Both the position numbers and the translations under genes were made by a program. This document shows, one piece after another, positions 1 through 64,000 of a stretch of 64,000 nt of DNA. Under the pieces are notes generated by a model. That model searched no databases, was not told the DNA's origin, and saw nothing but the letters and a program-made list of their open reading frames with translations. Every line of letters starts with the position of its first letter. Within the stretch, counting starts at the first letter, position 1. The stretch comes from Escherichia phage AV117. The stretch lies in the sequence record OR352947.1. One strand, 5' to 3'.

Positions 1-84
1 AGGACTGGAATTTTTCTGCTAGACTTTCAGGAGTCTCACGAGACAAGGCCAAATCTAATAGCTCTAAACGTTCTTTAAATGATT

Positions 85-429
85 TCATTTAAACCATTCC
101 TTAATACGTTGCCAAATAGATTTTTGTGCTTGTTTATTTACACCAATCGAACGAATAACAGGTTGTGACTGCTGATATTCTTTATAATCTTCTTTATAGA
201 TTTCGTAAGCTGCATCAACAAATGAACTGATCGCTGCCATAAAGTTTTTACGTATACCGCCAGGAGCTACTCCATTAGGGAATTCAGAATTTTCGCGAAT
301 AATTAAATATAACCCAGCTTTAACTTTAACTATAGTTCCAAGATAAGCCCCGTGGTACCAAATATCCCATCCTTCCTGAGTAGGTTCTGCACATTTACGA
401 AGTTCGTTAATAATATTCAGCTTATTCAT
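85..429 (-). CDS. hypothetical protein (114 aa)
   Basis: ORF downstream of motA on same strand; no recognisable motif. Confidence 0.45.
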   Translation of the reverse strand: MNKLNIINELRKCAEPTQEGWDIWYHGAYLGTIVKVKAGLYLIIRENSEFPNGVAPGGIRKNFMAAISSFVDAAYEIYKEDYKEYQQSQPVIRSIGVNKQAQKSIWQRIKEWFK

Positions 430-439
430 TATGTATTCC

Positions 440-1072
440 TCACAGTACGTTAGTTACAAGGGTAATGATTTCTTTGGACACATTAGGGAAGTCAATGTAA
501 GTATATTTACCACCGATCTTAATCTTAACATCATTTTCAAGAGAAGTAAACAGCTTTGATTCAGTTTCTGACATGTTGTATGCAAAGATTCTAAGAGAGC
601 CATTTCGACGAATTTCAATCTGACGAATACCTAGAACTCGTTTTGCAAATCGAACTTCTAAGTTACTACGGTTTTCACCAATTTCTTTAACTTCAACTTT
701 ATCTTTAATATTTTCAAAAACAAAGTTTGCTAATTCATGCATTTCAGGAGTAACTCCACGTGCTTTTCTAGTGTTACGTTTCTGAAGAAGTTCTGGAGCA
801 TTTTCTTGGGCAAAGAGGTCTGCAGCTTTTTGGATAATATCCATTGCTTCGCCTGTTGCTATAAGTCCATCACCAGATTTTTCGACTAAACCTTTCTTAA
901 TCAATACACCAATGTTAGAGTTAACAACCGATGCATTGTATTCCGCTTCCAGAGCTTCACGGACATTGGCAGCAGTGGCGAAGTTGTTCTTAATGATATA
1001 AACCATTATTGCAGCAGTTTTTTCATTCAGAGCGTTTTCGGAAGCTTTGATGATGTAAGCAACTTTAGACAT
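440..1072 (-). CDS. motA: middle transcription activator MotA
   Basis: 210 aa; N-terminus MSKVAYIIKAS...NSNIGVLIKKGLVEKSGDGLI matches my recollection of T4 MotA (211 aa); early promoter and GGAG RBS upstream. Confidence 0.88.
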   Translation of the reverse strand: MSKVAYIIKASENALNEKTAAIMVYIIKNNFATAANVREALEAEYNASVVNSNIGVLIKKGLVEKSGDGLIATGEAMDIIQKAADLFAQENAPELLQKRNTRKARGVTPEMHELANFVFENIKDKVEVKEIGENRSNLEVRFAKRVLGIRQIEIRRNGSLRIFAYNMSETESKLFTSLENDVKIKIGGKYTYIDFPNVSKEIITLVTNVL

Positions 1073-1100
1073 TTTATTTCTCCAAATTAGTATTTGTTTT

Positions 1101-1140
1101 GATAGGTCTATAATATCATGTTTGAAGCAAAAGTAAACTT
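1101..1140 (-). promoter_or_regulatory. T4-type early promoter (GTTTAC-N17-TATTAT) upstream of motA
   Basis: minus-strand reading GTTTAC TTTTGCTTCAAACATGA TATTAT AGACCTATC; approximate coordinates. Confidence 0.6.
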
Positions 1141-1175
1141 TATTTTGGGCTCTTTTTCAAAAGCCCTGGTAAAAT

Positions 1176-1391
1176 TTACAAACTCATTTCTTTAATAAGG
1201 CTAATAAGTTTTGCCTTTTTAGAACGAAGCTTTTCTAAATGATGTCCATTTGAACCGCGAACCACTAAAGAATTGATTTCAACTTCTAAGAAATTTAATT
1301 CTTCAACGAGTGCTTTACGTGGAGCATTCATACCAGGTTTAACTTTACCGAAACGAGTAGTTGTGTTTTGGGTTAATTTCATTTTAGACAT
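1176..1391 (-). CDS. hypothetical small basic protein (71 aa)
   Basis: ORF with near-identical promoter/RBS cassette to motA (start MSK...). Confidence 0.45.
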   Translation of the reverse strand: MSKMKLTQNTTTRFGKVKPGMNAPRKALVEELNFLEVEINSLVVRGSNGHHLEKLRSKKAKLISLIKEMSL

Positions 1392-1421
1392 TTTATTTCT
1401 CCAATTTGGTTGTTTTGTTTT

Positions 1422-1460
1422 GATAGGTCTATAATATCATGTTTGAAGCACATGTAAACT
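1422..1460 (-). promoter_or_regulatory. T4-type early promoter, near-duplicate of the motA promoter
   Basis: gataggtctataatatcatgtttgaagca...gtaaac repeated about 320 bp from the first copy; approximate. Confidence 0.6.
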
Positions 1461-1484
1461 GTTTTGTGAGAAAAATGCACAAAA

Positions 1485-1500
1485 GGGAGCCGAAGCTCCC
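1485..1500 (-). terminator. intrinsic terminator hairpin with UUCG tetraloop, downstream of gene 52
   Basis: gggagc-cgaa-gctccc on plus strand; on minus RNA followed by UUUUGUGCAUUUUU. Confidence 0.55.
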
Positions 1501-1576
1501 TAATCATGTTTGTCCAACCAATACAGCCAAATCACTAGTGCAGCTATTGCACCGAGAAATCCTAAGGCTAGGGCAC

Positions 1577-2902
1577 TCAAAGTGCCTCCAAGTCTTTAGT
1601 GTACTCTGTCACAACATCAGTAGACTTCCAATACTCATTTTCTTCTTTCTTAGCTTTAGCTTCTTCTGCCAGTTTACGCGCTTCGTCGGAAGTGATATGG
1701 AAGATGTTAAGACCTACAAGTTTATCGACATGTTCTTTATACATTTCGATTTGTGCCAGCTCTTCAGTCAAAGCTTTACGAGTCTTGCCCTGAATCACAA
1801 TTTCACCTGTAATAACTTTTTTGATGAAGTGTGCCTTAGCAAAAGCCAGTTTAAATGCTTTTTCAGATTCAAGGATTTTGTTGTCAATACGTTTCTGAAC
1901 GTAAGTCTTACGGACTTCAACAAAATCTTTGATTAAGTCCACTACGTTATCGTAGACAGCTAATTTACCCTTTTCATTAATCACTGTGATGTTTTGCGAA
2001 CGACGTTCGATGAGACTAAAATCTTTCATGATTTTTTCATGACGTAGCTCTTCATCATCAGGAAGCGAGTACTCTTTACGGAACTTCACCTTAAACCCAA
2101 AGCCGTGTTCACCGCAATCATCTTCCCATGAGATTAGACCTTTGTCTTCCAACGGGTCAAGAACCTTACTCACATACGTTTCACGGTCGAATTTATATGG
2201 GATTTCAGTTATCTGCATTTGAGTGCGAGATGTGAACTTATATGTTCCGTGAATCTCATAACGCCCATCAACTTCATGTACTTCACCACGGAATTCCGGA
2301 AATTCAACTTTTGGCTTAGTGACATTTTTACCTTGAAGAGCTTGTAATACAGCCTTTTTGACTGATTTAAAACTATGAGGCAGAATATTTGTTGCGTAAC
2401 CGGTTGCAATACCAGAGACGCCATTCAAAAGAACTGTCGGAATAATAGGAAGATAGAATTTTGGTGGAATGTGTTCTTTATCTTCATGAGCCGGAGCATA
2501 TTCAGTATCTTTATATACGTTATAGAAATTTTTACTTACACGAGCAAAAATATAACGAGATGCTGCAGCTTTTTGGACTGTTCGAGAACCAAAGTTGCCT
2601 TGGCCATCTAACAGTGGATAGTTGTTGTTCCATGTGTTAGCCATCAATGCACCTGCATCTTGTGCAGAAGATTCACCATGGTGATAACCTAAATCTGCAA
2701 CACCGCCTGCAATTGACGCAAGTTTATGAAATTTTTCTTTATTACCACGAGCCAAATCTAACGCACGATGAACCACAAAACGTTGAACCGGCTTAAATCC
2801 ATCAATCATGTTTGGGATTGCACGGTTTTCAACGGTGTACATCGCATATGCTAAGGCTTCGTTATCAATAATACTTTTTAGATTACGAGAATTCAATTGC
2901 AT
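1577..2902 (-). CDS. 52: DNA topoisomerase II medium subunit (gp52, GyrA-like)
   Basis: 441 aa, matching my recollection of T4 gp52 (442 aa); GyrA-type cleavage-domain motifs (PNMIDGFKPVQRFV, GNFGS); map position next to motA. Confidence 0.92.
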   Translation of the reverse strand: MQLNSRNLKSIIDNEALAYAMYTVENRAIPNMIDGFKPVQRFVVHRALDLARGNKEKFHKLASIAGGVADLGYHHGESSAQDAGALMANTWNNNYPLLDGQGNFGSRTVQKAAASRYIFARVSKNFYNVYKDTEYAPAHEDKEHIPPKFYLPIIPTVLLNGVSGIATGYATNILPHSFKSVKKAVLQALQGKNVTKPKVEFPEFRGEVHEVDGRYEIHGTYKFTSRTQMQITEIPYKFDRETYVSKVLDPLEDKGLISWEDDCGEHGFGFKVKFRKEYSLPDDEELRHEKIMKDFSLIERRSQNITVINEKGKLAVYDNVVDLIKDFVEVRKTYVQKRIDNKILESEKAFKLAFAKAHFIKKVITGEIVIQGKTRKALTEELAQIEMYKEHVDKLVGLNIFHITSDEARKLAEEAKAKKEENEYWKSTDVVTEYTKDLEAL

Positions 2903-2906
2903 ATTT

Positions 2907-3047
2907 TCACCATATTAATGAACGAATAACCATTATAACATCTGAAATGAAAAGCACTACTTGGACTAGCCCAAACATCACACCGTAGTACAGAACCGTA
3001 AGCAACAACAAGAGCCCGAAGGCTCCTGCTAAGATTTTCTTAATCAT
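2907..3047 (-). CDS. small hydrophobic membrane peptide (about 46 aa)
   Basis: MIKKILAGAFGLLLLLTVLYYGVMFGL...; start overlaps stop of upstream small ORF (ATGA); below ORF-track cutoff; approximate coordinates. Confidence 0.3.
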   Translation of the reverse strand: MIKKILAGAFGLLLLLTVLYYGVMFGLVQVVLFISDVIMVIRSLIW

Positions 3048-3193
3048 TGCTCGCCTTTTAATACGTTAAGAAGAGCTAAGACCGCTAAGGTACCTTGTGA
3101 CACAGCCTGTTGAAATACTGTTGTTTCGCCTGTAACTAAAGTGTTAACGAATAAAAACGACCAACATAGCAATGCAATAATCCATGCTACCAT
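3044..3193 (-). CDS. small membrane protein (about 49 aa), possible ac-like
   Basis: MVAWIIALLCWSFLFVNTLVTG...; GAGG RBS; T4 has a small membrane protein gene (ac) at this map position; approximate coordinates. Confidence 0.3.
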   Translation of the reverse strand: MVAWIIALLCWSFLFVNTLVTGETTVFQQAVSQGTLAVLALLNVLKGEQ

Positions 3194-3219
3194 TTTAATT
3201 ACCTCAAAAATAAATTAAA

Positions 3220-3237
3220 GGCCTAGCTTAATAGGCC
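3220..3237 (-). terminator. hairpin plus U-run after ndd
   Basis: ggccta-gcttaa-taggcc followed on minus RNA by CUUUAAUUUAUUUUUG. Confidence 0.4.
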
Positions 3238-3245
3238 CGTATAAA

Positions 3246-3692
3246 TTAGTAACTCTGCAGAATGAATTTGAAATTATCTGCCAGAAGACGGTTCATTTCA
3301 GTGAGTGTTTGATATTCTGATGTATGATTGCGAGTGAATGCCAGAGCCAATTGCCCTTTACCATAACCTGTAGTCAGGGGTTTCATGTTCTTAGCTGCAA
3401 CAAAGATTACATCATATTCAATATTGTTAGTGCCCATAGTACGGGCTAGTTGCGAACGGCCTTGACGAATGTGAGAAAGAATTGCGTCCAACCCTTGTTT
3501 AGAACGTTGACGTCCTACAAAGAATCGTGCTGCTACTTGTCGCCAATCAGATGAACCTTTAACAAAGAAGTAAAAACCTTCACGAGAACGAAACTCTTTA
3601 GAAACTTCAGAACCGTATTCGCCATTACGAACTACTGCAACAACTTCACCACCAACTGCCAGAAGGTCTTTACGAGTTAAATATTTGGACAT
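3246..3692 (-). CDS. ndd: nucleoid disruption protein Ndd
   Basis: 148 aa; C-terminal half (QRSKQG..ILSHIRQ.RSQLART...[40 protein letters not shown]) matches my recollection of T4 Ndd. Confidence 0.82.
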
Positions 3693-3730
3693 GCTAATTT
3701 CCTCAATTGATTAATGTTTTTGTAATCCAT

Positions 3731-3766
3731 GAGAGCATTATACTCTGCTCTCAAGAGTTTGTACAA
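3731..3766 (-). promoter_or_regulatory. early promoter (TGTACA-N17-TATAAT) inside the palindrome GAGAGCA...TGCTCTC, upstream of ndd
   Basis: gagagcattatactctgctctcaagagtttgtaca; a near-identical copy lies at 48558-48593. Confidence 0.55.
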
Positions 3767-3768
3767 TT

Positions 3769-3969
3769 TTATTCGGTTATATCAGAACGTTCAAAAAGCT
3801 CTTCAACAGTTAAACATTCTGTGTCATCCTCAATAAAGAATCGGGTCCAACACGTTGGGGCGATACAGTTATGAGTTTGTCCGGCGATAGAAGCTACACG
3901 AATAAGCTGCTGACCATTATTCAGAACAAATTTTTCACCAATTTCAACATCTTTAAAAAGCTTAGCCAT
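3769..3969 (-). CDS. hypothetical protein (66 aa)
   Basis: ORF; the ATG lies only about 10 nt downstream of the -10 element, so either leaderless or mis-started. Confidence 0.35.
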   Translation of the reverse strand: MAKLFKDVEIGEKFVLNNGQQLIRVASIAGQTHNCIAPTCWTRFFIEDDTECLTVEELFERSDITE

Positions 3970-3970
3970 T

Positions 3971-4009
3971 GATAGGACTACTATACCATAATCCTACCTT
4001 GATGTAAAC
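3971..4009 (-). promoter_or_regulatory. early promoter-like element with palindrome AGGACTA...TAGTCCT-like flanks
   Basis: GTTTAC-N18-TATAGT-AGTCCTATC on the minus strand. Confidence 0.45.
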
Positions 4010-4198
4010 AATTAAATTACATTAAAATATGTTAAAGCCAACCATGTTCCAGTGAACGAACATGCGATGTAAAAACCCGTATCACAAATTGTTCTTAGTA
4101 CAATAAGTGCATTTTTCATAAGTACCTCAATGCAATTGAAAATATTATACAAATCATAGGGATACTAAGCAACCATATTCCGATCCACATTTTAGAGC

Positions 4199-4462
4199 TC
4201 ATATCTCAACTTCCGCGAGTTCCATATATCCTTTGTTGATAACCTCTTTAAGGTCTTTAGAAAGAATAACACTAAAATGGTCGTTCATGTGTCCATTAAC
4301 CAGACGAGTTATTTCGGCTTCAGATGACATATAAGGCACGTCTGAGTCCCAATGAGATAGACCCAAATGGGTATAAATCATCCCTTCGTCATCTGCAGTG
4401 TTGTACATTGAAACAAATTCGCCTGTTACTTTATGTTTTGCGTAGAAAAATTTAAATTTCAT
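4199..4462 (-). CDS. hypothetical protein (87 aa)
   Basis: ORF with GAGGA RBS and upstream early promoter. Confidence 0.5.
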   Translation of the reverse strand: MKFKFFYAKHKVTGEFVSMYNTADDEGMIYTHLGLSHWDSDVPYMSSEAEITRLVNGHMNDHFSVILSKDLKEVINKGYMELAEVEI

Positions 4463-4479
4463 GATGTTATCCTCTTTTA

Positions 4480-4518
4480 GATAGGACTACTATATCATAG
4501 TCCTACTTAGTTGTAAAC
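4480..4518 (-). promoter_or_regulatory. early promoter within the palindrome GGACTACTATATCATAGTCC
   Basis: GTTTAC-N18-TATAGT followed by AGTCCTATC then GAGGA RBS. Confidence 0.55.
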
Positions 4519-4530
4519 ACTTTTATGAAA

Positions 4531-5151
4531 TTAAAGTTGAAGATACCACCCGTTGTAGTTGCTCTTGCGGACGATTTTCTTTAGGTCTTCATGGTCTCCC
4601 ACGAACTTTATAGAATAAGAGAAGACGTCAGGTGAGGTTTCTTTGACATCTAATATAATAATGCAATCTGCGACTCTATGGTTCAAGAAGGGCCCTATAT
4701 TGATTCCATTACCACCCGGATAATCACCGCTGTATCCTGTGGTAACCGAAATCCATTTAGAATCTATCTGGTGTGTCTTGACTTCTACACGAATTCCACA
4801 ATACTTGGGGTGGGCCAACACGTCCCATGCATACGTGTACGGGTCTTCTACGTCTTCAATACCTTTATTAACATACCCGTCTAGCCAATTTGCTACTACA
4901 TACTCTGCAAAGACCGCAACCTTACAACGTCGAACTACATCTTCTTTGTTTTGGCCAGGATTTTGGCTCAGGGAATACCGAGCAGTGTCAGCAATCTTCA
5001 CCTTCATTTCACTAGTCAAAAACTCATTCGACAGGATAAATGTCGGAAGATTCTTCAGTCTCAACAGTCCCAAGTTCGTCTTTACCATAGATACCTCTGA
5101 TGTGTAGTTCGCCAAAATAAATGCGGTCACCTTCTTCAAGATATTCTGCAT
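4531..5151 (-). CDS. hypothetical protein, possible DenB-position nuclease
   Basis: 206 aa in the T4 denB map position; weak D...EVK pattern reminiscent of PD-(D/E)xK; true start probably internal. Confidence 0.35.
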   Translation of the reverse strand: MQNILKKVTAFILANYTSEVSMVKTNLGLLRLKNLPTFILSNEFLTSEMKVKIADTARYSLSQNPGQNKEDVVRRCKVAVFAEYVVANWLDGYVNKGIEDVEDPYTYAWDVLAHPKYCGIRVEVKTHQIDSKWISVTTGYSGDYPGGNGINIGPFLNHRVADCIIILDVKETSPDVFSYSIKFVGDHEDLKKIVRKSNYNGWYLQL

Positions 5152-5362
5152 CTACCGGTGGGATTTCAATAACAACTTCGTCGCATTCTAACCAGCCGTA
5201 GTGTGCATCACCAGGATGTTTTACCAATTTAGCGCAATAAACTGATTTACACTTATGATGACCACGAAGATTAGCAATTTTGGATTCTGATACGTCAAAT
5301 GGATGAATCATAATTACCCCTAAAGAAAAAGGGGACCGAAGTCCCCAATTATTATTCTGCAA
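5024..5362 (-). CDS. hypothetical protein (true start probably internal Met near 5311, about 95 aa)
   Basis: the track ORF runs upstream through the rIIB terminator hairpin; internal MIHPFD start has an AGGGG RBS. Confidence 0.4.
   Translation of the reverse strand: MQNNNWGLRSPFSLGVIMIHPFDVSESKIANLRGHHKCKSVYCAKLVKHPGDAHYGWLECDEVVIEIPPVDAEYLEEGDRIYFGELHIRGIYGKDELGTVETEESSDIYPVE
5331..5346 (-). terminator. intrinsic terminator (UUCG tetraloop) immediately after rIIB
   Basis: ggggac-cgaa-gtcccc; minus RNA GGGGACUUCGGUCCCC followed by UUUUUCUUU. Confidence 0.65.
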
Positions 5363-6299
5363 ATAATTCAGTAACGTCTGAAATTACTTCATAACGACAA
5401 GTACGCATCTTAGCATCACCGTAGTCAACTGGGATAGATACAACATCACGTGGATGAACTTTAACCTTAACAACTTTATCTGAGCTAGAACCAAAGTAAC
5501 GAATATATGATTTAGCACAAACATGTAGACCACGGGAGCAGGTTTGAGTATCATCATCGTTAACACGAGTACGAGGCATTGAAACAACTTTACCAGGCGA
5601 GTTATCAAATGTGCCGCTATAGCAATCTAAATAGTCCTTACGAACTACTTTCCACGCATAGAAATGCCCATCTTCAGTGATTTCAATATCGTTTGCAACC
5701 AAGAAGTCGAATAAACGTTGTACAGCTTTTTCGCTTGGGTTTTCTAACAGGTTTTCAAGGAATGGCAGATAGAATTTAAAGTCTTCGCCTTTTTCCATGG
5801 AATCAATAATACGGTTAACCAGTCCTGAACGAATTTCTATACCTTGATAAAATAAACTACCACCTTCAATAGTAACATTACCGTCAACAAACTTACTAAT
5901 AGCTTTCTTGATGTTAATAAGTTCGACAGCTTTACTAAGGTTTCCTGCGACCAAATTAGCTTTAATTTCTTCAAAATTTGCATGACTTGATGGGGTCGCA
6001 TTGTATGCTACGCGTCCTTCAATAATTGAAATAAATTTAGATGACGCGTTCCATACGATTTCTGGACGATGACCGCCGATAATAGGTTCATCATTTTCTG
6101 GAACTTCTTCGATTACATAAGAGGCATCGTTTGCTTCAGGGACAACGCCTTCTGCTTTAAAATTCTTAACAATCTTACGAAGAGTATCTGTTGAAATGTC
6201 GAAGTAATCGGCAATTTCTTTACGAGTCCATTTGCCCGATTCAACCAGGCCATAAGCTTCTAACTGTTCTTCTTGGGACAAGCATTTAATATTGTACAT
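5352..6299 (-). CDS. rIIB: rIIB membrane-associated lysis-inhibition protein
   Basis: 315 aa, matching my recollection of T4 rIIB (312 aa); directly downstream of rIIA. Confidence 0.9.
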   Translation of the reverse strand: MYNIKCLSQEEQLEAYGLVESGKWTRKEIADYFDISTDTLRKIVKNFKAEGVVPEANDASYVIEEVPENDEPIIGGHRPEIVWNASSKFISIIEGRVAYNATPSSHANFEEIKANLVAGNLSKAVELINIKKAISKFVDGNVTIEGGSLFYQGIEIRSGLVNRIIDSMEKGEDFKFYLPFLENLLENPSEKAVQRLFDFLVANDIEITEDGHFYAWKVVRKDYLDCYSGTFDNSPGKVVSMPRTRVNDDDTQTCSRGLHVCAKSYIRYFGSSSDKVVKVKVHPRDVVSIPVDYGDAKMRTCRYEVISDVTELFAE

Positions 6300-6308
6300 A
6301 ATGTTTCC

Positions 6309-8522
6309 TTATTTGGCCGCTTCCACGGCCTTCATGAATTTAACGATTTGAGCGACCTGTTCTTTGGAAAGAGTACCACGTCGTCCCATGTATTCCGACA
6401 CAATATGATAATTGGTTTCGAATTCAATAACCATTTTATCATCATTATCGTAAGCATTATCTTTAAGCTTATCGAAAATTTTAGCACACAGTTCTAACTT
6501 CTTATTCAGATCTCTGTTAGTAGCACCTGAGAATCGATTCCATCCCCATCGATTATTTACTGTTGAAAGTTTTGCAAAATCTTTACTGATTTCTTTGTTC
6601 TTAGAGCTAAAATACTTACTAAGGAAGTTAAGCTCTTCATTACGAGTAATATGATTCAAATAAGGCTGTGCTCTACGACTTGGTGATACATACTCATCAT
6701 AATCTACTTTATCGATTAGCATAATATAGTCATTAATTGATTTTTCGAACAAGCATTCTACTTCACCAAGTTTACGAACTTTCTTAGCAATCTGTGGACG
6801 GACTACAGTGAACTCTTTAATACCTGACAAATCAGCAATACGGGTCAAGAAATTGGAGTCATAGTTCAACCAACCTTTATCTGCGTCAAGACATTCAGCA
6901 TTAGAACGATTACGAACTATAGCATAACCTTGGATTTCATCAGCTTCACTCGCCGGAATAAAGAGATCTTCTGATACCCAAACATCGTTTTCATTCTTAA
7001 AGAACCGATGAGCACTTGGGGATTTAGGACGAGGCCCATTAGAACGAGTCTTGACTTCAATCCATGGCTTAACGATTTGTAAAAGCTCTGAAGTCTTGTA
7101 CATGTTAATGTTGTCGCCATCAAAGATAACTTTAAGGCGTTCCAGAAGTTTCATTGCATCTTCGTCTGTAGGGTCAACGAATAGTACGCTTTTACCAAAA
7201 CCGCGTGGAACTTTACCTGTTAATTTAACCTCGTCTTTAGACATTTCAATTGAATTAAGAGCTCGCATTAATGGAACACGTCCCTTAACGTCGTCAATAA
7301 CAATTTCAACATTTTTAATGTTAATGCCAATCAGACTGTTAATTGAAATAGTTGACGATGAGCTACCACTTTCACGAATACGACGAAGACGAGGGTCTTC
7401 AATGATATCGTATACGACGCCTAGATTACACCATTCAGGTCCCATTTTAAAACGTTTGTACAACTCAGAATAAGTTAGTTGTTCTTTAGAATATTTCAGT
7501 GATTCAATATTAGAACCAGCTTTTTCCATGTATTTACGAGCTGTATAGCCAAGAGAATCGATTTCACGGAATACATGACGTGGATATTCACAATCAATCC
7601 ATTTCTTAGAATCTTCAGCAAATAATTTTGCATCGATTTCTGCAACACGTTTATGGATATTTGCTACTGTACGTTTATCAAATGACAATGCTTCACGAGA
7701 CGGGGCTACATCTAGTTCACCCATAGGGAATTTAATATAAGCTGTAGTGCATCGCGTCATCATCCATGTTTGTTCTTTAATAACACTTCCAATTGGATAT
7801 ACAATACCACCATAAACAGCCATGATATTACCACGTTCACCCCATGGAGCTTCCTTGGCCAAATATACATCATCGAATTCCGGGAAGTATTTGATATCTT
7901 TAACACCACGAACTTCTGCAATATCGCCGAGAGGACGCATAACATAAGCAATTTCGGATGCGAACTTTTCAAAATCTTCTGGGTTAACAGGCACAACTAC
8001 TTCAACGCCGGTCCGGTCATCAGGGCCCATCTTATCTACGAAGGTTGGCTTAATTTGTGGGCCTGTGTCATCTTGGTAGATTACGTAACCACGAACTTCA
8101 CCATTGTGATAAGACGTAAGGTTAAACGTATCAGTATATGCTAATGGAGCTTTAGAACCGAGTCCGAATCCACCGATGAAATCGTTACTCGATGTTTTAG
8201 TTGAAGCAAAATATGAGTTATAGATTCCTGGCTCTTCATCATTACCTCGAATGGTGAAATCACTCATACCAGGACCAAAGTCTCGAACTACAAAACGTGG
8301 GTCTAAACGACCTGGAGCCTGAACAATAAACTTATCAGTGCAACCATTAAGAATTTGTCCATCGATACAGTTTGTGATTAATTCACGTACACAAGCCAAT
8401 TCTTTGTTTGTATAAAGGTCATTAGACAAAATCTTATAAACTTTACTATTGCCTTGAATAGTAAATGCTGTGCTCTTACCGCCTGAACCAATAATTGTTT
8501 CTTTAGCCGTTTCAATAATCAT
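6309..8522 (-). CDS. rIIA: rIIA protein
   Basis: 737 aa; N-terminus MIIETAKETIIGSGGKS...LYTNK...RELITN.ID and long blocks (FIGGFGLGSK, GPQIKPTFV, APSREALS) match my recollection of T4 rIIA. Confidence 0.95.
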   Translation of the reverse strand: MIIETAKETIIGSGGKSTAFTIQGNSKVYKILSNDLYTNKELACVRELITNCIDGQILNGCTDKFIVQAPGRLDPRFVVRDFGPGMSDFTIRGNDEEPGIYNSYFASTKTSSNDFIGGFGLGSKAPLAYTDTFNLTSYHNGEVRGYVIYQDDTGPQIKPTFVDKMGPDDRTGVEVVVPVNPEDFEKFASEIAYVMRPLGDIAEVRGVKDIKYFPEFDDVYLAKEAPWGERGNIMAVYGGIVYPIGSVIKEQTWMMTRCTTAYIKFPMGELDVAPSREALSFDKRTVANIHKRVAEIDAKLFAEDSKKWIDCEYPRHVFREIDSLGYTARKYMEKAGSNIESLKYSKEQLTYSELYKRFKMGPEWCNLGVVYDIIEDPRLRRIRESGSSSSTISINSLIGINIKNVEIVIDDVKGRVPLMRALNSIEMSKDEVKLTGKVPRGFGKSVLFVDPTDEDAMKLLERLKVIFDGDNINMYKTSELLQIVKPWIEVKTRSNGPRPKSPSAHRFFKNENDVWVSEDLFIPASEADEIQGYAIVRNRSNAECLDADKGWLNYDSNFLTRIADLSGIKEFTVVRPQIAKKVRKLGEVECLFEKSINDYIMLIDKVDYDEYVSPSRRAQPYLNHITRNEELNFLSKYFSSKNKEISKDFAKLSTVNNRWGWNRFSGATNRDLNKKLELCAKIFDKLKDNAYDNDDKMVIEFETNYHIVSEYMGRRGTLSKEQVAQIVKFMKAVEAAK

Positions 8523-8534
8523 ATTTTTCTCTCA

Positions 8535-8735
8535 TCACAAGTTACGTTTAAAAATTTCTGCTACTTCAAGAAGTTCTTCTTTAGTAGCTGTATCGGTTTG
8601 TATTTTATATCGAATTTCCTTAAAGCGTTCTTTAAAGGCTTCGGCTGATTCGATATCAAAAAATCTTTGGATAAGCCGGAATTCCCGGAGCACTGCTTTA
8701 TCAAAAAGTTCCAAGTCCACGTTATATGTTCTCAT
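8535..8735 (-). CDS. hypothetical protein (rIIA.1 position)
   Basis: 66 aa ORF directly downstream of rIIA. Confidence 0.45.
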   Translation of the reverse strand: MRTYNVDLELFDKAVLREFRLIQRFFDIESAEAFKERFKEIRYKIQTDTATKEELLEVAEIFKRNL

Positions 8736-8827
8736 AATATTCTCTTCAGTAGATTCCTAGGGCACTATTACTAAAGACCATATAATCTATCATCTTATGT
8801 GTAATAGTGCCTCAGGCTATTCAGGAT

Positions 8828-9928
8828 TTACGCTGCGAAGATTTTATCCCACATCGCAACAACTGCATCTCGATTATACTTCTTCCATACTGCTTCAGCA
8901 CGTTTAACTCGAGCTTCGTATGTGTCAGTGAATTCTAATACAGCTTTTGTGTAAAGCGCAACTACTTCTTTCTTAGGAGTAGAGGAATCAATTTCTACAC
9001 GCACAGTATCTGGGTCGTATTCGAATGTCGCATGAGGATAATCCTTAAAAACTAACTGGATTACAGGGACACCTTTAGAGATAGCTTCAATAGAACTATT
9101 CTCTACTGTACCCGTGTCAGGACACGTATTAATAAGTGCTTTAGCTGTTTTAAGACGTTCCATGATTTCACTGTGTGGAGCATCAATAATAACAGGATAT
9201 TTAGCTGGTGGTGCCCATTTGCTTGGACAGTATCCTGCGCCATTTTCGCCTAGTGCTTTAATCGCTTCAAGAGCAACATCAGTACGACGCATTTTAGTGT
9301 CATAACGTTGTGCACTAATAATCAGATCAGTCGCCGGAAGAACTTCAGGTTTCTCATTCAAACAAATAACCGGATAATCTTCGGCTTCAAACAACGGATT
9401 TGCTCGCCAATAATCATAATCAATTTTGTCAGTCAGACCTGAAGTCATATAACAATATTTGCGTTCAAATTCACGGAAGGCTTTAGTAGGAGCATAACTC
9501 TTACCACCATTCTTATGAATTTGAATAGTCTGGTCCCAAATTTGAACAATGCCACGAGATACCGGTTCAAATGGTGTTGCCATAAAATTCTTATGAACTT
9601 TAGAGAGACCTGCGTCTTTAATTGCCTGAACGGTTAGTTTAGTCGGTTCCATAGTAACAACAAAATCGTATTCATGGATGCCGGCTAGTTCAACAATCTT
9701 ACGAGCCATAGTATAACTCATACCTAGACTGAATTTAGTCAGATGACCAACAGGATGGTGTGTAACTTTCCAGTCACCAAACGTGTCATTGTCAAAGCCG
9801 ATATAATCAATATCAGCACCGATGGACACAAGATATTTCAACACATTTAAATGTACTGCTTCAAGACCACCTTGTACACGGTCAGGATTAAATGGGACTG
9901 CACGAGATGGGATAAACATAACTTTCAT
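8828..9928 (-). CDS. putative GT-B fold glycosyltransferase, candidate hmC-DNA glycosyl(arabinosyl)transferase
   Basis: 366 aa; C-terminal TGTVENSSIEAISKGVPVI resembles the E-x7-E donor-binding motif of GT-B enzymes; lies between rIIA.1 and gene 39 where T4 has gene 60; no T4 agt/bgt homolog seen in the window. Confidence 0.5.
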   Translation of the reverse strand: MKVMFIPSRAVPFNPDRVQGGLEAVHLNVLKYLVSIGADIDYIGFDNDTFGDWKVTHHPVGHLTKFSLGMSYTMARKIVELAGIHEYDFVVTMEPTKLTVQAIKDAGLSKVHKNFMATPFEPVSRGIVQIWDQTIQIHKNGGKSYAPTKAFREFERKYCYMTSGLTDKIDYDYWRANPLFEAEDYPVICLNEKPEVLPATDLIISAQRYDTKMRRTDVALEAIKALGENGAGYCPSKWAPPAKYPVIIDAPHSEIMERLKTAKALINTCPDTGTVENSSIEAISKGVPVIQLVFKDYPHATFEYDPDTVRVEIDSSTPKKEVVALYTKAVLEFTDTYEARVKRAEAVWKKYNRDAVVAMWDKIFAA

Positions 9929-9953
9929 AATTAAGCCTTATTAAAATTAAAAT

Positions 9954-9971
9954 GAAGCTCCCGAAGGAGCT
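9954..9971 (-). terminator. intrinsic terminator (UUCG tetraloop) after gene 39
   Basis: aagctcc-cgaa-ggagctt abutting the gene 39 stop; minus RNA followed by CAUUUUAAUUUUAAU. Confidence 0.6.
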
Positions 9972-11788
9972 TAGGACATCCATTCTTTACGAAGTTCTGA
10001 ATCATCACCCAACAACATTTCAAAGAGTTCTTTCCAATTTTCAGGAAGTTTAACTACGTCGTACACAGGGTTTTGAATCATTTCACGATATTCTGACTTT
10101 TCAAGTGAGCCCAATCCCTTGATGTATCGAATACTATGCTTAGGCAGTGTATCTTTAGCTTCTTCATACTCAGCTACAGTATAAAACCATTTTTGAGTTT
10201 TGCCAATTTGTGCAATAATTACAGGCGTTTTAACAAAGCGAATACGTCCTTGTTCAAACAATTCAGGCCAATTACTAAAGAAAGCAAGCAAAGCCGGATA
10301 AATACTTCCAAGACCGTCATGATCGGCATCGGTCATAATTGCAATATTACGATAGTTCGTATTCTCTGCCTTTTCACCAAGAATAAGACCTGTGATAGCA
10401 CAGATATCAAAGAGCTCTTTGTTCTTCATCATATCAGCATATGACATACCCCAGCTATTCATCACCTTACCACGTAATGGGAATCCACCGTGTAGTTCAC
10501 GGTCACGAACATCAATGAGATAACCAATTGCCGAATCACCTTCTGTTAAAAACAATGTCGTATCCGCATCTTTACCGCATTGGTTAGCTTTAATATGCTT
10601 ATGAACCTTAGCTTTAGTTGCCTTTTTAGCTGCTTTAGTTTCTGCAGCCTTTTCTGCTGCCAATTTACGAGCTAATGCTGCTTCAACAATAGGCATAATC
10701 AAGGCTTCGTTTTTAAGAAGTGCCTGAGCAATTTTCTTAGCATCTAATTGGATATGATTACGAATATCACCATACGTTGACGTTAAACGTTCTTTAGTCT
10801 GAGAATCAAAACGCATGTTGCTCATGTCTCTAATAAACATCAACATTGTGAGACATTCTTTAACACGAGCTTTAGTGACTTCAATACCCTTATATTTCTT
10901 TTTAATACCCGGCAAAAGATGTTCGCAGATATCATCCATTACACATTCAACATGATGACCACCATTTTTAGTATGGATGTTATTCACATAAGTTAAATGA
11001 CGGAAGCCGTCTGGTGATGTTGTGAATGCTATAGAGACTTTATCATTTTCTTGAATGATGTTATCTTCACCAAATTGTTTAGCAAATCGTTTAAAATTAC
11101 CATCAACCTTTTTACCATTAAATGTGAACTTGATATCAGGATAAACGACTGCCAATGTTTGAAGCCGGTCTAAAGTAATATCTAAATAAATTTGAGATAA
11201 ATTATGTTCTTCAAATGAAGAGAAATCAGGAGTGAAGATTACTTTAGTGCCTTTACCTTTAGATTTCTTAGAAGACCATGATTTGTTTTCCATCCCGTTT
11301 GAACAGTTAACAGTGATTTCATTTTCGCCATCTGACGTTATGCCTGTAAACAACGTAGAGAAGATATTAGTTAAACTACTCCCGACGCCGTTCATACCAC
11401 CGGTCTTACGTTCAGAGTCATCGCCAAAGTTACCACCAGCCTTTGGAATAGTCCAGGCTGCTACAGGCCCAGGAATTTGTTCACCTGTTTGGTCGGTAAC
11501 TAAACCTTGAGGAATACCACGTCCGTTATCTTCCACCGAAACTTGATTATTTTTAATTTGCACATCAATTTTATTTGCAAACTTAAATGATGTACGAATA
11601 GCTTCATCAACCGAGTTGTCAATAATCTCATCGATTAATTTAACCAGACCAGGAACATATTCAACTTGTTGATATTTACCAAACAAAAAACGTTCGTGGG
11701 CTTCTTTGGCCGAAGAACCAATATACATGCCACTTCGTTTCTTAATATGTTCTACATCTGACAATACCTTAATTTCATTTTTAATCAT
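9971..11788 (-). CDS. 39: DNA topoisomerase II large subunit (GyrB-like), fused gp39+gp60 form
   Basis: 605 aa; GHKL ATPase motifs (DNGRGIP, GGxxGxG-like) and TOPRIM; length equals the fused 39+60 subunit of non-T4 T-evens. Confidence 0.93.
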   Translation of the reverse strand: MIKNEIKVLSDVEHIKKRSGMYIGSSAKEAHERFLFGKYQQVEYVPGLVKLIDEIIDNSVDEAIRTSFKFANKIDVQIKNNQVSVEDNGRGIPQGLVTDQTGEQIPGPVAAWTIPKAGGNFGDDSERKTGGMNGVGSSLTNIFSTLFTGITSDGENEITVNCSNGMENKSWSSKKSKGKGTKVIFTPDFSSFEEHNLSQIYLDITLDRLQTLAVVYPDIKFTFNGKKVDGNFKRFAKQFGEDNIIQENDKVSIAFTTSPDGFRHLTYVNNIHTKNGGHHVECVMDDICEHLLPGIKKKYKGIEVTKARVKECLTMLMFIRDMSNMRFDSQTKERLTSTYGDIRNHIQLDAKKIAQALLKNEALIMPIVEAALARKLAAEKAAETKAAKKATKAKVHKHIKANQCGKDADTTLFLTEGDSAIGYLIDVRDRELHGGFPLRGKVMNSWGMSYADMMKNKELFDICAITGLILGEKAENTNYRNIAIMTDADHDGLGSIYPALLAFFSNWPELFEQGRIRFVKTPVIIAQIGKTQKWFYTVAEYEEAKDTLPKHSIRYIKGLGSLEKSEYREMIQNPVYDVVKLPENWKELFEMLLGDDSELRKEWMS

Positions 11789-11837
11789 GTTGTCTCCTCG
11801 TTATGAAGGTATTCTATCATCCTAAATCTAAAGCAAA

Positions 11838-11853
11838 AAGGGCCGAAGCCCTT
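11838..11853 (-). terminator. UUCG-tetraloop hairpin plus U-run
   Basis: aagggc-cgaa-gccctt; minus RNA followed by UUUUUGCUUU. Confidence 0.55.
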
Positions 11854-12277
11854 ATTTAAATTTAATTTTCTGAAGTGCATCAATTGCAGCCAAACGCCCT
11901 TGTTCACTTTTAACTGTAATAACCACATCACCTGATACGATCACCGAACCATCAACAAATTCTACAGAGCCTTTTTTGAAATCGACAGCTGTATCTGGTT
12001 CCGGAACTTCTTCAAAGAATTTAAATTCTGCACCATAAAGCAGAATATCACCTTGCATACTATGAATAGTTCGGCCATAATCGCCTACGGCTTCTACGGC
12101 AATAACCGAAACGCCGTAACCAATCATCTCTTCCACAATAAAATCTTTGGACAATAAAGTAGTATGCAGATTAGTATTAAGACGTTTACCAGTCGTATTA
12201 AGAATTCTCAAGAAATTATCTTCTTGACCTTTGATAATACGATATTTCTTACCAACTTCAAAACCTTTAAAAGCCAT
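11852..12277 (-). CDS. hypothetical protein (141 aa; goF-position)
   Basis: ORF downstream of the zinc-ribbon ORF; size and position like T4 goF but sequence not verified. Confidence 0.45.
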   Translation of the reverse strand: MAFKGFEVGKKYRIIKGQEDNFLRILNTTGKRLNTNLHTTLLSKDFIVEEMIGYGVSVIAVEAVGDYGRTIHSMQGDILLYGAEFKFFEEVPEPDTAVDFKKGSVEFVDGSVIVSGDVVITVKSEQGRLAAIDALQKIKFK

Positions 12278-12279
12278 AA

Positions 12280-12459
12280 TTAACCCTTCTTAAGTAAGTC
12301 GTAAAAGCCGCCGTTCACATGTTTAGGAGCAGAAACCCGGCGAGTAGACAGACGATGACATTCAGGGCAAACATCGTTTTCTCGTTCAGAAATCCTTTTA
12401 ATTTTTTCATATTCATGGCCACAATCTTCAGATTGACATTTATAGTCGTATAACGGCAT
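12280..12459 (-). CDS. small zinc-ribbon protein (about 59 aa)
   Basis: MPLYDYKCQSEDCGHEYE...CPECH: two CxxC pairs, FmdB-like arrangement; below track cutoff; approximate. Confidence 0.4.
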   Translation of the reverse strand: MPLYDYKCQSEDCGHEYEKIKRISERENDVCPECHRLSTRRVSAPKHVNGGFYDLLKKG

Positions 12460-12461
12460 TA

Positions 12462-12890
12462 TTATTCCTTAAAATGTGCTTTCAACATTTGATACAAAGA
12501 CCATGCCTGGTCGTTATTTTCGATAGTAATCGTCATCACCGGAAATTCAGACAATTCGTCAAGTTCACCAGAATCTTGCTCTTCGGACGCTTGATATGGA
12601 TTTTCAACTTCGTCAAAGAACTCTGCTTCATTCGTGGAGAGCCAGATAAAGTTTTCATCAAGGATATCACCGCCTGTTGCGTATCCAACCGTGCCAGTAG
12701 ATGTCACAATTTTAGTAGGACGTCCGAGATGGTCAACATCTAAAATTTTAAATGGCTCCATGCCAAGACGTCGTGCATAAATCCCATTATCAGTGTGGTT
12801 TTTAATAAACTCTTCTTGGGCACGTTTATCTTTAAATTGGTACCATGAGTTAACGCGGAATTTATTAGCCATTAGTAAGTTTCCTTCCAA
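12462..12890 (-). CDS. hypothetical protein (142 aa)
   Basis: ORF, acidic C-terminal half. Confidence 0.5.
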
Positions 12891-13144
12891 TAAGTTGTAC
12901 CATTTTCAGTGATTTCACGGAAGATGCCATAGATAGGCATTTCGTCACCGAGTTTTTCGTAAACGTAAACCACTTCGGTGTAGCATAAAAATTCGGTCCA
13001 GTTTTTCTGTACAACAACTAAATCAGGATTAAACAGAACATCTTCAAACTCATCGATGTTTGAATCAGTAGTTACGTTTTTAATGATTTGACGTTTCATA
13101 ATATTCTCCTCTTGTTTTGATAGGTCTATAGTATCATAGACCAT
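12872..13144 (-). CDS. hypothetical protein (real start probably internal at about 13099)
   Basis: the track start lies upstream of the promoter TSS; internal MKRQ start has a GAGGAG RBS. Confidence 0.45.
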
Positions 13145-13156
13145 AGTTGTTGTACA
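13119..13156 (-). promoter_or_regulatory. early promoter within the palindrome GGTCTAT...ATAGACC
   Basis: TGTACA-N17-TACTAT-AGACCTATC on the minus strand. Confidence 0.5.
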
Positions 13157-13681
13157 TCATTTTAGCAAAATAAAATCAACTTGTTCTGACAATGAACGTC
13201 TAAACATTAATTGACAACTTCCGAGGATGAAATCAGGTGCTTCATAGACCGCGATGTAGTATCCTTTAGCTTTCAAGAGTTCAACATCCACCTGGTCATC
13301 AAACCATGCATAAACCGCGTCAACACTTTCAAATCCAAAATATAACCCTTTAGCCCAATCTTCACTCAATTCAAATGAGTGGTCAATTCTATAGTATCTT
13401 AAGATATTTTGTTCAAGGAGTTTGTCTTCATTTACTGTAGGACGATTAGGGACATTATAGTTGTCGCCGTGATGGTAGAAGTTACCTGAGAGTATTCCAT
13501 GCTTATCAAGGAACTCCCATGTTTCTTCAGAGTTGTCGGTGCCCGACCAACCGTATGGCGAACGAGGTTCTTTATTCCAAGAGGTTTCCCAAATTCTGAC
13601 GGCTTTACCATCTTCGATAGCAATTCCTGGTAATGATTCACGTTGAGTACAAAAACTACGTTCTACGCGGTAAACTAACAT
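13157..13681 (-). CDS. hypothetical protein (174 aa)
   Basis: ORF with upstream promoter. Confidence 0.5.
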   Translation of the reverse strand: MLVYRVERSFCTQRESLPGIAIEDGKAVRIWETSWNKEPRSPYGWSGTDNSEETWEFLDKHGILSGNFYHHGDNYNVPNRPTVNEDKLLEQNILRYYRIDHSFELSEDWAKGLYFGFESVDAVYAWFDDQVDVELLKAKGYYIAVYEAPDFILGSCQLMFRRSLSEQVDFILLK

Positions 13682-13699
13682 ATTATTCTCCTCTGGTTG

Positions 13700-13736
13700 A
13701 TATGGTTATAATATCAAAACCAGAGGAGAAGTAAAC
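13700..13736 (-). promoter_or_regulatory. early promoter with -10 element in the loop of the 9-bp inverted repeat CCTCTGGTT/AACCAGAGG
   Basis: GTTTAC-N17-TATTAT on the minus strand; the inverted repeat also contains the GAGGAG RBS. Confidence 0.55.
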
Positions 13737-13740
13737 AACT

Positions 13741-14160
13741 TTATGCAAAAGATGCTGGACAATATTTTTTGATTTGGAACTCAGGAACTACCATGAACTG
13801 TCCAGCGAAAACGATGTTATAAAGCTTAACACCATCTTCTACCCATTGGTCCGAAATAAAACCAGCAACTTGATTCGTTGTCCATGGAGACCCGTCAGTT
13901 GCAGAAGCAATAGTAAATTCATGGTCTTTTACAACTAAAACAGACCTGCACAGTTTCCATTTGAACGCACGTTCTTCTGGTTCAATGAATTGGCTTTTAA
14001 CATAACCAATGTTACCATCGGCGTCACGAACTTTAACTTCGTTACGTCCAAAAACCGGATCACTCACGTAAAGAACTTCAACCAACTTCCCGGCAACTTT
14101 AGAGCGAGAAGCAACAGATACATATACGTAATCACCTGTAGAGAGATTTACAATATTCAT
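13741..14160 (-). CDS. hypothetical protein, paralog family member A
   Basis: shares ASRSKVAGKLVEV and C-terminal DQWVEDG.KLYNIVF.G.F.VV with the next two ORFs. Confidence 0.55.
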   Translation of the reverse strand: MNIVNLSTGDYVYVSVASRSKVAGKLVEVLYVSDPVFGRNEVKVRDADGNIGYVKSQFIEPEERAFKWKLCRSVLVVKDHEFTIASATDGSPWTTNQVAGFISDQWVEDGVKLYNIVFAGQFMVVPEFQIKKYCPASFA

Positions 14161-14169
14161 AATAATTCC

Positions 14170-14688
14170 TTAAGCTTTAAGAGGAGACACATAGCGAGTG
14201 ATTTCAGATTCTTTAACAACTCGGAAGTCACCTAAGAATACGATATTGTATAGCTTTTCACCATCTTCAACCCATTGGTCGCTAATGAAGCCACACATGA
14301 TATCAGTTGTGCTTGGATAACCGTATTCGTCGATGTAATCAAATTCTTTATCGGTTATAAATTCAACGCCTTTGCAAAGAGCCCATTTGAACTGTACATT
14401 AGGTTCAGTAGAAGCAAAATGAGCGCTCACACGAGTTTCCAGGAATTTAGGACTTACGTAAGCGTACTGAGTATCCTGACGTCCAAAACTAGGAATGATT
14501 CGAACTTTAACTTCTTTAATGCGTCCCATGCCATTTGTGCGAAGTCCGACAACTTCAACCAGACGACCTGCGGCTTTAGACCGGGATGCAGTTGATACAC
14601 GCTTAATTTCACCAATAGTAATCATAATTTCTCTCTCTTTGTTTAAATTGAATTCACTATACTCCATCCATCCTTGGATGTACAACAT
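14170..14688 (-). CDS. hypothetical protein, paralog family member B (start probably internal MITIGEIK)
   Basis: ASRSKAAGRLVEV and DQWVEDGEKLYNIVFLGDF motifs; the track start overlaps the promoter. Confidence 0.55.
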   Translation of the reverse strand: MLYIQGWMEYSEFNLNKEREIMITIGEIKRVSTASRSKAAGRLVEVVGLRTNGMGRIKEVKVRIIPSFGRQDTQYAYVSPKFLETRVSAHFASTEPNVQFKWALCKGVEFITDKEFDYIDEYGYPSTTDIMCGFISDQWVEDGEKLYNIVFLGDFRVVKESEITRYVSPLKA

Positions 14689-15224
14689 TAATTAAGGATA
14701 TTAACTACTGCACTACGTGGAACCACACTAAAATCACCGGCATGAACAACGTTCAGAAGTTCAACACCGTCTTCAATCCATTGGTCAGTTACCCATCCAT
14801 TTACTGGACCATCGAATGGGCGTCGAATTGAAACATATTTACACAATAAATCAGTAGGCTCAATAGGCTTAATCAGAGTACCGTACATACAAACGATATC
14901 CATATCAAAGTGGAGACCATCTTTAACAGGTGCTTCTTCAATCAAGAGTTCAAAGTCGGTGCTTGGAAGGGCGGTAGTAGAAATTGTACCGTATAAATTT
15001 TTAATTTCTAAGAATAACCAAGGGCCTTCAACTTGTTTAATGAAGTTAACAATAGTGAAACTATTACCTTGAGTGGCGCCTAAAATTTCACAAAACTTTT
15101 CGTAAGCTCGCACTGAAGCACCGTACCAATTGATTTGTTTTTCGTCTTTCAGGATGTAAGTAGCCGTAGTATTGATATTCATAATGTTTTCCCGTTTGGT
15201 TAAGATAGAAAGATTATACTCCAA
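14688..15224 (-). CDS. hypothetical protein, paralog family member C (start probably internal)
   Basis: C-terminal TDQWIEDGVELLNVVHAGDFSVV; more diverged N-terminus. Confidence 0.5.
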   Translation of the reverse strand: MEYNLSILTKRENIMNINTTATYILKDEKQINWYGASVRAYEKFCEILGATQGNSFTIVNFIKQVEGPWLFLEIKNLYGTISTTALPSTDFELLIEEAPVKDGLHFDMDIVCMYGTLIKPIEPTDLLCKYVSIRRPFDGPVNGWVTDQWIEDGVELLNVVHAGDFSVVPRSAVVNILN

Positions 15225-15242
15225 CCGTCCTTGGTTGTAAAC
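15205..15242 (-). promoter_or_regulatory. early promoter; repeat family TATACTCCAACCxTCCTTGGTTGTAAAC
   Basis: GTTTAC-N18-TATAAT; near-identical copy at 57055-57094 and a third variant at 58045-58086. Confidence 0.5.
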
Positions 15243-15246
15243 TGTT

Positions 15247-15939
15247 TTATCGCTGTTTTACACTTAACGGGTCAGGATTCTCAGGGACATCTTCAAGGCC
15301 AAGCGCATAACGCTGAGCATATTTTAACATCAAAATATCTTTAGCACAATCATGAATACTATCATGGGCAACGAATCCTTTTAGCGTACCCATCGGTAAT
15401 GGACACATACTTAATCCTCGTGTCAACGAGTAAGCTTCGATTGCCGTACGAATATCGCGTTGAGCCCAGAATTTAACCGGTTCTAATTTATCAGTATCAA
15501 TATCCGGTTCAAGAACACCTTCATCACGATAGAGGTCACGAATCAAATCGACCAAGATCGGGAAGTCAAAGCTCATACCACGGCACCACATCTGTGATTT
15601 CCATTGGTCAACTTTATTAGCTCGGCAATAGTCTAAAAAGATTTTAATGCCTTCAAGCGTAGTGACATCGTCTTCAGACGGAGCCAAGTTTTTACGTGCT
15701 TCAGCCGATTGTTCTTTCCACCATTTCATAGTGGATTTAGCAAAAACTCGCTTCCCTTTCTGAGAAGCCAAATTAAATTTAATTCGCTTACCTCGTTGAA
15801 CAAGTTCTTCAAATGATTCAACAACTTCAGGGTCGGAATTATATGCAATAACCGCAAGGTCAATAACAGCCGCTTTTGATGTATTGCCGAATGTTTCAAA
15901 ATCTATAATAACATCAGTGCTCATAATTTTCTCTCTCAA
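15247..15939 (-). CDS. dexA: exonuclease A (DexA, DnaQ-like 3'-5' exonuclease)
   Basis: 230 aa; N-terminal VIIDFETFG exo I motif; map position upstream of dda as in T4. Confidence 0.8.
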   Translation of the reverse strand: MREKIMSTDVIIDFETFGNTSKAAVIDLAVIAYNSDPEVVESFEELVQRGKRIKFNLASQKGKRVFAKSTMKWWKEQSAEARKNLAPSEDDVTTLEGIKIFLDYCRANKVDQWKSQMWCRGMSFDFPILVDLIRDLYRDEGVLEPDIDTDKLEPVKFWAQRDIRTAIEAYSLTRGLSMCPLPMGTLKGFVAHDSIHDCAKDILMLKYAQRYALGLEDVPENPDPLSVKQR

Positions 15940-17249
15940 ATAAAATGGACGTCAAACCGACCACGAGTTGTGCCGACATACAATAACTGTTTAGCTAATT
16001 CTGAATCGGCATAATGGATACACGGTGTATAAACAAAGGCCGTGTCAACAGACATACCCTGGGCCTTATGGAAGGTTGATACTGGTAGTGCCTTCACCTT
16101 AGTGAACATACGTTTAGCATCCCAGAATTCGCTCCATGGAGCTTTACCACCTTTATTCCAAAATTTGTATGTTTCTGCGGTCTTAGCCAAAAACAAATTG
16201 AATTTATAAAGCTCTTCTTCAGAAGAAATAACCTTTATATCTTCGCGGATGTATTCTTCATCATCCCCATATGTTTCTACTGTAAGATTCCAGTATCGTA
16301 TCATATATTCGCCTGAAACACCACGTGCTTTAACGAATGTAGACGTTTCTACAGCATCTCGAATACGAACGAATTGGCCGTTATTGAAAAGCATTTCGGT
16401 CATATTTTTACCATCTAGCTTATATGTCTTAGTAAATGGCTCCTGTAGAACAATGACTTCGTCTTTAATAAATGGTTTTTCTGTTTCAAGAAGTTTTCGG
16501 CGAATAATTGAATTTAGCTTGTCCACCGACTTATTTGTGAATGCCATCATTCGATTTTCGAAAAGGTCTTCAGGAGTTTTAACGACGTTAAAATAGTTCA
16601 TCATATACGATTTAAGGTCTGTATATCCATGAACACCGTGCCCATCAACTACTTTATCGTAAATCCATTTGCCGTTACGAATATCAGTCGCAACATCAAT
16701 AATTGGTGCATTGCTACGTTTAACTTCCGTAAGGTTGCATTGCACGAAGTCTTTGTGAGTGAAGAAAGGACTTAGATACGCAGTTGATTCGCCTGGGTCT
16801 ACCGGACGAATCTGGCATCGGTCGCCGATGCCAATTACTGTACACCATTTAGGGATACTAGCTAACATTATTTTAAACAGAGAACGGTCGCACATTGACG
16901 CTTCATCAAATAACAGTACACGGCACAAGGCTAAGTCGGGGACCTTTTTCTGTTCAAACAATACGTTTTCTTCGTATGTAGTTGGGTTGATTTTAAGAAT
17001 GCTATGAATAGTCGATGCTTCTTGACCTGCAAGTTTGCTTAGAACCTTTTTAGCGGCATGTGTAGGGGCTGCTAAAATAATACCTGATTCTCCAGAAGAA
17101 ATAAGGGCTTCAACGATGAATCTAGTAAGGGTTGTTTTACCTGTACCAGCAGGCCCATTAATAGTTACATGATGTTTCTTTTCTTTAATAGCGTTCATAA
17201 CAACGTTGAAGGCGTTTTTCTGGCCTTCAGTCAAATCATCAAATGTCAT
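15936..17249 (-). CDS. dda: Dda DNA helicase (SF1)
   Basis: 437 aa; Walker A GPAGTGKTT, SF1 motifs; length and N-terminus MTFDDLTEGQKNAF as recalled for T4 Dda. Confidence 0.92.
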   Translation of the reverse strand: MTFDDLTEGQKNAFNVVMNAIKEKKHHVTINGPAGTGKTTLTRFIVEALISSGESGIILAAPTHAAKKVLSKLAGQEASTIHSILKINPTTYEENVLFEQKKVPDLALCRVLLFDEASMCDRSLFKIMLASIPKWCTVIGIGDRCQIRPVDPGESTAYLSPFFTHKDFVQCNLTEVKRSNAPIIDVATDIRNGKWIYDKVVDGHGVHGYTDLKSYMMNYFNVVKTPEDLFENRMMAFTNKSVDKLNSIIRRKLLETEKPFIKDEVIVLQEPFTKTYKLDGKNMTEMLFNNGQFVRIRDAVETSTFVKARGVSGEYMIRYWNLTVETYGDDEEYIREDIKVISSEEELYKFNLFLAKTAETYKFWNKGGKAPWSEFWDAKRMFTKVKALPVSTFHKAQGMSVDTAFVYTPCIHYADSELAKQLLYVGTTRGRFDVHFI

Positions 17250-17557
17250 CGTAAAGTCCCTGCAATTGGAATACTAACAATACGGCCTGTGTCCAGGATT
17301 CGTTGATACAATTTTTGCGTCTCCGCATCTAGTTTAATGTGTTTCATTTCAAGCTTATTAAACCAGAACTTACGCGGAGTTTCGACCATTCTTAGAACTC
17401 CCATTTTTAAATCTGTTTTATACTGTGTTTTCAAAGTATCAAAAACTTTATCTGCAATATCCTTTCTAAAAAATACTGCAGGACGATGCTCATCAAGTGG
17501 AACCGGGACAGTAAATCCTTCCATATCTCGATAAACTATTGCATATACATAAACCAT
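17246..17557 (-). CDS. hypothetical protein (dda.1 position)
   Basis: 103 aa ORF. Confidence 0.45.
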   Translation of the reverse strand: MVYVYAIVYRDMEGFTVPVPLDEHRPAVFFRKDIADKVFDTLKTQYKTDLKMGVLRMVETPRKFWFNKLEMKHIKLDAETQKLYQRILDTGRIVSIPIAGTLR

Positions 17558-17559
17558 AA

Positions 17560-18306
17560 TTAACCTTTAATCAGTTGGAATAATGATGCGCTAAGTGGTA
17601 AGCCACGTTTCAATTTTAATTTACCAATGAAACCAATCTTTTCAAAACGTTGCAGACCTTGGATAACTTTATCATATGTATCGAAAAGCGATTCAGCGTC
17701 AGTTAATTTAGTTTTAGTTTTCCAGTCAGAGCCTTTAAGAAGAACGTTGAGTTTAGTAAGTTCATGGCCTTCTGCTTGATGTGAGCCATTAATGCGTGCT
17801 TTCAAAGCAACAATTCTAAGTTTAGATTCGTTAGATAAAGGTTGATTTTTCATCATGTTCGCCATATGCTTAACACGATTTTCACGTTTTGCTCGGATTT
17901 TTAAAATAGTACCATAAACCTTTTTAATTTGGGCCCATTTCTTCTCGTCGAGATTAAGTTTCTCTACTTTACGGGCAGAAGGATTAGCGATACGTCTTGC
18001 AATGGCATCACGTTTCTCAATAAGTTCTTCTAATGTTAAATCAGAACGAGCCGTGTTATATTTTTTCTTAACTGGGATAACATTACCTTTAATGTAGCCG
18101 ATATCGTTATTAAAACGTTCTAAGGATAATTTCTCACCTTCAACAGAGTTATTGAAAGATTCACCTGAGTAAGCGCAGACCTTTTGATCAAGAATGTTTT
18201 TAAGGTAATTAAAATCTAAGTTAAAATCCTTAGAGCGTCTCTTCGCAGAAGCTCTGGTGTGGTCAAGACGACGATTGATTTTGTTAATTTTATTATTTGA
18301 TAACAT
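17560..18306 (-). CDS. hypothetical basic protein (srd map position)
   Basis: 248 aa, Lys/Arg-rich; positional equivalent of T4 srd, sequence identity not verified. Confidence 0.45.
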   Translation of the reverse strand: MLSNNKINKINRRLDHTRASAKRRSKDFNLDFNYLKNILDQKVCAYSGESFNNSVEGEKLSLERFNNDIGYIKGNVIPVKKKYNTARSDLTLEELIEKRDAIARRIANPSARKVEKLNLDEKKWAQIKKVYGTILKIRAKRENRVKHMANMMKNQPLSNESKLRIVALKARINGSHQAEGHELTKLNVLLKGSDWKTKTKLTDAESLFDTYDKVIQGLQRFEKIGFIGKLKLKRGLPLSASLFQLIKG

Positions 18307-18346
18307 AATATTTTCCTCTGTCTTACGGACGTTAGGTCATTTAGCT

Positions 18347-18384
18347 GATAGGTCTATAATATCATGCCCTCAGGTAGTGTACAC
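18347..18384 (-). promoter_or_regulatory. early promoter
   Basis: GTGTAC-N17-TATTAT-AGACCTATC. Confidence 0.5.
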
Positions 18385-18458
18385 TCTTTTTTCGTAAAAT
18401 GCTTTAATTTTTTATGTGTTATAATGGTTCTGAGTTCCATCTGGTTATTCCAATCCAG

Positions 18459-19067
18459 TCAGTAACTGACAATAGACAGATTCCAGATTGTATAACGTCC
18501 GTCTTGAATAATAGAATCTACACGCAGTGTAGTCCCTATAGGGAGCATAAATTCACATTCGTCAGATATAAGTCTAGCATTAGACCGTCTTGTCGCTTCA
18601 GGGAAAGCTCCATTGAACTCGCAAGATGGTGCAGCCAGAATCATATTAAGCATATGTTCACGGAAGTTGAAAGCAAATGGTGCATCTTTGATGCAGAACA
18701 TATTAAATGTTCCATAAAAATTATATGAAGCAAAGTTACGTGCCACACCAAACACTGGACTAAAGCTCATTACTCTGTCAAATTTAATAATACTACCAAC
18801 GCCTTTATCATCGAGTGTGGCCATAGTTTTCTTAGAGATTCCACGATACATTGTCTCAGGAACTGAAGAAGACCAATTTCTACGAACAATTGCACTTAAA
18901 TCTTGTTGGATGCTGTCTGGCTTGTTTTCCATACACTGCCACAGTACACTTTGTTCAATGTCACTGAATTGCTCATCGATTTTGTACTGAAGCATATCTT
19001 GATAATCCGGGCATTGAGCACGACGAACCATTTCTTCAATTTCACACTCGTTATACGGCATAAACAT
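18459..19067 (-). CDS. modA: ADP-ribosyltransferase, ModA-like
   Basis: 202 aa; R (MYRGIS), S-x-S (SFSP) and E-x-E (DECEF) elements of R-S-E ADP-ribosyltransferases; paralogous to next ORF; T4 modA/modB map position. Confidence 0.65.
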   Translation of the reverse strand: MFMPYNECEIEEMVRRAQCPDYQDMLQYKIDEQFSDIEQSVLWQCMENKPDSIQQDLSAIVRRNWSSSVPETMYRGISKKTMATLDDKGVGSIIKFDRVMSFSPVFGVARNFASYNFYGTFNMFCIKDAPFAFNFREHMLNMILAAPSCEFNGAFPEATRRSNARLISDECEFMLPIGTTLRVDSIIQDGRYTIWNLSIVSY

Positions 19068-19084
19068 TTAGGTTTCTCCTGTGG

Positions 19085-19124
19085 TTGATAAAGGTATAGT
19101 ATCATCATCGGAAGAGTTTGTACA
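19085..19124 (-). promoter_or_regulatory. early promoter upstream of the modA-like gene
   Basis: TGTACA-N17-TACTAT then AGGAG RBS. Confidence 0.5.
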
Positions 19125-19706
19125 CTAAAAATTCAACATTTTCAAATGAATGATTTTGTATAATCGAGATAAAGGGTCATATTCTAAGTCTTCAATTTCC
19201 ACAATCTCAAATCTAGAGATACCTGAGACCATGTACTCTTGTTCAGATTCAATCATATCTAGGACATCGATACGAGTTTCTTCCATAACATGCTTAGGGT
19301 TTTTTCCGGCAAGTACAATGTTAATCATGTTTTGGTAGTAATCAAAAATGAATGGAGCATTCCTGAGACTAAGAATAGTGTACGTCTGATATTCCCAGCT
19401 CCCGGAGAATTGACGAGCTGTACTGAAATCAGTTGTGAACGATGTTACTCGTCCAGGAGACCAATGACATCCAACAGAAAGAAGGGAAAGTCGTTCTACT
19501 TCTTCCGGAGTTACACCGCGGTAGAGTTCTACTGGTACTGTAGAAGTCATATGCTTACGAACAAGATGGTCTAATTCATAGTGGAAATCCGGGTCTTCCT
19601 TAGAATCGGTGCAAGCCCAGAGAATATTTTGTTCTTGGCGGGTGAATTTGCTATCAATCAGATTTGTTAGGTATTCACGTTCTTGAAGTTCAGATTGACA
19701 TGTCAT
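19125..19706 (-). CDS. modB: ADP-ribosyltransferase, ModB-like
   Basis: 193 aa; LYRGV, SFTTDFSTA, SEQEYMV elements of an R-S-E ADP-ribosyltransferase. Confidence 0.65.
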   Translation of the reverse strand: MTCQSELQEREYLTNLIDSKFTRQEQNILWACTDSKEDPDFHYELDHLVRKHMTSTVPVELYRGVTPEEVERLSLLSVGCHWSPGRVTSFTTDFSTARQFSGSWEYQTYTILSLRNAPFIFDYYQNMINIVLAGKNPKHVMEETRIDVLDMIESEQEYMVSGISRFEIVEIEDLEYDPLSRLYKIIHLKMLNF

Positions 19707-19711
19707 GATAG

Positions 19712-19762
19712 ACCTCCATTTAAAGATAAGCCTATCATAACACGAGAGGAGGGAATGTAAAC
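19712..19762 (-). promoter_or_regulatory. early promoter upstream of the modB-like gene
   Basis: GTTTAC-N17-TATGAT then GGAGG RBS. Confidence 0.5.
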
Positions 19763-19922
19763 TACTTTTTAAGCTTTCCTACTAAAGGTCCATCAGGTCC
19801 AGGTTGTTCTAACATGAATAAGGATGCTTTAAAAAGCAATGTCAACCCTTTCACCATTCGATACCATATCTCAAAGTCTTTTTCCTTGATTTCTAGTAAG
19901 AATTTCTCTTTAAATTTCTCTT

Positions 19923-20111
19923 TCATTTCCAAGGACTCCATGGTGGAGGGTCGTCATAATAAGAGGCAAGGTCTTTCAGGGCTTCAACAGGTAAACTAAA
20001 GCCGTGACGTTGTATAATACTATCTAGTTCATCAACAAGTTCACTACGATGCACTTTAGGAGCCTCAACTTCGGGCTCATCAAACATACTCATCAAGTCC
20101 ATATTATTCAC
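19923..20111 (-). CDS. hypothetical acidic protein (62 aa)
   Basis: ORF. Confidence 0.4.
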   Translation of the reverse strand: MNNMDLMSMFDEPEVEAPKVHRSELVDELDSIIQRHGFSLPVEALKDLASYYDDPPPWSPWK

Positions 20112-20568
20112 CGAGATAAAAACTAGCAGGTTCAGAGAATGTTTCTAGCGCTACACCTTTTGTCTTAAAAAATTTCCAAATAGCTCGTTGCAAATGGGTT
20201 AAATCTGCTAATGATGTAATAAAGTATTTTTTAGCAAAATACTTATGGTCTCGCTTTTCAAACAAGTCTAAACGCTTTTCAGGATTCACATAAACTGCAT
20301 TTTCCGTAGATTCATAACCTAAGTCCTTTATGCCTTCTTCAAGACTAAACGGAGAATTTTTAGAACGAGTAATAGCTCCAACTCGCTCTACACGAATTTT
20401 GTAACCTTTAGGAATCTGCAATTTACAGAATTCTTCTACGATATATTGCGGATTATTTAGACTTTTGTTAATGAGAATAGCTATTTCTAGTGGAGTCTTA
20501 TCTTCTACTGGTATATGTTTAAACGACTTGGCTTCAAGCAAATACATTTTAAATAACATAGCATCCAT
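20104..20568 (-). CDS. hypothetical protein (154 aa)
   Basis: ORF. Confidence 0.5.
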   Translation of the reverse strand: MDAMLFKMYLLEAKSFKHIPVEDKTPLEIAILINKSLNNPQYIVEEFCKLQIPKGYKIRVERVGAITRSKNSPFSLEEGIKDLGYESTENAVYVNPEKRLDLFEKRDHKYFAKKYFITSLADLTHLQRAIWKFFKTKGVALETFSEPASFYLGE

Positions 20569-20774
20569 TATAATTTCCTCGATGGTTCACCCATATAAAG
20601 TTTTACAATACGTTCGCCTTCATCTTCGATGAGCTTCTCTTCGTGTTTCTGGAATTCTTTAGCCATATTCTCTTCAAGAACATCCAGCCAATCTTCTGGA
20701 CCGACACCATCGTCCCAGCTTTTAAACCATTTTACTATTCTGTTCATTCGCAGCTCCCTGAGCTTGAACCACAA
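20568..20774 (-). CDS. hypothetical protein (68 aa)
   Basis: ORF. Confidence 0.45.
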   Translation of the reverse strand: MWFKLRELRMNRIVKWFKSWDDGVGPEDWLDVLEENMAKEFQKHEEKLIEDEGERIVKLYMGEPSRKL

Positions 20775-21067
20775 TCAGAATAACTTGACCCAGAATCACC
20801 AGGCCAAGACGATACGTATGAATGATTATAATCGGAAGAGCTTGAAGCATTAACCTGTTTTGTTTTTGGACGAACAACTTCTTCCATCATTCCGTCGCCG
20901 ATATATTCCCAACTTTTTTCGTGTGTATCAGGAATAGGCATCATACCTTCGCCTGGTTTAACAGCAAACAACTTCTTCAGCATCGTAAGCATTAATTGTT
21001 CCTCGAACAAAACGAACACCACCATCGTCCCAACGAATTTCGGCATTAAATTTGACGTCTTCACCAT
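20744..21067 (-). CDS. hypothetical Ser-rich protein (start probably internal)
   Basis: C-terminal SSSSDYNHSYVSSWPGDSGSSYSDCGSSSGSCE; overlaps next ORF. Confidence 0.35.
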   Translation of the reverse strand: MVKTSNLMPKFVGTMVVFVLFEEQLMLTMLKKLFAVKPGEGMMPIPDTHEKSWEYIGDGMMEEVVRPKTKQVNASSSSDYNHSYVSSWPGDSGSSYSDCGSSSGSCE

Positions 21068-21224
21068 CCATCATGAATGAGTGTACGACTACATCATCAT
21101 AATATCCAAGACCGTATTTCAACGAAACTTCTTGAGCAATCAAAGCACCTAATGTGTTATTAGGTTTAATCCAGCGATTTAACATATTGTTCTCCTCTTG
21201 AGTAAGTAAAGAATATCTTAACAC
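20958..21224 (-). CDS. hypothetical protein (88 aa)
   Basis: ORF. Confidence 0.4.
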   Translation of the reverse strand: MLRYSLLTQEENNMLNRWIKPNNTLGALIAQEVSLKYGLGYYDDVVVHSFMMDGEDVKFNAEIRWDDGGVRFVRGTINAYDAEEVVCC

Positions 21225-21266
21225 AGTTTTTAGTGGTTGTAAACTGTAGGTAGAAACAAAAAAAAA

Positions 21267-21288
21267 AGGAATCCCGAAGGATTCCTTA
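21267..21288 (-). terminator. strong intrinsic terminator (UUCG tetraloop) after soc
   Basis: aggaatcc-cgaa-ggattcct; minus RNA followed by a run of about 10 U. Confidence 0.7.
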
Positions 21289-21294
21289 AATTAT

Positions 21295-21531
21295 TTAACC
21301 GCTTACTGGTGTAGGGGTAAACATTGCGGCATTCTTAGTTTTCCAATCAGCTGCGTCAGAAACTACAGTAGAATATGCTGCCTTTTCTGATGGAAAGATT
21401 TGGTAATGAGAATCCGCAATCCGATGTTCGTTTGAATAAATCTCAAACGGTACAGAAACTTCCATACCTTTAACTTCTTTGCCTTCACCCGCTGGATGAG
21501 TAAAGGTCTTGATGTTAACGAAACCACCCAT
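21295..21531 (-). CDS. soc: small outer capsid protein Soc
   Basis: 78 aa; YVNIKTF...HYQ.FPSEKAAYSTV matches my recollection of T4 Soc; late promoter immediately upstream. Confidence 0.85.
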   Translation of the reverse strand: MGGFVNIKTFTHPAGEGKEVKGMEVSVPFEIYSNEHRIADSHYQIFPSEKAAYSTVVSDAADWKTKNAAMFTPTPVSG

Positions 21532-21562
21532 AATTAACTCCTTTGTTGTTTAATTACAGGTG

Positions 21563-21570
21563 TATTTATA
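21563..21570 (-). promoter_or_regulatory. T4 late promoter TATAAATA upstream of soc
   Basis: tatttata on the plus strand (TATAAATA on the coding strand) about 32 nt before the soc ATG. Confidence 0.65.
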
Positions 21571-21577
21571 TCAGTAA

Positions 21578-22114
21578 TCAGTAACCATTATCCTGGCGTT
21601 CAAAGTTGTGTTGGTTTTTCAAGTAGTAAAGTTTAAAGATTTCTTCAGCGGAAAGACCAAGACCTTGGAACATATTCAGAACAAAGTGCAGAATATCAAT
21701 CATCTCGAATTTAATTTCGAGCTGGTCTTCAGGAGACAGTTCATCGATACGACGATTTCGATATTCAGCATGTTGAGCTTTCCAAGGCTTCCATACAGAG
21801 CTAGCGGCTTTTTCACCATTGCTCATACCACCGAGTGAAGTCAACAGTTCACGGAATTCATCATCAATATAATCTTTCTGATTACGCAGCCAATCAACAA
21901 CATCGCCAGCAGTGGCCAATTCGTCAGGATGTTTGTTATGTTCAGGCTTATCATTTGCCAGACGAATCTGTAAAGATTTCTGCATATCAAGCATTACCTG
22001 CAGAGGGTCTTTATCTTCATGAATCAGAGCATTAAAATAAGCTTCTTCTGCTTTATCAACACCAGAAATAAGTTGTGAACATTCGTTAAAGTGCGCCATT
22101 ATTTTTCCTTTCAA
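21578..22114 (-). CDS. 56: dCTPase/dUTPase (gp56, MazG-like dCTP pyrophosphatase)
   Basis: start probably MAHFNEC (as in T4 gp56); DKDPLQVMLDMQ...LANDK and C-terminal EIFKLYYLKN blocks match my recollection of T4 gp56. Confidence 0.88.
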   Translation of the reverse strand: MKGKIMAHFNECSQLISGVDKAEEAYFNALIHEDKDPLQVMLDMQKSLQIRLANDKPEHNKHPDELATAGDVVDWLRNQKDYIDDEFRELLTSLGGMSNGEKAASSVWKPWKAQHAEYRNRRIDELSPEDQLEIKFEMIDILHFVLNMFQGLGLSAEEIFKLYYLKNQHNFERQDNGY

Positions 22115-22189
22115 TTCAGTATAAGAGAGTTTAATTCTAACATTAATTTTATAAAGCGTAATAAATAATAAGGTAACTAAGGAGATATT

Positions 22190-22387
22190 ATGTTTAAACT
22201 TCCATCGTTAATCAACGCTATTAAAGGCAATAAAAAGAAAACTGCTATCGCTGCAATAGTTGTAGGTGGCATTATTTCATGGAACTTCGGGATTGCGCCA
22301 TTGTTAGTTGCCCATGGTGTTATGGTTCCTTCTGTTCCATTGGATACTGTAGTTGATTTAGCCTTTGCTATTATAGGGCTTGTCTAA
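22190..22387 (+). CDS. small membrane protein (65 aa), plus strand
   Basis: strong AAGGAG RBS 7 nt before ATG; two hydrophobic segments; sits in the 56-61 intergenic gap on the opposite strand. Confidence 0.5.
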   Translation: MFKLPSLINAIKGNKKKTAIAAIVVGGIISWNFGIAPLLVAHGVMVPSVPLDTVVDLAFAIIGLV

Positions 22388-23406
22388 ATCTTAGAATAAT
22401 GAGATAATCTCATTTTAGCATGCAACCCACTTGAAATATTCTGTTTCATATATTCTAAAATTTCTTGTGGTGTTGCATTTTCTTTCATTACCATATCATT
22501 CACATCCTTTGATCTCCACGGAGCTCGGTCCCAGAACATGACACGTTCGCCTGCATCAACTAATCGCTTCATGCGAGCTATAGTATCCGGATGCCTAGGT
22601 TCATTATCCATTACCCATACCCGACGTTCTTTAAATGGTACCACATCTAAATCTATTGAGCCGCCTGTAATAGCGATTGCATTGGGTATGAATAAACTAT
22701 CAATAGGGCCTTCCATCACCCAGACGTCTCCTTCCTTAACACGTTCAACACCATAAATTTTTGTTGCAGACTCAAACGCTTTAATAGTGATATATTTCTG
22801 AGGAGCATCTTTACGAAGTGCACGTCCTTGGAATGACTCAGCCTTCCCATCTTTATTAAAAATAGGAATCACTAAACGTGGTTCGGGAATCTCTTTCTTA
22901 TACGTACCAGGTTGAATCTTGTTGACCAATTTAGGCCATTCTAATGTGAACCATAATCTGTCCCATGATTCTTTAGGAATGCATCGAGACTTAACATATT
23001 TCACAATAGGATGCTCTTCAGGCAGCTTGTCCAGACGAGAACAAGACGGCAAAGAATTTATAGTCTTTTTCTCCGGTTCTGGTTTATGTTCAGGAACCTT
23101 TTCAATCTTTGGTTCCATTCTAGCTTTTTCTTTACGAACTTCCATTAGATATTCGCGGTAAAGCTCTTCATCATACTCTTTTAAGTATCCGGAAATTGTA
23201 TTGTGGTATTGACAATTATAGCAATGTACATTACCAGGAGTACCGCCATAATACCATCCGCGAGCTTTCATTGCATCTGTCTGGGAGTCGCCACAAACCG
23301 GACAACGAAATGTTAATTTAAATGTACTTGAATTATTGATTTGTCTAAAACGAGGGAGGTGAGAAAACGCACGATAAGCAAATTCATTATCTATCCATTC
23401 AGCCAT
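22384..23406 (-). CDS. 61: DNA primase (gp61)
   Basis: 340 aa; N-terminal zinc-binding CPVCGDS...CYNC; TOPRIM region; size and order as T4 gp61. Confidence 0.9.
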   Translation of the reverse strand: MAEWIDNEFAYRAFSHLPRFRQINNSSTFKLTFRCPVCGDSQTDAMKARGWYYGGTPGNVHCYNCQYHNTISGYLKEYDEELYREYLMEVRKEKARMEPKIEKVPEHKPEPEKKTINSLPSCSRLDKLPEEHPIVKYVKSRCIPKESWDRLWFTLEWPKLVNKIQPGTYKKEIPEPRLVIPIFNKDGKAESFQGRALRKDAPQKYITIKAFESATKIYGVERVKEGDVWVMEGPIDSLFIPNAIAITGGSIDLDVVPFKERRVWVMDNEPRHPDTIARMKRLVDAGERVMFWDRAPWRSKDVNDMVMKENATPQEILEYMKQNISSGLHAKMRLSHYSKI

Positions 23407-23445
23407 AGTATTCTCCAGAGGCCTTAAATTAATAAGGCCATCATA

Positions 23446-23940
23446 TCACAACTTATTAATATTTACTTTAATTCGCTTTCTTTTCTTGGAAGGAATTTGT
23501 TCTGGACCTTTATTTACGACTGCACCTGTAGTTGTTCCTGATGCAATAGCTTGAGGACTACCGCCTGAATCACCAGCAACCATATCCTCAAATAAAGGGA
23601 GTTCTTTAAATATTTCTTTCTGTTGTTCTTCCGTAATGTTATAGCGTGAAGCTACAGCACTCCAGGCAGACATCATTGAGGCCATTCCATTAAGACCTGG
23701 AACAGTGCTCATCATTCGCTTCATTGAACGAACTGAAGCATGAAAAGGTGTATACGCAGCTTTCTCTTCGGGAGTAGAAGGACGTTTAAGAACACTTCCA
23801 CGTTCATCGATGATTTTGGCTTCGTATGCTTTCCATTCGGTAAAAGGTTTTTGCATTAGTCGAATAAACTTATATGCGTAAACAGAATCTATTGCAGTGT
23901 TAATAATACCCATAGGTACCTCCTGAGTATATTTAATCAA
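23446..23940 (-). CDS. hypothetical protein with basic C-terminal tail
   Basis: 164 aa; C-terminal PSKKRKRIKVNINKL. Confidence 0.45.
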   Translation of the reverse strand: MIKYTQEVPMGIINTAIDSVYAYKFIRLMQKPFTEWKAYEAKIIDERGSVLKRPSTPEEKAAYTPFHASVRSMKRMMSTVPGLNGMASMMSAWSAVASRYNITEEQQKEIFKELPLFEDMVAGDSGGSPQAIASGTTTGAVVNKGPEQIPSKKRKRIKVNINKL

Positions 23941-24130
23941 TTACAAAGATTGCTTTGTCACCATTTATATCTGTGACTTCATATGTAGTGCCTTCATACT
24001 GTGGAATATTCCAAATTACACCATCATTAGCTTTTACGCTAATATGGTATTGGTGTTTTGAAACAACTTCATAATCTTCAAAACTTGTAAAAACACTAAT
24101 TTTAGAACCAGTGCAAATTGCAGTAGTCAT
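23933..24130 (-). CDS. hypothetical protein (65 aa)
   Basis: ORF. Confidence 0.4.
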   Translation of the reverse strand: MTTAICTGSKISVFTSFEDYEVVSKHQYHISVKANDGVIWNIPQYEGTTYEVTDINGDKAIFVID

Positions 24131-24131
24131 T

Positions 24132-24791
24132 TTAACCTCGATTCATAAATGCATTAAATATTTGGTCATCAACAGAAATTTCTAATTCGACTTCAATTGC
24201 TTCAGCCTTTTCTTCAGGTGGTAATTCGTATCCACACACTACAATTTTTTCATCAATATCAAAATATACGGAAGCAATATGATTAATGTTATTTTCGGTT
24301 AAGTCTAAATCAACATCAACATCTTTTTGACCTACACTTAAAGGATAACTAATACGGGTTATTTTATTATCTTTAACAAAGAGACCACCGACATACTCTG
24401 TACTACGTTTGAAGTTTACACGTTTCCGAAATGAAAGATATGATGCATCTTTACCGTGAGCTCGGCTCATAGGACATAATGAATAGCTAGAATAAGAGAT
24501 GTCAAATCCTACACCTTCAATATGAGCCAACGCGTCATGATTAAACCAATTATAATCATATGCCAAATCCATTATATTGTAATATGTGAAAGGCACCGGA
24601 TTAACATCATACGTTGTACCTTTAAAATCTGCCCAGGCAACGATTTCGTTATCTTTAACAATTACAAAAATTACACCAATATGGTATCCGTTATTATTTT
24701 CGTTCGGCGTTATATTATAACATTGTGCATTAGGAAATTTACCATATTTAAATGGCGCATTTTTGTGCATATAATAAATCATATTATTCAC
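24132..24791 (-). CDS. hypothetical protein (219 aa)
   Basis: ORF. Confidence 0.5.
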   Translation of the reverse strand: MNNMIYYMHKNAPFKYGKFPNAQCYNITPNENNNGYHIGVIFVIVKDNEIVAWADFKGTTYDVNPVPFTYYNIMDLAYDYNWFNHDALAHIEGVGFDISYSSYSLCPMSRAHGKDASYLSFRKRVNFKRSTEYVGGLFVKDNKITRISYPLSVGQKDVDVDLDLTENNINHIASVYFDIDEKIVVCGYELPPEEKAEAIEVELEISVDDQIFNAFMNRG

Positions 24792-25077
24792 CTGTGATTT
24801 CGGTTACGATATCTTTGTTATCGAAATTAGGGTCACAATACAAAACATAATTGTACTGCATGATGCCGCCAGTCTTAAGTTGTTCAACAACTTTATTAAC
24901 CATATTAGGACGGTCTCGTTTAGTGATGTTCATGATATCAGAGAAGATTTGTTGTTCAACATCTTCTTGATTTGCAGTCATTGACCACTCACAGAGGTCT
25001 TTATCATAACCTGCTGTAACTGGAGCCGGTGCACATGATACTGCAAGTAAGATTGCTGCCAATGATAACTTTTTCAT
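24784..25077 (-). CDS. sp: Spackle periplasmic protein (superinfection exclusion / lysozyme inhibitor)
   Basis: 97 aa; signal peptide then AGYDKDLCEWSMTA...IMNI.KRDRP...GG.MQYNYVLYCD.NF.NK.I..E..GE matches my recollection of T4 Sp. Confidence 0.82.
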   Translation of the reverse strand: MKKLSLAAILLAVSCAPAPVTAGYDKDLCEWSMTANQEDVEQQIFSDIMNITKRDRPNMVNKVVEQLKTGGIMQYNYVLYCDPNFDNKDIVTEITGE

Positions 25078-25140
25078 TTTAACTCCTTAGTTGATTTGAT
25101 AGGACTACTATACTATAGTCCATCTATAATGTAAACAAGT

Positions 25141-25389
25141 TTATTCTTTTTCGCGAATAATAATTACTTGTTGAGTCTGCTGAGCAGATTTCTTTTCGGC
25201 AACGATAGACCAAATTAAAGTTCCAATCCAACCAACCATCGTCCAGTTAAAGAGTAAAGATACAAAGAAGATTGCTGTTGTGCTTTTTGTGCCACGAATA
25301 AGTGCGATTACCCAAGGCAACATGTAAATGATGATTGAACCAATACCTGCGATTAAAACTGCTACTGAACTAGCTACGAATAATTCCAT
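25141..25389 (-). CDS. imm: superinfection immunity protein Imm-like (membrane)
   Basis: 82 aa; LPWVIALIRGTK...IFFVSLLFNWTMVGW...LIWS fits the Imm superinfection-immunity family signature as I recall it. Confidence 0.6.
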   Translation of the reverse strand: MELFVASSVAVLIAGIGSIIIYMLPWVIALIRGTKSTTAIFFVSLLFNWTMVGWIGTLIWSIVAEKKSAQQTQQVIIIREKE

Positions 25390-25404
25390 GTTAATTTCCT
25401 CTTG

Positions 25405-25447
25405 ATTTGTTATGTTTATAATATCTTGTTTTGACTTTGGCGTAAAC
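25405..25447 (-). promoter_or_regulatory. early promoter upstream of the imm-like gene
   Basis: GTTTAC-N18-TATTAT. Confidence 0.45.
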
Positions 25448-25450
25448 CAA

Positions 25451-25819
25451 TTAATTAAATTTGTTTAAACGTTCAATACACTGGACGTAGTTATTTGCGA
25501 TTTGTTTCTGGGTAGGCTCTTTACCGGTTGTTTCAACATAGCGAATGAATGCTATTTCAGTAGCCTGTAGACAATGTTCTTTAACGCGTTGTTCTTTTGG
25601 CAATGCTACAGTATCAGAGTCACGATAACGTTGAGCATGGGCATCAGCTTGAATCATTCGATTACCTACAGTAACCGGGTCTTCCACTTCAACTTTAGGT
25701 TGGTCATACTGTTTAACATTCGGATTGTAAATCAGTTGGCCAACGTTATTAGGGATAAAGCCATGGGCACCACATCCGGTTAATCCAAATACCATTGCTA
25801 AAGCGATTAATTTTTTCAT
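25451..25819 (-). CDS. putative lipoprotein (122 aa)
   Basis: signal peptide with lipobox LTGC. Confidence 0.5.
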   Translation of the reverse strand: MKKLIALAMVFGLTGCGAHGFIPNNVGQLIYNPNVKQYDQPKVEVEDPVTVGNRMIQADAHAQRYRDSDTVALPKEQRVKEHCLQATEIAFIRYVETTGKEPTQKQIANNYVQCIERLNKFN

Positions 25820-25879
25820 TTCAATTTCCTCTGTAGTTGATAGAAAGATAGTAACACAGTATGCGATGCTTGTAAACAG

Positions 25880-26092
25880 CTATTTTAAACTTTTGCGAAA
25901 TTTGCGTTTTTCTTGACGAATCTGTCGTTTAGTCGGACGTACAGCAAATTTAACGAAGTCCACTTTGCCATGTGGAAACTTTTCAGATGCTTCACAGTCC
26001 ATCATTAGTTCCCATCCTTCCAGAATAAGAGCTTTCCATTGCGTAGTTGATGCAAATTCGTATGTTGATGGTTTAAACACAGTTGAATACAT
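25880..26092 (-). CDS. small basic protein with C-terminal VRPTKRQIR motif
   Basis: 70 aa; shares the RPTKR(Q/M)(L/I)R..KR motif with ORFs at 53862-54041 and 54466-54663. Confidence 0.45.
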   Translation of the reverse strand: MYSTVFKPSTYEFASTTQWKALILEGWELMMDCEASEKFPHGKVDFVKFAVRPTKRQIRQEKRKFRKSLK

Positions 26093-26093
26093 A

Positions 26094-26306
26094 TTATCCT
26101 CTTAAATCAGCTTCAAAAACTTTCTCGTCATTAACAAATGCTTTAACTAATGCGTTGTTCACTTCAGCAAGTTGTACAGCAACCCACTCAATTTCTTCAC
26201 GGTCACCTGATAACATGATATCTTTAGTGAACATCTCACCGCTTTTAAACCAACCAATAAAAGTAACTTTAGTTAATTTGCTCATATTTCCTCGCAAAAT
26301 GCCCAT
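26094..26306 (-). CDS. dmd: Dmd (discriminator of mRNA degradation; antitoxin vs RnlA/LsoA)
   Basis: start probably MSKLTKV; VTFIGWFK...MFTK.I....D...W...Q.AEVN.ALVKAF..D.KV.E.D.RG matches my recollection of T4 Dmd (60 aa). Confidence 0.8.
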   Translation of the reverse strand: MGILRGNMSKLTKVTFIGWFKSGEMFTKDIMLSGDREEIEWVAVQLAEVNNALVKAFVNDEKVFEADLRG

Positions 26307-26599
26307 TCAGCGTGATAAACTGTAGCACCTTTAGTATCATTCATTTGAACTACATCTACCGGAGAAATTACTCGATAGAGACGTGGTTCACCTCCATAAG
26401 AGCGTGCTGCTCGTCCTGCATAAATCTTTGCTAAACCGATATCTTCAGTAAAGAATACCCGATCCAAGTTTTTCTTACGTCCTGTTTCAGACAGAACTCC
26501 TGTTTCTTCAGGAGGACAAAGCATGTTTTCGATGTTAGCTGAACTACTTGAACCGTGATAAAAAATCTTAAATTCTGCTTTACAATCGATGGTTTTCAT
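26282..26599 (-). CDS. hypothetical protein (105 aa)
   Basis: ORF with GGAGAA RBS and promoter upstream. Confidence 0.45.
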   Translation of the reverse strand: MKTIDCKAEFKIFYHGSSSSANIENMLCPPEETGVLSETGRKKNLDRVFFTEDIGLAKIYAGRAARSYGGEPRLYRVISPVDVVQMNDTKGATVYHAEWAFCEEI

Positions 26600-26607
26600 T
26601 TTGTTCT

Positions 26608-26654
26608 CCAGTAGTTGATAGGTCTATAATAACACAACTACTGGAGAAGTAAAC
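26608..26654 (-). promoter_or_regulatory. early promoter with -10 element flanked by the 10-bp inverted repeat CCAGTAGTTG/CAACTACTGG
   Basis: GTTTAC-N17-TATTAT-AGACCTATC; the first 30 nt are duplicated at 59682-59711. Confidence 0.55.
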
Positions 26655-27029
26655 TTAAAAACGTAATTTAGATACATCTGCGTTGATTTCGCTTTGGTTT
26701 GCGTCGTATGCAATTAAACGAACAGCTTTAGATGGGTCATTCAATGCATAGAAATGATGGAACATTGCTCGAACGATATCACCATTTACGAGTTCTACCT
26801 GGATAGGAGAACCTTTTTCGAGTTGGAAATGTTCATAAGCTTTGATGGTTCGCAGATAATCAAGTTTTTGATTTCCGGCTCCAACAATTTGTACAATACG
26901 TTTGCCCATGTTTTCCATACGAGATACAATAGTTTTAGGAGCAAGAATAACGTAGGTTGCCAGCGGAGAAACTACTTCAACAGTTGTGTTTTCGGTGATT
27001 GCAGTAAAAATTGCTTGAGACATATTCAT
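26655..27029 (-). CDS. hypothetical protein (124 aa)
   Basis: ORF. Confidence 0.5.
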   Translation of the reverse strand: MNMSQAIFTAITENTTVEVVSPLATYVILAPKTIVSRMENMGKRIVQIVGAGNQKLDYLRTIKAYEHFQLEKGSPIQVELVNGDIVRAMFHHFYALNDPSKAVRLIAYDANQSEINADVSKLRF

Positions 27030-27054
27030 AATGTTTTCCTCTTGGTTTGTGTAA

Positions 27055-27088
27055 GTACATCATATCATGCCTAGAGGAAGATGTAAAC
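27055..27088 (-). promoter_or_regulatory. early promoter directly downstream of the gene 41 terminator
   Basis: GTTTAC-N18-TATGAT. Confidence 0.5.
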
Positions 27089-27093
27089 CCCGA

Positions 27094-27111
27094 AAGGAGA
27101 CCGAAGTCTCC
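27094..27111 (-). terminator. UUCG-tetraloop hairpin after gene 41
   Basis: aggagac-cgaa-gtctcct; a T-run follows on the plus strand and a weaker U-tract on the minus. Confidence 0.5.
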
Positions 27112-27117
27112 TTTTTG

Positions 27118-28560
27118 TTAAAATTTTAACTCATTGGCTAAGCTATCTAGGTCAGCACGTGTTGCTTTGGCTTTACCTACGCGTTCCGTACGATTCACCT
27201 CTGCCTGACGCATCTGAGCACCTGCGTTTTCATTTACTGTGTTAGGTGTGTTCATGCCTTCTTGCTCAATCTCAACCCATTTCTGGTTGCCTTTACGTAC
27301 ACCCATCAGGAATTTATTCCACTTATTCTTATCACCATATCGTGATTTGATCTGTTTGATAAGTTGTTGTTCAGCTTGTGCAAGTTCTTCGGTTTCAATT
27401 ACGGCCAACATGAAATCTGCTGTTGCTGGTAAACCTGCTGATTCTGCAATATCACTCATGTTCATATCCGAAGCATCCCATGCTGCACGTCCTACTTGAG
27501 CTGCAGTCCATAGAACTGTTTCAGATTCTACTGCTAATGCACGAAGTTCTTCTGCGATAGCTTTAACTAATGTGTAGCTATTTTCAGTGTAAACTCTGAT
27601 ACGACAAGACCCACAAATACCTAAGTAATCAACCATGATTACAGATGGCACAAAGTTCTTCTTGAGTTTCAATTCATTAAGCAATGCACGGAATGTATTA
27701 GCATTAGCTCCGCCAGTAGGATACTGTTTAACTACTAAACGTCCTAATGTTGTTTTTGAACGCCATTTTTCCATCTTGGCTTTATATTCAGCATAAGATA
27801 CGTTACCATCATCAATATCATCAAGTGATACGTCAAGCATGTTTGCATCTATACGCTTAGCGCAAACTTCTTCGGCCATTTCCATGGAAATATAAAGAAC
27901 ATTATGACCTGTTTGAAGATAATCTGCAGCAAGTGAACAAAGGCCTAAAGATTTACCAACGTTAACACCAGCCATTAAAACATTCAGCGTACCGGTTTCA
28001 GCACCACCTTTAGTGATTTTATTCAGAACGTTTAATTTGAACGGGACCTTACGTGCTTTATTTAGATAAGAAAGCCAGCGTGCTTCATAGTCTTCCATCC
28101 AGTCATGTCCAACATAACTATCAAACGAAATTGAAAGTGCTTGACGCATAATATCAGGAATAGCTCCTACGTCAGGCATTTTCTTGTTACGTTGTTCTGG
28201 AGGTAGTTCAGCATTAGACTGAATCTCAATGATTTTGGACGTAGCGTTATACATCGCTTTTTGCTGGACGTATTTCTCAGTTTCTTTAACCAACCATTCG
28301 TGGTCTTCAGGAGTATCAGCCAATTTTTCAATTAGGTCTGAAGTTCCTTTATATTCAGCTTCAGTTAAAGAACTGTTATCTAAAGCCACCTTTAATGCAT
28401 TTATAGACGGCATTGCATTATATTCGTTAACGTGGCTCTTTATAATTTTAAAGACATTTTTTGCCGGTCCACGCTCAAAATACTCAGAATCCATATAAGG
28501 CCAGACCTTAGAAAAATAAGCCTGGTCATATACTAGATGAGACAAAATAATTTCTACCAC
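27118..28560 (-). CDS. 41: replicative DNA helicase gp41 (DnaB-like)
   Basis: 480 aa; Walker A GVNVGKS, RecA-like core; position between 61 and uvsX. Confidence 0.95.
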   Translation of the reverse strand: MVEIILSHLVYDQAYFSKVWPYMDSEYFERGPAKNVFKIIKSHVNEYNAMPSINALKVALDNSSLTEAEYKGTSDLIEKLADTPEDHEWLVKETEKYVQQKAMYNATSKIIEIQSNAELPPEQRNKKMPDVGAIPDIMRQALSISFDSYVGHDWMEDYEARWLSYLNKARKVPFKLNVLNKITKGGAETGTLNVLMAGVNVGKSLGLCSLAADYLQTGHNVLYISMEMAEEVCAKRIDANMLDVSLDDIDDGNVSYAEYKAKMEKWRSKTTLGRLVVKQYPTGGANANTFRALLNELKLKKNFVPSVIMVDYLGICGSCRIRVYTENSYTLVKAIAEELRALAVESETVLWTAAQVGRAAWDASDMNMSDIAESAGLPATADFMLAVIETEELAQAEQQLIKQIKSRYGDKNKWNKFLMGVRKGNQKWVEIEQEGMNTPNTVNENAGAQMRQAEVNRTERVGKAKATRADLDSLANELKF

Positions 28561-28569
28561 GATAACTCC

Positions 28570-28932
28570 TTAAAAGAATTTAAATTTTTTCTTGGTCCGT
28601 TCATTAAAAGCTTGTTGTACTTGCATTGTAACACATTTTTCAACATGCGGTGCAAGTTCTGCTTTTCTGTCCTGGTCAAGAACTGCAAAGTCCATTACGA
28701 TTTTACCATCAACCCAGTCTAGTTTTGTAATATAGACTATATGATGAGAACCATCTTCAAGTGTAATCAGAATCTCTTGAATGACATTTTCCATTGCTGA
28801 ACGGATAATTTTAAGAGATTCATTAAACACTCGTTCTTTGCGAATGTCTTCCCCTTCCGAAGAAGGGGATTCATCAACGATTTCTAGATTTAAATCATCG
28901 AGATTATTCATCGAAATCTTCCATTTCGTCAA
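28570..28932 (-). CDS. 40: gp40-like protein (head vertex assembly chaperone position)
   Basis: 120 aa between 41 and uvsX as in T4; sequence identity not verified. Confidence 0.5.
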   Translation of the reverse strand: MTKWKISMNNLDDLNLEIVDESPSSEGEDIRKERVFNESLKIIRSAMENVIQEILITLEDGSHHIVYITKLDWVDGKIVMDFAVLDQDRKAELAPHVEKCVTMQVQQAFNERTKKKFKFF

Positions 28933-30076
28933 GGTCGTTTTCTATATCTGCTGCAGACGGAGCATCAGAAGTTTTAACCGGAACTTTAGTTGTGGCTTTG
29001 CAATTAATAAGGTCATTAACAGCGTCATCAACTTCTTTAATAGAAGAGATAGCACCTAGTTTATATTTAGTTTCAATTGCATCTCGGAAAGGTTTGTGTT
29101 TAAACAAAGGTCCCCAGAATTCTACACAATCAGTAGCTTTAGCACGCCATGATTTTTCTTCACGAATCATTTCGCCAGTTTCTTCGTCAAGGAATTCACG
29201 AGCATACCAACCAGCTTTAGGCTTAACTACAAAACCAATTTCAGTTGCCATTTCTAACAAGCCACTGAATGGGTCGATACCACCATCAAAATTAACAGTG
29301 ATTGGGAAAGTAGATTTTTCTTTAACGGTGCGAGATTTTTCTGCTTTCAACGTGAAGTCATAACCGGTCAATTCTGTACCTTCTTTAACCTGACGTTTAG
29401 AGATAAAAAATACCGTGTTGGCAGAATAAAGAATACCTGTACCACCACCCATAATCTCTTTAGGATACAATCCGCCGATTTCCATTGCTGTATGGTTGAT
29501 TGCAACACATGGAATATCTTTAATAGTCAGATAAGGAGTCACAATGCGGAACAGAGATTTAAGTGCCTTAGCACGAGACATATCACCTACAACTTTCTCG
29601 TTCAATGCATCTTCAGTTTCTTTCTTAGATGCAGTATTACCGATTGAATCGATAAAGATAATAACTTTATCACCGCGTTCAATCGCGTCAAGCTGATTAG
29701 TCATATCAACTTTAAGTTGTTCGACAGATTGAATCGGAGTATGAACTACACGGTCTAAATCAACACCCATTGAACGAAAATAAGATTCTGAAGCACCAAA
29801 TTCCGAATCATAGAACAAACAAATTGCATCTTTATATTTCTTCATATATGCTGCAACCATGGTCAGCCCAAACAACGTTTTAAAGTGTTTAGAAGGAGCA
29901 GCAAAAATAGTTAAGCCTGATTGCAACCCGGCATTCAGTGCACCACCTAATGCAATATTCAACATCGGAATACGAGTAGGGACTTCATCGCGATTATTAA
30001 ACAACTTAGACTTAGTCAAGTCTGCAGTCATTTTAGAAGTAGAAGCTTTAATCAGACGAGATTTTAAATCAGACAT
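28904..30076 (-). CDS. uvsX: UvsX recombinase (RecA/Rad51-like)
   Basis: 390 aa; RecA core, Walker-type motifs; length as T4 UvsX. Confidence 0.95.
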   Translation of the reverse strand: MSDLKSRLIKASTSKMTADLTKSKLFNNRDEVPTRIPMLNIALGGALNAGLQSGLTIFAAPSKHFKTLFGLTMVAAYMKKYKDAICLFYDSEFGASESYFRSMGVDLDRVVHTPIQSVEQLKVDMTNQLDAIERGDKVIIFIDSIGNTASKKETEDALNEKVVGDMSRAKALKSLFRIVTPYLTIKDIPCVAINHTAMEIGGLYPKEIMGGGTGILYSANTVFFISKRQVKEGTELTGYDFTLKAEKSRTVKEKSTFPITVNFDGGIDPFSGLLEMATEIGFVVKPKAGWYAREFLDEETGEMIREEKSWRAKATDCVEFWGPLFKHKPFRDAIETKYKLGAISSIKEVDDAVNDLINCKATTKVPVKTSDAPSAADIENDLDEMEDFDE

Positions 30077-30175
30077 TGTATTTTTCCATAGGCATCATTA
30101 TATTTTACTCATGTTTAAAAGATAAGACGATTATATACTAACGGTTATACAGCATTTAAAACTTTAAACAGGCTC

Positions 30176-30724
30176 TTAACGAGCCCATTTGATAATTTCT
30201 GTAATCAAATTATTACGTTCGCTTGCATTAAATCCTATAACTTTGTTAGCACCATCATGATTAAGTAATTGATACGTTTGGATTTTGTTATGAATTGCAA
30301 ACTCTTCAAAATATGAAATGACTGTATTAAAACCGAATGAAGACAAAGTAATAAGGTCGTCTTCAAAACTTTCAGTCATTTCGTTACGTGTTAAAATAAT
30401 TGTGAACACATCATGGTTTTGGCAAAGACGAACATAATCCTGTTCATAAACGTCAAGAACCGAGTCCACATCTTGTCGAATACGTCCATAAACCCAGTTA
30501 CTAATATATCCACGGTCTAACAGATAAATCTTAGTAGGGTCTAAATAATTCAACATCGTTTCGAAACAGCCAACTTCATTTCGAGACTTAACATCGAAAC
30601 GTCCATCAACTGTTCGTTTAGGGAAATCAATCTTTACATATCTTTCACTAATTTCCATTATGTCATTAATGAAAGTTGTTTTACCAGCATTATCCGGGCC
30701 ATCTACTAAAATAATTTTAGCCAT
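30176..30724 (-). CDS. thymidylate-kinase-like P-loop nucleotide kinase
   Basis: 182 aa; P-loop ILVDGPDNAGKTT (compare Tmk GxEGxGKTT) and LLDRGY (Tmk DRY-like motif). Confidence 0.55.
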   Translation of the reverse strand: MAKIILVDGPDNAGKTTFINDIMEISERYVKIDFPKRTVDGRFDVKSRNEVGCFETMLNYLDPTKIYLLDRGYISNWVYGRIRQDVDSVLDVYEQDYVRLCQNHDVFTIILTRNEMTESFEDDLITLSSFGFNTVISYFEEFAIHNKIQTYQLLNHDGANKVIGFNASERNNLITEIIKWAR

Positions 30725-30725
30725 T

Positions 30726-31625
30726 TTATTCCTCGATTACGACATCTTCATATTTAGGTATATTATACGGCGAAGAAATTAAAGCATTAAAGTAGATGAA
30801 CTCGCCAAGACCTGGATGGAATACTTCTTCAGGATTTTCGAAGTATTGAATCTTCGGACGTCCTTTAAGAATTTGATAGTACTCAGTTTTAGTTGGTTTA
30901 AAAATTCGAATCAGCGCTTCTTCAGGATACTTATTTCTGTCGAAGCTATTATTTGGATCGGTTATATAAAGCGGTTGACCTAATTGAATTGCACATTCAA
31001 CCACTTGTTCAAAACGATAGCACGGGTCACTAATTCGAAATGGATGAAAAATACCATCTAGATGAATAGGAGCCAAATCACCTACAAGACGCTGCATGAT
31101 GGAAGGACGTATAACTTTCTGCGTTACGATAATCTTATTACCATCTGCACCTGCGTTAACCAGCACTTCTTTTTGACGTTCATTCAACACAGTAGTTTGA
31201 AGTGAACGATTAACAGACAACATGTCGGTTTTTAAGAATTCGTCAATATAAAAACGTGGTTTATTAGGGTCTGCAGTGATATTGAAATTGAATTCTACGT
31301 CAAAAGTGCCGTCATATCCAGTGATATCTGTGATTAGAAAATCACAATCATAATAATCAATTAATGAATCAACCACAAATTCATTTTCAGACCAGAAATA
31401 TTTACGAGTGTTATATGCGTTATCTTTATACCATAATGGAACAAACTTAAATTCTGGGAAAAGTCGTTCACATTCTTTAATATCAGATGCATTACGTGGA
31501 TATGTAATCACATCACCCGGATTAGCACGGTGCAAATGAAGTTGGAAGTTGCCATCCTTAAGGATAGCATACTGTCCAGTTTCATAAGACCGCATACTCA
31601 AGATAGGTACGCGGAAAATAGCCAT
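30726..31625 (-). CDS. hypothetical enzyme (299 aa) in the T4 beta-gt map position
   Basis: no recognisable motif; 1-nt gap to downstream kinase and shared stop/start with the hydroxymethylase. Confidence 0.5.
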   Translation of the reverse strand: MAIFRVPILSMRSYETGQYAILKDGNFQLHLHRANPGDVITYPRNASDIKECERLFPEFKFVPLWYKDNAYNTRKYFWSENEFVVDSLIDYYDCDFLITDITGYDGTFDVEFNFNITADPNKPRFYIDEFLKTDMLSVNRSLQTTVLNERQKEVLVNAGADGNKIIVTQKVIRPSIMQRLVGDLAPIHLDGIFHPFRISDPCYRFEQVVECAIQLGQPLYITDPNNSFDRNKYPEEALIRIFKPTKTEYYQILKGRPKIQYFENPEEVFHPGLGEFIYFNALISSPYNIPKYEDVVIEE

Positions 31626-32341
31626 TAGTCAAGGAATCCTTTAACATAATCAAAATCACGTTCAAACACATGGGCACTTACCATGGTATGAGTATAATCA
31701 CCAACTTCTACACCACATTCTTTAGCGATATAATGAAGTAATTTTCCTTGGAGATAAAAATCCAACTGCATAACAACAGCACAGTTCTGAGAACGCATAT
31801 GGCAGTGGGTATAAAGCTTACCATCACGAATATAATAAGTCACTGAGTCAGTACATGGATATTCAAGTGTTTCGTCCGAATCAAGCAAAGCCTGATCTGA
31901 ACTTTCAAGAATTTGAAACACAACTCTTCGAGAGTTAGGTTTTTCTTTAAGTTCTTTTAGAAGAGTTGGTAACTGGGCCGCAATGCGAGGACCGTAGAAA
32001 GTGTTGAAGTTTGCAGGCAAAGCATCTGATTTCGGTTTAGAAATAAATTTAGCGACGTTAGGATATGCCTTAAATGCTTCTTCTGCATCAGTACCACCAG
32101 AAATCATAAATTTCCAGAAATCTTCAGCATATTCATAAGAGATGCGATTAATACGTGGGTCGGTCATTTTGAATGATGAAGGGGTATCAACAACTACTGT
32201 CATAGACCCAATTTCATTACAACGTCCAATACGAGAATCAGTAACGAACTGTGGATTTTCTAAAATTTCACGATTGACAGCTTTAAATGCGGATTGAAAA
32301 TCTTCGGCTTTAATATATTTCATTGTGTTATGTTTTCCCAT
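31625..32341 (-). CDS. 42: deoxycytidylate 5-hydroxymethyltransferase (gp42-type, thymidylate-synthase fold)
   Basis: 238 aa; PNSRRVVFQIL, YPCTDSVTYYIRDGKL (catalytic Cys), MRSQNCAVVMQLDF align by eye with the T4 gp42 blocks I recall; an Asp appears at the base-specificity position. Confidence 0.78.
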   Translation of the reverse strand: MGKHNTMKYIKAEDFQSAFKAVNREILENPQFVTDSRIGRCNEIGSMTVVVDTPSSFKMTDPRINRISYEYAEDFWKFMISGGTDAEEAFKAYPNVAKFISKPKSDALPANFNTFYGPRIAAQLPTLLKELKEKPNSRRVVFQILESSDQALLDSDETLEYPCTDSVTYYIRDGKLYTHCHMRSQNCAVVMQLDFYLQGKLLHYIAKECGVEVGDYTHTMVSAHVFERDFDYVKGFLD

Positions 32342-32354
32342 GTTTACCTCAATA

Positions 32355-32390
32355 CAGTTATTATATACTCAATTCATAAAGCTTATTTGA
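32355..32390 (-). promoter_or_regulatory. candidate MotA-dependent middle promoter upstream of the hydroxymethylase gene
   Basis: minus strand AAGCTTTA (MotA-box-like) - 11 nt - TATAAT, then GAGGT RBS; approximate. Confidence 0.4.
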
Positions 32391-32478
32391 ATTTCTTAGC
32401 GATGTTGATATAACGTAGAGCTTCGGCTTAGTATTCCAATTGAACAGGTCCTTTAATCACTTTAGCCGCTTTAGTTTC

Positions 32479-32502
32479 AAAAAGGCCCTTATGGGCCTTT
32501 TT
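32479..32502 (-). terminator. strong symmetric hairpin terminator after the 386-aa gene
   Basis: aaaaaggccc-ttat-gggccttttt: 10-bp stem flanked by A5/T5, could terminate in either direction. Confidence 0.55.
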
Positions 32503-32579
32503 AAGAATTTGTTCGTTGCTGTTAATTTTAATAGTCAAAATCTCTTCGTTAAGTTGGTGGTTAAAAGTTTTTCTAGAAA

Positions 32580-33740
32580 TCATTCTGGGTACCTCAAAGC
32601 GTCATCAGAGTTAGTTATATCAATAATAGATATAGAGTTTTCTGATAACCCATTTTTAGATAACTGACGTTTATAATATCTTTCACAATATGTACACGTC
32701 GTCCCACAGATTTCATTAGCACAATCGAAATCTGGATGTTTGAACCACCTTTTTTCTAAAAAGCCGTCTAACAAAGAGGTTTCAATATTTACCGTATGTG
32801 AAAACTCAGTCTCATTTTCAAGAGTGAAAATGGTCTCTAAAGGCTTCCACAATTCCAACAAATTACCTTCAAATTTTTCAGAAGCATAAGCTTCAAGAAC
32901 TTTCAAAATGTAGTCTGTGCTACCTGTACGTCCTGAAACTTTGAATTGAGTGATACCAATATCATTATAAAGTTTCAAATCTTGAGGACGAACAAAACGA
33001 GTTCTCAACCAGTTAAATGGGTCTGTATCACGAGCTTTAATACAGTGTTGCATTGGATATCCATTTAAGGATTTGGCATCATCTACTGTAACGTCAGTGC
33101 TATGGAAAATATAGCAAGAGTCACGATAGCTACAATGTGTTGTATACCCTTTACCAGCATTAGAACAGAACTCATTTACAAGAACTTCAAATATTATATT
33201 GTTCTTATTACAAAACTCTGCTGCACGTTTCAGGAAAGAAACTGAACGGTTCTTATGAATTCCACAGCAGACCTTTTTGATATTATATTGGTCATGCAAG
33301 TATTTGATTTGAGTTACAGCATCGACATGTAGAATTGTTGAAACTTCAATCTCAATGTCTTTATTGACTTCACGAACAATTTCCATAACAACAGGGTTAG
33401 CGATAGTAATACGCCATACGCCTATTGACCAAAGATACTGAACATAATCCTGAATAGCTTTCTTCTTCCACTCAACTAGTTCTCTTTTTGAACCAGGATT
33501 TATCGTGTTGAGTGTATAGTTAAAGCAAATACCTAATTCGTTACAACGTTTAACGTAATCTTCTAACATCTTTTTGTCAACGTCAGGAAGCCTAAAATCA
33601 GGTCTGGCTGCTACAAAAGCCATTTCTCTTGTAGAGCCGTATACTTCGTTTATCAAGCTATTAGGATAAGTTTTATTGAGCTCTACGATTTTATCAAGAA
33701 GAGCTAAATCAAAATTCGTTCCGATTTTAAAAGTATTCAT
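32580..33740 (-). CDS. hypothetical Cys-rich enzyme (386 aa)
   Basis: C-terminal cluster CANEICGTTCTYCERYY (contains C-x3-C-x2-C) plus internal VCCG and CS..AGKGYTTHCSYRDSC; possible metal/Fe-S site; function unknown. Confidence 0.5.
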   Translation of the reverse strand: MNTFKIGTNFDLALLDKIVELNKTYPNSLINEVYGSTREMAFVAARPDFRLPDVDKKMLEDYVKRCNELGICFNYTLNTINPGSKRELVEWKKKAIQDYVQYLWSIGVWRITIANPVVMEIVREVNKDIEIEVSTILHVDAVTQIKYLHDQYNIKKVCCGIHKNRSVSFLKRAAEFCNKNNIIFEVLVNEFCSNAGKGYTTHCSYRDSCYIFHSTDVTVDDAKSLNGYPMQHCIKARDTDPFNWLRTRFVRPQDLKLYNDIGITQFKVSGRTGSTDYILKVLEAYASEKFEGNLLELWKPLETIFTLENETEFSHTVNIETSLLDGFLEKRWFKHPDFDCANEICGTTCTYCERYYKRQLSKNGLSENSISIIDITNSDDALRYPE

Positions 33741-33800
33741 TTTTTTTTTTGCATCCCACGTTAATTGATGCGATGGTTTTTGCAGGTCTTACTTAAATTA

Positions 33801-34202
33801 TTATAGATTCGGTTTATATGATTTAAATGTTTCGAATTCGCCTTTATTCATAAGAGCTTTGAATTCGTCAGGACGCATAGCTTTGTCGTCGATAATCCAA
33901 TCATATACTGGTTTATGTGTTAGCAAATTATGGTACTTCAATCCAATGTTTGCCAAGTTCTGAATCAGACTTGGGAGAATGTCAATTGCTATACGACCAG
34001 GACCGACTGACTTCATACCGCGAGCAGTGTAAAGCGTTATGGTATGCCCTGCATCATACAGGGCATTAATGGCAGACACCATTTCGACGTCTGGTTTGAA
34101 GTTCACGTAATCACGATTGTTATTCCACTCTGTTATACAATCATCGACATCAAAACAAAGATTAAGCATGTTTTCTACACGGTGCATTAGATTCGTTCCC
34201 AT
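33801..34202 (-). CDS. HAD-superfamily phosphatase, small cap-less (KdsC/GmhB-like) form
   Basis: 133 aa; motif I FDVDDCIT (DxDx[TV]), LYTAR, K, DWIIDD; overlaps the upstream gene by 16 nt. Confidence 0.6.
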   Translation of the reverse strand: MGTNLMHRVENMLNLCFDVDDCITEWNNNRDYVNFKPDVEMVSAINALYDAGHTITLYTARGMKSVGPGRIAIDILPSLIQNLANIGLKYHNLLTHKPVYDWIIDDKAMRPDEFKALMNKGEFETFKSYKPNL

Positions 34203-35872
34203 TGATGAGTGATATCGCCACCGATTGGACGATAAGAAACACCGGTTTCTTTATCAGTTAGTACCCATTTACCAGGATTTTTTGTAATCAGAGTAGCCGT
34301 TACAGGTTCTGCTACGTCATAACTAATAGAGCCGTCCTGAAGTACACGGCCCATGTTACGTAATTGCTTAGTCAGAAGTTCCATACCTTTATAATATGCG
34401 GCTACCGCTTTAAGTGGATTATTCTTGAAATAACCACCTAATGCAATCCAGATAATTGCCGCTGCCAAATGATGATACTCGTTAAACGAACTCATCTTTC
34501 CATATTTGTAAACTAATGGATTGATGTTAATAGACACATTACAAGTTGTTTCATCGATAGTAAACTGTCCCCAGGTCGGATTAGCATTGAATTCATCATA
34601 ACCTGAAACAGCGTAAAGCACTTTAGCTTCATCATACAATTTTGGGCCGTAAATCTTGGTTTCGCCAAAATATCCACGAGGGTCGATAAACTTGACTTCG
34701 CCGTTATCAGTAATCATAGTATTACTGAAGTTCGGGTCACCATGAATAACAGAGTACTGTCCCTGAGAACGGTTATGATAACGAATAAGGTGTTCTAAAG
34801 CTTGTTTCAGCATTGGTTTCAGACGCCCAATCTTAGTGTAGTTCACATGTGTGATTTTACCAAATGAATCAATCAATGGTTGAATACTTTCACAACGATC
34901 AATGACTTTAGTATAGAATTCTTTAGTGAAATCACGACGAACAGTTTCAGGACTTACAAAATAAGTGTCTGTGCTGAATTTCAGTGCGTCTAAAATTGCA
35001 TCAACAATTTGTGGACGAGCAAGACTCGATTTGGATTTAATATATTCAAATGCTGGCTTACCTTTAATGCGTTCCATTTCAAAGTTATTTTCATTAACAG
35101 AAACTAACTGAGGAACTGAATCTGATTTCACTTTAAGATACCATGAAATCTCATCTTTCTGAAGAGCTCGACCCTGTTCGGTTAATGCGAATTTAGTTAC
35201 AGTTTCTTCACCAATTTCAACTGCATTAAAACTACGATTAAGTTCACGAACTTCATGAGCTTTTTCAAGTTTAGGCATATCACCTAAATCAATTAGATTC
35301 ATAAGCTCTGATTTATTGAATGCGCTGCCGTAAAGGAATTCTACGAAATCGCGTCCTTTGCAGTATTCATGAATTTCCTCATCAGTAGAACCCATATAGA
35401 ATTCCCAGTCTTTGAACTGATAAATTCCTACAACATTACCACCTGTTGAACCTACGTTAGTGATATTTTCACCGTCGAAATTATATCGACATTCGTCACC
35501 CTTAACATAGATTGCGTTAACATTCCAAGACCATGAACCAAAATCAGGAATAATATCACACCAGTTAACAATTACATTATGGCCGTCTAAATCTTTGTGC
35601 AATTTAGCAAGAGCATAAGCAGAACCATACGCTTCATCAACTGTACGAATAGTCACATTGAACCCTTCTTGCTCACAATAAGCTCGAACAGTTTCAGCAA
35701 ATTTTGAATGAACTACTACAATAATTTCATCTGCGCCAAGGTCAGAATAAATTGTATACAAATTGCTCAGAATAGTGTCTTGTTTATAATTAACAAGCAC
35801 CTTAGGAATATGATGCGTTATTGGATACAAACGAGTTGCCAGTCCAGCACCAAGAATAACAGCTTTTTTCAT
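34187..35872 (-). CDS. bifunctional sugar-1-phosphate nucleotidyltransferase (N-terminal) / APH-like anomeric sugar kinase (C-terminal)
   Basis: 561 aa; N-terminal AVILGAGLATRLYPIT..IPK (RmlA/GlmU-type GxGTRL motif); C-terminal VIHGDPNFSNTMI and FIDPRG (HxDxxxxN catalytic loop and IDxxG of aminoglycoside/choline-kinase fold). Confidence 0.7.
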   Translation of the reverse strand: MKKAVILGAGLATRLYPITHHIPKVLVNYKQDTILSNLYTIYSDLGADEIIVVVHSKFAETVRAYCEQEGFNVTIRTVDEAYGSAYALAKLHKDLDGHNVIVNWCDIIPDFGSWSWNVNAIYVKGDECRYNFDGENITNVGSTGGNVVGIYQFKDWEFYMGSTDEEIHEYCKGRDFVEFLYGSAFNKSELMNLIDLGDMPKLEKAHEVRELNRSFNAVEIGEETVTKFALTEQGRALQKDEISWYLKVKSDSVPQLVSVNENNFEMERIKGKPAFEYIKSKSSLARPQIVDAILDALKFSTDTYFVSPETVRRDFTKEFYTKVIDRCESIQPLIDSFGKITHVNYTKIGRLKPMLKQALEHLIRYHNRSQGQYSVIHGDPNFSNTMITDNGEVKFIDPRGYFGETKIYGPKLYDEAKVLYAVSGYDEFNANPTWGQFTIDETTCNVSININPLVYKYGKMSSFNEYHHLAAAIIWIALGGYFKNNPLKAVAAYYKGMELLTKQLRNMGRVLQDGSISYDVAEPVTATLITKNPGKWVLTDKETGVSYRPIGGDITHQWERI

Positions 35873-35913
35873 GTTGTGGTCCTCATTGGTAAGTAGGAGT
35901 ATTGTACACTATT

Positions 35914-36057
35914 CTAGTTAAAGCATTCATACTTTGCTTGTAGTCCAATCATAATCCATCCGATTATAAGAGTCGGAACCATTACTGGAGCCGTTAAGCT
36001 CCAGTAGATAGTCATGACAAGCATCAATAGTAAAAGTCCTATTGTTATTGCTTTCAT
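35914..36057 (-). CDS. small membrane protein (about 47 aa), translationally coupled to the isomerase gene
   Basis: MKAITIGLLLLMLVMTIYWSL...; ATG overlaps the SIS gene stop (ATGA); GAGG RBS; approximate. Confidence 0.35.
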   Translation of the reverse strand: MKAITIGLLLLMLVMTIYWSLTAPVMVPTLIIGWIMIGLQAKYECFN

Positions 36058-36689
36058 TGTTCGCCTCGTAACATGGCACCTAGTGCACCGCCAGGGTGGA
36101 ACTTAAGGAAGTCATTAGAGGTAAATCCACGCTCAGACGAAAGGTTGATAGCAAACGTATCGATAAGCGCTAACAACAATGTAGTGGACATAGTCGGAGC
36201 CAGAGAATTCTCATCAACCTCTACTGCGATGCCTGTACAGAAAGAGTAATCAAAAAGGGCTTCATTTTCTTGTGGAATGTCTGGGTTACAATGCAACAGA
36301 ATCTGTTTGACGTTAGGACGAATCATTTTAAGATGCTTAGCCACGCCTATCATTTCTTCAGTTTTACCAGAACGACTAATATGAATCAACACATCATTAG
36401 GCGCAATGAATCCTGCATCACCGTGAGAATAATGCCCAGTGTTCAAGTACATACTCGGGATACCGAGTGAAGCAAATGTCTCAGAAGCTTTAGTTGCAAT
36501 ATTAGCATTCTTACCAACACCCGTAATAATTACTCGGCTTTCATAATTACTAAGTCCAGGGCGTCGAAGAGTTTCTAGAATAGCATTATAACGAGCAGGG
36601 TTTTGACTAATTACTTTGGCCATAGCGGCCAAAGAAGAAGCTTGTTTTATGATTGCGTCAATAGCGATAGTAATAGGAGTAGTTTTCAT
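36054..36689 (-). CDS. arabinose-5-phosphate isomerase-like SIS-domain protein (KpsF/GutQ-type, no CBS domains)
   Basis: 211 aa; FASLGIPSMYLNTGHYSHGDAGFI, ISRSGKTEEM, LAPTMSTTLLLALIDTFAI and RGFTSNDFLKFHPGGALG align block-for-block with the KpsF motifs I recall. Confidence 0.78.
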   Translation of the reverse strand: MKTTPITIAIDAIIKQASSLAAMAKVISQNPARYNAILETLRRPGLSNYESRVIITGVGKNANIATKASETFASLGIPSMYLNTGHYSHGDAGFIAPNDVLIHISRSGKTEEMIGVAKHLKMIRPNVKQILLHCNPDIPQENEALFDYSFCTGIAVEVDENSLAPTMSTTLLLALIDTFAINLSSERGFTSNDFLKFHPGGALGAMLRGEQ

Positions 36690-36729
36690 ATTTCTCTCAT
36701 TTAATTAGTTTACCGTCCATGACATTATA

Positions 36730-39441
36730 TCAAAAATCGAACATATCGAACAGAGATGCTTTCTTCTCGTAATCGAGTTTCGCTGCTGATGTGAATCCTT
36801 CAAGTGGTTTAATAAATGTCTTCTCAAGGAGAACAGTGTAGTCCATCCAATGAAGTACGTCGTCTTTAATTAAATCTGTGATTTCAGTACCAGAAGGCCA
36901 TGCGATACATTTATCACCGAATGGGTTTCCTTCACGTAAAGGCAGAACATATACTTTTTCACCTTCTACAACTTGCGGTGCATCGATATTACCTTTGATA
37001 GCCCGGTTATACGTCAGAATTCCACGAATATGGAATGGACATTTAGGACCAGGGAATCCACCTACATCATATTTAGCAATGTTATTCGCAGAAGATACCG
37101 ACGCGATGCTAATATAATTCAATTGACGGAATTCTTTTTCAAACTCTTTAAAATATTCTTGTAATGATTCTTCACCTTCTTGAAGCATACGACGAATACA
37201 TTCTTTAAGAGCTTTCTGTACTGCTTTAGGAGTCGAAGATTTCTGAGTCTCTAGACCCATGATTTTGAGTTTAGGCTCAGCGTAACGAGTACCTTCCATA
37301 TCCCACACGTTTAATGCATAACGTTTCTTACCAGTCCAGAATCCGCCAATACCTTTAGAACCAAGCGGAGGCCCAGCGATAGCTTCTCGGTCCATGAACA
37401 TTAAGTGTTGTTTATTGTTCATGTATTCACACATTTCACGGAAACCTCTATCAATAGCTGGTTCCATACGTTCACGTGCAAACTTATCTAAGAAGTCTAC
37501 CCAATGGTTGGTATCACGGAATTTAGATTCACCAACCTTATCGATAATTTTATCAGCAGATACGTAAATAGAGTCTGTATCACCGTAAAGAACGAAAGCT
37601 TCACCTTCTGTGCCACAAACTTCATTCAGATATTCATTAACTTTACGTTCAATCCACTGTAAAGCCATTTGACCAAATGTTGTGATTGCAGTAGCATTAC
37701 GCAAATCATAATAACGGAACCAAACGTTTCCAAGTGCACCATAAAGTGAGTTGATAAGCAATTTACGGTTAATTTGGGCAGTCATACCTGCAACTTCAGT
37801 ACGTTGAGCTCTAAACAACATTTCATTAAGAGATTTAGCAGACAACTTTTTAATCTTTTCTTTAATCTCATCACTGAAGTCGAAACGATAATCAACATCT
37901 AATGGTTCGTCAACAGAAAGATTAGGATTATGCAATGCCTCTTTAATTATTTCACCATTACGTTGAGCTGCAAGCATGTAACCTTTATGTTCTTTACGTT
38001 GATTAAAGACCTTAGTGATTTCGGTTGGAACTACACCGTCACGGTCTTTATAATACATCATGCCGTTAGGAGAACAACTGTACACATCAGAAGGACGCTC
38101 AGCGATTGCGTTAATATAATCATGCAGTGGAGCTACTTTAAACGTTCCTGCTATTGTTTCTGGGCTAATATTCACTTGGCGAATAATACTTGGATACAGA
38201 GATGTAAGGTCGAAACTCATTACATATTTGTATCGATTTGGAATAGGTTCCTTAACAAAAGCGCCAGGATAAGGTTGAACCGGGTGAGAACGACCTTGTG
38301 GAATCACCTTGTTCTGCTCTTTAAGGCTATTAAAAATAATAGCATCCCATGTTTTAATTGGACTAAACACAGATTGAATCTGTATCTTAGCATAATAACC
38401 CATGTCCAAGCTCAAGTTAATGAACTGACGTTTACCATCAATTTGCAATACACGATACACGTCGATAATGTTATAAGAAATATATCGTTGGTGATTGCTT
38501 TCACGAAGCTTAGAAATAGGGCCGTCATATTTCAGTTTACCAACGTTCAATTCAAATTCTGAAATGTAATCCAGAGAATATGATGGTTGATTGGTAAAAG
38601 AGAATTTTTTGTAAAGGTCAATGTAATCAAGAACAGAGATACCGAACAATGTAATGATTTCACGAGAACCATACATGTTTTCGATAACTTTAACACGAGT
38701 TTTACGATGTGGTGACAACCGTTTTGCTGTGGATTCGCCAAAAATATTCTTGATTCGGTTATACACATATGGAATATCAAATGACTCAACGTTCCATCCA
38801 GTCAAAATGACAGGAGTTTTCTGTTGCCAGAAGTTGAGATATTCCATCAACAATTCTTTTTCGTTATCGAACGGCATATAAATGATTTTATCGATAATTT
38901 CGGATGGAACTTCATCACCACCTTGTTCTTGAAGCTTAGCCGCAATTTCGATAGACCATTCTTCTACATTACCATATGGAGAATTCAATAGATCAAATAC
39001 GTAGAACCTGTCGTCAATTGAGTCATAATGGGTGATAGCATCAATCGGATGTTTTGCTTGTGACGGCTCAGGGAACCCGTCCGGAGATGTTACTTCGATG
39101 TCGAAGTTAGCCACACGAATTTTTGTATGGTCGTATTTGATTTCATAGTTATAAGTGTCAGACAAATACGCTAATTTGAAATCGTCCATGCCAAGTGCTT
39201 CAAGTCCGATATCTTCCATGCGTTTAATCCATTGGGAGGCATCACGCATATTGGCGAACAACTTACGAGTACACGGCTTACCGTAGATATCGAAATATTT
39301 CGTAGCCTGACTTTCTGGACAATGAGCAAACAGTGATGGTTTATATTCTACTTCACGAGTACGTTCACGGCCATTAGAATCGATGTAACGTTCAAAAATT
39401 GAATCACCAATCTGTTCAACCGTTAAGTAAAATTCTTTCAT
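36730..39441 (-). CDS. 43: DNA polymerase gp43 (family B)
   Basis: 903 aa; exo motifs (FDIEV, YNIIDV), polymerase motifs (DxxSLYPS, YGDTDS); N-terminus MKEFYLTVEQIGDSIFERYIDSNGRERTREVEYKPSLFAH matches the RB69 polymerase as I recall it. Confidence 0.97.
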   Translation of the reverse strand: MKEFYLTVEQIGDSIFERYIDSNGRERTREVEYKPSLFAHCPESQATKYFDIYGKPCTRKLFANMRDASQWIKRMEDIGLEALGMDDFKLAYLSDTYNYEIKYDHTKIRVANFDIEVTSPDGFPEPSQAKHPIDAITHYDSIDDRFYVFDLLNSPYGNVEEWSIEIAAKLQEQGGDEVPSEIIDKIIYMPFDNEKELLMEYLNFWQQKTPVILTGWNVESFDIPYVYNRIKNIFGESTAKRLSPHRKTRVKVIENMYGSREIITLFGISVLDYIDLYKKFSFTNQPSYSLDYISEFELNVGKLKYDGPISKLRESNHQRYISYNIIDVYRVLQIDGKRQFINLSLDMGYYAKIQIQSVFSPIKTWDAIIFNSLKEQNKVIPQGRSHPVQPYPGAFVKEPIPNRYKYVMSFDLTSLYPSIIRQVNISPETIAGTFKVAPLHDYINAIAERPSDVYSCSPNGMMYYKDRDGVVPTEITKVFNQRKEHKGYMLAAQRNGEIIKEALHNPNLSVDEPLDVDYRFDFSDEIKEKIKKLSAKSLNEMLFRAQRTEVAGMTAQINRKLLINSLYGALGNVWFRYYDLRNATAITTFGQMALQWIERKVNEYLNEVCGTEGEAFVLYGDTDSIYVSADKIIDKVGESKFRDTNHWVDFLDKFARERMEPAIDRGFREMCEYMNNKQHLMFMDREAIAGPPLGSKGIGGFWTGKKRYALNVWDMEGTRYAEPKLKIMGLETQKSSTPKAVQKALKECIRRMLQEGEESLQEYFKEFEKEFRQLNYISIASVSSANNIAKYDVGGFPGPKCPFHIRGILTYNRAIKGNIDAPQVVEGEKVYVLPLREGNPFGDKCIAWPSGTEITDLIKDDVLHWMDYTVLLEKTFIKPLEGFTSAAKLDYEKKASLFDMFDF

Positions 39442-39499
39442 TTAATTTCCTTTAGACGAGTTATTGTCTTTTGTTTGTTGATGAACTTATTATACTCCA

Positions 39500-39519
39500 A
39501 ATGGGACCGAAGTCCCATT
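39500..39519 (-). terminator. UUCG-tetraloop terminator after regA
   Basis: tgggac-cgaa-gtccca; a TATAAT box for gene 43 follows immediately downstream on the coding strand. Confidence 0.55.
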
Positions 39520-39522
39520 GCT

Positions 39523-39900
39523 TTAATTACCAATTGTATATTTTGCTTTCAAAGTCCAGTCATCTTTCTGTTTAAAAGAGATAACACGGAAGTTATTAGT
39601 CAAGCCAAACAGATCTTCACGAGCAGAGTCTTCAATAACAATCAATCCCCAGTCTTCAAGCAACTGAGCAATCGAATCACGTCGCTGATAGTCTTCACCG
39701 TCAATATCAACCAGACGTCCGTCCATACGCAGCATTTCTTTAAAGTGGACGATGTAATATTTACCTTGCTTTTGGAGGATATGACAAGACTGGTAAAGGA
39801 CTTTATCCTTGTTATTAGCGATGCCCATACGGGTCAAAGTCTCTTTGACTTTCAGAAAATCTTCAGGGTTCTTCAATTTAATTTCAATCATTTTTACCAT
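39523..39900 (-). CDS. regA: translational repressor RegA
   Basis: start probably MIEIKL; [36 protein letters not shown] matches my recollection of T4 RegA. Confidence 0.92.
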
Positions 39901-40457
39901 TCCAATGCTAATTTTTTAAATTGTTTTTGTTCTTTCACATTTTTTGTAACTTCTTTGAGAAACTCATCAGTGACCATGGCCTTCAGTTCTTTAAGGACTA
40001 TTGGCAACTTGTTATTTTTTTCAAGGAGCCGCTTATACTCAGTAGCATCATTCATGTTGATTGTGTAATGTTTCATCAACAGTTTGATAACTAGTAACTC
40101 TGAAGTGTCTTCGACTAGTTTAGCCCATTTAGAGAATCGACGACCACGAGGAATTGCCGCCATCATATAGTTGAAGTGCGCTTCATCACTTAATTCAGAA
40201 CCGACTAAGTTCATCATGTAAACAGCTGGCATACATTCTGGGAACTGGGATAATGAGTTCTCAACCATAAATTTTGAGTAGTCGACCTGAGCAATTGACA
40301 TAGATTTCTTTTCATTAATAGCATTAATGATTTTAAAGAATTCATTCTCAGGTTTTTCTTTAAACATATCAGCACATTTTTGAATCGCATCAGCGTCATT
40401 AGACTTCCATGCAATTTGGTGCTCGTTAAGCCGGACGTCATCATCGAATAAGTTCAT
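39894..40457 (-). CDS. 62: clamp loader small subunit gp62
   Basis: 187 aa (T4 gp62 is 187 aa as I recall); directly downstream of gene 44. Confidence 0.85.
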
Positions 40458-40458
40458 A

Positions 40459-41421
40459 TTATTTCCAAGTCAGTTCGCAGGTCAGTTGAAGAAGCATATA
40501 CATAACATGTAATTCAATATTACTTGCTAATCCATGAAACTTATTGTTTTCGCCTGCAATTTCATAAAGCGAAATAATACTTTTACCAGGTGCAACTTGG
40601 TCATAACATTCTGAAACTAATTTATCGATGAACCATGAATAATCTGCGGCATATTTTGGAGCTAATGCACGAAGCTGTTTGATATCTTTGTTCTTCATTG
40701 CTTCGATAACATCAGAGACTGTGCCACGGTCATTAGTTACGATAGACAAAATACCCGCATCAAGAACACCTTTAGACGAGTACTGGTCTAATTGACCAAT
40801 TGTGCGACGAAAGTCTGGGAAGTTCTTTTTAACCAGAGCTGCAACAACTTTCATATCAGCGATTTCGATATTTTCATTCTTACAGATTTCAACCATACGA
40901 TGAATCATTTTCTTCATCATCGAGATTTTATCTTCTTCGGTTGGACGTCCGAATTCGATAACTCGACAACGACTACGTAATGGTTCAATAATTCCATCGA
41001 TGTTGTTAGCAGTAATAATAATAGAACAGTTACTAGAGAATTCTTCCATAAACGTACGAAGGTGTCGTTGTGATTCGGCGAGGCCACTACGGTCAAATTC
41101 ATCAATAACAATAACTTTAGGCTTGCCTTCCATTGAGACTGAACGAGCGAATGCGGTTAACGGACCCCGCACAAAATCAATCTTACAATCAGAACCGTTG
41201 ACGAACATCATTTCGGCATTGATATCATTACATAATGCTTTTGCTACGGTTGTTTTACCTGTACCAGGAGAAGGAGAGTGCAAAATAATATGAGGAAGTT
41301 TTCCTTTAGATACTAAAGACTTGAATGTTTCATGGTCATACGCAGGCAGAATACATTCGTCAATGGAAGAAGGACGATATTTCTGTTCTAGAATGTGTTC
41401 TTTGGAATTGATAGTAATCAT
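40459..41421 (-). CDS. 44: clamp loader ATPase subunit gp44 (AAA+)
   Basis: 320 aa; Walker [11 protein letters not shown], Walker [12 protein letters not shown]-like motif. Confidence 0.93.
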
Positions 41422-41496
41422 GTAATTTTCCTCATTATCATTAAACTGGAGGATTTCTCCTCCATAATCGTATCACAATAAACGTAAAGCTTTAAC

Positions 41497-42198
41497 TTAA
41501 AAGTCGTGAGTAGAATCGGCTTCCATCGCAATAACATAACTTACTTGAGAGCTTTCAAACTTGGCTGCAACTTTATCACCAGCTCCCCACAGCATTACTT
41601 TATAGTTACCTGGCTGGATTTTCATATTAGCCATATTGATTACGAAGTTAAAATTGTTAGAACCATCATAATCGGTAAGAGTCAAAGAATACTTAGGACG
41701 GGTTAGTCCAGAATCTTCAACTTTATTATAGCCATTGATAACAATTTTACCATCTTTATTTGTAATAGCAATTGTATCAATCTGAAGACCACGTGAAACT
41801 CGAAGCAATTGTTGAAGGTCTTCAGCTTTAATTTCAGTAATCACAGAAGCCACTGGGAATTGAATTGGCTTATTAGGAAAAACAATGGTGCTCTTGTCAG
41901 CGGCAGGCCAATAAACCGTGGAACGTGTATCTGCAATTTTAATATTGCCATCGGTGTGCATTGAAATTTCAGCATCATCAGACACTAAACTCAAAATGCT
42001 TAAGAAGCTATTCAAATCATAAAGTGCTACGTCAAAATCAATTTCATCAGAGATATTTGCTTCCGCATAAGTGGTGCCATTAACTGCACGAGTCATAATA
42101 AATTTACCTTGACTCAGCAGAATACCGGAGTTAATAGAGGCAAAGTTTTTCAGAATAGCGATAGTATCTTTAGACAGTTTCATTTTATTTCCTTTCAA
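41497..42198 (-). CDS. 45: sliding clamp gp45
   Basis: start probably second Met (MKLSKDT); long blocks (FIMTRAVNGTTYAEANISD, EIKAEDLQQLLRVSRGLQIDTIAIT, EADSTHDF) match my recollection of T4 gp45. Confidence 0.95.
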   Translation of the reverse strand: MKGNKMKLSKDTIAILKNFASINSGILLSQGKFIMTRAVNGTTYAEANISDEIDFDVALYDLNSFLSILSLVSDDAEISMHTDGNIKIADTRSTVYWPAADKSTIVFPNKPIQFPVASVITEIKAEDLQQLLRVSRGLQIDTIAITNKDGKIVINGYNKVEDSGLTRPKYSLTLTDYDGSNNFNFVINMANMKIQPGNYKVMLWGAGDKVAAKFESSQVSYVIAMEADSTHDF

Positions 42199-42225
42199 GA
42201 CAATTCAAAGTTTATAACAAATTTA

Positions 42226-42642
42226 TTATGCAGCAACCATTTGCTTTTTAATAGCTTCAGGCAGTGATTCAATATATTCTGGAATTTTAGAAGCAACAAT
42301 TTCGCCAGCTGCAATTAGTTGTTCGTCGGCATCAACACAGTAGAGATCTTCCAGACGCTCAGAACCATCTTTATCAAGAACGATTTTTCCGCCGGCTTCA
42401 ATAGAATCTTTATAGTGCTTACGCATCAGATGAATCCACATATCAGATACATCGTTATCAATAAAACCATAAATCATAAAACGAGTTTCTTGTGGCAAAG
42501 ATTGGAGTTTTTTAGCACTTGCGTCATCACAATGCAGGACCCATGCTTTACGAACACGATTATGGTTATGTGGGTTAGCGTCAGTACGGATAGAAGTAAC
42601 TTTCAGATCAGCAGCAGTGAAACCTTTAGCAGTAGTAAACAT
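42226..42642 (-). CDS. hypothetical protein (RpbA map position)
   Basis: 138 aa downstream of gene 45; identity to T4 RpbA not verified. Confidence 0.45.
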   Translation of the reverse strand: MFTTAKGFTAADLKVTSIRTDANPHNHNRVRKAWVLHCDDASAKKLQSLPQETRFMIYGFIDNDVSDMWIHLMRKHYKDSIEAGGKIVLDKDGSERLEDLYCVDADEQLIAAGEIVASKIPEYIESLPEAIKKQMVAA

Positions 42643-42654
42643 ATTATTTCTCTC

Positions 42655-42855
42655 TTATTCGTAGAAGTCGGTAACTGTCCATGCGGAATTGCGATTAGAC
42701 ATTATTTTATTATACTCATCTTTAAAAGCAGATTTGAGCATTTGTTCAGTAACAATATGTTCTTCGCCTGAAAACGTATTGGTCAAAACATATTTTTTAA
42801 TTTCAGGGACAACTAGAAGATGTTGTCCGGTTGAATACTCCATGTTGTTCTCCAT
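42655..42855 (-). CDS. hypothetical protein (66 aa)
   Basis: ORF. Confidence 0.4.
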   Translation of the reverse strand: MENNMEYSTGQHLLVVPEIKKYVLTNTFSGEEHIVTEQMLKSAFKDEYNKIMSNRNSAWTVTDFYE

Positions 42856-42897
42856 TTAATTTGATGTGGTCATTATAACCACATCGTGTTAAAGCGT

Positions 42898-44586
42898 TTA
42901 TGAAACAGTCATTACCGTAAATCGTCCAACTTTGCTCATCTGAAGATGTTGTCCGTACCGTTGAGGGTCATGGTCTCGATGGGAGATAATGAACACATTA
43001 GTATTTTGTAAACTTCCAAGGATGGTATCTATAGCCTTAACAGCCTCAGAATCGACAGCACCATCAAAAACCTCATCAAGAATCAGAGTGTTGATTTTAA
43101 CACCAGAGACCTTTTCAGCAATATCTCGCCATGTAAACAACAATGCGATATCGATACGTGCCTTTTCACCTTGACTAAATGAAGCATAACTAAAATCTTC
43201 ACGACCACGTGATTTTATAGATTCATTGAATTCTTCGTCAATAGAAAACACGTAATCAGCTTCCATGATTTTAAGATAATGGTTAATCTGCTTGTTGAAC
43301 AGAGGCACATATTTTTTAATGATAGCACCTTTAATACCAGAATCTTTTAACATATCTGTGATAATACCACGATGGTATTTTTCAAGAACGATATCTGATT
43401 TTGTTTTAATGATTTTATCAAGTTCTTTTTGAAGCAAAGCTATCTCATCGGCATGGTCGATAAATTCAGCTGAGGCTTGTTCTATTGCAGCTTTAACTTT
43501 CTTAGCTTTATCAATAGTGGCAATCATTGCTTGTTTCTTAGTACGAATATCAGATGCAAGGTCCTGTTTAGTCTTAACATTAGCTCTATATTCGTCAACT
43601 AGGACACTCAGATTATCTCTGTGACATGTAAGTTGCTCGAATGAGTGATTACATTCGTGAAGCTTATCGGTAATCTTAGAGACAATAGGGTCACCCTGGT
43701 GCAACTGTGATGCGCAAGTAGGACATGTACCACCATCATGATACATCTTAATAACTTTATTATATGAGTCAATTTTAGATTTAATCAAGAATGCTTCTTG
43801 TCCTATCTTGTTGAATGCCTCAGTAGGGTCTTCATCAAGAACGATATTAAGTAGTCGCTCATTAGCTTCTTCGATTTCTGCTTTTAATGAACGAGCTTCT
43901 TTGGCTAGGTCGTCATACATATTCTGTAGACGCGCTACATTATCACCAGATAATTTCTTTTGACGTTCGATATTCTCGTTATAAATCTTAATTTGTTGGA
44001 TAATACCATCTTTCTTGGCATCGAGAACTTGTCCCTGGGAATTAAGTTCTCGAACTTGAGACTTATTGATTTTATCCATTTCAGCGAGTGTGCCGACTTC
44101 TAAAAGGTCTTCGACAAGTTTTCTGCGAGCAGGGGTGCTAAGAGCCATGAAAGGGGTATACCCTGCCGTCCCAAGCACAACGATTTGTTTAAAAGACGCG
44201 TATGACATTCCGATGCTACGTTCAAATTCTTCTTGGAAGTCACGACTGCTGGCAGATTCATCAAGACGAACACCGTCAACGGAGATTTCGAAAATATTGG
44301 GTTTTTGGCCACGTTTAATGAAGTATTTTTTACCATCGAATTCCATCCAAAGCTCAACTAAGAGCTCTTTCTTGTTCGTGCTATTAATGATTTGCCCTTT
44401 CTTAACATCACGAAATGGTTTACCGAAAAGTCCGAAAGTAATGGCTTCTAACATCGTAGATTTACCACCACCATTTTTACCAGTGATTAATGTCTTTTGG
44501 ACTTTATCTAATTGGATGTCAATAGGATTCCCACCTACCGACATGATGTTTTGATAACGAACACGATTTAATTTAAATGATTTCAT
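42898..44586 (-). CDS. 46: recombination endonuclease subunit gp46 (Rad50/SbcC-like ATPase)
   Basis: 562 aa; Walker A GKNGGGKST, long coiled-coil with CPTC zinc hook, C-terminal signature/Walker B (LILDE). Confidence 0.93.
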   Translation of the reverse strand: MKSFKLNRVRYQNIMSVGGNPIDIQLDKVQKTLITGKNGGGKSTMLEAITFGLFGKPFRDVKKGQIINSTNKKELLVELWMEFDGKKYFIKRGQKPNIFEISVDGVRLDESASSRDFQEEFERSIGMSYASFKQIVVLGTAGYTPFMALSTPARRKLVEDLLEVGTLAEMDKINKSQVRELNSQGQVLDAKKDGIIQQIKIYNENIERQKKLSGDNVARLQNMYDDLAKEARSLKAEIEEANERLLNIVLDEDPTEAFNKIGQEAFLIKSKIDSYNKVIKMYHDGGTCPTCASQLHQGDPIVSKITDKLHECNHSFEQLTCHRDNLSVLVDEYRANVKTKQDLASDIRTKKQAMIATIDKAKKVKAAIEQASAEFIDHADEIALLQKELDKIIKTKSDIVLEKYHRGIITDMLKDSGIKGAIIKKYVPLFNKQINHYLKIMEADYVFSIDEEFNESIKSRGREDFSYASFSQGEKARIDIALLFTWRDIAEKVSGVKINTLILDEVFDGAVDSEAVKAIDTILGSLQNTNVFIISHRDHDPQRYGQHLQMSKVGRFTVMTVS

Positions 44587-44837
44587 ATGTATTCTCTTCG
44601 AATGAAGTCCTCTACATATTTTAACATGTCATCTCTATCAGCAAAATATTCATCTAGTTCTGCATACATAACAACACCTGGTGCGTACTCACAGGTAACG
44701 TACATTGTTCCAAAGAAACGAGGAGTTGATTCCTCGTAATTCTCAGTCCATTCAACGATACCAATATAACCATCACCAATACTAAACTCATGACGATGGA
44801 TTTCATAATCTGTCTTAGTCATTATATGCATCCTCAA
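44583..44837 (-). CDS. hypothetical protein (84 aa)
   Basis: ORF between 46 and 47. Confidence 0.45.
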   Translation of the reverse strand: MRMHIMTKTDYEIHRHEFSIGDGYIGIVEWTENYEESTPRFFGTMYVTCEYAPGVVMYAELDEYFADRDDMLKYVEDFIRREYI

Positions 44838-45066
44838 TACACGCTTCAGCCATTTTAAGAATAGAGCCAGGAGTATCGTTGTCCATTATATTAAAGCTAA
44901 ATTCAATAGCCCAGTCGGTGCAGACATGAACTGCTTTAACTTCATTGCCTTCAACGCGTAATGGCTCAATCCAATACTTGATAGTGTTCTCGAATCCATC
45001 GTCATCTTTAACGTCCATTTCAACTTCAAGGTTGAGTCCAGCATTGTTAAATTCATCTAAAGTCAT
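44815..45066 (-). CDS. hypothetical protein (83 aa)
   Basis: ORF between 46 and 47. Confidence 0.45.
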   Translation of the reverse strand: MTLDEFNNAGLNLEVEMDVKDDDGFENTIKYWIEPLRVEGNEVKAVHVCTDWAIEFSFNIMDNDTPGSILKMAEACIEDAYND

Positions 45067-46082
45067 TGTGTTGCCTCAATATAAAGTTCGTTGGAATATT
45101 TGACCAGCGCTTCTCTGTCTTCGTCTGAGATATCTGGAATCGCGTCAATATATTCTTTAATGATATCTTGAAGTGATTTAATCTCGATTTCCTGGTCGTC
45201 ATCAGATTCAACACTGTTATCAACTTTAGAAACCATACGAAGAGAGTGAACTACTTTTTCAAGTTCAGATTCAAACTTAGTCAACTCTGAATCAATTTCT
45301 GATACTATAACACGTACGGCTAGATTAGTATAATCAGAATAATTGATTTTGCCTTTAAACGGATAAGTGATTCGTCGATGCCATGTTGTTTCATTAGGAA
45401 TAAATTCCATACGTTCAACATCGGTGTCAAATACCCAGAATCCTCGAGGGTCGTTTTCATCACCTGCAGTAAGGGTCCATGGTGTCCCAATATATTTGAC
45501 GTTAGCAGCTTCAGAGATTGTGTGGAAGTGGCCGGACCAGACTTGTTTATAGGTCTTTAAGAAATCAGGTTCAAGCCCATGAGACTTCATTCCTTTATAG
45601 AAATAAAAGCCATTCAGTTCCCAGTGCCCAACACAAAAAGAAGCAGATGAAGTTTTGATATGTTCAAGAATTTCACCAGTATTTTCTTCGCACATCCAAG
45701 GAATTAAATCAATCAAACATCCGTCAAAATCTACTGTAGTAGGCTTATCATATACTTTAACATTAGGATATTTAGCTAAAAGCTCAGTAGAAGCGTTTGG
45801 AGTTAAAGTATTTTTAAAGTGCATATCATGGTTTCCTACAACAGTATGTAGGGTAATACCAGCATCATCAAGCATTTGAACTATTTCACGTGCGAACTCC
45901 ATAGTTTTATGCGTGATTGCTTTTCGCACATCAAAAATATCACCGTATTGAATCCATGTAGTAATTCCATTTTTCTTGGAATATTCTATCGCCTGCTTAA
46001 TTCCATCCAACTGAATGGATTGAACCCACTCATCATCGGCTTTAACACCTAAATGCCAATCACCTAAATTTAAAATTTTCAT
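45063..46082 (-). CDS. 47: recombination endonuclease subunit gp47 (Mre11/SbcD-like)
   Basis: 339 aa; calcineurin-like phosphoesterase motifs (LGDWH, GNHD, GHWE). Confidence 0.93.
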   Translation of the reverse strand: MKILNLGDWHLGVKADDEWVQSIQLDGIKQAIEYSKKNGITTWIQYGDIFDVRKAITHKTMEFAREIVQMLDDAGITLHTVVGNHDMHFKNTLTPNASTELLAKYPNVKVYDKPTTVDFDGCLIDLIPWMCEENTGEILEHIKTSSASFCVGHWELNGFYFYKGMKSHGLEPDFLKTYKQVWSGHFHTISEAANVKYIGTPWTLTAGDENDPRGFWVFDTDVERMEFIPNETTWHRRITYPFKGKINYSDYTNLAVRVIVSEIDSELTKFESELEKVVHSLRMVSKVDNSVESDDDQEIEIKSLQDIIKEYIDAIPDISDEDREALVKYSNELYIEATQ

Positions 46083-46134
46083 ATTATTTCCTCATTAGTT
46101 AATTCATTCTATCATCCGTTTATAAAGCAAAAAA

Positions 46135-46154
46135 AGGAACTCCGAAGAGTTCCT
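46135..46154 (-). terminator. UUCG-tetraloop terminator upstream of gene 47
   Basis: aggaactc-cgaa-gagttcct; minus RNA followed by UUUUUUUGCUUU. Confidence 0.6.
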
Positions 46155-46368
46155 ATCCACATAGTACACCGTACAGAGGCTCATTTGAACTTTTAAATCG
46201 AATGGGCTTGTATGTAATAGTTCCTTCTGCTTTAGCTTTATCATGAGACTCTTTAAAACGTCTCATCATTTCTACTTTAGAGGAACGAATTTTATTATAA
46301 TCTATTTCAGAAGTCGGGATGTTCGTCATGCATAAGCACCTCTCAGAAAATGCCTAAATCAATTTCTC

Positions 46369-46590
46369 TCATCGTTTCCACCATTTCTTAACTTGAAATG
46401 AATCAACCCACACGAGTTGTTTTGGGTCTGCCTTTACAATAGGCGGACAAATTTCTGTAATAGAACCGTCGTGATATTCCTTTTCAGAGATTTTAACACA
46501 AAGAGGACCTCCCAATTTAAGGGTGAATCCTGCGTTCAGATTAAGACGTTTAAACTTTGTTTGAACTAGCGCCATTAATGATGTCCTCAA
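46369..46590 (-). CDS. hypothetical protein (73 aa)
   Basis: ORF. Confidence 0.4.
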   Translation of the reverse strand: MRTSLMALVQTKFKRLNLNAGFTLKLGGPLCVKISEKEYHDGSITEICPPIVKADPKQLVWVDSFQVKKWWKR

Positions 46591-46873
46591 TAGCCTGACG
46601 AGTAGTAACCCACTGGATTTTAATTAACTTGTCATTATATGGTTGTCGTAGAATATCCCGAGATTTCTTAATAGCATATTCGTAAGCTTCGAAGTTGTTT
46701 TGAATTGCTGCTTCTTGAGCATGAGCATAAAGACGGTTTAGTTCAAAACGATTCTTTTTAAGAATCTTTTCGGATTTTTTACGTGCTTCAGCTTCATTTT
46801 TCTTTTGGATTTCTTGTAGCATTTTAGCTACTGCATCTTCTGCTTCTTTATTTTCAATAATCTCGGTAGTCAT
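46550..46873 (-). CDS. hypothetical protein (107 aa)
   Basis: ORF, predicted helical. Confidence 0.45.
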   Translation of the reverse strand: MTTEIIENKEAEDAVAKMLQEIQKKNEAEARKKSEKILKKNRFELNRLYAHAQEAAIQNNFEAYEYAIKKSRDILRQPYNDKLIKIQWVTTRQAIEDIINGASSNKV

Positions 46874-46874
46874 A

Positions 46875-47168
46875 TTATCTCATTAAATTAAAATAAAAAC
46901 GTCCATCCTCTTCAATACAGAACTCATACTCGACCGGAGTCCCATTTATCGAAAATGACACGTCATGTGGGTTCAAAGGGTCGATGTCAAAATTAATTTT
47001 AAATTCACGACCCAACAGTTTTATCAAATAAGGGATTGCTTCGTCAAAAGGTTCTTCTAAGTAGTTAGAGATGTCAATTGTCATCCTCATATAAAAAATC
47101 CAAACTAGGCGAATCGCTAACAACTTCCTTCTTTTCAGCCCCAGGAGCTTTATAAGCGGATTCTTCAT
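46875..47168 (-). CDS. hypothetical protein (start probably internal)
   Basis: the track ORF overlaps the gene 55 3' end. Confidence 0.4.
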
Positions 47169-47631
47169 AATGCGTCATTTTATCGTAGATGTCTTGAATA
47201 AACGTTTCATCTACCAACGCTACCATATCATCGTCATGACTGTCGTAGACGTTATGAACGAAGTAACTATATTTCTTTGCAACTTCCTTACGTTCTTTTT
47301 TGATACGTTGGACAAAAGCATTAAAACAAGCTCGAGTTATGTATGCATGTGGGTTATTGTACTTAGTTTCGTCGAAATTATGAAGTCCCTTAATAGAGGC
47401 TTCAATCCCATCTGCAATCATCTCCTGCTTCCAAGACTGGGTATATCCTGAAAAGTTGAAACGTTTGGACAGGCCTTCGGCGATAAGCATAATTGCTAAA
47501 CCGATGGTATCATTCTGACGAATAATTTTGTTTGGGTCTTTATTATTTAAGAGCTCCTTTTTCCACTCGATTATAGCGGCGAGAAGCTCTTTATTATTCA
47601 CATAGTTATTTTTAGGTTTTTGTTCAGTCAT
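47074..47631 (-). CDS. 55: late-transcription sigma factor gp55
   Basis: 185 aa; [64 protein letters not shown] matches my recollection of T4 gp55. Confidence 0.95.
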
Positions 47632-47703
47632 AAGTACCTCTTAGCTCAATTCATAGGTCTATTATATCATAATATTTAGAGACCTATCTTAAAGCACGAG
47701 ATA

Positions 47704-47973
47704 CTATCGGAGCAAACAATAAGCCTGAAACACTTTTTCCATTAAACGTTTGAACTCATGGATATCGATATAAAGCTCAGTAAGACCGGCATTATAAAGA
47801 AAATCTAAAAAGTTCTCATGTGTTTCGTTATAGTCGCCTTCGTTTAATTGAGATACATGAGTTTCCCAAAAACCAACACCTTTAACGAATGGAAAATACG
47901 TGACTTTCATGTATTCGTCAACATAAAATTCGCCCAGCTTTTCTTCAGTTATACTGATTCGAGTTAATTTCAT
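47704..47973 (-). CDS. hypothetical protein (89 aa)
   Basis: ORF. Confidence 0.45.
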   Translation of the reverse strand: MKLTRISITEEKLGEFYVDEYMKVTYFPFVKGVGFWETHVSQLNEGDYNETHENFLDFLYNAGLTELYIDIHEFKRLMEKVFQAYCLLR

Positions 47974-48197
47974 TCTAGTTCCTTTGCTGCTTCAAGAGCA
48001 TCATCCAACGAATCAAATTGGTCAACGAAATCGATATTCAACGCATCGTCAGCCGTAGCATATAGCCACCATTGTTTGAATTCATATTCTAGGATAAATC
48101 CAAGCCCTTCAATCTGAGAAAGACCTAGGCTATTTGTACCAACTTCGTAACCAGCTAGACGCAGGTCATTAATCAAAGATTCTGTTAATACGCTCAT
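47970..48197 (-). CDS. hypothetical acidic protein (75 aa)
   Basis: ORF. Confidence 0.45.
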   Translation of the reverse strand: MSVLTESLINDLRLAGYEVGTNSLGLSQIEGLGFILEYEFKQWWLYATADDALNIDFVDQFDSLDDALEAAKELE

Positions 48198-48565
48198 TTT
48201 ACCGCCTTAACAATTTTCAGGTCAACGAATTTTTTCTTACGTTGATTTTTCATACGACGGATAGTCTTTTCAGAGATTTCATGTTTCTGATAAGCTTTAG
48301 ATTCAACACCAAATGCAGCAACGTCAAATTCAGAAAGAATATATTGTACTAGAATTTCACGAATAGAATTACGTCCAATTTTCTGGTCGTGTTTTTGCAT
48401 GATTTCATAAAGACGGAATTCCCATGCGTCAAGGACTTGAGGAGTAACAATATTGCCGGATTCCAGAAGAGCAACAACTTTATCGAAAGCGAAAGAATTA
48501 ACTACGTTTTTGATTTTAGTAGACATATTATTTTCCTCGGTTATTTTATTATCCAATGAGAGCAT
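48194..48565 (-). CDS. hypothetical protein (real start probably internal MSTKIKN at about 48526)
   Basis: the track start overlaps the -10 of the duplicated promoter; internal start has a GAGGAAAA RBS. Confidence 0.45.
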   Translation of the reverse strand: MLSLDNKITEENNMSTKIKNVVNSFAFDKVVALLESGNIVTPQVLDAWEFRLYEIMQKHDQKIGRNSIREILVQYILSEFDVAAFGVESKAYQKHEISEKTIRRMKNQRKKKFVDLKIVKAVK

Positions 48566-48593
48566 TATACTCTGCTCTCAAGAGTTTGTGCAT
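48558..48593 (-). promoter_or_regulatory. early promoter, near-identical duplicate of the ndd promoter
   Basis: gagagcattatactctgctctcaagagtttgtgca, 1 mismatch over about 35 nt versus 3731-3766. Confidence 0.55.
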
Positions 48594-48832
48594 TATTCCG
48601 TGATAAGATAATGTAAATAGTTTGCTTGACGAACACTGATATCAACACCCATATCAAAGATACCTTTATAGAACGGGTATTTGTTTTCAGTAGAATCTAG
48701 ACTAAAAGCCTTTCCACCACAACTAACGGTAATAGCATCAGTTAAAGTGTCATATACAAACTTAATAGTTGAGCCATTCACTACGACTTCAAGACGTTTT
48801 TTCGATGTAATAACGTCTAATTCTTGTTCCAT
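48593..48832 (-). CDS. hypothetical protein (79 aa)
   Basis: ORF. Confidence 0.45.
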   Translation of the reverse strand: MEQELDVITSKKRLEVVVNGSTIKFVYDTLTDAITVSCGGKAFSLDSTENKYPFYKGIFDMGVDISVRQANYLHYLITE

Positions 48833-48895
48833 GATATTTTCCTCATTTTAAGACGATAGGAAGATAATAACACGTCTTCCTATCGTTGTACATTA

Positions 48896-49108
48896 TTAAC
48901 CGAACTTTTTAGCGCCTTTCCAGCCTTCATACATAGCTGCACAAGTCAGTAGTACAGCGTGCTGGCATTCTTTGTATTTGTAAATCCAGAACCAACGTAA
49001 AAAGTCTTCGTCCTCAACGCCGTTGAGTTTCATATTGGCAAAGAATTCGGCACGTTCTTCACGAAGTTGCCATGACACAATATTTTCAGGATTCATTTTG
49101 TGTTCCAC
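48896..49108 (-). CDS. hypothetical protein (70 aa)
   Basis: ORF. Confidence 0.45.
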   Translation of the reverse strand: MEHKMNPENIVSWQLREERAEFFANMKLNGVEDEDFLRWFWIYKYKECQHAVLLTCAAMYEGWKGAKKFG

Positions 49109-49320
49109 GTCCCATTTTCATCGATGAACTTAATCCAGTCATTTACAGACCATTTAGTTGTATCACCCTTTGGATTAACATTTAAAGTATATAATCCCTG
49201 CTTAAAAAGCATTCGTTTGATATTCATAATTTCCTCAACTGTAACGATAACATTCATTAGCTTTACGTTTGGCTTCAGTATGAGAAGTATTATAATCATA
49301 ATCTTCTTTACTGTAAACAT
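49093..49320 (-). CDS. hypothetical protein (start probably internal at about 49227)
   Basis: internal MNIKRM start has a GAGGAAATT RBS. Confidence 0.4.
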   Translation of the reverse strand: MFTVKKIMIIILLILKPNVKLMNVIVTVEEIMNIKRMLFKQGLYTLNVNPKGDTTKWSVNDWIKFIDENGTWNTK

Positions 49321-49555
49321 CTTTTTTCAACTTACGAACTTCTTTGCGGAGTTGTCGATTCATTTCGTTCTTGACTTCGGAATCAACGCCTTTCATACGT
49401 TTCCATTTATCTGAGCGGAAAATGTTTTCAACCATGTCTTTGTGGCTAACACCGTCAGGAGCTTTACGTTTACCAAAATAGTCGTAATCACGAACTTTCA
49501 AATCTTTACGACGATACGTTTTACCCATAAGTACCTCAGAGGTTGATTGATACAA
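49235..49555 (-). CDS. hypothetical basic protein (106 aa)
   Basis: Lys/Arg-rich ORF. Confidence 0.45.
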   Translation of the reverse strand: MYQSTSEVLMGKTYRRKDLKVRDYDYFGKRKAPDGVSHKDMVENIFRSDKWKRMKGVDSEVKNEMNRQLRKEVRKLKKDVYSKEDYDYNTSHTEAKRKANECYRYS

Positions 49556-49784
49556 TGCGTTTGATAAAATTCATTTCACTTACTGAAAGGTCTTTAAGAC
49601 CGATTGATTCTAAACGCTGAGTAAGCGTCAACATTGGGATATAGTCCCATTGTGTTTTAGACGTTTGATAAGTACGGACGCCATTAGCAATTTCAACATG
49701 CAAATCGGAAATGGTAACGAATACTGGACGTTCGTTGTTTACATTAAGAGTTAGAACAACTTTCTTTGAATCTAAACTAATCAT
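49536..49784 (-). CDS. hypothetical protein (82 aa)
   Basis: ORF. Confidence 0.45.
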   Translation of the reverse strand: MISLDSKKVVLTLNVNNERPVFVTISDLHVEIANGVRTYQTSKTQWDYIPMLTLTQRLESIGLKDLSVSEMNFIKRIVSINL

Positions 49785-50083
49785 GGCTTAATTTCCTTCG
49801 CAATTGAACAGAAGATACCACGGTCACAAAGCATTTCACCAATTTCTGGATATTTGATTGAACGGTACCAAACATCCAGGCTTGAAACTCTGGTTATCTG
49901 TATTGCATTACCATTGACAGAATAGTACTGGTCGACCTTAATTTCTTTATCTTCAATTGTCATTTTATTTTCCTCTATAGTAGATGGTTTAATCTTAACA
50001 CATCTATTGAGGATGTAAACTGTTTTATGAAAATATTTTCGATTTGAGAGGGGCACAAGGAGATAGTGAAGTGAAGATTCCAA
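49781..50083 (-). CDS. hypothetical protein (100 aa)
   Basis: ORF. Confidence 0.4.
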   Translation of the reverse strand: MESSLHYLLVPLSNRKYFHKTVYILNRCVKIKPSTIEENKMTIEDKEIKVDQYYSVNGNAIQITRVSSLDVWYRSIKYPEIGEMLCDRGIFCSIAKEIKP

Positions 50084-50128
50084 TGGATTATATTAGAAAT
50101 GAGATAAAGAAGACCAGGCGGCACCTGG

Positions 50129-50581
50129 TCAATCTTCTATGATATCAGAGTCATATCCTAATGAAATCAAGGACTTTTTAAACTCTGCAATATTCTTTTG
50201 TTTCTTATCATTTAAAAATATGACAGGATAACGAATATTAAGTGAAGTGAATCCTGCACGTTTAGCAAGAGATACGATTAAAGGACGGTCATATTCAATC
50301 TTACCATTATTAGTGAGGACTTTATAAAATGTATAAGGAGCATTGAGCTCCTTTAAAAGTTTTGTAACAGTATAACATCCCGGACAACGTCCTACTTCTT
50401 CAGGGATGCCATAAATTTCAATCTTGTTCTTTAAGTTCGAGTTTTGTTCCACGAGAAATAATTCCTTGGTAAGCCCAATAAGGAGGATTAACAGAATCCT
50501 CGCCAGAGTTTTCTTCAGGAAAATAAACCTGGATAACAAATCCAGATGCATCAAAGGTAAAATAAACCGTAGGCAGTTCAC
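50129..50581 (-). CDS. nrdH: NrdH-like glutaredoxin (true start probably internal, possibly GTG near 50452)
   Basis: CPGC redox motif in IEIYGIPEEVGRCPGCYTVTKLL; the N-terminal 45 aa of the track ORF overlap the upstream gene. Confidence 0.55.
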   Translation of the reverse strand: MNCLRFILPLMHLDLLSRFIFLKKTLARILLILLIGLTKELFLVEQNSNLKNKIEIYGIPEEVGRCPGCYTVTKLLKELNAPYTFYKVLTNNGKIEYDRPLIVSLAKRAGFTSLNIRYPVIFLNDKKQKNIAEFKKSLISLGYDSDIIED

Positions 50582-50735
50582 CTAACAATTCGGCGCGAGC
50601 ATTAATTTCTTCGAGATCTCGTTCACGTCCAGCCCAAAAACTAGGATTTAGACTACATTCATAGAAATAATAGTCATTACCGAACATATCAAAACCTTTC
50701 CAACTCTCTACCACATACTGCTCAAAACTAATCAT
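50418..50735 (-). CDS. hypothetical protein (105 aa)
   Basis: ORF. Confidence 0.45.
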   Translation of the reverse strand: MISFEQYVVESWKGFDMFGNDYYFYECSLNPSFWAGRERDLEEINARAELLGELPTVYFTFDASGFVIQVYFPEENSGEDSVNPPYWAYQGIISRGTKLELKEQD

Positions 50736-50737
50736 AA

Positions 50738-50977
50738 TTAAGCCTTTTTATCAAGAACAGAATTCAGTTTATTAGTAATTTTGTCCAAACGTTCATTGAA
50801 TTCGCTGGAGGATAAACCCTTTTCCGGAGAAATTAAACTAATCACGAAAAATACACCAGTAAAAGGAATAAGAAAAATAGCTCCAACTGCCATAAACAAA
50901 AAGAACGTTACAGTTGTAAGAAAATCAGCTAAACCTTTACGAAATTTATACATATTTACCCTTAATTGATTAACCAA
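50738..50977 (-). CDS. hypothetical membrane protein (79 aa)
   Basis: one long hydrophobic segment. Confidence 0.45.
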   Translation of the reverse strand: MVNQLRVNMYKFRKGLADFLTTVTFFLFMAVGAIFLIPFTGVFFVISLISPEKGLSSSEFNERLDKITNKLNSVLDKKA

Positions 50978-51067
50978 ACATTGATAAACACTAAACTATA
51001 TTGCGAATAAAATTCTGGACCAAAACGAAAAATCATATCATTTATAGTATCCATAGTGTAATTCAAT

Positions 51068-51538
51068 TTAATCATGTTTCCACACCCCATCGGTATTTGA
51101 CCAAAGTCGCTGATTATCTGATCCTCGCCACAGTTTTTTGGTCGGAAGATTTTTCTCATACTTCCCATCAATAATAACATCAACATATTTAAGCATTTCT
51201 AGTTGTTTAATATCTTCAAACTTGTACCCTGTCCACAACCAAATGCTTTTATTGGGATAAAGATTTTTTACTGTTTGAGCAATGCAATGAACAACATCTC
51301 TGTTATCAGGATAAAGAGGGTCTCCTCCAGTTATAGTTAATCCTTCTATATAATCATTATTCAAACATTCAATTAATTGCTCTAGTGTTTCACCAGTGAA
51401 TGGAATACCATTTCTAGCGTTCCATGTTGATTTATTATAACACCCTTCACATTTATGCAAACAACCTGTAACGAAAAGAACGACCCTGCATCCAGGGCCA
51501 TTCACAAAATCACAGGGATAAAATCTATCATAATTCAT
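51068..51538 (-). CDS. nrdG: anaerobic ribonucleotide reductase activating protein NrdG (radical SAM)
   Basis: 156 aa; CxxxCxxC radical-SAM motif (GCLHKCEGC); directly downstream of nrdD. Confidence 0.92.
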   Translation of the reverse strand: MNYDRFYPCDFVNGPGCRVVLFVTGCLHKCEGCYNKSTWNARNGIPFTGETLEQLIECLNNDYIEGLTITGGDPLYPDNRDVVHCIAQTVKNLYPNKSIWLWTGYKFEDIKQLEMLKYVDVIIDGKYEKNLPTKKLWRGSDNQRLWSNTDGVWKHD

Positions 51539-53352
51539 TGGTGTTTAACCCTATGCATGATTTCTTTATTTTTGCCGAGATTAAATCCACGTTCATTCGG
51601 ATTTCCAAGATAACCGCATGTTCTTCTTATTGTGTTCATCTTTTTAGGATCAGTTTCTCCACAAATAGAACAAACAAATCCGTTTTCGGTAGGAGTCATT
51701 TCATGGGTACTTCCACACGTAAAACATTTATCTACTGGCATATTAACACCAAAATAATCTAAATGTTGCGCAGCATAATCCCAGACAGCCTCAAGACCTT
51801 TTAGGTTATTTTTCATATCAGGAAGTTCAACATAAGAAATGTGTCCACCGGTCGCAATGAAATGATATGGGGCTTCGCGAGAAATCTTTTCAAACGGAGT
51901 AATATTTTCTTCTACTGAAACGTGGAAACTATTAGTGTACCAGCCTTTATCAGTAACATCTTTTACACTTCCATATTTTTCGATATCAAGTTTACAGAAG
52001 CGATAGCACAGGTTTTCAGCAGGTGTAGAATACAAGCTAAAAGCAAAACCGGTTCTTTCGGTCCACTGCTTAAGACGAGCATTCATTTTAGTTAAAATTT
52101 CCTTTCCAATATCACGACCGACAAGAATATTCAATTCGTGAATACCAATGTATCCTAAGGACACTGAACTTCTACCGTTTTTAAATAACTCAATTATATC
52201 GTCCTCAGGTTTAAGACGAACCCCGAATGCACCTTCTTGGTAAAGAATAGGAGCAACAGTAGCTTTAACTCCTTTTAAGGAACTAATTCTACACATCAAA
52301 GCTTCAAAACACAGATCCATTCGTTCATTAAATAGCTCAACAAATTTCTGTTCATTGAATTGTGTTCCAATATAAGAATCTAACGCAATACGAGGAAGAT
52401 TCAGTGTTACAACACCAAGATTATTACGTCCATCAAGAATTTCATTACCGGTCGAATCTTTCCATACGCTCAAGAAACTACGGCAACCCATTGGAGAAAC
52501 AGGAACAGATGAACCGGTGATAGCTTTATTATTCTTAACTGAAATAATATCAGGATACATTCTTTTGCTTGCGCATTCTAAAGCAAGCTGCTTAATATCA
52601 TAGTTCGGGTCGTCTTTATAAAGATTGACACCCTCTTCAACGAACATAACAAGTTTAGGGAAAATAGGAGTTATTCCATCACGACCAAGACCTTTGATAC
52701 GATTTTTCAGAATTGCTTTCTGAATCATTCGTTCAGTCCAGTCAGTTCCCGTGCCAAATGTAATTGTTACAAAAGGCGTTTGTCCGTTTGAACTAAAGAG
52801 AGTATTTACTTCGTATTCATACGCTTGGAATGCATCGTATACGTCTTTTTCTGTTTTAGATTGGGCATAATTCAACGCATCAGCGATTTGCCATTTTTCT
52901 GCATCCTCAATATGTTTTGCATAGGTGCGTTTAACATAAGGAGAAAGTACTTTATCTACATTAGCAAAAGTCGTTCCGCCGTACTGATGTGAAGCAACTT
53001 GTGCAGTAATTTGTGCCATAATTGCAGTAGCAACGCCGATTGATTTAGGAGTTTCAATTTGAGCATTGCCTAATTTAAATCCATTCTCAAGCATCCCCTT
53101 TAAATCGACTAAACAGCAATTAGTAAATGGAAGAGCAGGAGAATAATCAATATCATGGAAATGGATAATTCCGCTTTCATGTGCTTTCATAATAAAAGAC
53201 GGGACCATATTTTTGGCAATGTGCTTAGACACAATACCAGCCATAAGGTCCCGTTGAGTTGGAAAAACACGAGAATCTTTATTAGCATTCTCGTTCAAAA
53301 GATCTTTATTAGTTTTATGAATTAATCCTTCAATTTCTTTTTCAATTTTCAT
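51535..53352 (-). CDS. nrdD: anaerobic ribonucleoside-triphosphate reductase NrdD
   Basis: 605 aa; C-terminal zinc-ribbon cysteines and glycyl-radical motif RRTCGYLG; uninterrupted (no intron). Confidence 0.95.
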   Translation of the reverse strand: MKIEKEIEGLIHKTNKDLLNENANKDSRVFPTQRDLMAGIVSKHIAKNMVPSFIMKAHESGIIHFHDIDYSPALPFTNCCLVDLKGMLENGFKLGNAQIETPKSIGVATAIMAQITAQVASHQYGGTTFANVDKVLSPYVKRTYAKHIEDAEKWQIADALNYAQSKTEKDVYDAFQAYEYEVNTLFSSNGQTPFVTITFGTGTDWTERMIQKAILKNRIKGLGRDGITPIFPKLVMFVEEGVNLYKDDPNYDIKQLALECASKRMYPDIISVKNNKAITGSSVPVSPMGCRSFLSVWKDSTGNEILDGRNNLGVVTLNLPRIALDSYIGTQFNEQKFVELFNERMDLCFEALMCRISSLKGVKATVAPILYQEGAFGVRLKPEDDIIELFKNGRSSVSLGYIGIHELNILVGRDIGKEILTKMNARLKQWTERTGFAFSLYSTPAENLCYRFCKLDIEKYGSVKDVTDKGWYTNSFHVSVEENITPFEKISREAPYHFIATGGHISYVELPDMKNNLKGLEAVWDYAAQHLDYFGVNMPVDKCFTCGSTHEMTPTENGFVCSICGETDPKKMNTIRRTCGYLGNPNERGFNLGKNKEIMHRVKHQ

Positions 53353-53822
53353 TTTAAACTCTTTCTAAGCTGCTTTTTGAATGAAGCTATTAATTGTGTT
53401 TTGGTATCAGATTCATTATATTCAAATCCTCTTTGAAGCATCTCAGCCATCATTTCCTCTTTACCTAGTCTTGAGAACTCTTTAGTTTTGTCTGGAACAA
53501 AATTAGGATGGATATTATTATCAGAATAATCTTGTTTCAAATAAGCAAGAAGAGCTTCAAGCCATTCGAGGTAGTCGACATCACGTCCTTTAAGACCGGA
53601 ACGGTTGAACTTATGCTTCATTTGACCTTCTGCTGCGTTGCACAGATTACAGAGTAACCCACGAACTCTACCGGCTTGTGGCCCGTTTAATTCGTGGTCG
53701 TGGTCAAGGTGGTTACCTTGAACATCAGGGTCTAATTCACGGTGGCAAATAGGACACTTACCGTTCTGTGCATCATAAAATTTTTGTTTTTCTTCTTTAT
53801 ATTTTGCGCCTGATAATAACAT
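53349..53822 (-). CDS. 49: endonuclease VII (gp49, Holliday junction resolvase)
   Basis: 157 aa; near-identical to T4 gp49 as I recall it (KEEKQKFYDAQNGKC.IC.REL...HLDHDHELNGP.AG.VRGLLCNLCNAAEGQMKHKF...LQRGFEYNESDTKTQLIASFKKQLRKSLK). Confidence 0.95.
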   Translation of the reverse strand: MLLSGAKYKEEKQKFYDAQNGKCPICHRELDPDVQGNHLDHDHELNGPQAGRVRGLLCNLCNAAEGQMKHKFNRSGLKGRDVDYLEWLEALLAYLKQDYSDNNIHPNFVPDKTKEFSRLGKEEMMAEMLQRGFEYNESDTKTQLIASFKKQLRKSLK

Positions 53823-53851
53823 GATAAACCCTTACCTTAAATAGATAAGGG

Positions 53852-53859
53852 TATTTATA
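53852..53859 (-). promoter_or_regulatory. T4 late promoter TATAAATA upstream of gene 49
   Basis: tatttata on the plus strand about 30 nt before the gene 49 ATG. Confidence 0.6.
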
Positions 53860-53861
53860 AT

Positions 53862-54041
53862 TTAGTAAACGTTATAAAAGTCTCGATGAAAACGTTTATA
53901 TTGGCGAATCATTCTTTTAGTAGGACGTGTTACCGAAATGATTGAAGTCCTCATGTTCGGATTGTTTGGAGCACCAATTATAACAAATTTCCAAGATTTT
54001 TGACCGTTTGTTCTTTCGCCAAAAAATAATGCAGTTTTCAT
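53862..54041 (-). CDS. small basic protein (about 59 aa) with TRPTKRMIR motif
   Basis: MKTALFFGERTNGQKSWKFVIIGAPNNPNMRTSIISVTRPTKRMIRQYKRFHRDFYNVY; AAGGG RBS; below track cutoff; approximate. Confidence 0.4.
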   Translation of the reverse strand: MKTALFFGERTNGQKSWKFVIIGAPNNPNMRTSIISVTRPTKRMIRQYKRFHRDFYNVY

Positions 54042-54050
54042 AATAAGCCC

Positions 54051-54464
54051 TTAACTTAAACGTCTTTCTAAATATTCAATGTATTCCGCTGCGGCTTGCA
54101 TCAGATTACCTTCATAACCGTCATTATTTTCTTGGGCGGCTAATTTAGCTAAAGCATAAGAAATACGTTCACCTTCGAATTCGCCAAGTCCACCATCACA
54201 AACTACTTGGTCAATTTCTTCGAGTTCATCTATTGAATGGGATTCCCAGAAGCACCAAAGAGAAGTATCACGGTCATAGATGCAAAGTTTCTCACCTGTG
54301 TTCAACATCACTTCGATAATGCCATGGTCGCCATAACCATCTTCGGCAGTAGTACCAATTACCTTGATGATCGTATCTTTCTTTAATTCGGGAAACTTAT
54401 CTTGGAGTTCTTCGTCTTCTTTAACAATCTTGAACCATTTACCGCGAGTTTCAGAAATATTCAT
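54051..54464 (-). CDS. hypothetical acidic protein (137 aa)
   Basis: ORF. Confidence 0.5.
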   Translation of the reverse strand: MNISETRGKWFKIVKEDEELQDKFPELKKDTIIKVIGTTAEDGYGDHGIIEVMLNTGEKLCIYDRDTSLWCFWESHSIDELEEIDQVVCDGGLGEFEGERISYALAKLAAQENNDGYEGNLMQAAAEYIEYLERRLS

Positions 54465-54465
54465 A

Positions 54466-54663
54466 TCAATATTCTCTATAAAAGTTACGATGAGAACGTT
54501 TAGCTTTGCGAAGCTGACGTTTAGTAGGACGAACTGTAAATGGTTGTCCAGAGAAAAAATTTGGTTCAGTTTTAATCAACACATACCAATCGTGTTCGCC
54601 GCTTTTTAATAAACGATATAACAATTTAACTTGCATAATAATCTCTTCCAATTTCCAAATCAA
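54466..54663 (-). CDS. small basic protein with VRPTKRQLR motif (start probably MQVKLL at about 54636)
   Basis: paralog of the 53862-54041 and 25880-26092 ORFs. Confidence 0.45.
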   Translation of the reverse strand: MIWKLEEIIMQVKLLYRLLKSGEHDWYVLIKTEPNFFSGQPFTVRPTKRQLRKAKRSHRNFYREY

Positions 54664-54764
54664 TCATATCGTTTACTGTAGGTTCATCATAACACGTTTC
54701 TTCGTCGTTGTAAACTGTTTCGACGTCTGGCTCGACAGTTTCCCATCGAGCCGAATACCATGGT

Positions 54765-55121
54765 TTAACCCCGGAGTTTATTGAGCTCTTCATAATCAAT
54801 CCAGGATTCTAGCCCTGACGGCAGGTCACATTCAATGTTCCACAGAAGCTCTTCAACGGCTTGCAGGCGATTATATTCTTCAACGGTAATGGTAACCATT
54901 GGTGCAACCGGTTCCGCCTTTTTAACCATCATATCGTTCATCAGGACGTAAAGGTCATCACGAACGACGGTGTCGTTCCAACCCCATGATTTGGCTTCGT
55001 AAGCTAATGATGAAGGGAGCACATTTAAAACTTCAATAATAGTTGGAGCATCAGGACCAAGTTCATTGGCACAAACTTCGTATACATCTTGGAAATCTTT
55101 AAGATTTAATGAATATGTCAT
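54765..55121 (-). CDS. hypothetical protein (118 aa)
   Basis: ORF. Confidence 0.5.
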   Translation of the reverse strand: MTYSLNLKDFQDVYEVCANELGPDAPTIIEVLNVLPSSLAYEAKSWGWNDTVVRDDLYVLMNDMMVKKAEPVAPMVTITVEEYNRLQAVEELLWNIECDLPSGLESWIDYEELNKLRG

Positions 55122-55396
55122 TTAAAATATTCTCGCAGTTGGTCAAATCCACCAATATGACTTCCATCAGGAGCAAACACTTGAGGCATAGTCAATCCGA
55201 CTTGTGATTCACGTCCAAGCTTAACCAGAAGCTCAGCAATTTTCTCATCATCAAAAACACCTTTTTCTGGCATAACATTAATGAATTCGAATGGCTGTTT
55301 CTTAACAGTCAGCAATCGTTTCGCATTATCACAATAAATGCATTTATGAATAGTAGAGTCATACCCGTACACTTTAAACATTATTTTTCCTTTCAT
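55118..55396 (-). CDS. nrdC: thioredoxin/glutaredoxin NrdC
   Basis: start probably MFKVYGYDS; CIYC redox motif (T4 has CVYC); near-identical to T4 NrdC (87 aa) as I recall it. Confidence 0.9.
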   Translation of the reverse strand: MKGKIMFKVYGYDSTIHKCIYCDNAKRLLTVKKQPFEFINVMPEKGVFDDEKIAELLVKLGRESQVGLTMPQVFAPDGSHIGGFDQLREYFK

Positions 55397-55787
55397 CGAT
55401 TAAATATGTAATGCCAAATACAATACATGTAATAAAACCTGTGATACAGATAGAAACCAACAACACTGTACCAAAGAACCAAATCAAGTTATCTTTAGTA
55501 GTTTGTTTGATATCCATCTCACGAATTTCTATAGCTATCGTATCACCTTTATTCAGAAGCGTATAAAACGACGGTGATACATGCCTGTCAAAAACACGGC
55601 CTTGTTCATCTTTATAAACTGCAATAAATTCCAATTTAGAATATTTTCCTGTAGATTGGCCTGAGATTAATTCCACTACCTCCACAGGAATTACTTTAGT
55701 TTCCATGTAAGTATTCTGGCTGTTCCAAATGAATGGAATAATAGCAAAAACTAAAGCTGCGATAAAACAACGAAGGCTATATCTCAT
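55374..55787 (-). CDS. hypothetical membrane protein (137 aa)
   Basis: N- and C-terminal hydrophobic segments. Confidence 0.5.
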   Translation of the reverse strand: MRYSLRCFIAALVFAIIPFIWNSQNTYMETKVIPVEVVELISGQSTGKYSKLEFIAVYKDEQGRVFDRHVSPSFYTLLNKGDTIAIEIREMDIKQTTKDNLIWFFGTVLLVSICITGFITCIVFGITYLIDERKNNV

Positions 55788-56092
55788 TATAATGTTCTCT
55801 CAAATTTGTGGAAGCATTTACGGCATTTCAATTTCAAGTTATCAGTGGTCCAGTTAACCAGTTGGACTTGGATAGTTCCACATTCCGGGCACGGATGTTT
55901 TGCTGCCGTTTTGGCAGCATTTTCACGTCGTTCAACCATTTTCATTATTTCGTTCCATGCCGGAGGAACGAACTCTCCTTCACCGTGGATTTTATCTCGC
56001 TGAACAAATTCAATCTTTGAACTATCGTCAATAAACTTAACCAAGCCGTGATTAGTGCTCATATCAATATCCTCTAAAAGACGTAGTTTCAT
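55787..56092 (-). CDS. hypothetical zinc-ribbon protein (101 aa)
   Basis: CPECG...CRKC. Confidence 0.5.
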   Translation of the reverse strand: MKLRLLEDIDMSTNHGLVKFIDDSSKIEFVQRDKIHGEGEFVPPAWNEIMKMVERRENAAKTAAKHPCPECGTIQVQLVNWTTDNLKLKCRKCFHKFERTL

Positions 56093-57036
56093 TATAAAAC
56101 CTCAATGGCATTTCGTAAACCATCAGCTTTTGCATTCAGAGCTTTTAATGATTTAGTTTGTTCTGCAATCTGGGCTTCGACTTCTTTCAGGCGAGATTTG
56201 AGATATTCGCGTTCTTCTCTTAAGTTATCAACTTTTTCTGCTTTAGGCTCTTTAATAGGCTTATACTCGTTAGGGTTCTTCAACTTAATTTGAATGCGAG
56301 AACTGTATAACATTGAACCATTATCTTCGGTTTCATCATACATTTCTACCACGTCCATGATTCTTAACATCATGCGAAGTTTATAAGACAGCGAACGAAT
56401 GGTTTTGTTGTGCTTATTAATTTCTTCGGCTTTCATGGTACCGAGATTACGTGAGTAGTAATAAGGAACCTGGATATCAATTGATAATGATGCGGTACCA
56501 TTACCTGTTGGTTTGAACACTGCAGTAACCCAATCTTTAGCATGAACTGTATTTGTACGATCATCGCCACCTGTGAATAATTTACGTGAATGTTTAAAAA
56601 GCATATTCACTTGGTTATTGAATTCACAAGCAAATTTATCAGCAAATTTAGTTTCAGGAATGGTAGTTAACCAATCAGCCAAATGAGTCTTTTTAACATC
56701 ATTAACAATAGTGAATTCAACCAAATCGGTTTTAGATGTCACAGATTTAATAAAGCTCGGCTTCATAAAGTTTTTAATGTTATCGCGAGCTACAGTAGAA
56801 GATAATAAACGAGAACGTTTGAACCATTGAAGCAGTGTCCCTAATGAATGAGAATACGCATTCTGAGTATCTTTACAGATATGATTTTCTTGGCCTGTGT
56901 ATGTACCAAAATCGCGAAGAATACCACTTACTACATCTCGGTGTGGAACATCAAATCCTAGTGCACCAGTAGCGCGCTGAGCATGAACGTTAGCGATAAG
57001 ACCTGCAAAATAATCAATGTAATGTGAACGTGTCAT
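56092..57036 (-). CDS. hypothetical protein with C-terminal coiled coil (314 aa)
   Basis: C-terminal heptad-like LREEREYLKSRLKEVEAQIAEQTKSLKALNAKADGLRNAIEVL. Confidence 0.5.
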   Translation of the reverse strand: MTRSHYIDYFAGLIANVHAQRATGALGFDVPHRDVVSGILRDFGTYTGQENHICKDTQNAYSHSLGTLLQWFKRSRLLSSTVARDNIKNFMKPSFIKSVTSKTDLVEFTIVNDVKKTHLADWLTTIPETKFADKFACEFNNQVNMLFKHSRKLFTGGDDRTNTVHAKDWVTAVFKPTGNGTASLSIDIQVPYYYSRNLGTMKAEEINKHNKTIRSLSYKLRMMLRIMDVVEMYDETEDNGSMLYSSRIQIKLKNPNEYKPIKEPKAEKVDNLREEREYLKSRLKEVEAQIAEQTKSLKALNAKADGLRNAIEVL

Positions 57037-57054
57037 AATATTTTCCTCTCGTTA

Positions 57055-57094
57055 AGATAGAAAGATTATACTCCAACCATCCTTGGTTGTAAAC
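57055..57094 (-). promoter_or_regulatory. early promoter, near-identical duplicate of the 15205-15242 element
   Basis: gttaagatagaaagattatactccaaccatccttggttgtaaactg. Confidence 0.5.
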
Positions 57095-57098
57095 TGAT

Positions 57099-58031
57099 TT
57101 ATGATTTTAATGCATTCATTGCGTTAAAAAGTTTAGAGTACTGCAACTGGAGCTTGGTAACTACTTGTTGAGCATCACGAAGCTTAGCTTGTGCTTTGTC
57201 AAGTTCAACAGACAGTTGGTCCGCAGTGGCTTTGATTTGATTATAATAGTAATCTTCGGCAGGAAGAAGACCGTTAGAGATTTCCAGTTTAGTCGACGGT
57301 GTGCCATTAAACATAACAGGTTGTGCTGAAGCCGCATTAATCTTACCGATAGTCGGGGCGACAATAATTGACGCTTCGAACGTTGCATTTTCCTTTTTAA
57401 GATTTTTATAATATTCAGAGTCTTTGTGCCACCATGGCGCAGGAACCTTTTTACCAATAGATACACGAGCCTGGATAGCGATATGGCCCTTATTCTTGAT
57501 AACGTCGATAATATTAAGCTCACGAGAATAAATTGCTTTAATCTGGTAAATATTATCACCTAACACTTCCAACGCTTGGTGGAATACACGAGCAACGTTA
57601 TCATTCTTAGGTTTATACGTAAGAGTGAACTCGTTCTCACTGATAACCATGATTTCTAACTTATCGTAAGTATATTTCAAATGTTTCATGTTAATTGCTT
57701 GAGGACGAATACGAGAAGCAATGGCCATCAGATTGTTAAGGTTATTTCTGAACTGTTTAGCAAAATATTGTCCTTCACCGCCAATACAAAAATTACGAAG
57801 TTTCTGTTTGGCTAATAAACGACTGAACTCGCCATTTTTAATGAACTCTTTAACTGGTGTGTTAGTAACGCATTCAAATTGAGTAAACTTACGAGAAGTA
57901 ATCCCATAATATGAACAGATTTCCTCAATCTCTTCAGGAGTCTTTACAGGCATACGGATAGGATTAGGTCCTGGGGTATATGCGTTCGAGGTAAATTCTT
58001 TGATAAGTTCTCTACGTGTAATAAAAGCCAT
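57099..58031 (-). CDS. hypothetical protein with C-terminal coiled coil (310 aa)
   Basis: C-terminal ADQLSVELDKAQAKLRDAQQVVTKLQLQYSKLFNAMNALKS. Confidence 0.5.
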   Translation of the reverse strand: MAFITRRELIKEFTSNAYTPGPNPIRMPVKTPEEIEEICSYYGITSRKFTQFECVTNTPVKEFIKNGEFSRLLAKQKLRNFCIGGEGQYFAKQFRNNLNNLMAIASRIRPQAINMKHLKYTYDKLEIMVISENEFTLTYKPKNDNVARVFHQALEVLGDNIYQIKAIYSRELNIIDVIKNKGHIAIQARVSIGKKVPAPWWHKDSEYYKNLKKENATFEASIIVAPTIGKINAASAQPVMFNGTPSTKLEISNGLLPAEDYYYNQIKATADQLSVELDKAQAKLRDAQQVVTKLQLQYSKLFNAMNALKS

Positions 58032-58044
58032 TTTATATTCCTCA

Positions 58045-58086
58045 TGTTGAAAAATTTATTATACTCCAACCATCCCTGGTTGTACA
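58045..58086 (-). promoter_or_regulatory. early promoter, third member of the TATACTCCAACC repeat family
   Basis: TGTACA-N17-TATAAT then GAGGAA RBS. Confidence 0.5.
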
Positions 58087-59082
58087 TCATTCCTTAAGAA
58101 GTTTTACTACTTGAATAAGATTAGCTCGTTCCGTTTTATTTTTACCATTTAAGCCTGCTAATCGTGAGATTTCATCATCAGTCTGTTGAATAGTTACATT
58201 AAGTTCGTTAATCAAAGCTTCAAAGTATTTGATTTGCTCAGCATGTTTTGATTCAAATTTCTGAACCGGAATAACGTCTTGGTTCAGTTCATCAATAAGG
58301 TCTTTAAGAGCATCTTCTTGGTTGATATCATATTCAACTTCTTTTATTTCTTCAACGAGCTCGTCTTTATATCTAACGTCTTTTAGTCCTGGTGCTGGTC
58401 CTGAAATCTCTTCTTTAAGAGTACAAACATATCCAATACGGTATCCAATGCCGTCTCGCTTGATATCAACTTCGTCAATAAATCCACAATGTTTAAGACC
58501 AGAGCCGATTAGGTCAAAATATCCTTGACGTCGTCCTTCAAACGTTACACGAACTACTAAGACAGTTTTACCTGCAACCTTTTGAAGCTCACATTTATAA
58601 AAGTTTGTTGAACCTGAATACCGTGGATGAGTTTTAAAGTTCATCTGACGATCTAGGCCCATTTGTAAGCGTGCTGATACGGCCATAAAACGTGTTTGGT
58701 TCTCGTTAAGATGAGCAACAATCCATTTCAAAGGCATTTTACACTGTTCACGACCGAACAAATCAGTACGTCCTAGATTACGCAGAATGTTGTTAGAGTT
58801 AATCATCGACAGAACGTTAAGTTTATTCAGCGCGCTGAAGATTCCATCAGCCATTGATTTTCCGTAACCTTTACACGCTTTAATAAGCGCTCGCGGTAGA
58901 TTAGTATAAATTTCAGACGGCATATGAAAATCAAATTTACTAGTCAGTAATTGATGAACTTGGATAGCAATTTGCTCATAATTAAGTGCTCTGCGATCAT
59001 TATGGTCTTTAAACCACACTTTAATCTGTGAAGCACATAAACCGTTAATTTCATGTTTTACCGCATCAGATGTAATGCTCAT
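58087..59082 (-). CDS. hypothetical protein with C-terminal coiled coil (331 aa)
   Basis: C-terminal heptad-like region after residue 240. Confidence 0.5.
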   Translation of the reverse strand: MSITSDAVKHEINGLCASQIKVWFKDHNDRRALNYEQIAIQVHQLLTSKFDFHMPSEIYTNLPRALIKACKGYGKSMADGIFSALNKLNVLSMINSNNILRNLGRTDLFGREQCKMPLKWIVAHLNENQTRFMAVSARLQMGLDRQMNFKTHPRYSGSTNFYKCELQKVAGKTVLVVRVTFEGRRQGYFDLIGSGLKHCGFIDEVDIKRDGIGYRIGYVCTLKEEISGPAPGLKDVRYKDELVEEIKEVEYDINQEDALKDLIDELNQDVIPVQKFESKHAEQIKYFEALINELNVTIQQTDDEISRLAGLNGKNKTERANLIQVVKLLKE

Positions 59083-59144
59083 AACTATTTCCTCAGATTG
59101 AATTGGAACTCAAAACCATTATAACCCGTCCTTGGGTAAAGCGT

Positions 59145-59672
59145 TTATGCGTGAACCGTCTTTAAACGTTCTTCAAATTTCCGAAGAGTACTAATACGTT
59201 CTGCTTTCTGTTTTGTATAGTTTGCAATACGTTCTGAAGTGAGAGCGTATCGTTCATTTACTGTTTCTTTCATGAAGTCAGGGATTTCACGAGAAGCTTT
59301 AATTTCATCAAACTTATCGAGTACTGCCTGGTCTTCAGCGATTAAATTTTCGTACATCTCGATATCTTTCTTGATAAACTCGATATCTTCCTGGGTTACT
59401 TTGGATAAACGAGATGCTTTATCCTTTTTGTACTGCTCGTTAGTTTCACGAGACCAGAATAATGTACGTTTTTTGTTAGTGTTTTTGTAGACTTCCACAA
59501 TTCCAACTGAATCGATGATAGCAATCCAATTCCAGCGAGATTTGAAAATCTGACCTCCGTCTACGGTAATCTCGTTACCATAAGCAACGTCATTAAAGAA
59601 CTTGCTTTGTGCTTCAGATTTAAATTTACCGTCGTTATAATTTACCAGGTTGAAAATATCTTTAGCGTTCAT
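59145..59672 (-). CDS. hypothetical protein (175 aa)
   Basis: predicted helical/coiled-coil C-terminal half. Confidence 0.5.
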   Translation of the reverse strand: MNAKDIFNLVNYNDGKFKSEAQSKFFNDVAYGNEITVDGGQIFKSRWNWIAIIDSVGIVEVYKNTNKKRTLFWSRETNEQYKKDKASRLSKVTQEDIEFIKKDIEMYENLIAEDQAVLDKFDEIKASREIPDFMKETVNERYALTSERIANYTKQKAERISTLRKFEERLKTVHA

Positions 59673-59681
59673 GTTTTACCT

Positions 59682-59728
59682 CCAGTAGTTGATAGGTCTA
59701 TAATAACATAACCATAGACCTTGTAAAC
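59682..59728 (-). promoter_or_regulatory. early promoter, partial duplicate of the 26608-26654 element
   Basis: ccagtagttgataggtctataataaca shared; GTTTAC-N17-TATTAT. Confidence 0.5.
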
Positions 59729-59730
59729 AA

Positions 59731-60018
59731 CTAAAAGAAACTTTTTTCGGTATTTTTTCCACTGAACCAAACCGATTTCGGAATTTTCTGTAATTTTTCA
59801 GATTTAAGTTTCTCTTCCTGTTCTTTCTTATATGCATCCTTGTCGTACTGGAACAACTCTAGGGCATTCTTTTGCAAACGATCTAAGGTAATTAAGGCTT
59901 TAGTTTTTCCTTTCAAGGAAGAGTCCTGGCGAACCTCCTCGCTGTATTGCATCGTAGAACTAACCATACGATGAGCATACAGTTCGACTGCGGCTTTAAT
60001 TTTTTGCATAAAATCCAT
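59731..60018 (-). CDS. hypothetical protein (95 aa)
   Basis: ORF. Confidence 0.4.
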   Translation of the reverse strand: MDFMQKIKAAVELYAHRMVSSTMQYSEEVRQDSSLKGKTKALITLDRLQKNALELFQYDKDAYKKEQEEKLKSEKLQKIPKSVWFSGKNTEKSFF

Positions 60019-60156
60019 AACATATCCTCTTTGATTTGTATACCATTATTTTTAAATATTTCTATGCCCTCAGTAGGTTCCTGGTGTCCTTCTTTGAGGT
60101 AAGCCATATGATTATTCATCTTTATGGCTTTTGTTACCTCAGAACTTCCTATAAGC

Positions 60157-61158
60157 TTATTTCAGTAAAGTTACTTCAGAGATTTCCTCCCAACCATCTT
60201 TATCAGTTGAAATAAAATCTGCTACATAAAGAGCCGTACGTAATGATACATTGCGAAGACGAGATACGTTGGCCTTCATCCAGGACAATGCTTTATACGT
60301 TTCTGCATCTGTCAGACCACGTTTCTGCATCATGTCAGTAGATAATATTACATCTTCAACTCGAACCATAATCTCTTCATTAGAGTGTACTCCGAGGTCG
60401 AGATACACTGAACGAGATACTAAAGCTTGAAGGTGTGGGGCAAGTTTCGAACCGCGTTCTAACTCTTTATCGATATCAACGTTTGTAATGAAAACGATAG
60501 TACCTTCAAACTCAAATTCTTTATCAATACCCTTATCATCGAGATAAGATGACGCAGTGCTCCAGCAAACTTTGCGTTTATCTCCAGTATCTAATGCTGC
60601 TTTAAGAAGGTTCAAGATGTCCATATCCGAGAATACGTCAACGTCGTCGATTAAGAGAACGCTGTCTGCATCACGGTTGAGCCAAAGTTGTTCGTAAAGG
60701 CCAATACCAGAGATTTTACCATTAATGCTTTTGTATTTGATGAAACCATTATCATTAGCATTATTAAGTGCTTTATCCAGAGAATACGTCTTACCAATAC
60801 CAGCTGCACCTGAAATAATGAGTGAACGAATTTTGCCATCGATAATGCCATTCGTCATCATGTTCATTACTTTAAAGCGTTTGTTGATACGAGTTTTCAT
60901 ATCTTCAGTGCTTTCAACAACTGCAACTGGTGATGTCTCAACTCCTTCCATTACGATGTCTGATTTGAAGACCCATACTCCACGTTCAGAACCATCAATC
61001 ATAACGAAAATTTTACCATCACCTAAGTGGGAACATTCAGGATTAAGCTTTGCCGGGAACCATGTCTTTGTGGCAACATAAGAACCAGAGATTTCGTTAT
61101 TACGATAGATACCTTTTTTGATTTGAACGTTGAACATTTTATTCTCCAATTTACTCAT
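60157..61158 (-). CDS. P-loop NTPase of unknown function (333 aa)
   Basis: Walker A SGAAGIGKT and Walker B VLLIDDVD; N-terminal domain of about 110 aa with no recognised motif. Confidence 0.55.
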   Translation of the reverse strand: MSKLENKMFNVQIKKGIYRNNEISGSYVATKTWFPAKLNPECSHLGDGKIFVMIDGSERGVWVFKSDIVMEGVETSPVAVVESTEDMKTRINKRFKVMNMMTNGIIDGKIRSLIISGAAGIGKTYSLDKALNNANDNGFIKYKSINGKISGIGLYEQLWLNRDADSVLLIDDVDVFSDMDILNLLKAALDTGDKRKVCWSTASSYLDDKGIDKEFEFEGTIVFITNVDIDKELERGSKLAPHLQALVSRSVYLDLGVHSNEEIMVRVEDVILSTDMMQKRGLTDAETYKALSWMKANVSRLRNVSLRTALYVADFISTDKDGWEEISEVTLLK

Positions 61159-61164
61159 TTCGTT

Positions 61165-61205
61165 TCGATAGGTCTATAATAACATATCCTAAAAGCATGT
61201 ACACT
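61165..61205 (-). promoter_or_regulatory. early promoter downstream of the 61236-61253 terminator
   Basis: GTGTAC-N17/18-TATTAT-AGACCTATC. Confidence 0.5.
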
Positions 61206-61235
61206 ACTTTTTTAAAAATATTTTAACCCCCTAAA

Positions 61236-61253
61236 GGGACCCGAAGGTCCCCA
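61236..61253 (-). terminator. UUCG-tetraloop hairpin after the small secreted-protein gene
   Basis: gggacc-cgaa-ggtcccc. Confidence 0.5.
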
Positions 61254-61256
61254 CAT

Positions 61257-61520
61257 TTACTTATCGCACTTAGCAACATAATTAGGCATATCACAGAATA
61301 CGGAGCGAGTAACTACTCGGCCCTTTGACCATGCTTCAGTTGCTTGTCCGGCTGTGCTATTAATATAGCTTGATCTAATGTTCTCAATACCCTGAGAATG
61401 TGATGCATTTACAGAACCATTAGAAGTCCCAGAAGACTGGTTACTACCAGCTGCACCCGTGGTAGCACCAACAGAGAATGCCATCATTACTGCGAATAAA
61501 CCAATTACTAATTTTTTCAT
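61257..61520 (-). CDS. small secreted protein (87 aa) with signal peptide
   Basis: MKKLVIGLFAVMMAFSVGA signal sequence; Ser/Gly/Asn-rich mature region; C-terminal Cys pair; late promoter upstream. Confidence 0.5.
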   Translation of the reverse strand: MKKLVIGLFAVMMAFSVGATTGAAGSNQSSGTSNGSVNASHSQGIENIRSSYINSTAGQATEAWSKGRVVTRSVFCDMPNYVAKCDK

Positions 61521-61551
61521 ATTTACCTCAAGTTAATGGTTATTTATCTAC

Positions 61552-62541
61552 TTATTTATAGTAAGAATTATGATTTTCGAGATAGACTTGTTCAAGGAAG
61601 TCATCCCAGAAACTCATATCTACTTTTTGTTGCATACCGTTCTTGGCAGCTTGTTCTGACGCATGTTCAACTTGGTCAACGATATCTTCTAGGAATTCTT
61701 GAACAGTTTTAAACGTATGTTTACCAAGCTTAACATCGAGAATAAATGGAGCATCCTGAAGTGGGTAAACCAGGTCGCCTGTTTTGTAAATTTCCAATAA
61801 TTGAAGTCCACCACGACATGCATGACTCAATGCTTTCCAGTCAATACCTTCGTTAGCTTCTGCCTTACGAGCACGTTCACCATAGTTCTCTTCCAGTTTA
61901 ACCAGGATGGCATTGAACTCTTTATTGGTTAACGTGTCTTGGAATTTACGGTCTAACAGATTATAGAATGTTTGCTTACCTGTTTTCTCGTTTTCAGTTT
62001 CAACCCACGAAGCAAATTCACCTACAGGCAGAACATTCTTCATATGTGATAAACGAATTACCGCACCATTATCAAAGTATTGTCCCCATTCATTAGAACG
62101 TTTAAGGGCTTGACGAAGAACAGCCAGTCGAGAACCCTTGACACCGTATTTAGAAGCTTGCTTACGGACATACCCTAAATAAGATTTCATGTTAGTGGTA
62201 TAGAAACGAGACCTGTTATCTTGAATATACTTCCATACATCAGGCAAATCAGATTTAACTACTAAACTTGGTGGAGTGTGAAGCATATCTAATGCGACGG
62301 TTTCACCATCCGCCGCTAATTTAAAGAAATATTTGAGACTATACAACTCATGGTCTACGTCGTCTTTTGTGTTCTTAGAAGATGTGTTATTCGTGTTCTT
62401 GCTCATGTGTTCTTTAACGTTACCGGTCAAGATATCACGAGCGTGAGGGACATAAATTTCTTTAAAATCGACGTCAGATTCAGGAGTAGACGTTCCGTAA
62501 AGGTGGCTACCAAAGTAGCCTTTCATAATTGTTTTCATCAT
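61552..62541 (-). CDS. Pol-beta-superfamily nucleotidyltransferase-fold protein (329 aa)
   Basis: N-terminal GYFGSHLYGTSTPESDVDF (GS...[DE]x[DE] minimal NTase signature) with a downstream acidic residue (VALDML); helical C-terminal domain. Confidence 0.5.
   Translation of the reverse strand: MMKTIMKGYFGSHLYGTSTPESDVDFKEIYVPHARDILTGNVKEHMSKNTNNTSSKNTKDDVDHELYSLKYFFKLAADGETVALDMLHTPPSLVVKSDLPDVWKYIQDNRSRFYTTNMKSYLGYVRKQASKYGVKGSRLAVLRQALKRSNEWGQYFDNGAVIRLSHMKNVLPVGEFASWVETENEKTGKQTFYNLLDRKFQDTLTNKEFNAILVKLEENYGERARKAEANEGIDWKALSHACRGGLQLLEIYKTGDLVYPLQDAPFILDVKLGKHTFKTVQEFLEDIVDQVEHASEQAAKNGMQQKVDMSFWDDFLEQVYLENHNSYYK
61553..61560 (-). promoter_or_regulatory. T4 late promoter TATAAATA upstream of the secreted-protein gene
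   Basis: tatttata on the plus strand about 33 nt before the ATG at 61520. Confidence 0.5.
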
Positions 62542-63011
62542 TTAGCCTTATATTCAAGAGTAGGACAGATTTTTTCTTTACGAGCTTTAAGGTATTCACC
62601 TATTAATGATTTCTTACGTTCAATAGGTTCAAGTCCGTTTTTAATTCGTTCTTGGTTTTGCGCAATGAGCTCAATTTCTTTATAATATTTTCTGTCGTTA
62701 TATTTGTCTAACAACCAAGACGGACCAATTACCAACCCGGCAGAAATAAAAGCCATGACTGCTACCATTAAAATGCCTACACCAATTGAGGCCGGAACTA
62801 ATGTCCATAGACTGCTAAAAACAAAGAATCTAGTTAAAATTTCTTGGCCAATGATTGTTACTGCTGCTAAAATCGCAAATCCAATAATTGAAACAGCCAA
62901 TACCGGGATTAACGTTTTCCAAAAATAAGCACACAACGTTTTCGGACGATTCCATGTACTATTGAACGCGGCATAAATTTTAAAGTGCCAAGAGTTTTCA
63001 TTGATAATCAT
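62538..63011 (-). CDS. hypothetical membrane protein (157 aa)
   Basis: 2-3 predicted TM helices (LIPVLAVSIIGFAILAAVTIIG; VGILMVAVMAFISAGLVIG). Confidence 0.5.
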   Translation of the reverse strand: MIINENSWHFKIYAAFNSTWNRPKTLCAYFWKTLIPVLAVSIIGFAILAAVTIIGQEILTRFFVFSSLWTLVPASIGVGILMVAVMAFISAGLVIGPSWLLDKYNDRKYYKEIELIAQNQERIKNGLEPIERKKSLIGEYLKARKEKICPTLEYKAK

Positions 63012-63020
63012 AATAATTCC

Positions 63021-63563
63021 TTATTTCAAAGTCGGGATAATAGAATCAAGATAAGCTTTAAGAGCAACTGCTTCATCTTTGTCTAATGTAACGATATGTT
63101 GACGAAGGTCATCAATTTGACGAATAACTACGACATCACCATCTTCATAAGAAGGATTAACGCCTAGGACTGTTGTATAGTCAGGGCGGTCCTGATTTGT
63201 AATAAAAGCATTACGGCATTTAGCCCATTGAAGTTTGGCCTTTTTGGCTGTTTCAGATTCCATGAATTCTTTCACTTTAGCGACGAATGTTTTCCAATTA
63301 TTAATAGAAAAACATTCGTCTTCAGTTTCGATATTAACCCCACTATAAAGTCCATGATAAAAACGAACTTGAAGGTCTTCGTTAATGTTAATTACAGATG
63401 CATGACCCGGTGGATTGAGTTTCAAAATCTTGTCTAGTTCCATAGGAAGAATAGTAGCAGCATCATCTTCTTGTGTCAGAACATACACATAACCACGTTT
63501 TTCGATACATAAATCACCAAACAACTCGGTTGTTTCAATTACAGTTTTCATATTATTCACCAA
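63021..63563 (-). CDS. hypothetical protein (180 aa)
   Basis: ORF. Confidence 0.5.
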   Translation of the reverse strand: MVNNMKTVIETTELFGDLCIEKRGYVYVLTQEDDAATILPMELDKILKLNPPGHASVININEDLQVRFYHGLYSGVNIETEDECFSINNWKTFVAKVKEFMESETAKKAKLQWAKCRNAFITNQDRPDYTTVLGVNPSYEDGDVVVIRQIDDLRQHIVTLDKDEAVALKAYLDSIIPTLK

Positions 63564-64000
63564 TTAAAGTTTCAACAAAATTCACCAAAGCATTCTGACA
63601 AGCATCAACCTGATTTTCATAAAAGTCTACATTATCATTTACCGCATGATAAGCTACATCATTCAAATCTGAATCGGCTTCACGTAAGTCACGGATAAGG
63701 TCCATCAATTTATTAGCTTGTTCACGGGTCATTTTACCATACTCGTTTCAATAAGATTCACTATGCCGTTTACCATGTTATAAGTAAACATCGGATAATT
63801 GTATTGTACTACAACATAAGCGATAAGCAAAAGTTTCATTTTGTTCTCCATTTGTTTTGGTAGGACTACTATAACATAGTCCTACCAAGACGTAAACTAC
63901 CGATTGTGTTTTAAATGTTGATAAAGCTCTTCAACTTGTTTGGGGTCCAAAACAATTAAGTCATTTTCTTGGCGAAGATAAATCCATCCCTTATCCCCAG

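Follow-up and report, generated by a model that had tools for sequence, protein, structure and literature searches.

The window analysed here is a 64,000-nt stretch of the genome of the RB69-like Escherichia phage AV117 (sequence record OR352947.1), in which a DNA-modification island surrounds gene gp50 (Table 1). The 386-codon, Cys-rich open reading frame given in the preliminary description was confirmed, on the minus strand and with an ATG start, and differs from its RB69 ortholog by 22 synonymous and 3 nonsynonymous changes (dN/dS 0.03). The A-run at its start, counted from the sequences, is 11 nt long in the AV117 window, 6 in RB69, 7 in L014 and 4 in L015. The neighbouring gene gp48, previously taken for a hydroxymethylase, encodes a protein nearly identical to PDB entries 9iqc, 9ir2 and 9iqu; in RB69, the ThyA homolog gp48 uses flavin and O2 to produce 5-hydroxy-dCMP (PMC13326640). 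In aerobic E. coli, gp48 and a dNMP kinase suffice for the formation of 5hodC; arabinosyl-5-hydroxycytosine is present in RB69 DNA, and AfhE and AfhF of phage HY126 are reported to prepare UDP-arabinose from arabinose-5-phosphate (PMC13326640). The gp50 gene is not mentioned by Thomas et al. (2018). Outside the island, the presence of an anaerobic ribonucleotide reductase, NrdD, shows that AV117 is equipped for replication without O2.

The short ORF downstream of gp50 ends early owing to a 39-nt deletion relative to RB69, which creates a TAA stop. It sits in the slot that is held by a chorismate mutase gene in other genera. Neither this ORF nor full-length RB69 gp49 resembles chorismate mutase by HMM or hhalign comparison, so the idea of a degenerate mutase was dropped, and an apparent 'KKAHKGL' resemblance comes from the hairpin sequence. 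That hairpin had been described as a strong 10-bp terminator at which gp50 ends. It is real, with RNA folding giving a stem of 12 bp around a GGCCC/GGGCC core at -17.7 kcal/mol (z = -3.4), but it lies beyond the gp50 stop codon, inside the next ORF, and a consensus terminator scan made no call on it.

Table 1 Genes and sequence features of the AV117 window discussed in the text
Feature	Position	Strand	Basis or remark
Thymidylate-kinase-like nucleotide kinase (RB69 gp45)	30176..30724	-	phrog_761; in PMC13326640 Table 1
DNA 5hoC arabinosyltransferase 1 (RB69 gp46:47 family)	30726..31625	-	phrog_3891, E 4e-156; role per PMC13326640
ThyA homolog, 5-hydroxy-dCMP synthase (RB69 gp48)	31625..32341	-	Pfam Thymidylat_synt; function per PMC13326640
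51-aa ORF, truncated homolog of RB69 gp49	32428..32583	-	phrog_8601, positions 1-51 of 79; start overlaps the U32 stop codon (ATGA)
Terminator-like hairpin AAAAAGGCCC-ATAA-GGGCCTTTTT	32477..32504	-	76 nt 3′ of the U32 stop, inside the 51-aa ORF
U32-family protein gp50, 386 aa, ATG start	32580..33740	-	ortholog of RB69 gp50 (RB69p050)
C-terminal four-Cys cluster of gp50, C340-x4-C345-x3-C349-x2-C352	32685..32723	-	candidate second metal or Fe-S site
U32 core motif region of gp50, residues 190-233 (E190-F-C192 ... C203-x5-C209-Y ... C233)	33042..33173	-	candidate [4Fe-4S] and catalytic site
gp50 start region, 11-A homopolymer	33738..33754	-	upstream ATG opens a mini-ORF (MQKKK, then stop) overlapping the U32 ATG
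HAD-type phosphatase (AfhF / RB69 gp51)	33801..34202	-	phrog_1238; role per PMC13326640
NTP_transferase-domain gene, intact in AV117	34187..35872	-	Pfam NTP_transferase and weak kinase-family matches; phrog_4098; role per PMC13326640
SIS-domain arabinose-5-phosphate isomerase (RB69 gp55)	36054..36689	-	Pfam SIS; RB69 annotation
Anaerobic ribonucleotide reductase NrdD (context)	51535..53352	-	phmmer versus PDB 1h78 (T4 NrdD), E = 0, full length

By eye, gp50 shows no clear family, as had been noted earlier, but Pfam assigns residues 94–286 to Peptidase_U32 (PF01136) with 42.4 bits against a gathering cut-off of 22.4, and phrog_5757, annotated as 'peptidase', matches with E 2e-266. The protein has the TIM-barrel-like fold of U32, and its Pfam architecture is a single barrel with a four-Cys tail, without an obvious or extra nucleic-acid-binding domain; a sequence search of PDB chains gave no match. 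Family match, fold and conserved cysteines together show that gp50 is a member of the Peptidase U32 superfamily, and both fold and family are wrong for the second transferase that had been considered. Comparison of the phage profile with the four E. coli U32 paralogs by hhalign yielded probabilities of 82% (core only), 14%, 5% and <1%, with RlhA as the top match (81.8%, E 1e-5, 203 columns). The NCBIfam UbiU model scores gp50 at 19 bits against a cut-off of 440, and full-length similarity to, and the architecture of, the RlhA, TrhP, UbiU and UbiV subfamilies were not found. Because a library-wide search with the phage profile gives only 1690 proteins at E ≤ 0.001, the gp50 clade is taken to be separate and small, and it is remote from all four of these subfamilies.

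Databases label the homologs of gp50 'peptidase', 'putative protease', 'collagenase-like protease' or 'hypothetical', and the family name itself derives historically from PrtC-type collagenases. That gp50 is a genuine collagenase-like peptidase, as these names would have it, is nevertheless hardly credible, as the characterised U32 members are hydroxylation factors and nothing links proteolysis to the invariant Cys clusters or to the surrounding genes for nucleotide, prephenate and glycosylation functions described below. The established U32 activities are exclusively O2-independent, prephenate-dependent hydroxylations, two of them at pyrimidine C5 (RlhA on cytidine and TrhP on uridine). We propose that gp50 is likewise an O2-independent, prephenate-dependent pyrimidine C5-hydroxylase. 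Such a reaction was missed in the preliminary description because the U32 family was missed, and the DNA-base modifying enzyme that it listed among its options fits the evidence.

Conservation of the gp50 cysteines is far above chance. All of the 121 homologs, with identities as low as 47%, retain C158, C192, C203, C209, C233, C340, C345, C349 and C352, and 118 of them also have C177. This bears out the C-terminal cluster singled out earlier (CANEICGTTCTYCERYY, residues 340–356), all four cysteines of which are retained; of the further cysteines that had looked conserved, in VCCG (residues 157–160) and CSNAGKGYTTHCSYRDSC (residues 192–209), C158, C192, C203 and C209 hold and are joined by C233, but C159, the second Cys of VCCG, is not conserved, and nor are C66 and C72. 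More distant homologs, sampled as 130 full-length representatives, almost always keep C192 and C233; the four C-terminal cysteines occur in 110–114 of them, and C203/C209 in about 80. No homology to a structural or unrelated protein was found either, so neither of the outcomes that the preliminary description had named as speaking against it was seen. Its suggestion of a metal or Fe-S site is the best reading of the conserved cysteines: by analogy with UbiU and UbiV, which bind [4Fe-4S], and with RlhA, which requires the isc genes and four C-terminal cysteines, gp50 probably binds an Fe-S cluster.

The core motif region adds candidate catalytic residues. In an alignment of 63 sequences (A1), E190, C192, C203, R206, C209, Y210, H213 and C233 are invariant; C209 aligns with C176 of RlhA, and 'YRDSCY..HA' of gp50 with 'YSGQCYISHA' of RlhA. 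The U32-motif Glu and two Cys that are essential in TrhP (E162/C170/C177) and RlhA (E161/C169/C176) are found in gp50 as E190, C203 and C209, with the equivalences of E190 and C203 drawn by position rather than from a gap-free alignment because the spacing differs by indels (E-x12-C-x5-C in gp50 versus E-x7-C-x6-C). The canonical CX6CX15CX3/4C spacing is absent and is replaced by C192-x10-C203-x5-C209-x23-C233; the invariant C158, C192, C203, C209 and C233 would still supply enough candidate ligands in a spread pattern like that of UbiU. A radical-SAM reading of the CX3CX2C element, which calls for a Radical_SAM domain and a motif near the N terminus of a partial barrel, was rejected on account of the lack of a Pfam Radical_SAM match (E ≤ 0.01), the C-terminal position of the element and its fourth invariant Cys.

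Next, the genomic neighbourhood of U32 was surveyed in 42 dereplicated divergent clusters, with neighbours scanned within 7–10 kb. A gene of the arabinosyltransferase-1 (5hoC-arabinosyltransferase) family adjoins U32 in 24 of these clusters, AfhE is found in 13 and the SIS isomerase in 10; 18 have no nearby glycosylation marker. Within the same distance, a ThyA homolog of the 5hodCMP-synthase type occurs in none of the 42, canonical ThyA (243 bits) in one, and the other 41 are free of any ThyA-family gene. Together, these results show a genomic linkage between U32 and genes for 5hoC glycosylation in phages without a ThyA-type enzyme. In 9–10 MAG loci U32 is accompanied by a guanylate-kinase::methyltransferase fusion, and NMP-kinase genes co-occur with it in several unrelated contexts, including the Tmk-like kinase of AV117. 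The same survey bears on whether gp50, instead of being a hydroxylase itself, might serve the ThyA-homolog hydroxylase as a redox partner, such as an Fe-S flavin reductase regenerating its reduced FMN. The genes for gp50 and gp48 are neighbours in AV117, the flavin of gp48 is loosely held and must be reduced (PMC13326640), and the conserved Cys clusters suggest electron transfer; yet the near-complete absence of ThyA-family genes from the divergent clusters, the fact that the ThyA homolog needs no gp50 to work, either in E. coli or in Acinetobacter phages, and a chorismate mutase linkage that this role leaves unexplained make it very improbable.

That linkage concerns the supply of prephenate. 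An AroQ chorismate mutase gene lies 3′ of U32 in 51 records of T4-like phages, which span at least 12 host genera, and in Entb_45 its start overlaps the U32 stop codon. The phage enzyme scores 40.9 bits with Pfam CM_2 (cut-off 27) and conserves R11, R28, K39, S84 and Q88 of the E. coli chorismate mutase. Chorismate mutase, DAHP synthase or both flank U32 in 10 of the 42 divergent clusters, where uncultivated phages carry DAHP-synthase::chorismate-mutase fusions, monofunctional mutases or DAHP synthase alone; the mutase is absent in AV117 and in all Mosigviruses examined. A contribution of the phage mutase to CmoA/Cx-SAM carboxymethylation (PMC12783734) was considered and set aside, as Pfam scans of the cluster genes and their neighbours revealed no CmoA-like gene. 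A literature search on phage chorismate mutase, prephenate and U32 found nothing relevant. Gene context thus ties the U32 clade to prephenate, which would be the oxygen donor of gp50.

The distribution of U32 among phages points to a relation with oxygen. Acinetobacter is a strict aerobe, and in 56 phage records (corresponding to the 57 Acinetobacter records in the search) AfhF directly abuts the ThyA homolog, with neither U32 nor a mutase. All 221 isolated-phage records with U32 have hosts among the Enterobacterales or Shewanella, and in the genome collection 12 of 15 homolog-bearing contigs come from strict-anaerobe taxa of gut or rumen. A rule by which every facultative-anaerobe host implies U32 does not hold, as Dhakavirus JS10 and Kosakonia phage 305 show: because Dhakaviruses and phage 305 infect such hosts without U32, the gene is not obligatory there. 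The absence of U32 from phages of strict aerobes and its presence in contigs of strict anaerobes suggest, indirectly, that gp50 may work independently of O2.

The Acinetobacter phages are also informative about a role of gp50 on the sugar side, as a reductase, epimerase or other enzyme of NDP-arabinose biosynthesis. The gene sits between base-modifying and sugar-activating genes, Table 1 of PMC13326640 lists it as 'sugar or heterocycle reductase', one phage record calls it a 'putative enzyme involved in UDP-arabinose biosynthesis', and TIM-barrel folds are common in sugar enzymes. However, the Acinetobacter phages make poly-/tri-arabinosyl-5hoC DNA (PMC13326640) from a syntenic cluster without gp50, a result that also leaves unsupported the epimerase or oxidoreductase on a sugar nucleotide proposed in the preliminary description. 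Moreover, AfhE and AfhF are reported to make UDP-arabinose from arabinose-5-phosphate, no U32 protein is known to act on sugars (PMC10990095), and the neighbouring chorismate mutase and DAHP synthase genes would go unexplained, so we regard a sugar-side role as improbable. Hydroxylation of host or phage tRNA or rRNA, by which gp50 would tune translation during infection as TrhP and RlhA modify RNA, is somewhat less probable again: both RNA hydroxylation factors are of the same family and RlhA is the closest E. coli paralog, but U32 is embedded in DNA-modification clusters of very different phages and is missing precisely from the aerobic-host versions of the cluster, gp50 has none of the additional domains that RlhA (653 aa) and TrhP (453 aa) possess, and the host already has both enzymes.

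We suggest, with a probability of roughly 55%, that gp50 is an anaerobic, prephenate-dependent cytosine C5-hydroxylase that probably acts on dCMP. As a U32 iron-sulfur hydroxylase, it would place a hydroxyl group on C5 of cytosine without molecular oxygen, the oxygen atom coming from prephenate. The substrate would most likely be the free nucleotide, dCMP being converted to 5-hydroxy-dCMP, which would then be phosphorylated, incorporated into DNA and arabinosylated, such that gp50 would serve as the anoxic counterpart of the flavin/O2-dependent gp48 encoded beside it. Several of the observations above weigh against this reading: the altered spacing of the core cysteines, the distance of the clade from RlhA, TrhP, UbiU and UbiV, the missing mutase in AV117 and the Mosigviruses, the phages of facultative anaerobes that do without U32, the sufficiency of gp48 and a dNMP kinase in aerobic E. 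coli, the 'sugar or heterocycle reductase' label, and the 18 divergent clusters with no glycosylation marker close by. By analogy, the two enzymes would mirror three known pairs, TrhP/TrhO, UbiUV/UbiIHF and phage NrdD/NrdAB. Cytosine as the base and a mononucleotide as the substrate are the likeliest choices; at the level of sequence, the co-occurrence of NMP kinases and the lack of an extra nucleic-acid-binding domain support the nucleotide. The same chemistry could instead operate after replication on cytosine in DNA, or on dCTP or dCDP, in the way that RlhA and TrhP modify RNA polymers. Characterised pyrimidine-hydroxylating U32 proteins do act on polymers, and the pathway's glycosyltransferases work on DNA (PMC13326640), but the domain-poor architecture of gp50, the recurrent company of NMP-kinase genes and the complete replacement of C in RB69 DNA, which fits a pre-replicative nucleotide-pool model, leave this variant unlikely, though it is the least unlikely of the alternatives.

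Extended to phages at large, the proposal holds that there are two non-homologous routes to 5-hydroxycytosine for glycosylated DNA, one through a flavin/O2-dependent ThyA homolog and the other through a U32 Fe-S hydroxylase that uses prephenate. Phages of facultative anaerobes would carry both, those of strict aerobes only the ThyA homolog, and many uncultivated phages, apparently of strict anaerobes, only U32, often with a chorismate mutase or DAHP synthase of their own; we consider the odds of this wider scheme to be about even. A literature search on U32, phage and hydroxycytosine returned nothing relevant, and the accessible papers contain no proposal of prephenate-dependent cytosine hydroxylation by gp50.

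If correct, gp50 would extend the U32 hydroxylases for the first time to a deoxynucleotide or DNA, and for the first time to a small soluble substrate, bringing the reconstitution of prephenate-dependent hydroxylation in vitro within reach. The known U32 substrates are ribosomes, tRNA and a polyprenyl lipid, and in vitro hydroxylation had yet to be demonstrated for any U32 protein as of 2024 (PMC10990095); a dCMP-hydroxylating member would make this new kind of oxygen-transfer chemistry tractable to assay. O2 is required by the one 5-hydroxy-dCMP synthase described so far (PMC13326640), and a U32 route would account for hydroxylated and then glycosylated DNA bases in phages of anoxic habitats such as the gut. 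It would also assign a function to a gene carried by at least 221 sequenced T4-like phages, many of which are therapy candidates, and would explain the phage-borne chorismate mutase and DAHP synthase genes. The proposal predicts that, under anoxia, phages depend on the aromatic-amino-acid metabolism of the host for modifying their DNA and hence for resisting restriction and CRISPR. It also implies that many uncultivated phages modify their bases by way of U32, in some cases perhaps through a module that couples hydroxylation with methylation.

Among known systems, RlhA (YdcP), the 5-hydroxycytidine-2501 synthase of E. coli 23S rRNA, shares with gp50 the U32 domain and four C-terminal cysteines; it hydroxylates cytosine at C5 and depends on prephenate and Fe-S biogenesis, as we propose for gp50. 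RlhA, however, has 653 residues, carries its U32 region in duplicate and, binding to 50S precursors, modifies a single position in RNA, whereas gp50 is a single barrel of 386 residues, the spacing of the C-terminal cluster is C-x4-C-x3-C-x2-C in gp50 versus C-x7-C-x30-C-x2-C in RlhA, and gp50 would have to provide for about 62,000 cytosines per genome copy (an estimate from 37.1% G+C and a genome of about 168 kb). TrhO and TrhP (YegQ) are non-homologous routes to 5-hydroxyuridine, the former using O2 and the latter, a U32 protein, using prephenate anaerobically, and gp48 and gp50 would match this arrangement; the substrate is tRNA U34 rather than a deoxynucleotide or DNA, TrhO is of the rhodanese family instead of being a ThyA homolog, the C-terminal domain of TrhP is absent from gp50, and the profile match is weak (hhalign 14%). 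UbiU and UbiV are U32 proteins that each hold a [4Fe-4S] cluster through conserved cysteines, with prephenate as the shown oxygen donor, and form the anaerobic counterpart of flavin monooxygenases; they work as a heterodimer on a lipid substrate with the carrier UbiT, whereas gp50 is single. The one solved U32 structure that was matched, Mk0906 (PDB 5d88; 14% identity, 247 residues), is of unknown function and covers only the barrel of gp50 (221 of 386 residues aligned). [quoted passage not shown]

The source of the window is an RB69-like Mosigvirus, a T4-like coliphage, in which the gene for gp50 shares 99% DNA identity with Escherichia phages AV112, F2 and HX01 and lies in surroundings syntenic with RB69 genes 44–56 (Table). 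The ORF and each motif quoted in the preliminary description were found in the window. By sequence and fold, gp50 belongs to the U32 family, whose 'peptidase' label is historical; the name is the sole ground for a protease role. The modified base of RB69 DNA is 5-hydroxycytosine (5hoC) bearing one or two arabinose units, not hydroxymethylcytosine (Lee et al., NAR 2026, PMC13326640), and the neighbouring ThyA homolog gp48, earlier read as a hydroxymethylase, makes 5-hydroxy-dCMP; it was isolated with flavin, and 18O from O2 entered the product (PMC13326640). That study lists gp50 in its Table 1 only, as a 'sugar or heterocycle reductase' with structural hit 5d88, and attributes to sequencing errors the division of arabinosyltransferase 1 (gp46/47) and AfhE (gp52/53) into two ORFs each in the RB69 reference record. 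Neither there nor elsewhere in the literature searched was a phage U32 protein linked to hydroxycytosine or prephenate; an earlier mention may exist. The ThyA homolog is nearly identical to PDB entries 9iqc, 9ir2 and 9iqu (E = 8e-161), deposited as 'Thymidylate synthase' and presumably structures of the HY126 5-hydroxy-dCMP synthase; the U32 protein had no matching PDB entry.

Table. Features in the window
Feature	Coordinates	Strand	Length	Remark
gp45		minus		thymidylate-kinase-like kinase
gp46:47	30726-31625	minus	299 aa	arabinosyltransferase 1, one intact ORF
gp48	31625-32341	minus		ThyA homolog
small ORF	32428-32583	minus	51 aa	truncated gp49
gp50 (U32)	32580-33740	minus	386 aa	ortholog of RB69p050
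11-A homopolymer	33738-33754	minus		immediately 5' of U32 start codon
gp51	 	minus		AfhF, HAD phosphatase
gp52:53	34187-35872	minus	561 aa	AfhE, bifunctional kinase and nucleotidyltransferase, one intact ORF
gp55		minus		SIS arabinose-5-phosphate isomerase
DNA polymerase		minus		among U32 neighbours
ORF adjoining NrdD	51068-51538	minus	156 aa	probably NrdG
NrdD	51535-53352	minus		full-length match to T4 NrdD (PDB 1h78)

Judging from its sequence and gene linkage, the most likely function of gp50 is a C5 hydroxylation that depends on prephenate but not on O2 and would feed 5hoC into arabinosylated DNA where O2 is lacking. In 121 homologs with identities as low as 47%, C158, C192, C203, C209, C233, C340, C345, C349 and C352 are invariant and C177 is almost so, which bears out the cysteine conservation suspected earlier except at C159, the second cysteine of VCCG, which varies, as do C66 and C72. 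A more remote set of 130 full-length representatives has C192 and C233 almost throughout, and 110–114 of its members preserve the four C-terminal cysteines. Relative to RB69, the gene carries 22 synonymous and 3 nonsynonymous changes (dN/dS 0.03) and is under strong purifying selection. Across T4-like genera (loci L007 and L015–L029 compared with the window), U32 ranks with the best-conserved products of the cluster, at 82–89% identity (AfhE, 41–72%; kinase, 37–72%; arabinosyltransferase, 51–71%), reflecting either unusually tight constraint or recent exchange as a module.

The hairpin described as terminating the gene was confirmed (12-bp stem, -17.7 kcal/mol, z -3.4); it lies 76 nt past the U32 stop, within the next small ORF. 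This ORF corresponds to the 79-aa RB69 gp49 (2757-2996 in the RB69 locus, L081), shortened by a TAA stop that results from a 39-nt deletion. The A-run before the start codon has 6 residues in RB69, 7 in L014 and 4 in L015; its varying length changes both the spacing to a putative ribosome-binding site and the frame of an upstream ATG, and slippage could modulate U32 expression.

A link to prephenate is provided by neighbouring genes. In Enterobacter phage Entb_45, U32 is followed by a gene for an AroQ chorismate mutase of 79 aa (Pfam CM_2, 40.9 bits; cut-off, 27), which begins on the U32 stop codon. This mutase gene separates U32 from the ThyA homolog in 51 records of phages that infect Klebsiella, Serratia, Yersinia, Enterobacter, Edwardsiella, Erwinia, Pectobacterium, Shewanella, Providencia, Morganella, Kosakonia and Escherichia. 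The E. coli mutase residues R11, R28, K39, S84 and Q88, whose roles follow from the EcCM structure, are retained by the phage enzymes. Mosigviruses, including the window, lack the mutase; gp49 fills its exact slot with the same ATGA overlap and is unrelated to that enzyme. In uncultivated phage contigs, where U32 is 45–56% identical, it is flanked by a DAHP-synthase::chorismate-mutase fusion (L039, L041–L043 and L053), a monofunctional mutase (L045, L048 and relatives) or DAHP synthase alone (L010 and L028), all above Pfam thresholds where tested. Several different arrangements point to one metabolite, prephenate. The oxygen donor would be consumed stoichiometrically, which would explain why phages carry their own chorismate mutase: we estimate ~62,000 hydroxylations per genome copy (37.1% G+C, ~168 kb), and hence millions per burst.

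Metagenome look-ups, IMG/VR and a species genome collection yielded 65 loci, dereplicated at 90% U32 identity into 42 divergent clusters, in which 7–10 kb around U32 were examined. The arabinosyltransferase-1 family (phrog_3891) was present in 24 of the 42, AfhE homologs in 13, SIS isomerase in 10, chorismate mutase and/or DAHP synthase in 10, UDP-galactopyranose mutase in 3 and a TET-associated glycosyltransferase in 2. A ThyA-family gene occurred in just one, and this is a canonical thymidylate synthase (243 bits). With sugar activation, transferase and prephenate supply encoded, U32 is the sole candidate for producing the hydroxyl acceptor; the clusters without a ThyA homolog contradict a role of gp50 as redox partner of the adjacent gp48. 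At L012 (7001-13179) and L036 (10001-16281), U32 is directly followed by the TET-associated glycosyltransferase (Pfam TAGT, 33.9 bits), with UDP-galactopyranose mutase (NCBIfam equivalog, 384 bits) and dUTPase/DCD nearby, which suggests galactofuranosylated hydroxy-pyrimidine DNA in these phages lacking TET- or ThyA-type enzymes.

The distribution of U32 can be read against oxygen ecology. AfhE homologs occur in 367 phage records, 57 of them from Acinetobacter phages; the 221 U32 records (all at least 80% identical) come exclusively from phages of Enterobacterales or Shewanella. Acinetobacter phage Kimel has a syntenic cluster in which AfhF abuts the ThyA homolog directly, an uninterrupted junction that a query recovered in 56 records. 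The Acinetobacter phages contradict the sugar-pathway role considered in the preliminary description, as does the report that AfhE and AfhF prepare UDP-arabinose. Dhakavirus JS10 and Kosakonia phage 305 are exceptions to the oxygen pattern, lacking U32. In the species genome collection, U32 homologs occur on 15 contigs, most of which belong to strict anaerobes (Oscillospiraceae, Lachnospiraceae, Romboutsia, Erysipelotrichales, Tannerella, Phocaeicola, Gastranaerophilaceae and others), and the phage of the window itself encodes an anaerobic ribonucleotide reductase. No rival explains all of three patterns: that U32 is linked to prephenate, that it is missing from aerobic-host clusters and that it occurs in ThyA-less ones.

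For such a hydroxylase, dCMP would be the favoured substrate, because NMP-kinase genes accompany U32 in unrelated contexts (Tmk-like in the window; Tmk/ADK-like at L001, L010 and L013; a guanylate-kinase::methyltransferase fusion at 9–10 MAG loci) and the protein consists solely of the barrel and Cys4 tail. Action on DNA rather than dCMP is a live variant; gene context contradicts an RNA hydroxylase. In MAG contigs of strict anaerobes (L054, L067, which is the same as L002/L003, and L073–L080; for example, L075 5186-9080), a different conserved module comprises, in this order, GP88 (PF17338), a guanylate-kinase::SAM-methyltransferase fusion, a 265-aa protein and U32, at times near integrase, resolvase and Abi genes; it might be a hydroxylation-plus-O-methylation system yielding a 5-methoxy-pyrimidine nucleotide. 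A second, highly divergent U32 paralog (22% identity; L002 12160-14360, also L003) is located 4 kb from the main homolog and adjoins a radical SAM/SPASM gene, near a nucleoside 2-deoxyribosyltransferase-like gene, NT5C and a deoxynucleoside kinase. On the large phage-like contigs L001 (7447-9939; 466-kb contig) and L011 (6504-8826), U32 lies between dCMP deaminase and a 248–254-aa protein with faint epimerase similarity, close to DNA polymerase III alpha, UDG and SSB; these loci carry no glycosyltransferase marker, and the target base may differ, for example uracil.

Finally, gp50 can be set against characterized U32 proteins. RlhA is needed for 5-hydroxycytidine at 23S rRNA position 2501; it depends on prephenate and the isc genes and, within its own sequence, on the U32 motif and four C-terminal cysteines. 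TrhP, needed for prephenate-dependent 5-hydroxyuridine in tRNA, works under anoxia beside its O2-dependent partner TrhO. UbiU and UbiV each bind one [4Fe-4S] cluster and hydroxylate ubiquinone independently of O2, a reaction for which prephenate has been shown to donate the oxygen. For gp50, the analysis establishes the family, fold, conservation, selection and linkage to other genes; from these we infer Fe–S binding, oxygen donor, O2 independence and substrate. Most likely it is a U32 hydroxylase taken up into the hypermodification of viral DNA; if so, U32 enzymology would gain its first soluble substrate. With 1690 representatives in a search of 1.84 billion proteins (E <= 0.001), the phage clade is small; it is remote from RlhA, TrhP, UbiU and UbiV alike, and non-canonical in cysteine spacing. 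Among the four E. coli paralogs, RlhA is nevertheless its best hhalign profile match, and the invariant E190, C203 and C209 correspond to the essential glutamate and two cysteines of TrhP and RlhA.

What the first reader, a model, noticed from the sequence alone, without database searches (positions are those of the whole stretch)
34187..35872. Bifunctional nucleotidyltransferase / APH-fold sugar kinase fusion
The N-terminal 230 aa or so carry the RmlA/GlmU-type motif (ILGAGLATRLYPIT...PK) of sugar-1-phosphate nucleotidyltransferases. The C-terminal 300 aa or so carry the HGDxxxxN catalytic loop and IDPRG motif of the aminoglycoside/choline-kinase fold used by anomeric sugar kinases (AmgK/NahK-like). 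Fused in one chain, they would convert a free sugar or sugar-5-P to an NDP-sugar. The nucleotide used (UDP, GDP, CDP, dTDP) cannot be read from the sequence.
Basis: partly seen in the sequence, partly recalled or inferred. Interest (0 to 1): 0.8.

Follow-up and report, generated by a model that had tools for sequence, protein, structure and literature searches.

The report
Phage UDP-arabinose kinase/nucleotidyltransferase fusion (known)

Summary

The window is a Mosigvirus. The protein is 557/561 identical to RB69 ORF53_52c (gp52:53), proposed for UDP-arabinose synthesis in 2018. Lee et al. (NAR 2026) equate it with AfhE of phage HY126 and report that He et al. [quoted passage not shown] I could not read He et al.

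The overlapping downstream phosphatase is 100% identical over residues 5-133 to PDB 9iqw. The pathway is Ru5P, A5P, Araf-1,5-P2, Araf-1-P, UDP-Araf, then arabinosyl-5-hydroxycytosine DNA.

Verdict: interpretation supported, already known, low interest.

By-products worth more attention: the adjacent U32-family gene, next to a chorismate mutase in 48 related phage records and missing from the Acinetobacter phage examined, may be an O2-independent pyrimidine hydroxylase. Single-chain HAD-SIS-NT-kinase fusions occur in giant-virus-like contigs.

The parts
34187..35872 (-). Target gene: 561-aa bifunctional D-arabinose-5-phosphate 1-kinase / Araf-1-phosphate uridylyltransferase (ortholog of RB69 ORF53_52c = gp52:53, equated with AfhE of HY126)
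   Evidence: ORF. 557/561 aa identical to frameshift-corrected RB69 ORF53_52c. PHROG 4098 E 1.8e-294. Literature.
35258..35872 (-). N-terminal domain (residues 1-205): sugar-1-phosphate nucleotidyltransferase, with GAGLATRL-x7-PK signature and invariant G10, R14, K24, D106, D195, D198
34352..35257 (-). Kinase domain (residues ~206-507): APH/choline-kinase (eukaryotic-like kinase) fold, with K227/E241 pair, HGDPNFSN catalytic loop (D379, N384) and IDPRG Mg-binding motif (D397)
34190..34351 (-). C-terminal tail (residues 508-561): small beta-rich extension of unknown role, found only in the phage-type homologs
   Evidence: AF2 pLDDT 79-87 with short strands. Aligned in homologs down to 35-41% identity on the BLASTP scale, and absent from the 22 other rows of A1, including four at ~39% identity.
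33801..34187 (-). HAD-type phosphatase (RB69 gp51, equated with AfhF): removes the 5-phosphate of Araf-1,5-bisphosphate. Its ATG shares a base with the target's TAA (TAATG). The longest ORF extends to 34202.
   Evidence: ORF. TAATG junction. NCBIfam TIGR01689 EcbF/BcbF capsule phosphatase E 4.3e-13. 100% identical over residues 5-133 to PDB 9iqw. Role from Lee 2026 citing He 2026.
36054..36689 (-). D-arabinose-5-phosphate isomerase (SIS domain; RB69 gp55): Ru5P to A5P, which supplies the kinase substrate
   Evidence: Pfam SIS E 1e-10. NCBIfam KpsF/GutQ 2e-32 and KdsD 7e-31. PHROG 5670.
31625..32341 (-). Thymidylate-synthase homolog = 5-hydroxy-dCMP synthase (RB69 gp48): makes the acceptor base
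   Evidence: Pfam Thymidylat_synt E 1.5e-15. About 98% identical to PDB 9iqc/9ir2/9iqu. Activity shown for RB69 gp48 in Lee 2026.
30726..31625 (-). Putative DNA arabinosyltransferase 1 (RB69 gp46:47), a single intact 299-aa ORF here: the consumer of UDP-Araf
   Evidence: ORF. No Pfam hit. Role and the 'split is a sequencing error' statement from Lee 2026.
8828..9928 (-). Putative arabinosyltransferase 2 (RB69 ORF003c/gp3 homolog): adds the second arabinose
   Evidence: tblastn 99.2% over 366 aa. Role proposed in Thomas 2018 and Lee 2026.
30176..30724 (-). Thymidylate-kinase-like nucleotide kinase (RB69 gp45), a member of the cluster
   Evidence: ORF. RB69 annotation. Lee 2026 Table 1. No Pfam hit here.
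32580..33740 (-). U32-family protein (RB69 gp50) inside the cluster; role not established (see noticed in passing)

Best explanation
The gene encodes the sugar-activating enzyme of the phage's DNA-arabinosylation pathway. The upstream SIS isomerase diverts host ribulose-5-phosphate to D-arabinose-5-phosphate. The C-terminal APH-fold kinase domain uses ATP to phosphorylate the anomeric C1-OH, giving arabinofuranose-1,5-bisphosphate. The product of the overlapping downstream gene, a small HAD phosphatase, removes the 5-phosphate. The N-terminal RmlA/MurU/LicC-type nucleotidyltransferase domain then condenses Araf-1-phosphate with UTP to give UDP-D-arabinofuranose and pyrophosphate. Phage GT-B arabinosyltransferases transfer the arabinose onto 5-hydroxycytosine in phage DNA, which protects it from host nucleases.

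What I showed here: the two folds, conservation of the catalytic residues, near-identity to RB69 gp52:53, and conserved linkage to SIS, HAD and ThyA-like genes. What is taken from the literature on the ortholog: the substrates, the order of steps and the use of UDP. What is inferred: that this biochemistry transfers to this exact protein.
For: Folds and motifs. Invariant catalytic residues in both domains across 49 homologs.

Identity: 557/561 aa to corrected RB69 ORF53_52c. The gene block is >95% identical in about 150 Mosigvirus genomes.

Literature: Thomas 2018 (PMC6024577) showed a single 561-aa ORF and proposed a role in UDP-arabinose synthesis. [quoted passage not shown] UDP-Araf serves as donor for DLP3 glycosyltransferases on RB69 DNA.

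The neighbouring proteins match deposited structures: HAD 100% over residues 5-133 to 9iqw, ThyA-like about 98% to 9iqc, 9iqu and 9ir2.

Independent comparative support: homologs at 35-36% identity in a 350-kb jumbo-phage-like contig and a T4-like contig keep the SIS / NT-kinase / HAD-or-small-ORF / ThyA-like neighbourhood. Single-chain HAD-SIS-NT-kinase fusions exist. The Thanatos ortholog TH1_060 (54% identity) is essential for phage growth and is inactive on xylose-1-P, consistent with a specific substrate.
Against: I could not read the primary biochemical paper (He et al. 2026) or Mahler et al. 2025, so substrates, order of steps and nucleotide rest on a secondary account. The AfhE sequence itself was not available for direct comparison. 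That 9iqw, 9iqc and related entries come from HY126 is inferred from consecutive accession codes and molecule names.

Lee 2026 Table 1 still lists the alternative order (phosphatase on A5P first, kinase on free arabinose). Sequence profiles alone do not place the C-terminal domain in a kinase family above threshold. No activity was measured for this protein.
Confidence: 0.88

Rival explanations
1. Same enzyme and same product, but the salvage-type order. The HAD phosphatase first converts A5P to free D-arabinose. The kinase domain then acts as a true anomeric kinase on the free sugar (AmgK/NahK or FKP logic), and the NT domain makes the NDP-sugar.
Against: The text of the same paper, following He 2026, states that AfhE phosphorylates Araf5P to Araf-1,5-P2 and AfhF then dephosphorylates it. 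The phosphatase's structural neighbours reported there include heptose-1,7-bisphosphate 7-phosphatase. The nucleotide-heptose pathways (isomerase, kinase on the sugar phosphate, HAD phosphatase, NT) use the bisphosphate route (my knowledge of HldE/GmhB and HddA/GmhB/HddC).
Confidence: 0.08
2. The pathway is as proposed but the nucleotide carrier is not UDP (for example CDP, GDP or dTDP-arabinose).
Against: AfhE is reported as a UDP-D-arabinose pyrophosphorylase. UDP-Araf is accepted by the related DLP3 transferases acting on RB69 DNA. MurU, RmlA and GalU-type U/T-specific enzymes score almost as well.
Confidence: 0.05
3. A LicCA-like enzyme: a kinase for a small alcohol such as choline plus a cytidylyltransferase, unrelated to DNA modification.
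Against: Identity to these enzymes is only 10-20%. The gene is invariably linked to A5P isomerase, HAD and ThyA-like genes in phages with arabinosylated DNA. The literature assigns arabinose chemistry.
Confidence: 0.01
4. A DNA-modifying glycosyl- or phosphotransferase that itself attaches the pentose to cytosine, as suggested for Thanatos TH1_060.
For: CD-search labels the N-terminus as GT-A-like. The Thanatos authors kept this open after failing to find pyrophosphorylase activity with xylose-1-P.
Against: The GxGTRx(n)K signature and the fold neighbours are those of pyrophosphorylases, not Leloir transferases. Separate GT-B arabinosyltransferases exist in the cluster, and the DLP3 GT-B enzymes gp76+gp77 transfer arabinose from UDP-Araf onto RB69 DNA in vitro. 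Xylose-1-P is simply the wrong substrate.
Confidence: 0.01

Closest known systems
RB69 ORF53_52c / gp52:53 (Thomas et al. 2018, PMC6024577; Lee et al. 2026, PMC13326640)
   Same: [quoted passage not shown]
   Different: Four substitutions (H92Y, Q233H, S447T, A471V). The RB69 reference record carries an extra C that splits the gene, whereas the window ORF is intact.
AfhE of E. coli phage HY126 (He et al. 2026, Nat Chem Biol, as described in PMC13326640)
   Same: Bifunctional kinase/nucleotidyltransferase architecture and a cluster with the AfhF phosphatase. The window's phosphatase is 100% identical over residues 5-133 to PDB 9iqw and its ThyA homolog is about 98% identical to 9iqc, so the characterised phage is probably the same species.
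   Different: Orthology is inferred through RB69 and through the neighbouring genes.
Nucleotide-heptose pathways (GmhA / HldE or HddA / GmhB / HldC or HddC)
   Same: Identical logic: a SIS isomerase makes the sugar phosphate, a kinase phosphorylates C1 of the sugar phosphate, a HAD phosphatase removes the distal phosphate, and an NT makes the NDP-sugar. HldE is likewise a kinase/NT fusion. HddC is the best PDB sequence-profile hit of the NT domain.
   Different: The heptose kinases have ribokinase (HldE) or GHMP (HddA) folds, not the APH fold (my knowledge). The sugar here is a pentofuranose and the product goes onto DNA, not LPS or capsule.
AmgK-MurU and NahK
Bifunctional salvage enzymes FKP (L-fucokinase/GDP-fucose pyrophosphorylase) and Leishmania D-arabino-1-kinase/GDP-D-Arap pyrophosphorylase
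   Same: One chain combines an anomeric kinase and a pyrophosphorylase. The Leishmania enzyme also activates D-arabinose (my knowledge).
   Different: Those kinases are GHMP-fold, act on free sugars, use GTP and make the pyranose form. They are not homologous to the kinase domain here.
LicC / LicA (and LicCA fusions)
   Different: Their substrate is choline and their nucleotide CTP. Identity is 11-20%, and the genomic context is entirely different.

Membership tests
Sugar-1-phosphate nucleotidyltransferase (NTP_transferase, PF00483; RmlA/GalU/MurU/LicC type) | Profile match above the curated threshold | tested here: met
   PF00483 E 8.3e-10, 39.1 bits against a cut-off of 21.2, residues 3-99. 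PF12804 also scores above its cut-off.
Sugar-1-phosphate nucleotidyltransferase (NTP_transferase, PF00483; RmlA/GalU/MurU/LicC type) | N-terminal G-x-G-[TS]-R-L ... P-K nucleotide-binding and catalytic signature | tested here: met
   GAGLATRLYPITHHIPK at residues 8-24. G10, R14 and K24 are invariant in 49 homologs.
Sugar-1-phosphate nucleotidyltransferase (NTP_transferase, PF00483; RmlA/GalU/MurU/LicC type) | Rossmann-like alpha/beta fold of the family, with conserved acidic metal ligands | tested here: met
Sugar-1-phosphate nucleotidyltransferase (NTP_transferase, PF00483; RmlA/GalU/MurU/LicC type) | Pyrophosphorylase activity and nucleotide specificity | not testable with these tools
   Reported as UDP-D-arabinose pyrophosphorylase for AfhE.
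APH / choline-kinase (eukaryotic-like kinase) superfamily, PF01636 and relatives | Profile match above the curated threshold | tested here: not met
   Only sub-threshold hits for this sequence: Fructosamin_kin 17.1 against 22.4, EcKL 16.2 against 22, RIO1 16.1 against 22. PDB profile search finds RIO2 at E 0.023. Several homologs do carry precomputed PF01636 hits.
APH / choline-kinase (eukaryotic-like kinase) superfamily, PF01636 and relatives | Bilobal kinase fold | tested here: met
APH / choline-kinase (eukaryotic-like kinase) superfamily, PF01636 and relatives | Brenner catalytic loop HxDxxxxN, Mg-binding Asp (DFG equivalent), and the Lys-Glu ATP-binding pair | tested here: met
   H377-G-D379-x4-N384 and I396-D397-P-R-G400. 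D379, N384, D397, K227 and E241 are invariant, and H377 is present in 48 of 49. K227 lies in predicted strand 224-229 and E241 in helix 232-247.
AfhE-type bifunctional A5P kinase / UDP-Araf pyrophosphorylase of arabinosyl-5hoC phages | NT-then-kinase two-domain architecture of about 550-565 aa | tested here: met
   Full-length homologs occur in T4-like phages.
AfhE-type bifunctional A5P kinase / UDP-Araf pyrophosphorylase of arabinosyl-5hoC phages | Sequence orthology to the characterised enzyme | tested here: inconclusive
The protein is 99.3% identical to RB69 gp52:53, which Lee 2026 equates with AfhE. Neighbouring gene products are 100% and ~98% identical to PDB 9iqw and 9iqc, which are presumed to be HY126 proteins.
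AfhE-type bifunctional A5P kinase / UDP-Araf pyrophosphorylase of arabinosyl-5hoC phages | Cluster with A5P isomerase, HAD phosphatase, ThyA-like 5hodCMP synthase and GT-B transferase | tested here: met
   Window genes at 36054-36689, 33801-34187, 31625-32341 and 30726-31625. The linkage is conserved in distant phages.
AfhE-type bifunctional A5P kinase / UDP-Araf pyrophosphorylase of arabinosyl-5hoC phages | A5P 1-kinase and Araf-1-P uridylyltransferase activities | not testable with these tools
   Literature on the ortholog only.
AmgK/NahK anomeric kinases of free sugars | Specific sequence or structure relationship beyond the shared APH fold | tested here: inconclusive

The most novel reading that the evidence does not exclude
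The NT-kinase enzyme is the core of a portable Ru5P-to-NDP-D-arabinofuranose module that is not confined to T4-like phages. Jumbo-phage-like contigs keep it next to SIS, HAD and ThyA-like genes. In contigs with a giant-virus gene content (Rpb2, Rpb10, MutS-HNH; or SNF2, Ulp1-like protease, Asn synthase), and in a Ceratiomyxa transcriptome, all four activities are fused in one ~900-950-aa HAD-SIS-NT-kinase chain. That would imply D-arabinofuranosylation, of DNA or of virion glycans, in viruses of eukaryotes. Within the phage protein, the phage-specific 55-aa C-terminal tail might dock the phosphatase so that the three steps are channelled.
Probability: 0.3. Interest if true: 0.5.

Novelty: already known. 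Interest (0 to 1): 0.15.

Why it matters
UDP-D-arabinofuranose is not a normal metabolite of Enterobacteria. This enzyme is what lets the phage build it from a host pentose-phosphate intermediate and coat every cytosine of its genome with arabinose, which blocks many restriction enzymes and affects CRISPR and type IV defence systems. That matters for phage therapy and for enzymatic synthesis of rare NDP-furanoses. However, the point was predicted in 2018 and is reported as established in 2026 for a near-identical phage.

Tried and rejected
(1) Primary papers (He et al. 2026, Nat Chem Biol; Mahler et al. 2025, Cell Host Microbe) are not held. Searches for AfhE, HY126 and 'arabinofuranosylation' found only citing papers. 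The biochemistry is therefore cited second-hand from PMC13326640.

(2) A sequence-only search of the PDB finds no close structure of the target (best LicC, E 2e-5). A profile search still fails to place the kinase domain (RIO2, E 0.023).

(4) The afdb50 fold library was unavailable, so the U32 model could not be compared with RlhA, TrhP or UbiU models. hhalign to E. coli RlhA (E 8e-6) and UbiU (not significant) was used instead.

(5) The promoter/terminator scan of 32300-36800 was no better than shuffles (15 against 16.4, and 3 against 2.8), so it is uninformative.

(6) Nucleotide specificity could not be derived. Model coordinates are not exposed to scripts, and the best hits span C-, G-, T- and U-specific enzymes.

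(7) I tested whether RB69 ORF049c and the window's truncated version are a diverged chorismate mutase. There is no Pfam hit and BLASTP to the Klebsiella-phage CM gives E 6.9, so this is rejected at that sensitivity.

(8) I considered and rejected LicCA-like and DNA-transferase roles (see rivals).
Full report
**Observation.** Window 34187..35872 holds one intact 561-aa ORF on the minus strand. It has an ATG start and a GAGG element 8 nt upstream. The ORF is not a chance reading frame. It matches PHROG 4098 end to end (E 1.8e-294), has 309 homologs at E<=1e-5, and Pfam NTP_transferase scores above its curated threshold (39.1 against 21.2 bits).

**What the window is.** The next gene upstream is a T4-type DNA polymerase, and the 4.3-kb block around the target is 98-99% identical to about 150 Mosigvirus (RB69-like) coliphage genomes. 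Against the RB69 reference the gene is 97.6% identical in DNA. The reference carries one extra C that splits it into ORF052c and ORF053c. With that base removed the proteins differ at 4 of 561 positions. Thomas et al. 2018 re-sequenced exactly this region and showed that it is a single 561-aa ORF, ORF53_52c, which expresses as a single band at the position expected for the predicted 63.9 kDa. They proposed it as a candidate for UDP-arabinose synthesis.

**Domain evidence gathered here.**
- The N-terminal ~100 residues hit NTP_transferase and MobA-like NT models and the N-termini of AglF, archaeal GlmU, RmlA, MurU and HddC models.
- A profile of 49 homologs finds HddC (6.6e-14), LicC and GDP-mannose pyrophosphorylases among PDB sequences.
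- An AlphaFold2 model built on that alignment is confident (pLDDT 93.9, pTM 0.90).
- The kinase assignment is not reached by sequence profiles for this sequence. Pfam hits are all sub-threshold and the PDB profile search finds only RIO2 at E 0.023.
- It is backed by invariance of the whole catalytic apparatus in 49 homologs down to ~28% identity: K227, E241, G378, D379, N384 and D397-P-R-G400. The NT residues G10, R14, K24, D106, D195 and D198 are also invariant.
- A C-terminal tail of ~55 residues (508-561, pLDDT 79-87) is present only in the phage-type homologs.

**Context and pathway.** All genes here are on the minus strand, in the order below.

| Window coordinates | Gene |
|---|---|
| 36730-39441 | DNA polymerase |
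| 36054-36689 | SIS-domain arabinose-5-phosphate isomerase (KpsF/GutQ 2e-32) |
| 35914-36057 | 47-aa hydrophobic ORF |
| 34187-35872 | The target |
| 33801-34187 | Small HAD phosphatase (TIGR01689, 4e-13) |
| 32580-33740 | U32-family protein |
| 32428-32583 | Short ORF |
| 31625-32341 | ThyA homolog |
| 30726-31625 | 299-aa glycosyltransferase candidate |
| 30176-30724 | Thymidylate-kinase-like protein |
| 28904-30076 | UvsX |

The phosphatase's ATG shares a base with the target's stop codon (TAATG).

Lee et al. 2026 (PMC13326640) show that RB69 DNA carries beta-D-Araf-(1,3)-alpha-D-Araf on 5-hydroxycytosine, and that the ThyA homolog (gp48) makes 5-hydroxy-dCMP. They model gp55, gp52:53 and gp51 as the Ru5P-to-NDP-Araf pathway. 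They also report that He et al. [quoted passage not shown] AfhF (equated with gp51) is reported as the Mg-dependent phosphatase that converts Araf-1,5-bisphosphate to Araf-1-phosphate. UDP-Araf is used by DLP3 transferases on RB69 DNA in vitro.

The window's phosphatase is 100% identical over residues 5-133 to PDB 9iqw, and its ThyA homolog is ~98% identical to 9iqc, 9ir2 and 9iqu. These consecutive entries are very probably the He et al. structures. If so, the characterised phage is practically the same species as the one in the window. That last step is an inference, because the tool reports no organism.

**Independent comparative support.**
- Homologs at only 35-36% identity keep the same company. 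One is in a 350-kb jumbo-phage-like contig: SIS, GT2, NT-kinase, HAD, ThyA-like, T4 EndoIV-like, dCMP deaminase.
- Another is in a T4-like metagenomic contig: SIS, NT-kinase, small ORF, ThyA-like, thymidylate kinase, dCMP deaminase, UvsX.
- An Acinetobacter phage has API, NT-kinase, HAD, ThyA-like, GT, TMPK, GT, GT.
- More distant homologs (~30-35% identity over ~88-90% of the query) are 890-955-aa single chains with the order HAD-SIS-NT-kinase. This is a Rosetta-stone argument that the four activities form one pathway.
- The Thanatos ortholog (54% identity) is essential for plaque formation and did nothing with xylose-1-phosphate, as expected if the substrate is specific.

**Mechanism, with status of each step.**
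1. Ru5P to A5P by the SIS isomerase. Family assignment shown here; activity inferred.
2. A5P plus ATP to Araf-1,5-P2 by the APH-fold domain, with D379 as catalytic base, N384 and D397 binding Mg, and K227/E241 binding ATP. Fold and residues shown here; substrate from the literature.
3. Removal of the 5-phosphate by the HAD protein. From the literature; its sequence identity to a deposited structure is shown here.
4. Araf-1-P plus UTP to UDP-Araf plus PPi by the NT domain (R14 and K24 on the phosphates, Asp residues on Mg). Fold and residues shown here; nucleotide from the literature.
5. Transfer to 5hoC by gp46:47 and the gp3 homolog (window 8828-9928, 99.2% identical to RB69 gp3). Proposed in the literature.

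The logic is that of nucleotide-heptose synthesis (SIS isomerase, C1 kinase acting on a sugar phosphate, HAD phosphatase, NT). The kinase fold is different.

**Rivals.** The salvage-type order (phosphatase first, kinase on free arabinose) survives only as a table entry in Lee 2026 and is contradicted by that paper's own text. I give it 0.08. A carrier other than UDP cannot be excluded from sequence, since the best hits span C-, G-, T- and U-specific enzymes, but it is contradicted by the reported activity. I give it 0.05. LicCA-like and DNA-transferase readings are rejected on context and signature, at about 0.01 each.

**Comparison and novelty.** The protein is a member of the NTP_transferase family (all tested features met). 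It is a member of the APH/choline-kinase superfamily by fold and catalytic motifs, though not by Pfam threshold. It is the RB69 gp52:53 protein. Its equivalence to AfhE is near-certain but indirect. The qualifications are that a separate phosphatase is needed between the two reactions and that the AmgK/NahK likeness is only at the fold level. The finding is already known, and I score interest at 0.15.

**By-products.**
(i) *The U32-family gene inside the cluster has no established role.* Lee 2026 lists it as a 'sugar or heterocycle reductase' and does not link it to the U32 hydroxylases.
- It is 80-87% identical across enterobacterial and Shewanella T4-like phages.
- It has ten invariant cysteines.
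- Its ~50-55%-identical homologs sit beside dCMP deaminase and thymidylate kinase, or beside NT5C, dNK and nucleoside deoxyribosyltransferase.
- In 48 phage records (Klebsiella, Yersinia, Serratia, Enterobacter, Edwardsiella and others) there is a small chorismate-mutase homolog. In the one locus examined in full (Klebsiella phage KLB31) it lies directly between U32 and the ThyA homolog, and most listed hits also overlap a thymidylate-synthase annotation. It scores CM_2 E 1.3e-9, above threshold.
- From my own knowledge, prephenate, the product of chorismate mutase, is the oxygen donor of the U32 hydroxylases TrhP, RlhA and UbiU/V.
- The target has homologs in 367 phage records, including 57 from Acinetobacter. 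U32 has 221, with Acinetobacter not among the ten commonest names. The Acinetobacter cluster I examined goes straight from HAD to ThyA-like.
- The ThyA-type 5hodCMP synthase uses O2. The U32 protein may therefore be an O2-independent hydroxylase that keeps the modification going in anoxic hosts. This is a hypothesis and may already be discussed in the papers I could not read.

(ii) *The fusion contigs.* Two of the three HAD-SIS-NT-kinase fusion contexts I examined look like giant viruses. The third, P0092/L005, is ambiguous. One fusion comes from a Ceratiomyxa transcriptome.

**Dead ends** are listed under Tried and rejected.

Noticed in passing
window 32580..33740 (-): The U32-family protein (RB69 gp50) inside the arabinosylation cluster has no established role. 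It has ten invariant Cys and aligns to the U32 signature of RlhA, the 5-hydroxycytidine synthase (E 8e-6). It has the U32 fold, and its homologs sit in deoxynucleotide-metabolism contexts. It was absent from the Acinetobacter phage cluster examined, and Acinetobacter is not among the commonest names in U32 hits although 57 Acinetobacter records carry the target. Hypothesis: an O2-independent, prephenate-dependent pyrimidine C5-hydroxylase that backs up the O2/flavin-dependent 5hodCMP synthase.
   Followed up: partly
L013 7155..7394 (Klebsiella phage KLB31) and 47 other phage records; corresponding slot in window 32342..32583: In many related phages (Klebsiella, Yersinia, Serratia including LC53, Enterobacter, Edwardsiella, Erwinia) there is a bona fide AroQ chorismate mutase of about 79 aa (Pfam CM_2 E 1.3e-9). 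In KLB31 it lies directly between U32 and the ThyA homolog. This links U32 to prephenate supply.
   Followed up: partly
window 32428..32583 (-): The ORF in that slot (RB69 ORF049c, 79 aa) shows no detectable similarity to the chorismate mutase. In the window it is cut to 51 aa by a 39-nt deletion relative to RB69 that creates a TAA. It is possibly a decaying gene.
   Followed up: partly
L002 8001..10781, L006 5545..8283, L005 14..2854; proteins P0084, P0088, P0089, P0091, P0092, P0109: Single-chain HAD-SIS-NT-kinase fusions of 890-955 aa (all four activities of the Ru5P-to-NDP-arabinose route). Two of the three contexts examined are giant-virus-like (Rpb2, Rpb10, MutS-HNH; SNF2, C48 protease, Asn synthase), and the third (L005) is ambiguous. 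One fusion is from a Ceratiomyxa fruticulosa transcriptome.
   Followed up: partly
window 34190..34351 (-), residues 508-561 of the target: A C-terminal tail of about 55 aa, beta-rich in the model (pLDDT 79-87). It is present in the phage-type homologs (down to 35-41% identity) and missing from the other homologs in the alignment and from the fusions. Its function is unknown; possibly docking or oligomerisation.
   Followed up: no
window 35914..36057 (-): A 47-aa strongly hydrophobic ORF between the isomerase and the target. Its ATG overlaps the isomerase stop (ATGA). RB69 annotates a shorter 36-aa ORF054c, and the Klebsiella phage has a transmembrane mini-protein at the same place.
   Followed up: no
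window 34185..34189 (-): The target's stop and the phosphatase's start overlap as TAATG, which suggests translational coupling of the kinase/NT and the phosphatase. A second in-frame ATG lies 15 nt upstream, at 34202.
   Followed up: yes
window 30726..31625 (-) and 34187..35872 (-) compared with L001 (RB69 NC_004928): Both genes that are split in the RB69 reference record (046/047 and 052/053) are single intact ORFs in the window. This supports the published view that the splits are sequencing errors. The extra C of the reference lies at gene position 655.
   Followed up: yes
PDB 9iqw, 9iqc, 9ir2, 9iqu compared with window 33801..34187 and 31625..32341: Deposited structures named 'Capsule biosynthesis protein' and 'Thymidylate synthase' are 100% (over residues 5-133) and ~98% identical to the window's HAD phosphatase and ThyA homolog. 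No structure of the target itself is deposited.
   Followed up: yes
proteins P0106, P0110, P0107, P0111, P0115 (777-790 aa): Another architecture: NT-kinase followed by a C-terminal cupin (weak MannoseP_isomer hit in P0106; P0106 and P0110 are named 'mannose-6-phosphate isomerase-like' by their source). It possibly replaces the SIS isomerase.
   Followed up: no
L014 1..13560 (350-kb contig): A jumbo-phage-like contig with a variant cluster: SIS, a GT2-family (not GT-B) transferase, NT-kinase, a Hydrolase_3-type HAD, a 303-aa ThyA-like protein, a T4 endonuclease IV-like protein, Flavodoxin_2, UDG and dCMP deaminase.
   Followed up: no

Follow-up and report, generated by a model that had tools for sequence, protein, structure and literature searches.

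The minimal HAD gene behind afhE in an RB69-like coliphage very probably encodes AfhF, a phosphatase of the UDP-D-arabinofuranose route

The DNA of phage RB69 carries mono- and di-arabinosylated 5-hydroxycytosine rather than hydroxymethylcytosine, and a thymidylate-synthase homologue makes 5hodCMP (Lee et al., NAR 2026, PMC13326640). The same paper summarises the work of He et al. (Nat Chem Biol 2026) on phage HY126. In that summary, AfhE phosphorylates Araf5P to Araf-1,5-P2, the Mg2+-dependent AfhF takes one phosphate from this bisphosphate to leave Araf-1-P, and the N-terminal domain of AfhE then forms UDP-Araf. RB69 gp51 is named by Lee et al. as the AfhF homologue. A structure of the HY126 enzyme was released on 2025-07-16 as PDB entry 9IQW, titled in the Foldseek library ‘phage HY126 encoded D-arabinose 1,5-diphosphate phosphatase AfhF’. 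The substrate, product and Mg2+ dependence used below are those of this literature, with the specificity resting on the secondary summary and the PDB title. AfhF is one of three enzymes supplying UDP-arabinofuranose for the arabinosyl-5-hydroxycytosine hypermodification, which guards the DNA of RB69-like phages against the nucleases of restriction and CRISPR systems. Its biochemistry and crystal structure are already known, so that finding AfhF at a further locus adds no new biology.

Small sugar-phosphate phosphatases with a comparable place in a pathway are found in bacteria. GmhB is a small capless HAD that takes the distal phosphate off a sugar 1,n-bisphosphate, itself the product of an anomeric kinase, before nucleotidylation. 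By analogy, AfhF would follow the logic of GmhB, its distal dephosphorylation falling between the anomeric kinase and the nucleotidyltransferase. KdsC is, like AfhF, a capless HAD, and removes a terminal phosphate that originates as the 5-phosphate of A5P.

The window, by which we mean the whole 64,000-nucleotide stretch of DNA analysed here, is a T4-type phage genome of the RB69-like Mosigvirus group. It is 98-98.6% identical to many Mosigvirus coliphages, 98.6% being the top identity in the phage collection that was compared (release of 31 August 2025). Every pathway gene was found in the window, in the order of RB69 genes 55 to 45 and on the minus strand, in surroundings that include DNA polymerase gp43, clamp-loader and clamp genes, UvsX and the gp41 helicase. 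The leading gene encodes a SIS-only D-arabinose-5-phosphate isomerase (36054..36689, RB69 gp55), which is assigned to the formation of A5P from ribulose 5-phosphate on the basis of Pfam SIS, PHROG 5670, NCBIfam KpsF/KdsD and PMC13326640. A hydrophobic ORF of 47 aa (35914..36057) separates it from afhE (34187..35872, RB69 gp52:53), whose 561-aa product joins an N-terminal sugar-1-phosphate nucleotidyltransferase to a C-terminal APH/choline-kinase-like anomeric kinase. Within AfhE, Pfam NTP_transferase covers residues 3-99 and weak kinase matches lie at 344-409; NCBIfam gives MurU/GlmU-type matches, and the kinase domain has the motif HGDPNFSN ... IDPRG. Next comes afhF (33801..34202 as the longest ORF, RB69 gp51), with a Peptidase-U32 homologue directly downstream (32580..33740, RB69 gp50; Pfam Peptidase_U32 and a weak UbiU match) and, beyond it, a small ORF that is the counterpart of RB69ORF049c (32428..32583). 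The thymidylate-synthase homologue (31625..32341, RB69 gp48) is, from Pfam Thymidylat_synt and the literature, the flavin/O2-dependent 5-hydroxy-dCMP synthase that makes the acceptor base. The last two genes encode a putative first DNA arabinosyltransferase of 299 aa, the user of UDP-Araf (30726..31625, RB69 gp46:47; PHROG 3891, synteny with RB69 and with phage contig L007, and Table 1 of PMC13326640), and a thymidylate-kinase-like nucleotide kinase (30176..30724, RB69 gp45; PHROG 761 and the same Table 1). Sequence searches of the PDB detected no solved structure for the AfhE and U32 proteins.

The same cluster order is seen in Serratia phages X20 and LC53, in Acinetobacter phage Berthold and in phage contig L007. 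In JS10 the afhE-afhF pair and the downstream genes are kept, and the isomerase is not among the annotated genes, hypothetical ORFs lying outside the comparison. The U32 gene that follows afhF in the window is missing from the Acinetobacter-phage and Dhakavirus clusters, as seen in Berthold and JS10. The 47-aa ORF is conserved, other Mosigvirus records and those of Serratia phages having a 144-nt ORF annotated in this position; the LC53 record notes ‘transmembrane segment(s)’ for its counterpart. Compared with the HY126 structures of 5hodCMP synthase (9IQC/9IR2), the window homologue differs at only 4 of 238 residues, which makes the window a close sister of HY126 and not HY126 itself.

The longest ATG-initiated ORF in the window listing at this position, 33801..34202 on the minus strand, encodes 133 aa and its translation reads MGTNLMHRVENMLNLCFDVDDCITEW...LYTARGMK...THKPVYDWIIDDKAM.... 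A preliminary description of the DNA had reported a 133-aa ORF with HAD motifs; the ORF and every motif quoted from it are present, and the strand, which was left unstated, is the minus strand. A PDB sequence search matched residues 5-133 to 9IQW_A (E=8e-88), with 100% identity over residues 6-133, and the gene context in HY126 is the same. The 133-aa protein is 99.2% identical to RB69ORF051c (RB69 gp51), the one substitution, R8H, lying in a variable N-terminal peptide, and 56-59% identical to homologues from Acinetobacter phages (cf. DLP3 gp81, PMC13326640). In RB69 and the Acinetobacter phages, as in the window, the AfhF homologue follows the AfhE homologue in the arabinosyl-5-hydroxycytosine cluster.

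A Pfam search with the 133-aa protein returned no match, so family placement comes from PHROGs, NCBIfam, the PDB and structure. The protein matches PHROG 1238 (E=5e-43), the family label of which, ‘phosphoheptose isomerase’, is misleading. The nearest NCBIfam model is TIGR01689, the EcbF/BcbF ‘capsule biosynthesis phosphatase’ (49.3 bits, E=4.3e-13); with 49 bits against a cut-off of 162, AfhF falls outside this subfamily and forms a sister group to it. An alignment of 23 sequences shows no variation at D18, D20, T59, K97, D105 and D106 (residues numbered as in the 133-aa ORF). On the minus strand, motif I with D18/D20 lies at 34143-34151, motif II with T59 at 34026-34028, motif III with K97 at 33912-33914 and motif IV with D105-D106 at 33885-33890. 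Motif I, D18-V-D20-D-C22, fits the DxDx(T/V) nucleophile/general-acid signature of the HAD superfamily, apart from position 22 (motif I +4), where most homologues have the canonical Thr and AfhF and its closest relatives have Cys. T59, K97, D105 and D106 align with the corresponding residues of 1XPJ. The core is a Rossmannoid alpha/beta fold, as expected of a HAD enzyme, and lacks a cap domain, as expected of the C0 class. A cap-less HAD had been proposed for this gene beforehand, and the length of 128-133 aa, the short inter-motif spacing (about 40 residues from motif I to II and about 38 from II to III) and the closest structures, the equally small HADs 1XPJ (Vibrio cholerae APC26283) and BT_0820 (PDB 2OBB), are all consistent with this.

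With the ORF, its motifs, its fold, its identity in sequence and structure to the solved enzyme 9IQW and its place directly downstream of afhE in an arabinosylation cluster all observed here, we are highly confident that the product of the gene is AfhF, a HAD phosphatase of minimal size that lacks a cap, depends on Mg2+ and serves the UDP-D-arabinofuranose route of an RB69-like phage. In the proposed pathway, the phage isomerase would convert host ribulose 5-phosphate to arabinose 5-phosphate, and the C-terminal kinase domain of AfhE would phosphorylate C1 to give arabinofuranose 1,5-bisphosphate. AfhF would then hydrolyse the 5-phosphate to leave arabinofuranose 1-phosphate, which the N-terminal domain of AfhE would uridylylate to UDP-Araf. 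According to the literature, AfhE both makes the substrate of AfhF and consumes its product. Phage glycosyltransferases would move arabinose from UDP-Araf onto 5-hydroxycytosine in the phage DNA, an arabinosylation that would protect this DNA from host nucleases. For the catalytic step we infer the standard HAD mechanism, in which Asp18 would be the nucleophile and Asp20 the general acid/base, Thr59 and Lys97 would bind the phosphate and Asp105/Asp106 would bind Mg2+. Removal of the non-anomeric phosphate had been suggested in the preliminary description with either A5P or Ara-1,5-P2 as the substrate; Ara-1,5-P2 is the published option, going by the title of 9IQW and the summary in PMC13326640.

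The alternative order of events would have AfhF turn arabinose 5-phosphate into free D-arabinose, on which the AfhE kinase would then act at C1 in a salvage-type route such as that of AmgK/MurU. In favour of this order, free sugars are the usual substrates of APH-like anomeric kinases. It is also the one given in Table 1 of PMC13326640, in which DLP3_081 and RB69p051 are listed as ‘dephosphorylates Araf5p to Ara’ and the kinase domain as ‘phosphorylates Ara to Araf1p’. The table conflicts, however, with the text of the same paper, where the account citing He et al. has AfhE making Araf-1,5-P2 and AfhF then making Araf-1-P, and the depositors of 9IQW chose the name arabinose 1,5-diphosphate phosphatase. 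We therefore regard a route through free arabinose as very unlikely.

Family comparisons bear on a further alternative and on the relation of AfhF to better known phosphatases. A reading of AfhF as a nucleotide phosphatase would liken it to 5'(3')-deoxyribonucleotidase or polynucleotide 3'-phosphatase and have it act on the nucleotide pool, for example in the removal of dCMP. We judge this role extremely improbable. The combination of an NT5C family-model match and specific fold similarity was not found for AfhF. GmhB is the best Foldseek match to AfhF among characterised enzymes (3l8h, E=4.6e-3). AfhF did not combine a match to the GmhB/HisB-N family models with specific structural similarity, and the same was true for the KdsC/YrbI family model and fold. 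GmhB and KdsC, previously offered as the equivalents of this protein, are functional analogues, and AfhF belongs to neither family.

A scan of one genome per species gave 29 loci with AfhF relatives, a pattern-biased sample in which L007 is the T4-like phage contig carrying the whole cluster. At eleven Chitinophagales/Sphingobacteriales loci, a 116-aa relative with 35-42% identity to AfhF is followed by a SIS-only arabinose-5-phosphate isomerase and then by KdsA, the third gene passing the NCBIfam equivalog cut-off for 3-deoxy-8-phosphooctulonate synthase with 371 bits against 242. The full HAD-SIS-KdsA operon is present at L010:5980-7704, L013-L017 and L019-L022, and the truncated L009 shows HAD-SIS only. 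Identities of the HAD to that of L010 range from 61% to 99% among these loci, indicating that several lineages are represented, and the arrangement occurs in at least six distinct Chitinophagales lineages. The HAD of these operons occupies the place expected for the Kdo-8-P phosphatase, KdsC, which may be a new observation. By their gene context, the bacterial relatives fit the earlier analogy to KdsC in an unexpected way.

Other relatives are fusion proteins in which the AfhF-like HAD is C-terminal to CTP_transf_3, a PseF/KdsB-like cytidylyltransferase domain (L008:3543-4568, L011:5068-6321, L018:5302-6345, L023:265-1386, L028:5194-6312, L029:5302-6336 and L032:5260-6294). The hosts of these fusions, which may likewise be a new observation, are Methylococcales, Pirellulaceae, Bacteroidota, Planctomycetota and Peregrinibacteria. 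A Dehalococcoidia locus has the cytidylyltransferase and the HAD as adjacent separate genes, and in L012 the fusion partner of the HAD is instead an NAD-dependent epimerase/dehydratase. A tblastn search at 1e-4 found no AfhE homologue beside the bacterial HADs outside L007, so that the afhE-afhF pairing appears to be phage-specific in this sample.

These contexts raise the tentative possibility that AfhF is one of a family of minimal bacterial HADs not recognised so far, which act as phosphatases just before nucleotidylation in ulosonic-acid pathways and from which phages took and retuned one member. That the wider family would act just before the nucleotidylation of A5P-derived or ulosonic sugars is suggested by gene context in the pattern-biased sample. 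If this were true, the HAD would have been acquired from such an operon, perhaps together with the adjacent SIS-only isomerase, and retuned in the phage from Kdo-8-P to Araf-1,5-P2, two substrates whose phosphorylated ends both derive from A5P. Confirmation of the bacterial relatives in the KdsC position could open small new questions. That AfhF itself keeps an ancestral ulosonic-acid-phosphate activity of the Kdo-8-P type and modifies host envelope sugars rather than DNA, as the name ‘capsule biosynthesis protein’ in many databases, the distant kinship to TIGR01689 EcbF/BcbF and the Chitinophagales relatives in their HAD-KdsD-KdsA operon might suggest, has next to no probability, given that neither KdsA nor KdsB was found in the phage cluster (window ORFs, Pfam), that identity to those bacterial proteins is 30-42% and that the identical HY126 enzyme has an assigned role in DNA modification. 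Among phages, AfhF relatives with 30-38% identity also occur in cyanophages of Synechococcus and Prochlorococcus (S-SSM7, P-SSM2, P-TIM68, S-CBWM1 and others), where the neighbouring genes bear nucleotidyltransferase or carbohydrate kinase annotations, a hint that these phages have a related module for sugar activation.

The start of AfhF was considered at the junction with afhE (34187..35872), which lies upstream and shares 16 nt with the longest afhF ORF. The minus-strand sequence of the junction is ...CAT CAA TGG GAA CGA ATC TAA in the afhE frame and ATG GGA ACG AAT CTA ATG CAC ... in the afhF frame. The first ATG (Met1) sits inside the Gln-Trp codons of AfhE (CAATGG) and is a by-product of them; it is missing in Serratia phage X20 (CAGTGG, with AGT as the in-frame codon), and the position is TTG in Acinetobacter phage Berthold. 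The ATG of Met6 overlaps the afhE stop codon by a single base, and RB69, JS10 and Berthold all keep this TAATG. The gene annotated in RB69 and other records is 387 nt long and starts at Met6, and gene models of homologues begin at the equivalents of Met6 or Met12. In the 9IQW construct the native sequence begins at Met6, and the AF2 model leaves residues 1-7 disordered (pLDDT below 50). From the junction comparison, the annotated starts, the 9IQW construct and the disordered N-terminus, translation probably starts at Met6, at 34187, to give a product of 128 aa and a stop/start overlap of 1 nt with afhE. The CDS of this D-arabinofuranose 1,5-bisphosphate 5-phosphatase would then be 33801..34187 (minus strand, 128 aa plus stop). 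The five codons of the optional 5' extension MGTNL (34188..34202, minus strand) fall within the last afhE codons and are probably not translated as part of AfhF. The 16-nt overlap in the preliminary description is correct for the longest ORF, of which this extension is the source, and probably reduces to 1 nt for the gene as translated. Anti-Shine-Dalgarno pairing was -5.1 kcal/mol for Met1 at a spacing of about 14 nt, -4.2 kcal/mol for Met6 at normal spacing and +0.2 kcal/mol for Met12; this scoring ruled out Met12 as the start and did not separate Met1 from Met6.

Direct placement of afhF 3' of afhE, with an overlap of 1-17 nt, is found in five lineages, which makes translational coupling plausible, and we infer that translation from Met6 in the TAATG overlap may couple synthesis of AfhF to that of AfhE. 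Gene pairs in the cluster commonly abut or overlap by 1-4 nt. The arabinosyltransferase and thymidylate-synthase homologue genes share base 31625, and 4-nt overlaps with the small ORF that follows are found for the U32 gene and for the isomerase gene, the 47-aa ORF reaching into the isomerase stop. With such overlaps the rule in the cluster, the afhE/afhF arrangement is ordinary for a T4-like genome. That it is dispensable as well is shown by phage NRG-P0074, in which a homing endonuclease ORF has come between the two genes. The coupling is therefore not obligatory, and of the co-translation first claimed from the overlap what stands is that the arrangement suggests translational coupling.

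The insertion in Escherichia phage NRG-P0074 is a GIY-YIG endonuclease ORF exactly at the afhE/afhF junction (L003:1765-2526). This ORF begins MGTNL, at the same ATG as the 133-aa ORF, and AfhF of that phage has a new N-terminus, MKPLHLCVDVDD. Homing endonucleases have invaded the afhE-afhF cluster elsewhere as well, Serratia phages having a segB-like one that separates the U32 gene from afhF (L004:3363-4001 and L036:2852-3490).

The U32 gene downstream of afhF is not needed to explain AfhF. For the U32 homologue (RB69 gp50) no role was assigned in the open literature searched, and PMC13326640 lists the gene only as ‘sugar or heterocycle reductase’. The C-terminal end of the U32 protein has a CX4CX3CX2C motif (CANEICGTTCTYC). 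In Serratia phages X20 and LC53, U32 shares 4 nt with the ORF that follows, and this ORF contains a chorismate mutase domain (Pfam CM_2, 44.6 bits with a GA of 27), with the U32 and CM_2 pairs at L004:4003-5513 and L036:3492-5002, and Klebsiella phage KLB31 carries the same chorismate mutase annotation. RlhA and TrhP belong to the U32 family, and their route is O2-independent. Both are prephenate-dependent hydroxylases, responsible for ho5C2501 in 23S rRNA and ho5U34 in tRNA, respectively, so that the U32/chorismate-mutase pair could be an anaerobic route to 5-hydroxycytosine beside the flavin/O2-dependent thymidylate-synthase homologue. The pairing may be new and, if confirmed, could likewise open small new questions. 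The small ORF downstream of U32 in the window (32428-32583) has a 39-nt deletion relative to RB69ORF049c (79 aa; L002:4115-4354) that leaves 51 aa. Neither it nor the RB69 counterpart has a Pfam match, CM_2 included, and chorismate mutase could thus not be demonstrated in Mosigvirus; the window ORF may represent the chorismate mutase of the Serratia phages in a state of decay.

The practical value of the AfhF assignment lies in annotation, as database labels could be corrected. Errors are widespread, most database records naming AfhF ‘phosphoheptose isomerase’, ‘capsule biosynthesis protein’, ‘polynucleotide kinase’ or ‘hypothetical’, with ‘haloacid dehydrogenase’ as a further label, and the first of these appears in many records because PHROG 1238 bears that name. 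AfhE is similarly mislabelled ‘dCMP deaminase’ or ‘GlmU’, and the arabinosyltransferase ‘RNA polymerase binding protein’.
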